From: a virus
Taxonomy: Duplodnaviria > Heunggongvirae > Uroviricota > Caudoviricetes
Reading direction: 5' to 3' (one strand)
Length of the DNA stretch: 27,388 nt
IMG/VR virus record: IMGVR_UViG_2563366848_000006
In this document: piece by piece, positions 1 through 27,388 of the stretch
How the letters are laid out: each line of letters begins with the position of its first letter
Numbering within the stretch: position 1 is the stretch's first letter
Notes under the pieces: model-generated
What the model was told of the DNA's origin: nothing
Databases searched by the model: none
The model's input: the letters and a program-made list of their open reading frames with translations, nothing else
Made by a program: the position numbers and the translations under genes

Positions 1-3020
<3,020 letters not shown>

Positions 3021-3046
<26 letters not shown>

Positions 3047-3566
3047 TCAGCAACCCCGGTATCAGTTCATCCAGCGCGGCTGCTTTGTTCATGGCTTTGA
3101 TGATATCCCGTTTCAGGAAATCAACATGTCGGTTTTCCAGTTCCGGAAAACGCCGCTGCACCGACAGGGGGATCCCGTCGAGAATACTGGCAATTTCACC
3201 TGCGATCCGCGACAGCACGAAAGTACAGAATGCGGTTTCCACCACTTCAGCGGAGTCTCTGGCATTTTTCAGCTCCTGTGCGTCGGCCTGCGCACGCGTA
3301 AGTCGATGGCGTTCGTACTCAATAGTCCCTGGCTGGAGATCTGTCTCGCTGGCCTGCCGCAGTTCTTCAACTTCCCGGCGCAGCTTTTCGTTCTCAATTT
3401 CAGCATCCCTTTCGGCATACCATTTTATGACGGCGGCAGAATCATAAAGCACCTCATTACCCTTGCCACCGCCTCGCAGAACGGGCATTCCCTGTTCCTG
3501 CCAGTTCTGAATGGTACGGATACTCGCACCGAAAATGTCAGCCAGCTGCTTTTTGTTGACTTCCAT
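3021..3566 (-). CDS. nu1: Terminase small subunit Nu1 (181 aa)
   Basis: ORF track 181 aa MEVNKKQLADIFGASIRTIQNWQEQGMPVLRGGGKGNEVLYDS..., recognised as lambda Nu1 (Qin nohA/nohQ equivalent); sits immediately downstream of cos. Confidence 0.95.
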
Positions 3567-3743
3567 TGTTCATTCCACGGACAAAAACAGAGAAAGGAAA
3601 CGACAAAGGCCAAAAAGCCCGCTTTCAGCACCTGTCGTTTCCTTTCTTTTCAGGGGGTATTTTAAATAAAAACATTAAGTTACGACGAAGAAGAACGGAA
3701 ACACCTTAAACCGGAAAATTTTCATAAATAGCGAAAACCCGCG

Positions 3744-3755
3744 AGGTCGCCGCCC
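3744..3755. other. cosN cohesive-end sequence (reverse complement of GGGCGGCGACCT), flanked by terminase-binding cosB region toward Nu1 (~3567-3743)
   Basis: Plus strand reads aggtcgccgccc followed by cgtaacctgtcgg, the lambda right-end/left-end junction; lambda left-end sequence continues in reverse complement into Nu1. Confidence 0.85.
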
Positions 3756-3954
3756 CGTAACCTGTCGGATCACCGGAAAGGACCCGTAAAGTGATAATGA
3801 TTATCATCTACATATCACAACGTGCGTGGAGGCCATCAAACCACGTCAAATAATCAATTATGACGCAGGTATCGTATTAATTGATCTGCATCAACTTAAC
3901 GTAAAAACAACTTCAGACAATACAAATCAGCGACACTGAATACGGGGCAACCTC

Positions 3955-4188
3955 ATGTCAACGAAGAACAGAACCCGCAGAACAACAACCCGCAACATCC
4001 GCTTTCCTAACCAAATGATTGAACAAATTAACATCGCTCTTGAGCAAAAAGGGTCCGGGAATTTCTCAGCCTGGGTCATTGAAGCCTGCCGCCGGAGACT
4101 GTGCTCAGAAAAAAGAGTTTCTTCTGAAGCAAACAAAGAAAAGAGTGACATTACTGAATTGCTCAGAAAACAGGTCAGACCAGATTGA
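3955..4188 (+). CDS. Small ribbon-helix-helix-like DNA-binding protein (77 aa), ynfO-like
   Basis: ORF track 77 aa; basic N-terminal tail (KNRTRRTTTR) then RNIRFPNQMIEQINIALEQKGSGNFSAWVIEA consistent with a beta-strand/helix/turn/helix RHH fold; position next to nohA matches the K-12 Qin gene order as I recall it. Confidence 0.6.
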   Translation: MSTKNRTRRTTTRNIRFPNQMIEQINIALEQKGSGNFSAWVIEACRRRLCSEKRVSSEANKEKSDITELLRKQVRPD

Positions 4189-4245
4189 AGCAATTTAGAT
4201 AATCGTGCAGACTACGCCCCCTCATATCACATGGAAGGTTTATCT

Positions 4246-4656
4246 ATGGATCAGGTAGTCATTTTTAAACAAATATTCGATAAAGTTCGAAACGATTTAA
4301 ACTATCAATGGTTTTATTCTGAGCTAAAACGTCACAATGTCTCACATTACATTTACTATTTAGCCACAGAGAATGTTCATATTGTATTAAAAAATGATAA
4401 TACAGTGTTATTAAAGGGCCTAAAAAACATTGTGTCTGTCAAATTTTCAAAGGATAGGCATCTTATAGAAACGACCTCTAATAAGCTGAAATCCAGAGAG
4501 ATCACATTTCAGGAATACAGAAGAAACCTTGCTAAAGCAGGAGTTTTTCGGTGGGTTACAAATATCCACGAACAAAAAAGATATTACTATACCTTTGATA
4601 ATTCATTACTATTTACTGAAAGCATCCAGAAAACTACACAGATCTTACCACGCTAA
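4246..4656 (+). CDS. Hypothetical protein, ydfO-like (DUF1398-type), ~136 aa
   Basis: ORF track 4231-4656; start more likely the second ATG at 4246, preceded by GGAAGG. AT-rich, N/Y/K-rich composition; 57 bp downstream of the RHH gene on the same strand. Confidence 0.6.
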
Positions 4657-4761
4657 ACCATAACGTCCGGCTTCTCTCACTCCTGAGCCGGACTGCATTG
4701 GTTTAATAAAAACCATCAACAATTGTGATTTAGATATTCGGAACCATTCAAATATAACAAA

Positions 4762-4788
4762 ACCCCGTAAAAACGAGGTTTATGGATA
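4762..4788 (-). terminator. Putative rho-independent terminator downstream of gnsB-like gene
   Basis: Minus strand reads aaacctcg-ttttta-cggggttt followed by a T-rich run (tgttatattt); one wobble/mismatch in the stem. Confidence 0.35.
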
Positions 4789-4807
4789 AATTTTATTATT
4801 GAATACA

Positions 4808-4984
4808 TCAGATTAAATTAATCTTGACATCATAGCTTTCAAGACCCGTCATTTTTTCCCGTGCGGTAAACTGAATACTGGTAACTTCTTTCCCGGTCTT
4901 TTTCTTAAGTTCAATAATTTTTTTTGTTATATATTCAGAAATATCTGCTTCTGCTTTTGTTTTTAAGTTTTCAATATTCATCAT
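4808..4984 (-). CDS. gnsB: GnsA/GnsB-family small protein (~57 aa)
   Basis: Self-translated minus-strand ORF (below the 60-aa track cut-off): MMNIENLKTKAEADISEYITKKIIELKKKTGKEVTSIQFTAREKMTGLESYDVKINLI, recognised as the GnsA/GnsB family. Confidence 0.7.
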   Translation of the reverse strand: MMNIENLKTKAEADISEYITKKIIELKKKTGKEVTSIQFTAREKMTGLESYDVKINLI

Positions 4985-5152
4985 TTCCTCTTTTAGTCTG
5001 TTATGACTTTCCAGTTACACAGTAAGTCGATTATATGGTGCAAACGTGTAAAAGATAAGATGAAACATCGCAATAATCAACATACGATAGTCTAAATTTT
5101 ACACAAACAGACAAAGAGAATTTTCCTGAATTATCAATGCAATAGCATCAAA

Positions 5153-5383
5153 TCAACTCAAGAGCCTTATTGCTGCTTCCAGAATTTCTTCTGAAGTAAC
5201 ATGTCGATCCGCGGCTACATAAATGACTTTATGATCTCCGGTCAGAGATGGAAACCCTGCGGCCATTACAGTAAGGTGTGTTTTTTCGCCATTTGGATAT
5301 TCACGCATGATGGTGTTAACTCCAGTCATCGCTGGCACTACCACTGCTGGTTCAGAGTTAAAAAAAACTATGATTTTTTTCAT
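5153..5383 (-). CDS. Hypothetical small protein (~76 aa)
   Basis: ORF track 5153-5425 begins at a TTG; first ATG gives MKKIIVFFNSEPAVVVPAMTGVNTIMREYPNGEKTHL... No clear Shine-Dalgarno; function unknown. Confidence 0.45.
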   Translation of the reverse strand: MKKIIVFFNSEPAVVVPAMTGVNTIMREYPNGEKTHLTVMAAGFPSLTGDHKVIYVAADRHVTSEEILEAAIRLLS

Positions 5384-5654
5384 GATGTTACCGTAGTATG
5401 TGAGTATCCATCGAATAGACACCAAGCAAAAAAGCTCCCGAAGGAGCCTTCATTTTCACTTTTTTAAATCCAACGACAGACGGCTGGCATTTAAGTATTG
5501 TGAAATATTATCAAATGTAATCATCATTGATTTACAAAAGATACATTTTGCCCCGAAAGGATTCATGTCAGAAACATCAAAAGATGATGTTCTATACTGG
5601 GAACCATGACAACACGGGCATCTAAAGTGAATATGGTTTGTAATATTGTCTACC

Positions 5655-5867
5655 TCAAAGCGCCACTACATGAACAGCGGCAGGACCTTTAGGTCCGTTC
5701 TCAATACCAAATTCAACTTCCTGATTCTCAGTTAATGTTTTAAAATCGTTGCTCTGAATTGCTGAGAAATGGACAAACACATCTTTGCTGCCATCTTTCG
5801 GCGTGATGAAACCAAAACCTTTTTCAGGGTTAAACCATTTCACTAAACCAGTCATTTTGTTAGACAT
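5655..5867 (-). CDS. cspI: Cold-shock protein, CspA family (70 aa), cspI-like
   Basis: [70 protein letters not shown]: canonical CspA-family RNP motifs (KWFN..KGFGFI, VFVHF); position matches cspI in Qin. Long AT-rich 5' leader 5868-6229. Confidence 0.85.
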
Positions 5868-6229
5868 AATTATTACCTTTTGAAGAAATTAGCCCTTGGG
5901 CAGAATGGTCCGAAAAAAAATATCAGAGAGAAAAACCAACAAGGAAATCTCAAGAGGTACAAATAATAAAATTATAACAATGACTGCTTCAGATAAATTT
6001 GTAACAAACCAGAACACCATTAACGCATGATTAACCACCCATAGCAAGGATTACTTTTGTAAAGAAAAACACAGCAATGAAAGAATAGCTTTATTTATTA
6101 ATAAAACGTGTCATTCTGATTAAGACCTTTTATCTTACCCTTAAGATTTCAGGAATTTTGGCTCATGGAAGAGTCCTTTTTATTTAAATTTTACATTCCG
6201 CGATGTAAATGTTCCGATTTAATATTACC

Positions 6230-7253
<1,024 letters not shown>

Positions 7254-7257
<4 letters not shown>

Positions 7258-7565
7258 AGATATTTATGATGAGGACGCTCGTGCTTATTGGCAGGATTTT
7301 CAATCTTAAAGGAGTACTGATGCTGCAGATAAGACTCAACTTTTTCTGACAATTTTTCTGCTACTTCCAGGAAGACTTGCCGGACGCTCCTTCTGGCTGC
7401 TGCCTCATAAAACTCCAGCGCAGCTCCTTCAACACGGTCCATGGCGACATCCAGGTCAAAAATTTCACCGTCAAAGCGTTCTTTGTCCTGTAAGGCTACA
7501 GTTACCGTAACTTTATTCTCAAAATTACGGACTCCTTTCACAACCAGTTCATAGTCTTGAGTCAT
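7254..7565 (-). CDS. ydfR: Hypothetical protein, ydfR-like (103 aa), inserted between holin and endolysin
   Basis: ORF track 103 aa MTQDYELVVKGVRNFENKVTVTVALQDKERFDGEIFDLD...; tight 4-bp overlap with the endolysin start; matches the Qin gene order. Confidence 0.7.
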
Positions 7566-7569
7566 TGGA

Positions 7570-7785
7570 TTACTCTCCTCTCGCAGCCTTACGCCTGTCT
7601 TCTTTAATCTTGAAATAAAGATTTGTCAGATACGTCAGCAGGCCAAAAACCAGGCTACCCAGCACACCGATTGCAGCCCACTGTGACGGAGTTACTTTAT
7701 CGAGTAACTGCAATGCCCAGAAACCAGCATTACCCGCCGATGTGCCATAGGCAACACCTGTTGTTAACTTATCCATTGATTTCAT
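7570..7785 (-). CDS. essQ: Holin, phage 21 S-type (pinholin-like), dual-start motif MKSM
   Basis: ORF track 7570-7860 begins at an upstream alternative start; likely start [71 protein letters not shown] (71 aa), two TM segments, charged C-terminus; very similar to S21 by recognition. Confidence 0.85.
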
Positions 7786-8004
7786 ATCCTCACCCCGATG
7801 TACACGGATGGTGCAATATGTTTGAAAAGATCGGAGTCTACGGGGTAGTTTTGACAGCACACGTTGTTCTCAACGGCGCTAAAAAAACATACACATTAAA
7901 AATGTGGGTAATTATTTTGAAAGAAAGTCATATATAAAATAATAATACGAGAAATGTTTTCATATTTAGTGTACTGTATACGGCCATTTATACAGGAAAA
8001 GCCT

Positions 8005-8175
8005 ATGTCAGAACGTAAAAACTCAAAATCACGCCGTAATTATCTCGTTAAATGTTCCTGCCCAAACTGCACCCAAGAGTCAGAACACAGTTTTTCAAGA
8101 GTACAAAAAGGTGCCCTTTTGATCTGCCCTCATTGCAACAAAGTATTCCAGACAAATCTTAAAGCTGTAGCCTGA
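8005..8175 (+). CDS. Small zinc-ribbon-like protein (~56 aa), antisense to late transcription
   Basis: From the internal ATG preceded by GGAA: MSERKNSKSRRNYLVKCSCPNCTQESEHSFSRVQKGALLICPHCNKVFQTNLKAVA; two Cys pairs (CSCPNC, CPHC). May correspond to a small Qin protein (ynfU-like), from memory. Confidence 0.5.
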   Translation: MSERKNSKSRRNYLVKCSCPNCTQESEHSFSRVQKGALLICPHCNKVFQTNLKAVA

Positions 8176-8235
8176 TTGATTTTATTAGTAACAAGTATTT
8201 TTTATATTTTAATAATATATTTAAAGCAGATAATA

Positions 8236-8262
8236 AAAAACCCGCCTGAGCGGGTTTGAGAT
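8236..8262 (-). terminator. Rho-independent terminator downstream of cspB
   Basis: Plus aaaaaacccgcctgagcgggttt; on the minus strand the hairpin aaacccgc-tcag-gcgggtt is followed by tttttta. Confidence 0.5.
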
Positions 8263-8538
8263 TGTGGTGCTTTTTGTGGGAGTCATCCACTTACGCACTT
8301 TGTTTTGCCATGCCAGCAGTTAGCTTCTGCTGTAAAACTATTCATGCAGCAAACCTGCACTTCACCACAATGGTTAGCATACTTTTCCTGATTAAGATTT
8401 TGCCAAATATGCTAGCCATTGTTTCATGTATTGGACCTCCTTACTTTTTATTAAAGAGATCCAATATTCACTACTCTGTCCGTATCTCTACTCAGGCATC
8501 AGCCTTCTTCGTTATCGTATACAGACGAGCGATGAATT

Positions 8539-8754
8539 TTAATCAGTAATGATGACATTTGCTGCTGCAGGACCTTTAGCACCACTCTCTATAGAGAAGG
8601 TAACCTTTTGACCTTCAAATAAGGTTCGATAATTATCATTCTGAATCGCAGAAAAATGCACAAACACATCTTTACTACCATCAACAGGAGAAATAAAGCC
8701 GAAACCTTTATCAGCGTTAAACCATTTTACTAAACCAGTCATTTTATTTGACAT
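8539..8754 (-). CDS. cspB: Cold-shock protein CspB-like (71 aa)
   Basis: [71 protein letters not shown]; CspA family, recognised as CspB; long 5' leader 8755-9050. Confidence 0.9.
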
Positions 8755-9054
8755 TCTACATTCCTTAACTTGAGCCTTTCGGCATAAATGGTTTGCATAA
8801 CAGAAACGACTTCGTACTTAATTGGAGAGACTCAAAGAAGGAATAAGTGAATAACACCTGAAATGAGAACTGCTTTAGTAAACTACTTCGTATATCGTCT
8901 GTTCTTCAAACCGACGCAATCATTAACGCATAGTTGAACATATGAAGCAATGTTTATTTTAGACATCCAGCCATCTTCAACCCCATCAAAAAACTATAGC
9001 TTTCTTCAGGAACGTGTGTATAGTGCGCCAAGTTATCAGTATTAAGGAATTTTT

Positions 9055-9267
9055 TTGTCCCGTAAAATGACAGGAATTGTCAAAACCTTTGACGGCAAAA
9101 GCGGCAAGGGTCTTATCACCCCATCCGATGGTCGTATCGATGTCCAGCTTCATGTTTCAGCGCTCAATCTCCGCGATGCAGAAGAAATTACCACCGGATT
9201 ACGCGTGGAATTTTGCCGGATAAATGGTCTGCGTGGCCCTTCAGCTGCCAATGTTTACCTTTCATGA
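9055..9267 (+). CDS. cspF: Cold-shock-like protein CspF/CspH-type (70 aa)
   Basis: [70 protein letters not shown]; divergent Csp paralogue lacking the canonical RNP aromatic residues; divergently oriented from cspB. Confidence 0.85.
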
Positions 9268-9321
9268 GCTATATTAAAGCTTTAATTTCAGGCCCCATCG
9301 GATCACACATGGAGAGTTTTT

Positions 9322-9411
9322 ATGAATAACCCCGTCTGTCTTGATGACTGGTTGATTGGCTTTAAAAGCTTATGCTGTACTTTGGCCGTAATAGCTCTGC
9401 TAATAATATAA
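9322..9411 (+). CDS. Candidate small hydrophobic peptide (29 aa)
   Basis: Self-found ORF with GGAGAG 6 nt upstream of ATG: [29 protein letters not shown]; single predicted TM segment. Below the track cut-off; speculative. Confidence 0.3.
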
Positions 9412-9554
9412 TAAGCAGACTCATTGTGTTTAGGGACATTGTACTGGAAGAAAACATTTTAAACATCAGGCAAATAACCAAGTCACCAGCTAAATAATAA
9501 GTTAACAGACATGAGTCCCGGGATGAGATTCAACATTACCATTGCCCCATTTAA

Positions 9555-9590
9555 AGCACAAAACCCGCTCATCAGCGGGTTTTCTACTTT
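9555..9590. terminator. Bidirectional rho-independent terminator (tR'-like for late transcription; also terminates cspF)
   Basis: aaacccgctc-atc-agcgggttt hairpin with T-runs on both strands (plus: ttttctacttttt; minus: ttttgtgcttt). Confidence 0.6.
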
Positions 9591-9628
9591 TTCTTAACGT
9601 CGGGTATACAAAGCCCATCGTTGAAAAA

Positions 9629-9657
9629 ATTTTATCCATATTTTTTGAAAAATGCAA
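9629..9657 (-). promoter_or_regulatory. Candidate late promoter (PR'-like) just downstream of Q: -35 TTGCAT, 17-bp spacer, -10 TAAAAT
   Basis: Minus strand reads TTGCAT-(17 nt)-TAAAAT, followed within ~40-60 nt by the terminator at 9555-9590, the same promoter/terminator layout as lambda PR'-qut-tR'. Confidence 0.5.
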
Positions 9658-9688
9658 ACATCATGTCGCCATCTTCAGCAAAAATCAT

Positions 9689-10441
9689 TTATCTCGTCAC
9701 CTTCCTCAATTGCGCTTCCGCGTATGCTTCTTCCTGCCAGCACTTTGTTACCAGTTTACCAATGACGTCCGCATACCCCTTATACCACTGATAATCGGTC
9801 AGGTCTGGTACCAGCTTCTGGACATGACGTCGTGCCAGCGTGGTCGGTAAACGACTAAACCGGTTTCCATTACAACGCCCACAAATCTTATATACCGGTA
9901 CGCCATGAAACCGGGTTCTTTTTTCATCCAGAACAATCCCTTTACCCTTACACCCTCTGCACGCTGTGCTGGCTTCGCCCTTACCATGGCAATGCTGACA
10001 TAGTTCCTTCACCCATTCTTCCTTGATTACAGATTCCCCGCGTCTGTAGTGTTTCACCACTTCGCGCAATACATTATAAAATCCCGTACCTGAACAATGC
10101 TCACAGCGAGCCTTACTTGCCGCAGACCTGGAGTAATCAGCAAAGGCAAAACTCACGAGGTAAGGAATAATCTGTAACCGGATTTCTTCACTCAATTTGT
10201 TCAATGTCGGGTTATCCAGTGCCATCGCGTAATTTAGCAGGCCTTCAATCGCAAACTGAGGGTCCTGAACACCAACTTTTGCCAGAAATAAGGCCAACCC
10301 AAGTGGTGCTTTCGACTGCACCATCCCCTGCGCTGCCATTACATCCGTAATTGTTAAACAACCGGTGCCTGTCGCTGGAGCGTCATCGCTCAATTTTGGA
10401 GATTTTGGGGAGTAATATTTTGGTAAGGCTTCAAGGTTCAT
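9689..10441 (-). CDS. quuQ: Late-gene antiterminator Q homologue (~250 aa)
   Basis: ORF track 9689-10471; likely start MNLEALPKYY preceded by GGAGAA. Contains four CxxCxGxG-type repeats (CEHCSGTG, CQHCHGKG, CRGCKGKG, CGRCNGN). Recognised as QuuQ/YdfT-like. Confidence 0.8.
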   Translation of the reverse strand: MNLEALPKYYSPKSPKLSDDAPATGTGCLTITDVMAAQGMVQSKAPLGLALFLAKVGVQDPQFAIEGLLNYAMALDNPTLNKLSEEIRLQIIPYLVSFAFADYSRSAASKARCEHCSGTGFYNVLREVVKHYRRGESVIKEEWVKELCQHCHGKGEASTACRGCKGKGIVLDEKRTRFHGVPVYKICGRCNGNRFSRLPTTLARRHVQKLVPDLTDYQWYKGYADVIGKLVTKCWQEEAYAEAQLRKVTR

Positions 10442-10454
10442 GCTCGTTCTCCAC

Positions 10455-11543
10455 TTACGCCAGTACGCCAATTGCCAGCGCGCGATCGATAAAACGAAAT
10501 ATCAGCTCCAGTTGGGAGCCATACTTATCTTCAAATGCCACTGTATCCGTATGCAGCTCGTTGTGATGCTTTCTGCACAAAGGCAACACAAAGAGATCAT
10601 GTGCTTTTGTTCCCATTCCGCCCTGCCCGTGACCAATCAGATGATGCGGATCGTCGGCTGGCATACCGCAGCAAGCACACGGCTGTGTCTTAACCCAACG
10701 TGTGTATTTCTCCTTAACCCAGCGGCGACGTTTAGGCAGCTTCATGAAAGATTCCGGAGACTCTGGATCAACGGTGATGCTTACCACCGTCTTTTCCTGT
10801 GGTGATTTTTGTTGCTGGTGGGCGTAAGGCAACGGTGCAAGATTTTTTGTGCGTTGTTTCAATATGCTGGTGGCGGTCTGCTCTCCCGGTACGATGTCGC
10901 TTTCGCGGTACACCGAGCAGATTTTTTCCGCTGGTAATCCCAGCGAACGACGCGATACAGCCTCAGGTAGTGCATCCACCACCTGATTGCAGACCGCCCA
11001 CCAGGATAATTCAGCCAAAGATAATTCCCGCTCCTGCGTACCGCTTATTGCGTGACGGATGACGTCAATCACCCATGCTGTCAGATTTTGTTGAGCAAGC
11101 AGCTCCAGTGATTCCGATGTCTGGTCACGCAGTTGGTTGTCGCAGTGCCAGCACAACACCATTGCGCCGGTACCATAACGGTGAATGACTGTTTCAGTGT
11201 GATGGTAATCGCCATTAGGCCACTGGCAGGATGTAACATGACGTAATAGCCAGTCGGACAATGCGCCAACGCCGCCAGCAGCACGAATCACCCGTTCGTT
11301 ACTAAAAAACGGCAGCAATGTTTTGTCTTCCGCCAGCGGCTGGCGAACGGCAGGAACGACTCCGGATGGCAGATTACGCATGCTTTTTGGTTCCGGTTCC
11401 ACCAGCACTCGAGGATTATGAAATATCTGTATGGATTCACGGCCCGGCTTAAGGACCACCAGCCCAAGCTCAGGCACCAGAACAGGTCTAAGTAATACCC
11501 GCACGTTACCTCCAGATCCGTTGCTGGAAAGTGCGGGACGCAC
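10455..11543 (-). CDS. ydfU: YdfU-like protein (DUF968) with C-terminal HNH/His-Me-finger-like motif
   Basis: ORF track 362 aa; C-terminus CACCGMPADDPHHLIGHGQGGMGTKAHDLFVLPLCRKHHNELH resembles the HNH nuclease signature (Cys pair, HH, GG, conserved N/H). Confidence 0.75.
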   Translation of the reverse strand: MRPALSSNGSGGNVRVLLRPVLVPELGLVVLKPGRESIQIFHNPRVLVEPEPKSMRNLPSGVVPAVRQPLAEDKTLLPFFSNERVIRAAGGVGALSDWLLRHVTSCQWPNGDYHHTETVIHRYGTGAMVLCWHCDNQLRDQTSESLELLAQQNLTAWVIDVIRHAISGTQERELSLAELSWWAVCNQVVDALPEAVSRRSLGLPAEKICSVYRESDIVPGEQTATSILKQRTKNLAPLPYAHQQQKSPQEKTVVSITVDPESPESFMKLPKRRRWVKEKYTRWVKTQPCACCGMPADDPHHLIGHGQGGMGTKAHDLFVLPLCRKHHNELHTDTVAFEDKYGSQLELIFRFIDRALAIGVLA

Positions 11544-11784
11544 GTGGTGGGCGTTCGGAATAAGGCAGCCTGACAGAGATTATCCAGTGCCGATAGTCGA
11601 GACTGAGAGCTTTCTTAACCTCGAACCCGCGCCTGCGGTAAGAATGAATCAGCCATTCGGCCTGTTCTGCAGTGCATGGAGGGTGCTGGAACCATTCAGA
11701 CTTGAATGCGTGAGAATACCGCCCGTGCGTGCAGGCAAGAACGGGCGAATTATCAGAATTGTAATATTTTGCGTTGCGTGCCAT
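11506..11784 (-). CDS. rem: Rem-like hypothetical protein
   Basis: ORF track 92 aa MARNAKYYNSDNSPVLACTHGRYSHAFKSEWFQHPP...; position between ydfU and hokD matches rem in Qin (from memory). Confidence 0.6.
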   Translation of the reverse strand: MARNAKYYNSDNSPVLACTHGRYSHAFKSEWFQHPPCTAEQAEWLIHSYRRRGFEVKKALSLDYRHWIISVRLPYSERPPRASRTFQQRIWR

Positions 11785-11850
11785 CGGTTTTCTCCGGTGG
11801 CACGGTGTTACTCAGCGGGAGTTCAGCCCCGCGCAAGATTGTAGATGAGT

Positions 11851-12102
11851 TTATTCTCCTGAAAAAGCAGAAAAGCCAGCTTTTATTCCGATCTCTTTCA
11901 ATGCCTGTAATGAAGTGACAAACTCACCTTCGCGCAAGATAAATCCGTCCGTGACCCGAGCATCCACAAAATTAATTAACGCAGCCCCATTCTTTCGCAA
12001 ACACATAATGCGGTAATGACTAACAAGATTTCCATTTTCAACGCACACAGCATAGAGGCCATCTTCACAAAAAATTTTACGCAGTTCTTCGATGTTCATC
12101 AT
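11851..12102 (-). CDS. Hypothetical protein (83 aa)
   Basis: ORF track 83 aa MMNIEELRKIFCEDGLYAVCVENGNLVSHY...; GGAAGG upstream of ATG; no recognisable family. Confidence 0.45.
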   Translation of the reverse strand: MMNIEELRKIFCEDGLYAVCVENGNLVSHYRIMCLRKNGAALINFVDARVTDGFILREGEFVTSLQALKEIGIKAGFSAFSGE

Positions 12103-12224
12103 CAGAATCCTTCCGGATAATTAGCTCTCCCCTTTAAGGGACCATCCCTCTTATCCCTGCGCGCTACTTAAGTATTTTTGATTCTATTCCGGCACCGTCC
12201 AGAACTTCAAACGCGTTGAAAATA

Positions 12225-12252
12225 AAAACAAAAACCCGCCGAAGCGGGTTAA
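12225..12252 (-). terminator. Rho-independent terminator downstream of hokD
   Basis: Minus strand aacccgc-ttcg-gcgggtt followed by tttttgttttta. Confidence 0.5.
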
Positions 12253-12318
12253 GTGCGGGTGCGTTGAGGATGCCTGCCACATCAGAGGTGGCGAGGGATT
12301 TCTCCCCCGCCGGGTCTC

Positions 12319-12474
12319 TTACTCCTCAGGTTCGTAAGCTGTGAAGACAGCGACCTCCGTCTGGCCGGTTCGGATTCGTACCTCGCAGAGGTCTTTCCTC
12401 GTTACCAGTGCCGTCACTATGACGGTTAAACAGATGACGATCAGGGCGATTAACATCGCCTTTTGCTGCTTCAT
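12319..12474 (-). CDS. hokD: Hok-family type I toxin HokD (51 aa)
   Basis: Self-translated: MKQQKAMLIALIVICLTVIVTALVTRKDLCEVRIRTGQTEVAVFTAYEPEE; recognised as HokD (RelF). Below the track cut-off. Confidence 0.85.
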   Translation of the reverse strand: MKQQKAMLIALIVICLTVIVTALVTRKDLCEVRIRTGQTEVAVFTAYEPEE

Positions 12475-12545
12475 AGCCTGCTTCTCCTGTCAACGCAAAG
12501 CAGAAGTGTCACCTTCGGTGCGAAACAGAGATGTCATGCTTTGGT

Positions 12546-12833
12546 TCAGAGAATGCGTTTGACCGCCTCGCTATATACTTCCGAGCGTTCTCTTTTCCCA
12601 ACAGAAATCACGAAAACGACAACTTTCTCGTCTATAACCTGGTATACAAGGCGATAGCCTGAAGACCGGAGCTTAATCTTGTAACAATCAGGCATACCAC
12701 GGAGCTTGTTTGCTTCAATCCGGGGTGACTCAAGTACTTCAACCAGCTTCTTTTTCAACTGTTCACGTACCGTCGAGCCCAGCTTTCGCCATTCCTTTAG
12801 TGCCCGCTCGTCAAAATCCAGAAAATACGCCAT
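12546..12833 (-). CDS. relE: RelE mRNA-interferase toxin (95 aa)
   Basis: ORF track 95 aa MAYFLDFDERALKEWRKLGSTVREQLKKKLVEVLESPRIEANKLRGMPDCYKIKLRSSGYRLVYQVIDEKVVVFVISVGKRERSEVYSEAVKRIL, recognised as RelE. Confidence 0.95.
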   Translation of the reverse strand: MAYFLDFDERALKEWRKLGSTVREQLKKKLVEVLESPRIEANKLRGMPDCYKIKLRSSGYRLVYQVIDEKVVVFVISVGKRERSEVYSEAVKRIL

Positions 12834-13072
12834 CAGAGTTCATCCAGCGTCACACGTACTGGCTTAGGATTACGAAGCCGTTCTTTCACTATCTCCACAA
12901 GTTCAGCATCTTCATCACTCAGGAGTGTCTGTTTGAACGGCAAGCGTTCATTGTCAGCGATATACTCGAGCATGAGACGAAGCGCTTCAGAAGGAGTTAC
13001 ACCCATTTTTTCAAGCGCGGCGTAAGAACGCGCTTTAAGTTCATCGTCAATACGCAGGTTAATGCTACCCAT
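12833..13072 (-). CDS. relB: RelB antitoxin (79 aa)
   Basis: ORF track 79 aa MGSINLRIDDELKARSYAALEKMGVTPSEALRLMLEYIADNERLPFKQTLLSDEDAELVEIVKERLRNPKPVRVTLDEL; stop overlaps relE start (ATGA). Confidence 0.95.
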   Translation of the reverse strand: MGSINLRIDDELKARSYAALEKMGVTPSEALRLMLEYIADNERLPFKQTLLSDEDAELVEIVKERLRNPKPVRVTLDEL

Positions 13073-13084
13073 GTCTTACACCTC

Positions 13085-13109
13085 TTGTAATTACAAATGT
13101 CATTACAAG
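13085..13109. promoter_or_regulatory. relBE operator-like palindromes (TTGTAATTACAA and adjacent TGTCATTACAAG)
   Basis: Perfect 12-bp palindrome ttgtaattacaa immediately upstream of relB plus an adjacent related repeat; overlaps the ydfV start codon on the other strand. Confidence 0.5.
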
Positions 13110-13402
13110 TATCGCACTACAACATGCTTAGGGCAAGTCACGAAGGAAGTCAGAAAGTAGTCGTAAGAACGGTGATCACTGTCCGCTTTGTGCCAGGAGC
13201 AGCCATTGCTAAGTCCATCCTGTATTGTGCAGGTCAGCTCGTTTTTAAAGAGTCCGGCCATCATCTTACTGGTACAGACACCATATACTTTGTGACGGTC
13301 AGGCTACATATGCACAACTCAACTTATTCATCTATTTTTTGCTTTAGCATGTCAGTGTTGCTTTCTCGTCGGCGGGTGAGCGGTGACCTGACCTGTCGAT
13401 AA
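13097..13402 (+). CDS. ydfV: YdfV-like hypothetical protein (101 aa)
   Basis: ORF track 101 aa MSLQVSHYNMLRASHEGSQKVVVRTVITVRF...; divergent from relB; matches Qin ydfV by position and recalled sequence. Confidence 0.6.
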   Translation: MSLQVSHYNMLRASHEGSQKVVVRTVITVRFVPGAAIAKSILYCAGQLVFKESGHHLTGTDTIYFVTVRLHMHNSTYSSIFCFSMSVLLSRRRVSGDLTCR

Positions 13403-13554
13403 AGGAACGTAACACGTTTTATGCAACACCCGCATGCGGCAGAAAATTATTGCCGAACGTTTACCCCTGTCAACAAGCTTTACTTTCTGAGGCGCGCCAG
13501 CCCGCGAGGAAAACAATCTGAACATCAAACAATTAATGACACAAGAAATACGAT

Positions 13555-13581
13555 TAAAGATTTTTTTGTGCATGCCGATAG
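13555..13581 (+). promoter_or_regulatory. Sigma28 (FliA)-type promoter for flxA: TAAAGATT-(11 nt)-GCCGATAG
   Basis: Matches the class-3 flagellar promoter consensus TAAAGTTT-N11-GCCGATAA; followed by AAGGAG and the flxA ATG at 13605. Confidence 0.6.
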
Positions 13582-13604
13582 TGCTTTTTTAAAAGGAGAA
13601 ATCT

Positions 13605-13937
13605 ATGTCTGTCACAATTCAGGGAAATACCTCAACCGTTATTTCAAACAACTCCGCCCCGGAAGGAACATCAGAAATAGCCAAAATCACAAGACAAATT
13701 CAGGTGCTGACTGAAAAGCTTGGGAAAATCTCATCGGAAGAGGGGATGACGACACAGCAGAAAAAAGAAATGGCTGCATTGGTACAGAAGCAAATTGAAA
13801 GCCTCTGGGCTCAACTGGAGCAGTTGTTAAGGCAGCAGGCAGAGAAAAAGAATGAAGACGCGACAGTTCAGCCTGATAAAAAAGAAGAGAAAAAAGACGA
13901 TACAAATACCGCTGGCACCATTGATATTTACGTCTAA
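13605..13937 (+). CDS. flxA: FlxA (110 aa), FliA-regulated protein
   Basis: ORF track 110 aa MSVTIQGNTSTVISNNSAPEGTSEIAKITRQIQVLTEKLGKISSEEGMTTQQKKEMAALVQ..., recognised as FlxA. Confidence 0.9.
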   Translation: MSVTIQGNTSTVISNNSAPEGTSEIAKITRQIQVLTEKLGKISSEEGMTTQQKKEMAALVQKQIESLWAQLEQLLRQQAEKKNEDATVQPDKKEEKKDDTNTAGTIDIYV

Positions 13938-13951
13938 GTGACAGCCGTATT

Positions 13952-13974
13952 GTGGCCCTCATCGGGCCACTTTT
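13952..13974 (+). terminator. Rho-independent terminator after flxA
   Basis: gtggccc-tcatc-gggccac hairpin followed by tttt. Confidence 0.6.
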
Positions 13975-14373
13975 CGCCATCAGCCTTTTCTTTAAAGACA
14001 TATTATCTTTGTATCATTTCTGATAGTTAACATTACAAGATATAAGTAATGGACGCACTCCCAATTAGTCTATTTAAATCGCCACGAGTTTAACTGACAA
14101 CCCATGATCAATTATGAATTGCAACTATTTCTGTAGTCACTTTTGTGGGGACAGTCCACAAAACTGCCAACTTCCGCTTCTTGCTCTTAGCGGACATTAG
14201 CATAGGCTATTTACCATAACGCCTCATTACGCGCACCGCCCAGACTGACTCAGCGCGTTTCTGGCATATCCCCGGTAAAACAAGTAACAAACCACCCGAA
14301 AATGAACACCAGAAACGCGACTTAAGAATCTACCCTATGAATGGATATGCACTCAACCGAATCGATCTTGGTT

Positions 14374-15687
14374 TCAATCTTTTTTATCGGGATCAGGCTT
14401 CTTTTTAGGTAACTTCGGGGGCTTAACTTGCTGATGACTTTGCGTTCGGCGCGTAAGCCAGGGATGGTCAGCTTTAGGTTTAACATAGTATTTTGAGCGT
14501 AAATCAATACGGGCATTATCCACTCGTTCATGGACACTCTTTTCATCATCCAGTGGTATAGGCTCCGGGCCATCAACATACTTTTCCCAGCCCAGCGCTT
14601 TCCCGTCATACAGAACGTTAATTTCACCGTCAAAGTTCTCGCATACAGTAACAACCGAATGCCTAAGTCGATATCCCCGGCCCTCACTGCGTACCTGAAA
14701 CGCACTGCTTTTGTACTGGAAAGTGAGATTTTTAGACAGAACGCGCTTCGCCTGTAGGCTGAAGATATAACCCAGTTCCTCTTCAGAATGGTGCACATCA
14801 AGATGAGCATTATCAGTAGTACGAGGCGACGTAGCGAACCGGTTGTTATAGGCTTCAATAAAGGTCGGCAACCATGCATTTGCTGTTTCAATATCACTGA
14901 TATTCTGAAGCCGCATTTCTTTGACCAGCCTGTCCTGTAGTGTCTGATTGGCGCGCTCTACCCGCCCTTTTGCCTGCGGGCTGTTGGCATGGATTGGCTC
15001 GATGCCCAGTGTCTTTATCGCACGAGTGAACTGGGTCAGCTCACCTTCCCGCTCTGGGTTATTTACCCTGAATATACTGTGTCTATCAGAGTAGAGAGCG
15101 AGCGGTACGCCATGATCATTAAGGTAACCCCGGAGGGTTTCCATGTAAGCCCGGGTTGTTTCAGCAGGCACAAAACGCAACGCCATCAACGCACTGGTGG
15201 CATCATCAATGAAAACGATCAGTGTACATCTGGGGCCTCGGTTTTCAAACCAGTCATGAGGTGAGCCATCAATCTGGATCAGTTCACCGTAAGATGGTCG
15301 TCGCATGCGGCGTTGATATATACGGGCAATTTTACGACGGCGTTCACGCCATAACCCCTCTTCTATCATCCACTTTCTGAGAGTTTCAACGGATAAAGAT
15401 AAACCGTGTATCTCGCGCAATTTTTCGCACGCAAACGTAGGTCCAAAATCAGCGTAACGGCCTTTGAGGAGTGAAATTACTGTTGCTCTGAATTCAGTAG
15501 AAAAGGAATTATTAGGACGCTTTCCACGTCGGTGGGAAACCAGACCAGAAGGCCCTTCATTTCTATACCGTTGCACCAGACGTTTAACCTGCCGAATAGA
15601 AATGCCAATGCGTGCCGCAGCTTGTTCCTGAATAATCTGAAGTCGGTGGAGTTCCTTATGACTCATCGTAACAGTCTCTTTGATCAT
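14374..15687 (-). CDS. DDE-type integrase/transposase-like protein (437 aa) with N-terminal HTH and rve-like catalytic core (IS481/ISNCY-like; possibly the intact form of K-12 intK/ydfW)
   Basis: ORF track 437 aa; HTH-like N-terminus (IGISIRQVKRLVQRY), candidate catalytic acidic residues (IQIDGS, FIDDAT, LYSDRHS) and ...SPQAKGRVERANQTLQDRL typical of the integrase core domain. Element termini not identified. Confidence 0.8.
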   Translation of the reverse strand: MIKETVTMSHKELHRLQIIQEQAAARIGISIRQVKRLVQRYRNEGPSGLVSHRRGKRPNNSFSTEFRATVISLLKGRYADFGPTFACEKLREIHGLSLSVETLRKWMIEEGLWRERRRKIARIYQRRMRRPSYGELIQIDGSPHDWFENRGPRCTLIVFIDDATSALMALRFVPAETTRAYMETLRGYLNDHGVPLALYSDRHSIFRVNNPEREGELTQFTRAIKTLGIEPIHANSPQAKGRVERANQTLQDRLVKEMRLQNISDIETANAWLPTFIEAYNNRFATSPRTTDNAHLDVHHSEEELGYIFSLQAKRVLSKNLTFQYKSSAFQVRSEGRGYRLRHSVVTVCENFDGEINVLYDGKALGWEKYVDGPEPIPLDDEKSVHERVDNARIDLRSKYYVKPKADHPWLTRRTQSHQQVKPPKLPKKKPDPDKKD

Positions 15688-16021
15688 GAAAAATCCCCCA
15701 GAGAATTGTCTGGGGACATTTTAGAATGGTTCAAAGGGGACATTACAGCTTGGTGTTAACAATAGCCTGCTTCTCCGTGCCTTTCGGCACGTAAGAGGCT
15801 AACCTACATGTGTCTAGCATGAAATTGGCCTCAGATTAATGTTAAGCGTCTTGCAGGACGCGTAATGTTAACTGGGGCTTTTCTCTATCTGCCGTTGGTG
15901 TCCATGCCCGAGGCAGATAGCCTCAAGCACCCGCAGTCATTCTACTTAACTAAGATTTCCCCGCAAACCGTTTTTGTCCAGCACAGTAAATATCCAACTA
16001 AACCAATGGAGTTCGCTGTAT

Positions 16022-16201
16022 TTACCGCCAGTATTCAATGCACATGACCGCCATGAACACCCCTAAAAAAAGGGCATTTATATATCCAAATATTAATATC
16101 AAAACATCAACTTTTTCCATATACCTTGCTGTGAAGATGATGGGCATACATGATGCGAACAACCAGAACGCAACAAACAAAAACTGCAATGCGTTTTTCA
16201 T
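16022..16201 (-). CDS. Candidate small two-TM membrane protein (~59 aa) in an AT-rich island
   Basis: ORF track 16022-16240; internal ATG at 16199-16201 preceded by AGGAGG gives MKNALQFLFVAFWLFASCMPIIFTARYMEKVDVLILIFGYINALFLGVFMAVMCIEYWR (two hydrophobic helices). Confidence 0.4.
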   Translation of the reverse strand: MKNALQFLFVAFWLFASCMPIIFTARYMEKVDVLILIFGYINALFLGVFMAVMCIEYWR

Positions 16202-16455
16202 TATTCCTCCTACAATCAATGTGCAATTACATTTAAACACACCTCAATTTGGCCGGACATATAAATATCTAAACCAGAAAAAATCACTTACATAGCGTTA
16301 CAAACTCTTTAGTCTAAAGGTTCATCGTAAAACATTCCCCATACTTATCAGTCCGTTCCGCGCCAGGTAGCTCATTGCCTTATCTGGCAACCTGTAATCA
16401 GGTTTCCGCTTTTTCAGTTGGCTGGTCGTTTAACCGACATAGTTAATCCATTAAT

Positions 16456-16743
16456 CTAGTTGCCGGATGTTGGTGGATTTTCGCGTTTTAGTTGTTCATA
16501 AAAGTGCACAGCTTTAACCAGTTCTTCTGATGTAACTGGGACTGGTGAGGCAGTGAATAAGGCCTGAATTTGATAGTTCGGCCTGTCGTTACAATCCTCT
16601 TTTTTCGGTACATATTTCCAGTCACCAGACCACTACTTCCCCTGAAAGTCCGTAACGCCTTTTTTCACGTAGCGATATCGCCATGCCACTGGTTTTGCTT
16701 GCCCCGCCGTTTCATGCCCTTCCTGATAATTAATCTCGCTCAT
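16456..16743 (-). pseudogene. Possible gene remnant interrupted by an in-frame amber codon (36 aa + TAG + 58 aa)
   Basis: Self-translated: MSEINYQEGHETAGQAKPVAWRYRYVKKGVTDFQGK*WSGDWKYVPKKEDCNDRPNYQIQALFTASPVPVTSEELVKAVHFYEQLKRENPPTSGN; the frame stays open 58 codons past the TAG at 16633-16635. Relies on my reading of the text. Confidence 0.25.
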
Positions 16744-17353
16744 TCATCGCCCCACTCATCACAATATGCTTCGACCGGAGTTTTTCCCGCTTCATAGTCA
16801 TCACGCTAGGATTCGACATCAGCAGCACTTCCACCGCGTAACTCACCATAGTCCATTAATAGTTCATCCCGCTCTTCAAAACTGATGTTATATTTAGCTG
16901 AACAAAAATCAGCCACTTTGTTCTTCCTCATCGTCTTTTATTTCGTGGTATGAGTAATTGCAGTAGTTAAAGAAAATTTCTTATGCTCCGTCATGAATTT
17001 CCTCAGGTGTTGCGTCATCGTCCACTTCGAATACATCCTCAAAATCTCCACCAGCTATTCCCGTTTCAATAATAATTTTGAACTTTCGCATTTCACTACC
17101 GCCCTTTCGGGCGGCCTCCTGATGTTCTGAGGGTGCAGAAATCCATCCGGTTAAGGATTAAATTTTATTTACAGAACTGAATTTAATTATTCAGATATAC
17201 GTATCTGTAGCCTTACGAATCTACTCACTGGATGCCTCTTTCATAAAAATAATCCAGTGGGTTTTATCGTTTTTTCCCTGTTCGTTGACAGATAACAGGT
17301 TTTCTGTCTGTCAGTGCCAGAATCTGGCTTACCGGTATTTGCGTTTCATTCCA

Positions 17354-17710
17354 TTAAAAAATCAGAACGCCGTGCGGCCTCAACACCCGAAAGGCTTCTT
17401 TAAATCTCTGTCGCGAATCATCACGCCAGGCATCTTTATTCAGCCGTCCATATTTCTTTCCCATCCAGGCGTTATCACCAACACTCTCAAGATGCGGAGG
17501 GTCTAATACAACCATCGAAAAAGATGCGTCTGCAAATGATAATGCACGAAAATCTGCGATAATGTCAGGGCTGATAATCAAGCGTCTCCCATTGCGTAAT
17601 GTGTATCCTTCTTTTCTGATATCGCTGAATATCGCCCGTTCGTCAGACTTATCGAACCAGAACATGCGGCTGCCACAGCACATATCAAGAATGGTTGCCG
17701 GTGCACTCAC
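17354..17710 (-). pseudogene. Truncated DNA (amino-)methyltransferase-like ORF (118 aa: SAM-binding motif plus DPPH catalytic motif, C-terminal part missing)
   Basis: ORF track 118 aa with ILDMCCGSR (motif I-like) and VVLDPPH (motif IV DPP[YFH]); ends right after the expected beta-strand GVLIF. The same frame continues a further 29 codons after the TAA stop. Confidence 0.45.
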
Positions 17711-18129
17711 TGCGCCACGTCCTGAAAATTACCCTGATAGAAAGCCAGTATGCGCTGCATAACTTCGCTCTTCCGGCACTCGCGACAGATTATGTTTAGG
17801 CGACTGTCGTAGCGACGTATTTCTCCGTCAGGTGATGACCAGATAAGGTCCGGATCAACCACAGCAGGTTTCTTCACCTTTGCCCTCGAGAGTTTTTTGC
17901 GGGCGTTTTGCCAGTCCTTACGCGCCTGTTCAGAGGGGAATAACCCGTAGCCGGAGTTGTATACATCGCCACTGGCTACCAGCTCTCTGGCAAGAACGCT
18001 CATCAGATATCTAGTCGCACCTGTTTTAGCTTCCAGTTGCCGTAACGTCTCACGGCCGCTCTGGCGCACGAGTTCCACCACCTGCCATTTAATTTTTTCC
18101 CGCTCTTCTTGTGTAAAAACTTTTGCCAC
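17707..18129 (-). CDS. Hypothetical protein (140 aa), replication-region gene
   Basis: ORF track 140 aa MAKVFTQEEREKIKWQVVELVRQSGRETLRQLEAKTGATRY...; 4-bp overlap with the downstream methyltransferase-like ORF. Confidence 0.55.
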   Translation of the reverse strand: MAKVFTQEEREKIKWQVVELVRQSGRETLRQLEAKTGATRYLMSVLARELVASGDVYNSGYGLFPSEQARKDWQNARKKLSRAKVKKPAVVDPDLIWSSPDGEIRRYDSRLNIICRECRKSEVMQRILAFYQGNFQDVAQ

Positions 18130-18169
18130 AAGTCCCCCTTAAAATTACCTCATGACCTGAAATCAACAC

Positions 18170-19189
18170 TTATCCTCTGAAACCAGGCGGAATTTCTGTA
18201 TCCGGTTCAGAAATATGATTAACACAACGCTGTACAGGTGAACGTCCCAGGCGGATGACCAGTTCGTCCCATTTTTCGCGGAGCTTTGACGGGCTCATGA
18301 TGTTTTTTACCCAGAATGGATCTCGCTGAACCCGACCAAACATTTCGCAAATTTGTCTGTGGCTTCTGCCATCCAGCATCCGCATTGTGCGCACGTCATT
18401 GGCCCAGGCAGTCCAGTTAGGCTCTTTTGGTCGCATGATCTCGCCATCATCACTGGCTGCCTGTTCGTAGAGACCCACGATCCGCCCCCAGATCCACTGC
18501 GCACACGCCAAATCCTCCCTGCTACCCCACTGGCGTTTTTTCGCACTAAACACAACCGCGTCGGAGTTCCGGGTTAAAAAATCCTGTTCAGTCGTCTGCG
18601 GGTCCGGTTGCGAAGCTTCCGGACGAAAAGTGTTTTTATTCTCTGTAGTAATCTCTGTTGTATTCTCTGTAAGATCATCAGGCCATTTTGACCCGATGAC
18701 ATTGGGTCGTTTTGAACCAATGGAGCGTTTCATTTTGACCTCTTCCATCGTGTCATTTTGACCTGATGGAGCGGCGCATTTTGAACCGATGGATTCGCTC
18801 AATTTGCCACCATCTAAAAGCTCGCTCCCATAGTTGATCGTGTAGAAATTGGTCATATCGCGCTTTGATTTATTGAGCTTTTCACAACGCAAAAGCCCCA
18901 GCGTTTTCAGACTTGCAAACGCGCGCTTTAACGTTGACTCTGACCAGAATGGGAACTGTTCCAGCCATTGTTCCGTTGTGTTATAAATCCAGCGAACACC
19001 ATCACATTCCATGCCGGAGTTGGTATCTCTCAACCAGTAGTGCAGTTGTTGCAAAACAATGGCTTCGTTTAAGCCAATTTTCATTGCCAGCTGCGTGTTT
19101 ATAACCAGTGGGCGTTCAGCAAAAAGAAGGCTCATAATTCCATCCAGCTTTTTGTTGGTATTGCTGTCGATACGCAAGTTTGAAAGCAA
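18170..19189 (-). CDS. Putative replication initiator (O-like replisome-organiser N-terminal domain); true start may be Met19 at ~19135
   Basis: ORF track 339 aa; N-terminal segment MSLLFAERPLVINTQLAMKIGLNEAIVLQQLHYWL resembles phage replication-initiator winged-helix N-termini; position right after the cro-like dicC and the 173-aa gene. Confidence 0.55.
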   Translation of the reverse strand: MLSNLRIDSNTNKKLDGIMSLLFAERPLVINTQLAMKIGLNEAIVLQQLHYWLRDTNSGMECDGVRWIYNTTEQWLEQFPFWSESTLKRAFASLKTLGLLRCEKLNKSKRDMTNFYTINYGSELLDGGKLSESIGSKCAAPSGQNDTMEEVKMKRSIGSKRPNVIGSKWPDDLTENTTEITTENKNTFRPEASQPDPQTTEQDFLTRNSDAVVFSAKKRQWGSREDLACAQWIWGRIVGLYEQAASDDGEIMRPKEPNWTAWANDVRTMRMLDGRSHRQICEMFGRVQRDPFWVKNIMSPSKLREKWDELVIRLGRSPVQRCVNHISEPDTEIPPGFRG

Positions 19190-19637
19190 TTGCTTTTTCT
19201 ATAAGTTCGTCAGTTTCACGATCCACTACGGCAGGATCAGCAAAAAGCAGTCCGGACTCCACCACATCGCCATATTCTTTGTTTAACCCGGCGATCATGC
19301 ACGTGATGCTTTTTCCGTCAGTAATTTCACGATACAACCTGAAATCATTAATCCGGATAGCCTCCATAATTGCAGGCACTAGCGCCGTGAACTTTTCACG
19401 CTTATCCCTGGTGTCGATAGCCTTCCAGCGTTCAAATATCTTCACTCGATTAACGCCAAGCGCTCGCTGATCAATCGCGCCACCTTCATATGTGACACGC
19501 TGAACATCGATGTTCGGGCGCTCTTTCAAAGCCCAGAATGCTTCAGTGATTAATATCGTCGCCTGCTCCTGTGTCATTCCTGGTCGACATATCCAGGCAT
19601 CCAGAGCCTCACGAGCCTGTTCAGGAGTGATTTTCAT
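19116..19637 (-). CDS. Hypothetical early protein (173 aa), ydfX-like position
   Basis: ORF track 173 aa MKITPEQAREALDAWICRPGMTQEQATILITEAFWALKERP...; first gene downstream of dicC. Confidence 0.55.
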   Translation of the reverse strand: MKITPEQAREALDAWICRPGMTQEQATILITEAFWALKERPNIDVQRVTYEGGAIDQRALGVNRVKIFERWKAIDTRDKREKFTALVPAIMEAIRINDFRLYREITDGKSITCMIAGLNKEYGDVVESGLLFADPAVVDRETDELIEKAIAFKLAYRQQYQQKAGWNYEPSFC

Positions 19638-19851
19638 TGTTCAACCGCCCCGCCCGCTTCGTCTTACGATATTCATCATAAACTTTGGGATCATACTGAA
19701 GCTCCCCGCCAGATGCCTCCTGTAGACGCATCGCGCGACCTTCGGGAACTAAATCCCCTTTCCAGCTATAAAGCGAAGCCAAACGAATACCTGCTGCTTG
19801 TGCAAGTTTTGTTTTTGAACCGAAATACAAAAGAGCGTCAGTTTTAAGCAT
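19621..19851 (-). CDS. dicC: DicC (Cro-like repressor, 76 aa)
   Basis: ORF track 76 aa MLKTDALLYFGSKTKLAQAAGIRLASLYSWKGDLVPEGRAMRLQEASGGELQYDPKVYDEYRKTKRAGRLNNENHS, recognised as DicC; divergent from dicA. Confidence 0.9.
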   Translation of the reverse strand: MLKTDALLYFGSKTKLAQAAGIRLASLYSWKGDLVPEGRAMRLQEASGGELQYDPKVYDEYRKTKRAGRLNNENHS

Positions 19852-19866
19852 TTAAAACACCTTTAT

Positions 19867-19884
19867 TGTTAGTTATAACTAACA
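19867..19884. promoter_or_regulatory. Perfect 18-bp palindrome TGTTAG-TTATAA-CTAACA in the dicC-dicA intergenic region (DicA/DicC operator)
   Basis: Exact inverted repeat seen in sequence between the divergent repressor genes. Confidence 0.65.
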
Positions 19885-19934
19885 AGATAGATGTTAACAA
19901 AAACATAGTCAATACGATTTAGCATTAGCTAACT

Positions 19935-20342
19935 ATGGAAACAAAAAATTTAACTATCGGCGAACGCATCAGGTATCGTCGGAAAAACCTCAAACACACC
20001 CAAAGGTCTCTTGCTAAAGCCCTGAAAATCTCCCATGTGTCTGTATCACAATGGGAACGGGGTGATAGTGAACCTACAGGGAAGAACCTTTTTGCCCTCA
20101 GCAAAGTATTGCAATGCTCACCAACATGGATTCTATTTGGCGATGAAGACAAGCAACCAACACCACCTGTTGAGAAGCCAGTTGCCTTATCCCCCAAAGA
20201 ACTAGAGCTCCTTGAGCTGTTTAATGCACTGCCAGAATCAGAACAGGATACCCAGCTCGCCGAAATGCGAGCTCGAGTAAAAAACTTCAATAAACTCTTT
20301 GAAGAATTACTAAAAGCCCGTCAGCGGACAAATAAAAGATAA
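19935..20342 (+). CDS. dicA: DicA repressor (HTH_XRE, 135 aa)
   Basis: ORF track 135 aa METKNLTIGERIRYRRKNLKHTQRSLAKALKISHVSVSQWERGDSEPTGKNLFALSKVLQCSPTWILFGDED..., recognised as DicA. Confidence 0.95.
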   Translation: METKNLTIGERIRYRRKNLKHTQRSLAKALKISHVSVSQWERGDSEPTGKNLFALSKVLQCSPTWILFGDEDKQPTPPVEKPVALSPKELELLELFNALPESEQDTQLAEMRARVKNFNKLFEELLKARQRTNKR

Positions 20343-20412
20343 CATCATCAATGAGTTATCTTTTACCACATCAATTACGTTAGCTATAGCATACAAAATC
20401 ACTTGACCGATA

Positions 20413-20441
20413 TGTTAGTCATGGCTAATCTTGTTTGCATC
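20413..20441 (+). promoter_or_regulatory. Candidate PdicB promoter (-35 TTGACC, 17 bp, -10 TAATCT) overlapped by operator-like half-sites TGTTAG...CTAATC
   Basis: Sigma70-like hexamers with an imperfect copy of the upstream palindrome overlapping the spacer and -10; located between dicA and ydfA. Confidence 0.5.
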
Positions 20442-20508
20442 AACACACCGCACGGTGTTCTCAGCAAACAGTTCCGCTACCCCAGCGTTAAGGGGAAATG
20501 AGGTCAGC

Positions 20509-20664
20509 ATGGATACTATCGATCTTGGCAACAACGAATCTCTGGTGTACGGCGTGTTTCCAAACCAGGACGGCACGTTCACCGCAATGACGTATACCAA
20601 AAGCAAAACGTTTAAAACCGAAAATGGTGCCCGTCGCTGGCTGGAAAGAAACTCAGGTGAGTGA
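20509..20664 (+). CDS. ydfA: YdfA (51 aa)
   Basis: Internal start of track ORF 20431-20664: MDTIDLGNNESLVYGVFPNQDGTFTAMTYTKSKTFKTENGARRWLERNSGE, recognised as YdfA. Confidence 0.8.
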   Translation: MDTIDLGNNESLVYGVFPNQDGTFTAMTYTKSKTFKTENGARRWLERNSGE

Positions 20665-20665
20665 T

Positions 20666-20794
20666 ATGGATTTCGACACAATCATGGAAAAGGCTTACGA
20701 AGAATACTTCGAAGGCCTTGCCGAAGGCGAAGAAGCTCTCAGCTTCAGTGAGTTTAAACAGGCGCTTTCCAGTTCGGCAAAATCTAACGGCTGA
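20666..20794 (+). CDS. ydfB: YdfB (42 aa)
   Basis: Self-translated: MDFDTIMEKAYEEYFEGLAEGEEALSFSEFKQALSSSAKSNG; begins 1 nt after the ydfA stop. Confidence 0.75.
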   Translation: MDFDTIMEKAYEEYFEGLAEGEEALSFSEFKQALSSSAKSNG

Positions 20795-20823
20795 TAAGCG
20801 AAACAGCACCGCGAGGAATCAGT

Positions 20824-21042
20824 ATGCAGAAACGAGAACCCGTCATCATCGCGCCAGACTATACCGATGATGAACTTTATGAGTGGATGCGCCAGAAAAT
20901 TAATGCAGCGCAGGATCTGAAATGGGCTAATGAAGCCAGGGCTAAGCAGGCTGAAAATCTGTCCGCTCTGGAGCAGGATATCACCAATCTGGAAAAAGCA
21001 GCGGCATTAAGCATTGCCAGAATGATTACATACCCGCGTTAG
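20824..21042 (+). CDS. ydfC: YdfC (72 aa)
   Basis: ORF track 72 aa MQKREPVIIAPDYTDDELYEWMRQKINAAQDLKWANEARAKQAENLSALEQDITNLEKAAALSIARMITYPR. Confidence 0.8.
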   Translation: MQKREPVIIAPDYTDDELYEWMRQKINAAQDLKWANEARAKQAENLSALEQDITNLEKAAALSIARMITYPR

Positions 21043-21347
21043 TAGCTAATCAACAAAGCTAAGGTTAGTAATTAAGGAGTTCTCCACGGGTGAGGTGGAG
21101 TGCGTGCGCCGGACACGGGTGCGCATCCGGAACTGACAGTTTACTGAAAGGATATTTCCCTGAAAAGTCAGACCATAACGCGAAAGCGCACGGCGAGGTA
21201 GCTGGTTCATAGATAGCCTGTCGTTAAATTTTCGTCGACCGTGCGCTTCCGGTTGTGGCAACCCGCGAAATGGCGCGGCGGTAAGTATGGCGGGGTTATT
21301 CCTTCCCCGTTGAGGACACCGGGTTGTCAGGTTGACCATACGCTTAA

Positions 21348-22542
<1,195 letters not shown>

Positions 22543-22581
22543 TTAAGTGACAACCCCGCTGCAACGCCCTCTGTTATCAAT

Positions 22582-22639
22582 TTTCTGGTGACGTTTGGCG
22601 GTATCAGTTTTACTCCGTGACTGCTCTGCCGCCCTTTTT
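22582..22639 (+). ncRNA. dicF: DicF small regulatory RNA with intrinsic terminator
   Basis: Sequence TTTCTGGTGACGTTTGGCGGTATCAGTTTTACTCCGTGACTGCTCTGCCGCCC followed by TTTTT matches DicF as I recall it; lies between ydfC and dicB as in Qin. Confidence 0.85.
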
Positions 22640-22808
22640 AAAGTGAATTTTGTGATGTGGTGAATGCGGCTGAGCGCACGCGGAACAGTTAAAACCAAAA
22701 ACAGTGTTATGGGTGGATTCTCTGTATCCGGCGTTAATTGTTAACTGGTTAACGTCACCTGGAGGCACCAGGCACTGCATCACAAAATTCATTGTTGAGG
22801 ACGCGATA

Positions 22809-22997
22809 ATGAAAACGTTATTACCAAACGTTAATACGTCTGAAGGTTGTTTTGAAATTGGTGTCACTATCAGTAACCCAGTATTTACTGAAGATGCCAT
22901 TAACAAGAGAAAACAAGAACGGGAGCTATTAAATAAAATATGCATTGTTTCAATGCTGGCTCGTTTACGTCTGATGCCAAAAGGATGTGCACAATGA
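22809..22997 (+). CDS. dicB: DicB cell-division inhibitor (62 aa)
   Basis: Internal start of track ORF 22704-22997: MKTLLPNVNTSEGCFEIGVTISNPVFTEDAINKRKQERELLNKICIVSMLARLRLMPKGCAQ, recognised as DicB. Confidence 0.9.
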   Translation: MKTLLPNVNTSEGCFEIGVTISNPVFTEDAINKRKQERELLNKICIVSMLARLRLMPKGCAQ

Positions 22998-23185
22998 ATT
23001 CAGCATTTGTGCTTGTTCTGACAGTTTTTCTTGTTTCCGGAGAGCCAGTTGATATTGCAGTCAGTGTTCACAGGACAATGCAGGAGTGTATGACTGCAGC
23101 AACCGAACAGAAAATTCCCGGTAACTGTTACCCGGTCGATAAAGTTATTCACCAGGATAATATCGAAATCCCGGCAGGTCTTTAA
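22994..23185 (+). CDS. ydfD: YdfD (63 aa), small membrane/lysis-associated protein
   Basis: MNSAFVLVLTVFLVSGEPVDIAVSVHRTMQECMTAATEQKIPGNCYPVDKVIHQDNIEIPAGL; N-terminal hydrophobic segment; start overlaps the dicB stop (ATGA). Confidence 0.8.
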   Translation: MNSAFVLVLTVFLVSGEPVDIAVSVHRTMQECMTAATEQKIPGNCYPVDKVIHQDNIEIPAGL

Positions 23186-23277
23186 AACAGTTCCGTAATA
23201 AATATCCGGTTTCATTCTTATATGCCAGCAATGGCAGGGATTTGTTCATCCTTAAATCTGTCATGAGGTTAAAACAA

Positions 23278-25749
23278 ATGAGTAAAGTCTTTATTTGCGC
23301 CGCTATTCCTGACGAACTGGCAACAAGGGAAGAAGGCGCTGTGGCTGTAGCCACAGCCATTGAAGCTGGCGACGAACGCCGTGCTCGAGCAAAATTTCAC
23401 TGGCAATTCCTGGAACATTATCCGGCTGCTCAGGACTGCGCTTATAAATTTATTGTCTGCGAGGATAAACCTGGCATACCCCGCCCTGCCCTCGATTCAT
23501 GGGATGCTGAATATATGCAGGAAAACCGCTGGGATGAGGAGTCTGCTTCTTTTGTCCCGGTTGAGACTGAATCCGATCCGATGAACGTCACTTTTGGCAA
23601 GCTGGCCCCTGAAGTACAGAACGCTGTCATGGTTAAGTTCGACACATGTGAAAACATCACCGTTGATATGGTTATTAGCGCACAGGAATTGTTGCAGGAA
23701 GACATGGCAACATTCGACGGACATATCGTTGAAGCGTTGATGAAAATGCCAGAAGTTAACGCCATGTATCCGGAGCTTAAGTTGCACGCCATTGGGTGGG
23801 TTAAGCATAAATGTATTCCTGGTGCTAAATGGCCCGAAATTCAGGCAGAGATGCGCATCTGGAAAAAACGTCGCGAAGGTGAACGCAAGGAAACCGGAAA
23901 ATACACGTCTGTTGTTGATCTCGCCCGCGCCAGAGCCAATCAACAGTACACTGAAAATTCAACAGGAAAAATCAGCCCGGTCATTGCTGCCATTCATCGC
24001 GAATACAAGCAGACATGGAAAACACTGGATGACGAACTGGCCTACGCTCTCTGGCCTAGTGATGTGGATGCCGGAAACATTGACGGCAGCATCCATCGCT
24101 GGGCAAAAAAAGAAGTTATCGACAACGACCGCGAAGACTGGAAGCGTATCTCGGCATCAATGCGCAAACAGCCTGATGCCCTTCGCTACGACCGCCAAAC
24201 TATTTTTGGCCTTGTCCGTGAGCGTCCGATCGACATTCACAAAGATCCCGTAGCACTGAACAAATATATCTGCGAATACCTGACGACAAAGGGCGTGTTT
24301 GAGAATGAAGAAACAGACCTGGGCACTGTTGATGTTCTCCAGTCATCAGAAACACAAACTGATGCAGTGGAAACTGAGGTATCTGATATCCCAAAAAATG
24401 AAACCGCGCCGGAAGCTGAACCATCTGTAGAGCGTGAGGGGCCGTTCTATTTCCTCTTCGCAGATAAGGACGGAGAAAAATACGGTCGCGCAAACAAACT
24501 CTCTGGTCTGGATAAGGCACTGGCTGCTGGCGCCACTGAAATCACAAAAGAAGAATATTTTGCCCGAAAAAATGGCACATACACGGGCTTACCGCAAAAT
24601 GTAGATACCGCTGAAGATTCAGAACAACCAGAGCCGATAAAAGTTACCGCTGACGAAGTAAACAAAATTATGCAGGCAGCCAATATCAGCCAGCCTGACG
24701 CCGATAAGTTGCTTGCTGCATCACGTGGTGAATTTGTTGAAGGGATTAGTGACCCGAATGATCCGAAATGGGTTAAGGGGCTCCAGACCCGCGATTCTGT
24801 GAACCAGAACCAGCATGAATCGGAACGGAACTACCAAAAAGCGGAACAAAACAGTCCAAATGCGTTACAAAACGAGCCAGAAACGAAACAGCCTGAACCA
24901 GTAGCGCAACAGGAAGTGGAAAAAGTCTGCACCGCCTGCGGTCAGACCGGCGGCGGCAACTGCCCTGATTGTGGCGCGGTGATGGGCGACGCAACATACC
25001 AAGAAACATTCGATGAAGAGTATCAGGTTGAAGTTCAGGAAGATGATCCGGAGGAAATGGAAGGCGCTGAACATCCACACAAGGAGAACACTGGCGGCAA
25101 TCAGCATCACAATAGCGATAATGAAACTGGCGAGACGGCAGATCACCCAATTAAGGTGAACGGTCATCGCGAAATCACATCCACCAGCAGGACGTGTGAC
25201 CATCTAATGATCGACCTTGAAACCATGGGAAAAAATCCTGATGCCCCGATCATCTCAATAGGTGCAATATTTTTCGATCCGCAAACCGGAGATATGGGAC
25301 CGGAATTTAGTAAGACTATCGATCTGGAAACTGCTGGCGGAGTCATTGATCGGGACACCATTAAATGGTGGCTTAAGCAATCACGCGAAGCGCAATCTGC
25401 CATTATGACCGATGAAATCCCGTTAGATGATGCACTGTTACAATTGCGAGAATTTATCGACGAAAACTCCGGTGAATTTTTTGTTCAGGTTTGGGGAAAT
25501 GGAGCCAACTTCGACAACACGATTTTGCGCCGTTCATACGAACGGCAGGGGATCCCCTGCCCGTGGCGTTACTACAACGATCGCGATGTACGCACAATCG
25601 TTGAGCTGGGGAAAGCCATAGACTTCGATGCCAGAACGGCTATTCCATTCGAAGGTGAGCGCCATAATGCACTTGATGACGCCCGTTACCAGGCAAAATA
25701 CGTTTCAGTTATCTGGCAAAAACTGATCCCGAGTCAGGCTGATTCTTAA
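23278..25749 (+). CDS. Large exonuclease-like protein (823 aa; ydfE-like / 'exonuclease VIII'-type) with internal Cys4 zinc ribbon and C-terminal DEDDh 3'-5' exonuclease domain
   Basis: Track ORF 23242-25749; start chosen at MSKVFICAAIPDE (GAGG 9 nt upstream). C-terminal domain carries DEDDh motifs (MIDLETMG; WGNGANFD; HNALDDARY). Zinc-ribbon-like CTACGQTGGGNCPDCG. Long acidic, low-complexity middle region. Confidence 0.75.
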   Translation: MSKVFICAAIPDELATREEGAVAVATAIEAGDERRARAKFHWQFLEHYPAAQDCAYKFIVCEDKPGIPRPALDSWDAEYMQENRWDEESASFVPVETESDPMNVTFGKLAPEVQNAVMVKFDTCENITVDMVISAQELLQEDMATFDGHIVEALMKMPEVNAMYPELKLHAIGWVKHKCIPGAKWPEIQAEMRIWKKRREGERKETGKYTSVVDLARARANQQYTENSTGKISPVIAAIHREYKQTWKTLDDELAYALWPSDVDAGNIDGSIHRWAKKEVIDNDREDWKRISASMRKQPDALRYDRQTIFGLVRERPIDIHKDPVALNKYICEYLTTKGVFENEETDLGTVDVLQSSETQTDAVETEVSDIPKNETAPEAEPSVEREGPFYFLFADKDGEKYGRANKLSGLDKALAAGATEITKEEYFARKNGTYTGLPQNVDTAEDSEQPEPIKVTADEVNKIMQAANISQPDADKLLAASRGEFVEGISDPNDPKWVKGLQTRDSVNQNQHESERNYQKAEQNSPNALQNEPETKQPEPVAQQEVEKVCTACGQTGGGNCPDCGAVMGDATYQETFDEEYQVEVQEDDPEEMEGAEHPHKENTGGNQHHNSDNETGETADHPIKVNGHREITSTSRTCDHLMIDLETMGKNPDAPIISIGAIFFDPQTGDMGPEFSKTIDLETAGGVIDRDTIKWWLKQSREAQSAIMTDEIPLDDALLQLREFIDENSGEFFVQVWGNGANFDNTILRRSYERQGIPCPWRYYNDRDVRTIVELGKAIDFDARTAIPFEGERHNALDDARYQAKYVSVIWQKLIPSQADS

Positions 25750-25821
25750 TGTTCAACTGTCGCCGGTTGTGACTGGTATTCTGCAACCGGCGCTCGTCTG
25801 ATGTAAGAGATAAAGAAATCG

Positions 25822-26073
25822 ATGAGCGAAGTAATCATGATTGTCTCTCCCGGCAAATGGGTATCCGAAGAGCAGTTAATTGCGCTGAAAGGAATAAAAA
25901 AAGGTACGTTAAAAAAGGCCCGGGAAAAATCGTTTATGGAAGGAAGGGAATATAAGCATGTCGCTCATGACGGTATGCCATGGGATAACAGTCCATGCTT
26001 TTACAACCTGGAAGAAATTGATCGCTGGATTGAGCGCCAGGCATCAGCGAGACCAAGACGTCATCTTACTTGA
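25822..26073 (+). CDS. xis: Excisionase-like protein (83 aa)
   Basis: ORF track 83 aa; small basic protein immediately upstream of the integrase on the same strand, with a GREYKH motif reminiscent of excisionase-family DNA-binding proteins. Confidence 0.65.
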   Translation: MSEVIMIVSPGKWVSEEQLIALKGIKKGTLKKAREKSFMEGREYKHVAHDGMPWDNSPCFYNLEEIDRWIERQASARPRRHLT

Positions 26074-26107
26074 CTAAAAGCCACACTAACTAATGAGAGA
26101 AGTTGAA

Positions 26108-27388
26108 ATGAAATATCCGACAGGCGTGGAAAACCATGGAGGGAAATTACGTATCTGGTTTGTTTATAAAGACGTAAGAGTCAGGGAAAATCTGGGGGTT
26201 CCTGACACAGCAAAAAACAGGCGCGTTGCAGGTGAACTACGCTCCTCTGTTTGTTACGCAATAAAAACTGGTGTTTTCGACTATGCAAAACAGTTTCCCT
26301 CCTCACGCAATCTGGAAAAATTTGGTGAGGCCCGACAAGATTTAACCATAAAAGAACTGGCTGAAAAATTTCTGGCACTGAAAGAAACTGAAGTCGCCAA
26401 AACATCACTCAACACATACCGTGCCGTCATCAAAAATATCCTGAGCATAATCGGTGAAAAAAATCTTGCCTCATCGATTAATAAAGAAAAATTACTGGAG
26501 GTTCGTAAAGAGTTACTGACTGGATACCAGATCCCCAAAAGTAACTATATTGTTACACAACCAGGGAGATCGGCTGTAACTGTAAATAATTACATGACAA
26601 ATCTTAACGCCGTGTTCCAGTTTGGTGTTGATAACGGTTACCTGGCAGATAATCCGTTTAAGGGGATCTCGCCATTAAAGGAATCAAGAACCATTCCGGA
26701 TCCTCTTTCGCGGGAAGAATTTATCCGTCTTATCGATGCGTGCAGAAATCAGCAAGCAAAAAATTTATGGTGTGTTTCTGTTTATACTGGAGTTCGCCCT
26801 GGTGAGCTGTGTGCACTTGGATGGGAGGACATAGATCTGAAAAATGGAACAATGATGATCAGGAGAAATTTAGCAAAAGACCGTTTCACGGTACCAAAAA
26901 CACAGGCGGGAACCAATCGGGTCATTCATCTTATTAAGCCAGCAATCGACGCTCTCCGGAGTCAGATGACATTAACGAGACTGAGCAAAGAGCATATCAT
27001 TGATGTTCACCTCAGAGAGTATGGCAGAACAGAAAAACAAAAATGCACCTTTGTTTTTCAACCTGAAGTGTCAGCGAGAGTAAAAAATTATGGTGACCAT
27101 TTTACCGTTGACTCAATAAGGCAGATGTGGGACGCAGCGATAAAACGTGCCGGACTCCGCCATCGAAAATCATATCAGTCGAGACATACTTATGCCTGCT
27201 GGTCGCTGACAGCTGGTGCTAACCCGGCATTTATAGCAAACCAGATGGGCCATGCAGATGCGCAAATGGTATTTCAGGTATACGGAAAATGGATGTCTGA
27301 AAACAATAATGCACAGGTAGCTTTGTTAAATACACAGTTAAGCGAGTTTGCCCCAACCATGCCCCATAACGAAGCAATGAAAAATTAA
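26108..27388 (+). CDS. int: Tyrosine site-specific integrase (~426 aa)
   Basis: Track ORF 26093-27388; likely start MKYPTGVENHGGKLRIWF (GAGAGAAG upstream). C-terminal catalytic region has conserved R...HxxR...Y context (RHRKSYQSRHTYACW...QMGHADAQMVFQVYGKW), typical of lambda-family integrases (Rac IntR-like). Ends at the last base of the window. Confidence 0.9.
   Translation: MKYPTGVENHGGKLRIWFVYKDVRVRENLGVPDTAKNRRVAGELRSSVCYAIKTGVFDYAKQFPSSRNLEKFGEARQDLTIKELAEKFLALKETEVAKTSLNTYRAVIKNILSIIGEKNLASSINKEKLLEVRKELLTGYQIPKSNYIVTQPGRSAVTVNNYMTNLNAVFQFGVDNGYLADNPFKGISPLKESRTIPDPLSREEFIRLIDACRNQQAKNLWCVSVYTGVRPGELCALGWEDIDLKNGTMMIRRNLAKDRFTVPKTQAGTNRVIHLIKPAIDALRSQMTLTRLSKEHIIDVHLREYGRTEKQKCTFVFQPEVSARVKNYGDHFTVDSIRQMWDAAIKRAGLRHRKSYQSRHTYACWSLTAGANPAFIANQMGHADAQMVFQVYGKWMSENNNAQVALLNTQLSEFAPTMPHNEAMKN

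What the first reader, a model, noticed from the sequence alone, without database searches (positions are those of the whole stretch)
3955..4656. Cos-proximal divergent two-gene module: RHH DNA-binding protein plus AT-rich DUF1398-like protein (ynfO-ydfO-like)
Directly beside cos and transcribed away from the packaging genes are a small ribbon-helix-helix-type protein and, 57 bp downstream on the same strand, a 136-aa protein with strongly AT-rich codon usage. The layout (small DNA-binding protein first, larger effector second, moron position at the virion right end where lambda carries bor) is typical of toxin-antitoxin or abortive-infection/superinfection-exclusion cargo. As far as I know both proteins are functionally uncharacterised.
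Basis: inference. Interest (0 to 1): 0.5.

Follow-up and report, generated by a model that had tools for sequence, protein, structure and literature searches.

The report
ynfO–ydfO beside prophage cos site
These are the already-annotated genes ynfO and ydfO of a Qin-type lambda-like prophage of E. coli, two unrelated accessory genes that sit side by side only because a neighbouring gene was deleted, and nothing indicates that they form a toxin-antitoxin or phage-defence pair.

Summary
ynfO (3955-4188, 77 aa, DUF3950) and ydfO (4246-4656, 136 aa, DUF1398, GC 32%) lie 57 bp apart on the + strand. They start 199 bp from an exact lambda cosN and point away from Nu1/A.

The toxin-antitoxin/abortive-infection reading is not supported.
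- The window is a Qin-family prophage, 100% identical to E. coli B379.
- Phage lambda carries the same region, with ybcW (lambdap79) on the opposite strand between the two genes. The window has the ybcW-less allele, and that junction created YnfO's C-terminal tail.
- The two families are not coupled. DUF3950 occurs in 153 phage records, DUF1398 in 43. About 50 of 160 viral loci have DUF3950 without DUF1398. About 30 diverged DUF1398 genes, including ycgX, have no DUF3950 nearby.
- DUF3950's constant neighbour is the first packaging gene, head-to-head (Nu1 or HNH).
- The first 47 codons of YnfO are under strong purifying selection (dN/dS 0.04-0.08) and resemble Arc/Mnt, but no test reached significance.
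- YdfO has a solved structure (2HH8) with a fold unlike any toxin or enzyme, and overexpression is tolerated.

Both genes are known and their functions are unknown. Interest is low.

The parts
3744..3755 (-). cosN, the lambda cohesive-end sequence GGGCGGCGACCT
   Evidence: Exact and unique match, 0 expected by chance. The flanks are nearly identical to lambda.
3591..3702 (.). cosB with the three R repeats (3591-3605, 3633-3647, 3691-3702) bound by Nu1 in lambda
   Evidence: Repeat search I1/I2/D2 and alignment to lambda. The assignment as Nu1-binding sites rests on established lambda biology.
3955..4104 (+). ynfO conserved domain (codons 1-50): DUF3950, basic N-terminal arm plus an Arc/Mnt-like beta-helix-turn-helix pattern
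   Evidence: Pfam DUF3950 2.7e-21 and NCBIfam YlcI_YnfO_N. Near-invariant in all homologues. dN/dS 0.04-0.08. Homology to Stx-phage copies starts at the ATG and ends near codon 48. AF2 helices 19-32 and 34 onward.
4105..4188 (+). ynfO C-terminal tail (codons 51-77), created by the Qin-type junction; low GC (36%)
   Evidence: Lambda diverges here and carries about 590 bp, including ybcW, in its place. At least 7 unrelated tails exist in 160 loci. Frameshifted tail variants exist. pLDDT is 50-55.
4169..4185 (.). PdhR-box-like palindrome AACAGGTCAGACCAGAT overlapping the 3' end of ynfO, at the point where homology to the lambda ybcV upstream region resumes
   Evidence: GGTCAGACC at 4173-4181. The same 17-mer was reported as a PdhR gSELEX site between ynfO and ydfO in K-12, and a related box lies between ybcV and ybcW (PMC7660256). 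Alignment.
4233..4238 (+). Shine-Dalgarno sequence GGAAGG for the 136-aa ydfO start
   Evidence: Read directly from the sequence. Conserved in lambda.
4246..4656 (+). ydfO: DUF1398, soluble basic protein (pI 9.75) with a duplicated alpha2-beta3 fold
4665..4693 (+). Stable hairpin just after the ydfO stop; possible transcript end or 3' stabiliser, with no U tract
   Evidence: RNA fold -21.9 kcal/mol, z -4.4. Phage matches end at about 4675-4694, which marks a mosaic boundary.

Best explanation
The segment is the Qin-type, ybcW-less allele of the accessory region that lambda itself and DLP12 carry between the lysis genes and cos. It holds two independent genes, not a functional pair.

(1) ynfO. 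It encodes a 50-residue DUF3950 domain under very strong purifying selection, fused to a dispensable tail generated by the junction. The domain most likely folds as an Arc/Mnt-type ribbon-helix-helix and acts as a dimeric DNA-binding regulator made from the strand antisense to the late operon. Its conserved genomic partner is the start of the packaging operon, not ydfO. Its DNA target is unknown.

(2) ydfO. It is a stand-alone member of the Enterobacteriaceae-restricted DUF1398 family. The protein is small, basic and cytoplasmic, with a duplicated alpha2-beta3 fold of its own kind. The gene is AT-rich, has its own upstream region carrying a host PdhR box, is dispensable for lytic growth, and is tolerated when overproduced. 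It most likely modulates host physiology or stress tolerance in the lysogen by binding a host macromolecule rather than by catalysis or killing.

Shown: gene identities, the mosaic history, the lack of coupling, purifying selection, and the fold of YdfO.
Inferred: the RHH fold and DNA binding of YnfO, separate transcription of ydfO, and the physiological role.
For: - Identity and context. The window is 100% identical to the Qin-family prophage of E. coli B379, with ynfO and ydfO annotated there. Similar sequence is found in 4843 of 5426 E. coli genomes.
- Lambda comparison. Window 3560 to about 4101 is nearly identical to lambda. Lambda then has about 590 bp containing ybcW on the opposite strand. 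Homology resumes at 4173, upstream of ybcV.
- Lack of coupling. Phage collection: DUF3950 in 153 records, DUF1398 in 43. Stx phages YYZ-2008, JLK-2012 and 1717 carry DUF3950 alone. Of 160 IMG/VR loci, 101 have DUF1398 downstream, all with the Qin-type tail, and about 50 have none. None of about 30 diverged DUF1398 loci has DUF3950 within 5 kb, and their neighbours are heterogeneous.
- Conserved position. DUF3950 lies head-to-head with Nu1 in 97 loci (median 389 bp) and with HNH in 36 loci (42 bp).
- Selection. dN/dS is 0.04-0.08 for YnfO codons 1-47 and 0.19 for ydfO.
- RHH-like pattern.
- Regulation and phenotypes from papers. PdhR box, and ybcV/ybcW mRNA down about 10-fold in a pdhR mutant (PMC7660256). 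ydfO induced by an ionic liquid, and YdfO overexpression raising oxidative-stress resistance as cited there (PMC4077768). ydfO responds to DicC. lambdap78 is nonessential (PMC10695390).
- lambda-vir mutants that escape the Vulcan defence lose lambdap79. The authors think this likely happened by recombination with Qin, which would give this same arrangement (bioRxiv 10.64898/2026.09.04.749371).
Against: - The RHH assignment is not statistically supported. hhalign probability is about 1% with a very shallow profile. There was no PDB profile hit. The best Foldseek hit has E about 8. The AF2 monomer has pLDDT 67 and no strand.
- No promoter-like site was found for either gene, and no terminator lies between them, so co-transcription in this allele cannot be excluded.
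- No shared candidate operator was found between lambda-type and Stx-type loci, so a DNA target for YnfO is not identified.
- The physiological role of YdfO rests on scattered expression and overexpression reports.
- ydfO is listed as essential only by TraDIS (PMC5821084). This is unexplained. I attribute it to poor transposon access to AT-rich silenced DNA, which is an inference.
Confidence: 0.65

Rival explanations
1. One reading: a type II toxin-antitoxin or abortive-infection/superinfection-exclusion pair. YnfO would be an RHH antitoxin and autorepressor, and YdfO the toxin or effector.
For: The layout is superficially TA-like: a small basic RHH-like protein first and a larger protein 57 bp downstream on the same strand. 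No terminator is predicted between them. The position is typical of lysogen-expressed accessory genes. The Qin-type tail always co-occurs with DUF1398 in 101 loci. The neighbourhood is rich in TA-labelled genes: gnsB, relBE, hokD.
Against: - The families are not coupled in either direction.
- In lambda and DLP12 the homologues are separated by an opposite-strand gene.
- The tail differs completely between lambda and Qin, although the DUF1398 proteins are 79% identical, and it has at least 7 unrelated versions.
- The YdfO fold resembles no toxin.
- No PADLOC hit.
- YdfO/YbcV were overproduced alone for NMR and in the ASKA library without reported lethality.
- The co-occurrence of the tail with DUF1398 is a by-product of the junction that created it.
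Confidence: 0.05
2. A local regulator-target pair, not TA. YnfO would be the transcription factor of the adjacent accessory genes (ydfO/ybcV, ybcW) in lambda- and Qin-type phages.
For: Same strand and adjacent in 101 of 160 loci. YnfO has an RHH-like pattern. The ydfO upstream region is a conserved regulatory stretch.
Against: The DNA-binding domain stays near-identical in phages where the downstream genes are unrelated (KilA-N, Ant, Rz, TonB-like). No shared motif was found in the flanks. The only documented regulators of ydfO/ybcV are the host factor PdhR and the Qin-prophage factor DicC.
Confidence: 0.12
3. YnfO is functionally tied to the packaging module. It could, for example, bind near cos or the first packaging gene to modulate late read-through transcription, terminase expression or cos use, or to interfere with packaging by competing phages or satellites.
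For: DUF3950 lies head-to-head with the first packaging gene in 133 of 160 loci, across two unrelated packaging systems: Nu1/A and HNH-TerS-TerL. Purifying selection is very strong. The family is also reported as an accessory gene of capsid-forming phage-inducible chromosomal islands (cf-PICIs) that carry their own terminase (PMC13612085).
Against: The lysis-packaging boundary is a general insertion site for accessory genes, so position alone is weak evidence. The upstream sequences of lambda-type and Stx-type loci are unrelated, so no common binding site is evident. No packaging role for this region of lambda is known to me (own knowledge).
Confidence: 0.13

Closest known systems
E. coli K-12 Qin prophage genes ynfO (b4533) and ydfO (b1549)
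   Same: Essentially identical. RefSeq annotates the same proteins at this position in strains ML35 and B379. YdfO matches PDB 2HH8 at 135 of 136 residues. The gene order nohA-cos-ynfO-ydfO-gnsB-ynfN-cspI is the same.
   Different: In the window the prophage keeps intact terminase A, portal and head genes. K-12-like Qin (seen here in strain ML35) is truncated after nohA.
Phage lambda right end: unnamed ylcI-like ORF (48145-48303), lambdap79 (ybcW), lambdap78 (ybcV), bor; and DLP12 ylcI-ybcW-ybcV
   Same: Same position and orientation relative to cos and Nu1. DNA is nearly identical through cos and the first ~48 codons of ynfO. ydfO and ybcV are 79% identical in protein.
   Different: Lambda has about 590 bp with ybcW on the opposite strand between the two genes, and a different 64-aa YlcI tail. 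The window lacks ybcW, the reported activator of the Vulcan NADase defence.
Arc/Mnt-type ribbon-helix-helix repressors of phage P22
   Same: Small basic protein. The N(I/L)R(F/W)P strand motif is followed by helix, G-x-(S/N) turn and helix, aligned in register by hhalign. AF2 predicts the two helices.
   Different: No significant sequence, profile or fold match. Dimerisation and DNA binding are untested, and no operator has been identified.
RHH-antitoxin type II TA systems (RelBE, ParDE, CcdAB)
   Same: The order is a small RHH-like protein followed by a larger protein on the same strand.
   Different: There is no conserved pairing, no conserved toxin-binding tail and no toxin fold. The spacer is 57 bp with a host regulator box rather than overlapping genes.
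YcgX, the chromosomal DUF1398 paralogue next to bluR
   Same: Same family (43-46% identity). A stand-alone gene with its own upstream region.
   Different: It is not in a prophage packaging context and has no DUF3950 nearby.

Membership tests
Type II toxin-antitoxin module | The two gene families co-occur as a conserved pair across genomes | tested here: not met
   DUF3950 without DUF1398 in Stx phages and in about 50 of 160 viral loci. DUF1398 without DUF3950 in about 30 diverged loci and in ycgX.
Type II toxin-antitoxin module | Tightly linked bicistronic operon (overlap or a few bp) with an autoregulated promoter upstream of the first gene | tested here: inconclusive
   The spacer is 57 bp and holds a PdhR box. 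No promoter or intergenic terminator is predicted. In lambda the homologues are separated by an opposite-strand gene.
Type II toxin-antitoxin module | The antitoxin has a conserved toxin-binding C-terminal region | tested here: not met
   At least 7 unrelated tails. The tail differs between lambda and Qin although the DUF1398 proteins are 79% identical.
Type II toxin-antitoxin module | The second protein has a known toxin fold or family | tested here: not met
Type II toxin-antitoxin module | The second protein is toxic alone and is neutralised by the first | not testable with these tools
   Indirect evidence only. YdfO was overproduced for NMR (2HH8). The ASKA ybcV clone is viable. YdfO overexpression was reported as protective.
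Known anti-phage defence systems (PADLOC-DB) | Match to a model of a known or candidate defence protein | tested here: not met
   No hit at E up to 1 for YnfO, YdfO, GnsB or YnfN.
Ribbon-helix-helix superfamily (Arc/Mnt-like) | Strand-helix-turn-helix order with alternating polar/hydrophobic strand residues and a G-x-S/T/N turn | tested here: met
   Sequence T12-RNIRFP-18, helix 19-32, G33-S-G-N, helix from 34. In register with Arc FNLRWP and Mnt FNFRMP. AF2 did not draw the strand in the monomer.
Ribbon-helix-helix superfamily (Arc/Mnt-like) | Statistically significant sequence-profile or structural match to an RHH family | tested here: not met
   hhalign probability 1.3% and 0.2%. No RHH Pfam or PDB hit. 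The best Foldseek hit is a TCP domain, E 8.
Ribbon-helix-helix superfamily (Arc/Mnt-like) | Homodimer forming a two-stranded beta-ribbon that binds DNA | not testable with these tools
DUF3950 / YlcI-YnfO family | Match above the curated cut-off | tested here: met
   Pfam 75.6 bits against a cut-off of 25. NCBIfam NF041551 36.6 bits against 30.
DUF1398 / YdfO-like fold | Pfam match above the cut-off and the duplicated alpha2-beta3 structure | tested here: met
Virion structural protein (labels 'head protein' in phrog_413 and 'putative envelope protein') | Structural-protein homology, or a signal or membrane segment | tested here: not met
   No hydrophobic segment (maximum Kyte-Doolittle 0.48). 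A soluble monomeric NMR structure exists. No capsid-like fold. lambdap78 is nonessential. Chromosomal paralogues exist.
Lambda-type cos site | cosN 12-mer plus cosB R repeats next to Nu1 | tested here: met

The most novel reading that the evidence does not exclude
DUF3950 (YnfO/YlcI) could be a dedicated regulator or interference factor of the packaging-operon boundary, made from the antisense strand and shared by lambdoid phages. This would explain two things: why its 50-residue domain is almost frozen while everything around it is reshuffled, and why it always faces the first packaging gene whether that is Nu1 or HNH. Separately, YdfO/YbcV could turn out to be a defence or counter-defence factor, like its former neighbour YbcW, which is sensed by the Vulcan system.
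Probability: 0.13. Interest if true: 0.5.

Novelty: already known. Interest (0 to 1): 0.18.

Why it matters
Little changes for biology. These are annotated genes of Qin, DLP12 and lambda whose functions remain unknown, and the appealing TA/abortive-infection reading can be dropped.

Three points are useful by-products:
1. The adjacency of ynfO and ydfO marks the ybcW-less allele. ybcW (lambdap79) was recently reported to trigger the Vulcan NADase defence, so this allele is the natural escape form.
2. The DUF3950 domain is one of the most conserved small ORFs of E. coli lambdoid phages. It is always positioned against the packaging operon, which makes it a cheap and well-defined target for a ChIP or EMSA experiment.
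3. The database labels 'head protein' and 'envelope protein' for DUF1398 are unfounded.

Tried and rejected
- PADLOC scan of YnfO, YdfO, GnsB and YnfN: no hits.
- PDB sequence and profile searches for YnfO: only chance hits.
- Pfam at E up to 10 for RHH families: only DUF3950.
- Foldseek of the YnfO model against PDB: nothing significant; the top hit was a TCP domain, E 8.
- Foldseek against viral models: nothing with E at or below 0.001.
- The afdb50 library was not available.
- Search for a shared operator motif between lambda-type and Stx-type flanks: one 11-mer, about the chance expectation, rejected.
- BLASTP of the two halves of YdfO: the internal duplication is not detectable in sequence.
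- Promoter scan: no site.
- Rfam scan of 3000-7000: only the cspI thermoregulator.
- A Pasteurella phage 'hit' to YnfO lies on the wrong strand of a repressor gene and was rejected.
- The first attempt at the genome scan failed because the alignment was too diverse.
- Literature searches for ydfO, ynfO, ybcV, ylcI, DUF1398 and DUF3950 gave no functional study.

Full report
WHAT IS THERE

The window is a Qin-family lambdoid prophage of E. coli. It is 100% identical over 25 kb to strain B379. RefSeq annotates there, in order: integrase, dicB, dicA/dicC, relBE, hokD, the Q-like ydfT, the csp genes, the lysis cassette, cspI, ynfN, gnsB, ydfO, ynfO, nohA (Nu1), terminase A, portal and head genes.

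The finding's two ORFs are exactly where stated.
- ynfO is at 3955-4188 (77 aa). It matches Pfam DUF3950 (E 2.7e-21) and NCBIfam YlcI_YnfO_N.
- ydfO is at 4246-4656 (136 aa). It matches Pfam DUF1398 (E 1.5e-46).
- The spacer between them is 57 bp.

An exact cosN lies at 3744-3755 and the cosB R repeats lie at 3591-3702. They sit between ynfO and the oppositely oriented Nu1 and A genes. ydfO has 32% GC, against 53% for Nu1.

Both genes are real coding sequences. The dN/dS of the first 47 codons of ynfO against Stx-phage copies is 0.04-0.08, with dS 0.7-1.4. Differences fall 14-22 to 1-4 in favour of third codon positions. ydfO against lambda ybcV gives 0.19.

HISTORY OF THE ARRANGEMENT

Phage lambda itself carries this region. 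The window is nearly identical to lambda from Nu1 through cos and through about codon 48 of ynfO (window 3560 to about 4101). Lambda then has about 590 bp of its own. This stretch holds a different YlcI C-terminus and ybcW (lambdap79) on the opposite strand. Homology resumes at window 4173 (GGTCAGACCAGATTGAA), in the region upstream of ybcV (lambdap78).

Three things follow.
- The stop codon of ynfO and its residues 51-77 are products of this junction.
- The GC drop occurs inside ynfO at the junction, not between the genes.
- The 'two-gene module' is the ybcW-less allele of a three-gene region.

A 2026 preprint reports that lambdap79 activates the Vulcan NADase defence. It also reports that lambda-vir escape mutants lose lambdap79, likely by recombination with Qin. 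Such a recombination would give this same arrangement.

ARE THE TWO GENES COUPLED? NO.

DUF3950 without DUF1398:
- In 50,697 phage records, DUF3950 is found in 153 and DUF1398 in 43, all of the latter lambda-like.
- Stx phages YYZ-2008, JLK-2012 and 1717 carry DUF3950 alone. It sits between the lysis genes and an HNH-TerS-TerL packaging module.
- In 160 IMG/VR loci, 101 have DUF1398 downstream and about 50 do not. All 101 have the Qin-type tail, and 80 of the loci were selected for near-identity to the window.

DUF1398 without DUF3950:
- A scan of one genome per species found DUF1398 only in Enterobacteriaceae: Escherichia, Shigella, Citrobacter, Klebsiella, Kluyvera, Raoultella and Pseudocitrobacter.
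- None of the roughly 30 diverged copies has DUF3950 within 5 kb, and their neighbours are heterogeneous.
- The E. coli paralogue ycgX sits next to bluR.

The tail of YnfO comes in at least 7 unrelated versions. It differs between lambda and Qin even though their DUF1398 proteins are 79% identical. This rules out a conserved toxin-binding tail.

THE PROTEINS

YnfO. The first ~50 residues are almost invariant in every homologue. Homology between lambda-type and Stx-type DNA begins at the ATG and ends near codon 48, with unrelated flanks on both sides. The sequence T-RNIRFP, helix 19-32, GSGN, helix from 34 aligns in register with Arc FNLRWP and Mnt FNFRMP. That is the RHH pattern, preceded by a basic arm. 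No search reached significance, however, so RHH remains a reasoned inference.

The constant genomic partner of the domain is the first packaging gene, always head-to-head: Nu1 in 97 loci (median 389 bp) and HNH in 36 loci (42 bp). I found no shared operator-like motif.

WHAT PAPERS SAY

- A PdhR box (AAcaGGTcagACCAgaT) was mapped between ynfO and ydfO in K-12. A related box lies between ybcV and ybcW, whose mRNAs fall about 10-fold in a pdhR mutant (PMC7660256). The same 17-mer is at window 4169-4185.
- ydfO is strongly induced by an ionic liquid. YdfO overexpression is cited there as raising oxidative-stress resistance (PMC4077768).
- ydfO responds to DicC overexpression.
- An ASKA ybcV clone is viable and gives a glycogen phenotype.
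- lambdap78 is nonessential for lambda (PMC10695390).
- ydfO is listed as essential only by TraDIS. I cannot explain this beyond poor transposon access to AT-rich DNA, which is an inference.
- No functional study of either family exists in the searchable library.

MOST LIKELY MECHANISM

These are two independent accessory genes.
- YnfO is probably a dimeric RHH-type DNA-binding regulator made from the strand antisense to the late operon. Its target is unknown.
- YdfO is a stand-alone, host-regulated cytoplasmic protein. It probably acts on host physiology by binding a partner, not by killing.

My confidence that this is not a TA or abortive-infection pair, and that the genes are independent, is 0.65 for the whole statement.

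Rivals:
- TA or abortive-infection pair: 0.05.
- YnfO as local regulator of ydfO: 0.12.
- YnfO tied to the packaging boundary: 0.13.

COMPARISON WITH KNOWN SYSTEMS, AND NOVELTY

The segment is a member of the known ynfO/ydfO (Qin) and ylcI/ybcV (DLP12, lambda) genes. It works, at most, like an Arc-type regulator next to an unrelated accessory gene. It is not a member of any TA or defence family tested.

Novelty: already known. Interest is low (0.18). The one point worth an experiment is the frozen DUF3950 domain that always faces the packaging operon.

Noticed in passing
L097-L120, L123, L127, L129-L131, L136 (genome-contig hits): Lambda right-end DNA (79% protein identity to YdfO, identical to lambda ybcV) appears in assemblies of unrelated organisms: Pseudomonas, Kitasatospora, Brevibacillus, Cohnella, Flavobacterium and others. 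Many are 3.5-kb contigs, some labelled as plasmids, for example Arcanobacterium hippocoleae CP136411.1 'plasmid unnamed1', 3566 bp. This looks like sequencing-control lambda DNA left in public assemblies. The many ~3.5-kb ENA contigs with error-ridden protein variants look like the same thing.
   Followed up: partly
window 4101-4173, compared with L002 3550-4140: The window lacks ybcW (lambdap79). A 2026 preprint identifies lambdap79 as the activator of the Vulcan NADase defence. It reports that lambda-vir escapers delete it, likely by recombination with Qin. The window therefore carries the natural 'escape' allele.
   Followed up: partly
window 4169-4185 and 24940-24948: The PdhR-box-like palindrome GGTCAGACC occurs twice in the window, against 0.12 expected. 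The first copy is the published PdhR site upstream of ydfO. The second, in the exonuclease region, was not examined.
   Followed up: partly
window 4808-4984 (-), 5153-5383 (-), 5655-5867 (-), 5628-6013 (-): The rest of the AT-rich island (4200-6200, GC 27-40%) holds three genes. gnsB carries the Pfam label 'GnsA/GnsB toxin' and is convergent with ydfO, with a terminator at 4781-4760. ynfN follows, then cspI with a full cspA thermoregulator 5' UTR (Rfam RF01766, 109 bits).
   Followed up: partly
window 4246-4656; phrog_413; lambda lambdap78: Database names for DUF1398 proteins ('head protein' in PHROGs-derived annotation, 'putative envelope protein' in lambda records) are contradicted by several facts: the soluble structure, the lack of any hydrophobic segment, chromosomal paralogues, and nonessentiality.
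   Followed up: yes
K-12 ydfO (literature): ydfO is listed among genes 'essential only by TraDIS' in E. coli K-12, together with many other small AT-rich horizontally acquired genes. The reason is not given in the passage read.
   Followed up: no
window 3826-3939 (+): A 37-codon ORF lies between cosN and ynfO and is annotated as a CDS in one lambda record (L002 3227-3340). It lies in DNA 100% identical to lambda but has no counterpart in Stx-type loci. It is probably not a gene.
   Followed up: no
L090 3317-3928 and 4001-4420; L140, L142, L145, L155 4515-4832 (-): Some diverged DUF1398 genes have recurring small neighbours. One is a DUF2913 protein just upstream in one locus. Another is a 105-aa protein transcribed divergently just upstream in four Kluyvera loci; a fifth copy (L154) lies downstream of the gene. 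These were not analysed further.
   Followed up: no
L085 3501-3659 (Stx2 phage 1717): The DUF3950 gene of phage 1717 carries a 1-nt deletion at about codon 30, which gives a truncated 52-aa product. Two further truncated copies were seen among the 160 viral loci. The domain is therefore occasionally lost.
   Followed up: no

Follow-up and report, generated by a model that had tools for sequence, protein, structure and literature searches.

Layout of the early-right operon

The segment from 14374 to 19637 lies within the window, the whole 27,388-nucleotide stretch analyzed here. All of the features that an earlier note on this DNA had described were confirmed in place, on the minus strand. Read along that strand, dicC is followed by a YdaT/CII-like gene, an O-type initiator gene with its own origin, DUF977/LygF, a run of dead, presumably dispensable nin-equivalent genes (a phrog_660 gene, a 58-aa acidic gene, DUF7167, and, nearest to LygF, a methyltransferase), a small membrane ORF, and hok/sok, which is interrupted by an ISEsa1-containing insertion. 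The features are as follows.

19116..19637, minus strand: YdaT-family, CII-like regulator gene (Pfam PF06254; phrog_163 CII-like activator, E = 5.5e-40)
18170..19135, minus strand: O-type replication initiator, full length, 321 aa (phrog_391 "replication initiation O-like," profile positions 11-298 of 298, E = 1.3e-91)
17707..18129, minus strand: DUF977/LygF/"Ren-like" gene, intact (Pfam PF06163, E = 5e-29; phrog_142)
17221..17710, minus strand: class I SAM-dependent methyltransferase pseudogene (translations; phrog_954 positions 52-165 of 229)
16912..17091, minus strand: DUF7167 small acidic gene with an in-frame TAA at 16981-16983 (phrog_1997; PGAP "internal stop")
16743..16931, minus strand: 58-aa-type acidic gene with an in-frame TAG at 16806-16808 (comparison with vB_EcoS-640R1)
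16322..16743, minus strand: phrog_660-family remnant with an in-frame TAG at 16633-16635, beyond which 58 codons stay open (phrog_660 positions 34-68 of 193; PGAP "frameshifted; internal stop")
16022..16240, minus strand: 72-aa hydrophobic ORF, intact (identical-type ORF in IMG/VR locus L013)
15761..15932, minus strand: sok antisense RNA and hok 5' leader (Rfam RF01794, 104 bits, model positions 1-157 of 157)
14168..15761, minus strand: ISEsa1, IS1202 group, ISNCY family (NCBIfam NF033594, 456 bits against a cutoff of 250)

The YdaT/CII-like gene is the first after dicC (cro-like, 19621-19851), and DUF977/LygF follows the initiator gene after a gap of 40 bp. The O-like initiator accompanied by two small genes, as first described, was found. 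A search of Pfam and PHROG for the family of the 72-aa ORF returned no matches; this ORF is kept in related phages.

The window matches E. coli B379 with 100% identity. Compared with Qin of E. coli K-12 (flxA-ydfW-ydfX-dicC), the flanks of the segment are 100% identical, and the two share the dicC/dicA immunity region, relBE-hokD, flxA, ydfU, and the Q-like ydfT. K-12 Qin, however, carries a clean deletion of window positions 14559-19357, with ydfW and ydfX as leftovers, the latter corresponding to the 5' portion of the YdaT-like gene. Lost are the greater part of ISEsa1, the dead genes of the accessory run, DUF977, the initiator gene together with its origin, and the 3' portion of the ydaT-like gene.

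The initiator and its putative origin

The initiator gene contains the following parts.

18833..19135, minus strand: N-terminal winged-helix DNA-binding domain, residues ~1-101 (AlphaFold model, pLDDT ~55-70)
18684..18791, no strand assigned: putative origin of five iterons, CATYGGKTCAAAATG on the gene strand (repeat families D1 and D2)
18634..18672, no strand assigned: A/T-rich stretch with two copies of TTKTATTCTCTGTA, a putative unwinding region (repeat family D5)
18254..18697, minus strand: C-terminal domain, homologous to the lambda O C-terminal domain (BLASTP)
18173..18235, minus strand: 21-residue C-terminal tail, VQRCVNHISEPDTEIPPGFRG (phmmer against PDB chains; NCBIfam NF002770)

The protein is 100% identical to its counterpart in phage PhiR42_1, and homologues in Escherichia, Citrobacter, and Salmonella are 321 to 330 aa long; a TTG at 19189 is a possible alternative upstream start. 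The structural model is of low confidence (mean pLDDT, 55), and its best-modelled part is the C-terminal domain (pLDDT, 65 to 85). By BLASTP, residues 147-294 are 34% identical to residues 135-270 of lambda O (E = 1e-26), and tblastn matched the O genes of lambda, DE3, and HK140. The N-terminal DNA-binding domain, in contrast to that of lambda O, does not belong to the O_N family, which was not found in a Pfam search. It gave weak Foldseek matches to the N-domains of RepA_N-type plasmid initiators (4pql, 5kbj, and 4pt7; E = 0.01 to 0.04), and phrog_6493 matches residues 19-186 of the initiator.

The iterons lie inside the initiator gene at a spacing of 23 to 24 bp and encode a repeated "IGSK" linker, the 3' end of which overlaps the C-terminal domain. 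Five of the six matches to the iteron pattern in the window fall in this cluster. The A/T-rich stretch adjoins the iterons and has a GC content of 42 to 44%, versus 54 to 59% in its flanks. This arrangement is that of lambda O-P, in which iterons and an A/T-rich stretch also lie inside the initiator gene; the module likewise occupies the same place, after cro and cII and before a gene in the ren position. Lambda has P, whereas the window does not, and lambda O ends in TDWIYGVDL, whereas the window initiator ends in a DnaT-like IPPGFRG. As judged from the sequence, the initiator and its iteron origin are intact.

Decay of accessory genes and the ISEsa1 insertion

In the methyltransferase gene, the codon for K119 is replaced by a TAA at 17354-17356, ending an ORF of 17354-17710. 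The 29 open codons reported beyond this stop are present, but the stop does not come right after the DPPH motif, as had been claimed; DPPH is at residue 70 of 118, and the stop lies 45 codons past the motif. A frameshift near 17271-17275 is an addition to the earlier description. Full-length homologues of 157 to 167 aa continue "...LIFKWNETQIPVSQILALT...QRTGKNDKTHWIIF...", and a longer form has ~248 aa. Translated across its stop, the DUF7167 gene is 88% identical to an intact 60-aa gene of vB_EcoS-640R1, and the 58-aa-type gene is 83% identical to an intact 58-aa gene of the same phage. The two short ORFs said to be split by an in-frame TAA and by an in-frame TAG followed by 58 more open codons correspond to the DUF7167 gene and the phrog_660 remnant, respectively; the TAG of the 58-aa-type gene is a third in-frame stop, absent from that account. 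Decay is confined to these four accessory genes, which hold four nonsense codons and one frameshift.

The 5.26-kb region was found at a coverage of at least 80% in 272 of 5,426 complete E. coli genomes, and the best 20 of these 272 matches are 100% identical. The stop codons are also present in PhiR42_1. Since they recur in other genomes and in this phage, the stops are not read errors, a possibility that had been raised.

The 437-aa DDE transposase-like gene reported earlier is the ORF at 14374-15687 of ISEsa1, and its product shares 97.9% identity with the transposase annotated for ISEsa1. At the DNA level, ~1.6 kb is almost identical to ISEsa1 on Enterobacteriaceae plasmids, the alignment having a few mismatches and a single gap of 27 bp. 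This gap is an in-frame deletion in the N-terminal HTH region, leaving nine residues fewer than in the 446-aa plasmid copy. At the canonical right end, the final few bases have apparently been replaced, and a second right-end-like repeat lies 1.7 kb beyond the element, adjoining hokD. Similarity to phages without the IS ends exactly at 15762, and alignment to the uninterrupted hok locus of HannyBb places the start of the insertion at 15761, where it severs the hok leader and sok from the hok ORF. The description of the region as decayed stands for the nin-equivalent accessory genes and the IS; it does not stand for the replication module, which had been called incomplete and in which initiator and origin are intact.

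The DnaT-like tail and the absence of a loader

No P-, DnaC-, or DnaB-like ORF was found between dicC and Q, and no loader or helicase was found among the other early genes of the window, in the B379 annotation, or among the 76 annotated CDS of PhiR42_1. This absence is as the earlier note had it. The initiator, however, carries a tail in which 15 of 21 residues are identical to the C terminus of DnaT (phmmer; PDB chains 2ru8_A, 6aep_A, and 9zbt_D) and which matches positions 160-179 of 179 of NCBIfam NF002770. The tail is predicted to be disordered, and the matched DnaT region is the flexible C-terminal tail of this host primosomal protein. Rac YdaU ends in ...PDSAIPPGFRG and host DnaT in ...PDSQIPPGFRG, the same tail as that of the window initiator; outside it, neither the DUF1376 body of YdaU nor the restart-protein body of DnaT is related to the initiator. 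In Rac YdaU-YdaV and host DnaT-DnaC, a DnaC-type ATPase gene directly follows the tail-bearing gene, whereas the window has none. DUF977 (ydaW) follows YdaU-YdaV in Rac and is also present in the window.

The DnaT-like tail possibly explains the missing loader. In the proposed model, the initiator would bind its iterons and open the A/T-rich stretch, and the tail would recruit either host DnaB-DnaC or the restart primosome of the host, taking over the job of the lambda O-P contact. A 2026 preprimosome paper proposed that the N-terminal domain of DnaT recruits DnaB/DnaC; that domain is absent from the window initiator, which counts against recruitment by the tail.

The distribution of the tail was scored by pattern matches on non-independent loci, many IMG/VR contigs being E. 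coli prophages: of 120 viral tail loci, 54 have a DnaC-type Walker A motif ~337 bp past the tail, as does Rac; 47 of the 120 lead directly to LygF, like the window; 18 tail loci have neither signature; and none of the 83 P-containing loci fetched (80 of them at least 98% identical to lambda P) has the GFRG-stop pattern, while all 83 have the P signature ENGIT, which is absent from the fetched loci with the GFRG-stop pattern.

Alternatively, the GFRG tail could be functionless, a conserved recombination joint between initiator and LygF kept by mosaic exchange, with loading by another route (the O C-terminal domain binding DnaB/DnaC, or recombination- or transcription-dependent loading). The initiator of vB_EcoS-640R1 is unrelated to that of the window except for its last 20 residues, which are 95% identical, and is followed by a LygF that is 94% identical to that of the window, a pattern expected at a mosaic boundary. 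The lambda-O-type C-terminal domain could itself contact host factors. We nevertheless regard this explanation as unlikely. The motif is kept at the protein level with varying residues (IPPGFRG, IPAGFRG, IPEGFRG, and IPSGFRG), initiators of several distinct PHROG families end in it, it occurs on the O proteins of SfII and 640R1 as well as on Rac YdaU, and it is strictly absent from the fetched loci where P is present. The genes that come after it also differ widely: PerC follows in SfII and P0158, ydaV in Rac, an ORF of 147 aa in Citrobacter, and dnaC in the case of host dnaT.

A module that works only with a trans loader from a resident prophage, such as Rac YdaV, with GFRG contacting DnaC paralogues and not host DnaC, would fit the YdaU-YdaV arrangement, the DnaC-type genes downstream of many viral tails, and the presence of several lambdoid prophages in most E. 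coli strains. This is very unlikely. SfII is able to grow in Shigella, and the hosts used to isolate HannyBb and mEp460_ev081 differed, so that a particular helper would have to be present in each. The Walker A signature of host DnaC is the same as that of YdaV. Together with the adjacency of host dnaT and dnaC, this makes host DnaC the simplest candidate for the partner of the tail.

The same loader-less gene order is found in HannyBb, mEp460_ev081, SfII, mEp460_4F5, and vB_EcoS-640R1 (a partial genome record); the mEp460_4F5 initiator is 68% identical to that of the window. In a 2025 survey, 34 of 314 lambdoid phages (11%) had an O homologue alone (PMC12315714). Phage LLS, described there, resembles the window in module content, with a single O homologue and neither helicase nor loader, and its CI and Cro are closest to those of mEp460_4F5. 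According to that paper, how O-only modules replicate is not understood; DnaT does not occur in its text. Judging by these phages, lacking a loader is normal for modules of this type and does not reflect a loss. A simple deletion is argued against by the different C-terminal tail of the P-less initiator.

The GenBank record of PhiR42_1 (PV340562.1; Brenes & Laub 2025 collection) and the phage table of a later paper give it as a temperate phage that was isolated, and its viability as a plaque-forming phage is taken from these two sources. The later paper gives efficiencies of plaquing for a set of temperate phages of the same origin. The window is 99.6% identical to it over 1-21348 and 22542-27388. 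Within 14374-19637, the two differ only at 15241, 15300, and 17137, all of which lie outside the methyltransferase, DUF977, O-like, and ydaT-like genes. The phage has the same initiator, DUF977, and truncated methyltransferase, the same nonsense codons, and ISEsa1 at the same position; the transposase ORF is open in the window and has a nonsense change in PhiR42_1 at window position 15300. The only large difference is an IS5 at 21349-22541, in the early-left operon, which PhiR42_1 lacks; because of it, the window prophage may be defective for another reason.

Least likely of all is that a loader was lost by decay, leaving a prophage with intact packaging and lysis genes that cannot replicate its DNA: no loader or helicase gene was found anywhere in the prophage, adjoining genes are clearly decaying, the truly cryptic K-12 Qin derives from the window's sequence, and P-containing versions exist (in L134, a 75%-identical initiator homologue with a different, non-GFRG tail stands in the same Qin-like context, with a lambda-P homologue between it and DUF977), but this reading is largely refuted by the near-identity to PhiR42_1, by the other O-only phages, by the viral contigs in which LygF directly follows the tail, and by a distinct conserved tail with no deletion scar. 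The earlier note, which had concluded that the prophage may be replication-defective unless a loader was found elsewhere in it, is partly supported; no such loader was found, and the conclusion still fails on the listing of PhiR42_1 as a temperate phage, the O-only phages, the full-length initiator, and the intact iteron origin. We infer that lytic growth requires neither the dead genes nor the IS. The segment is probably the early-right operon of a Qin-type lambdoid phage, with an O module that works without a loader of its own and decay only in accessory genes.

Gene order and the absent helicase loader

Positions 1-25000 of the window match the chromosome of E. coli B379 at 100% identity. 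The annotation there places a Qin-type lambdoid prophage beside rspB, with head, tail, lysis and packaging genes that form a complete lambda-like set and with dicA/dicC, ydfABC, dicF, dicB, exonuclease, xis and int in the early region. The region under study, 14374-19637, was found in 272 of 5426 complete E. coli genomes (approximately 5%; coverage of at least 80%), and the best 20 of these 272 matches were 100% identical to it. Its genes all lie on the minus strand, in the order listed below.

Genes of the region 14374-19637
dicC, minus strand: P22-Cro-like gene, first in the order
19116-19637, minus strand: YdaT-family, CII-like gene
18170-19135, minus strand: O-like initiator, 321 aa
17707-18129, minus strand: DUF977/LygF, 40 bp after the initiator gene
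17354-17710, minus strand: methyltransferase ORF, 118 aa, a pseudogene
After the methyltransferase ORF, minus strand: short ORFs, about 1.1 kb
16022-16240, minus strand: intact hydrophobic ORF, 72 aa, no Pfam or PHROG family
14374-15687, minus strand: transposase ORF of ISEsa1, 437 aa

The earlier note had observed that a P/DnaC-like loader or helicase is absent from this region. The observation is correct, as a P, DnaC or DnaB-like gene was not found there. Directly downstream of the initiator, a P-type (PF06992) gene is absent and DUF977 is found instead; the P signature is missing too. DUF977 is unlikely to be a hidden loader, since it occurs alongside P in an IMG/VR locus (L134) and alongside the DnaC-like YdaV in the Rac prophage. 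In the same window, the prophage cold-shock genes cspI and cspB have upstream of them two matches to the Rfam cspA thermoregulator, both full-length (5628-6013 and 8523-8915).

The initiator, its putative origin and its DnaT-like tail

The body of the initiator was assigned via PHROGs and by direct comparison with lambda O; Pfam and NCBIfam were empty for the body, with matches confined to the tail, the last 21 residues. The initiator is intact: the match spans the full phrog_391 profile, and the length is typical for the family in Escherichia, Citrobacter and Salmonella. Residues 147-294 are 34% identical to lambda O residues 135-270 (BLASTP, E = 1e-26), and tblastn with the initiator matched the O genes of lambda, DE3 and HK140. 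The C-terminal domain of lambda O is the part that contacts P. The lambda O N-terminal domain (Pfam Phage_rep_O) was not detected, there being no Pfam family at E ≤ 0.01 in the initiator; its N-terminal domain is a winged helix of another kind, for which a Foldseek comparison of the predicted model with the PDB gave weak RepA_N/DnaD_N-like fold matches. The AlphaFold model is of low confidence (mean pLDDT of 55), and Foldseek matched nothing in the PDB to its C-terminal domain.

Five iterons, CATYGGKTCAAAATG on the gene strand, lie inside the initiator gene at 18684-18791 with a spacing of 23 to 24 bp, and five of the six matches to the iteron pattern in the window fall within these 108 bp. 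They code for a repeated "IGSK" linker that is predicted to be disordered, and they adjoin an A/T-rich stretch (18634-18672) with two short repeats. Iterons and A/T-rich stretch together form an intact putative origin with the lambda-type layout inside the initiator gene. The homologue P0138 and related E. coli homologues (290 aa) lack a 31-residue linker block that matches window positions of about 18700-18790; homologues of this type would have fewer iterons.

The tail, VQRCVNHISEPDTEIPPGFRG, is predicted to be disordered and is identical at 15 of 21 positions to the C-terminus of E. coli DnaT (PDB chains 2ru8, 6aep and 9zbt). The initiator thus ends in the motif ...PD(S/T)xIPxGFRG-COOH (SEPDTEIPPGFRG versus SEPDSQIPPGFRG in DnaT), which no paper in the literature searched was found to mention. 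Its counterpart in DnaT is a highly flexible 20-residue C-terminal segment (PMC5778457). The DnaT profile NF002770 scored 16.2 bits against a cutoff of 201 and was matched only at positions 160-179 of 179. The initiator was rejected as a DnaT orthologue because the similarity is limited to the tail.

Initiators of other phages carry the same ending. The O protein of SfII ends in ...SQIPAGFRG, and that of vB_EcoS-640R1 has only these 20 residues in common with the initiator and is otherwise unrelated. YdaU of Rac (DUF1376) ends in ...PDSAIPPGFRG and is followed by the DnaC-like YdaV, a layout that is the same in the host operon dnaT-dnaC. GFRG-tailed homologues from E. coli and Citrobacter are without P. 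Lambda O ends in ...TDWIYGVDL and is followed by P, and HK140 has a lambda-type O with P. In L134, a homologue 75% identical to the initiator (L134 4001-5697) has the same dicB/dicA/dicC/ydaT context and a non-GFRG tail, ...DGWEDVL; the next genes are a lambda-P gene (PF06992) and DUF977, in that order. Homologous O C-terminal domains bear one of two unrelated end peptides, either aromatic/acidic with P or IPxGFRG without P. By this comparison, lambda O may contact P through its extreme C-terminus.

DNA homology between L134 and the window stops at the end of the C-terminal domain. We regard it as unlikely that the tail is merely a recombination joint. The tail is kept in initiator homologues, and its association with loader type was counted in a larger sample. 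The sample comprised 120 IMG/VR contigs with an ORF ending in IPPGFRG-stop and 80 contigs with lambda P, and degenerate DNA signatures were counted over all fetched loci. GFRG-stop occurred in 0 of 83 P-containing loci, and the P signature ENGIT in 83 of 83 P loci and in no locus with GFRG-stop; these counts come from pattern matching and not from full gene calls, the P loci are near-identical to one another, and many of the IMG/VR contigs are E. coli prophages. A DnaC-type Walker A signature (GTGKNHLA) lay about 337 bp past the tail in 54 of the 120 viral tail loci and in Rac. LygF started 53 nt past the tail, as in the window, in 47/120, and neither the DnaC nor the LygF signature was present in 18/120. 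By these signatures, the DnaT-type tail pairs in this sample with a predicted DnaC-type loader or with no loader, and never with P.

Related phages, accessory-gene decay and insertion sequences

The Escherichia phage PhiR42_1 (PV340562.1, 48.7 kb, host ECOR13) is at least 99.6% identical to the window over 1-21348 and 22542-27388, and the sole gap in the alignment is the window's IS5. Three bases differ in the region under study: two in the transposase gene, where PhiR42_1 has a nonsense change at the position matching 15300, and one at 17137, in the non-coding interval that separates the remnant methyltransferase from DUF7167. The two sequences agree throughout the ydaT-like gene, the initiator, DUF977 and the truncated methyltransferase, and all premature stops are shared. 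A later paper, in whose phage table PhiR42_1 appears as an isolated temperate phage, reports plaquing efficiencies for a temperate-phage panel from the same source.

HannyBb, mEp460_ev081 and SfII have also been deposited as phages. The initiators of HannyBb (from bird faeces) and mEp460_ev081 (from an infant-gut phage study, PMC6969025) are 99.4% and 98.1% identical to that of the window, with the same gene order and no loader. In SfII and mEp460_4F5, initiators of 45-68% identity are followed by PerC-like and Dam genes, again with no loader, and in the partial genome record of vB_EcoS-640R1 the initiator is followed by LygF and no loader. An O homologue alone is reported for phage LLS and for 34 of 314 lambdoid phages in a survey, and the replication of this type "is not yet understood" (PMC12315714). 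Judging from database records and published tables, phages with the O-only module include ones able to complete the lytic cycle.

No loader or helicase was found among the other early genes of the prophage (Pfam and PHROG scans), in the B379 annotation or in the annotation of the complete PhiR42_1 genome. A loader provided in trans by another prophage is improbable. The earlier note had taken the loader-less module as a sign of a replication-defective prophage. This conclusion fails because PhiR42_1 shares the sequence and the O-only order recurs in deposited phages; a broken replication module is not supported as an inference, and true defectiveness of the prophage is very improbable.

The Qin prophage of MG1655 equals the window sequence minus 14559-19357 (4.8 kb). 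Since the flanks are 100% identical and this segment is missing, K-12 evidently lost the initiator and the putative origin in one deletion. K-12 ydfW is the 3' end of the ISEsa1 transposase ORF, and ydfX is the 5' part of the ydaT/CII-like gene. This comparison reveals the losses of Qin in K-12.

Accessory genes have indeed decayed. The methyltransferase ORF, a phrog_954 class I SAM-dependent methyltransferase, is a pseudogene: it has 118 aa versus about 160 aa at full length, with a nonsense codon at codon position 119 and a further frameshift near 17271-17275 that had been missed. Its homologues of 157-167 aa read "...LIFKWNETQ...QRTGKNDKTHWIIF...". The terminal TAA and the 29 open codons beyond it are as first described; the stop does not come right after the DPPH motif, which lies at residue 70 of 118. 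The TAG at 16633-16635 with 58 open codons beyond and the in-frame TAA at 16981-16983, which splits the DUF7167 gene, were likewise confirmed, and a third small gene with a TAG at 16806-16808 had gone unnoticed. Intact counterparts of two of the small genes (60 and 58 aa) are present in vB_EcoS-640R1. Between 16633 and 17356, four consecutive small genes have each been inactivated by one premature stop (TAA, TAA, TAG and TAG); the whole stretch has a single frameshift, and the essential genes on one side are unaffected. That the stops might be read errors, which the earlier note had allowed for, is contradicted by identical sequence in many independent genomes and in PhiR42_1; sequencing error was ruled out as their source on the same grounds.

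The 437-aa ORF at 14374-15687, described earlier as a DDE integrase-like gene, encodes the transposase of ISEsa1 (IS1202 group, ISNCY family; NF033594, 456 bits versus a cutoff of 250). The protein has 97.9% amino-acid identity to ISEsa1, and the DNA is near-identical to a plasmid copy over about 1.6 kb, with a 27-bp in-frame deletion in the N-terminal HTH region (437 versus 446 aa). In the PGAP annotation this continuous ORF is broken up into two genes, "ydfW" and a "partial" transposase. Immediately beside the transposase gene there are no convincing inverted repeats, and no target duplication was found within the 1.2-kb flanks of the plasmid copy. Similarity to IS-free relatives ends exactly at 15762, where the ISEsa1 left end (TGTTAAC...) abuts a 15-bp repeat (15762-15776). 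A matching repeat and an IRR-like end, which adjoins hokD and resembles the ISEsa1 right end, lie at 12473-12501, 1.7 kb past the canonical right end. The perfect 15-bp direct repeat, GGAGAAGCAGGCTAT, at 12473-12487 and 15762-15776 flanks a 3274-bp block of ISEsa1-flxA-ydfV-relB-relE, which looks like a single insertion event that would have placed relBE upstream of hokD (relF). The block splits the hok/sok locus of the window: a complete sok (Rfam) lies at 15761-15932, and the hokD ORF starts about 3.3 kb off, so that sok and the hok leader are apart from the hok ORF. The locus is uninterrupted in HannyBb. The 72-aa ORF at 16022-16240 is kept beside the hok/sok locus in related phages, such as the one in IMG/VR locus L013.

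IS5 occupies 21349-22541, between ydfC and dicB and 41 bp upstream of the intact dicF (22583-22634). Its transposase gene is oriented opposite to the early-left operon, and the element is missing from PhiR42_1. IS5 could separate dicF, dicB, exonuclease, xis and int from the early-left promoter. As a defect of this particular prophage, it is therefore more plausible than the replication module.

Helicase loading by O-only phages

The finding in the window is ordinary, as both the sequence and the module type are already known; it cautions that an absent P gene should not be taken for a defect. Only the pairing of tail and loader seems to merit experimental follow-up. We tentatively propose, as a real possibility, that the tail common to DnaT and to unrelated initiators (the Qin/PhiR42_1/SfII type, the 640R1 type and Rac YdaU) is a portable docking peptide for a DnaC-type helicase-loading route. 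Tailed initiators would rely on a phage-encoded DnaC paralogue or, where the phage has none, on host DnaB-DnaC or the restart primosome, and initiators with a lambda-type tail would use P. The initiator of this prophage would bind its own iterons and open the A/T-rich stretch, and its tail would bring in host DnaB-DnaC or the restart primosome, standing in for the O-P contact of lambda.

The pairing bears on two stated open questions: how DnaB is loaded in O-only phages (PMC12315714) and how DnaT is linked to DnaB-DnaC. Recruitment of DnaB/DnaC by DnaT is described as open in a 2026 preprimosome paper, which favours the DnaT N-terminal domain (PMC13377028). If the tail is indeed a docking peptide, it would explain helicase loading by O-only lambdoid phages and would mark the segment of DnaT that links the preprimosome to DnaB-DnaC.
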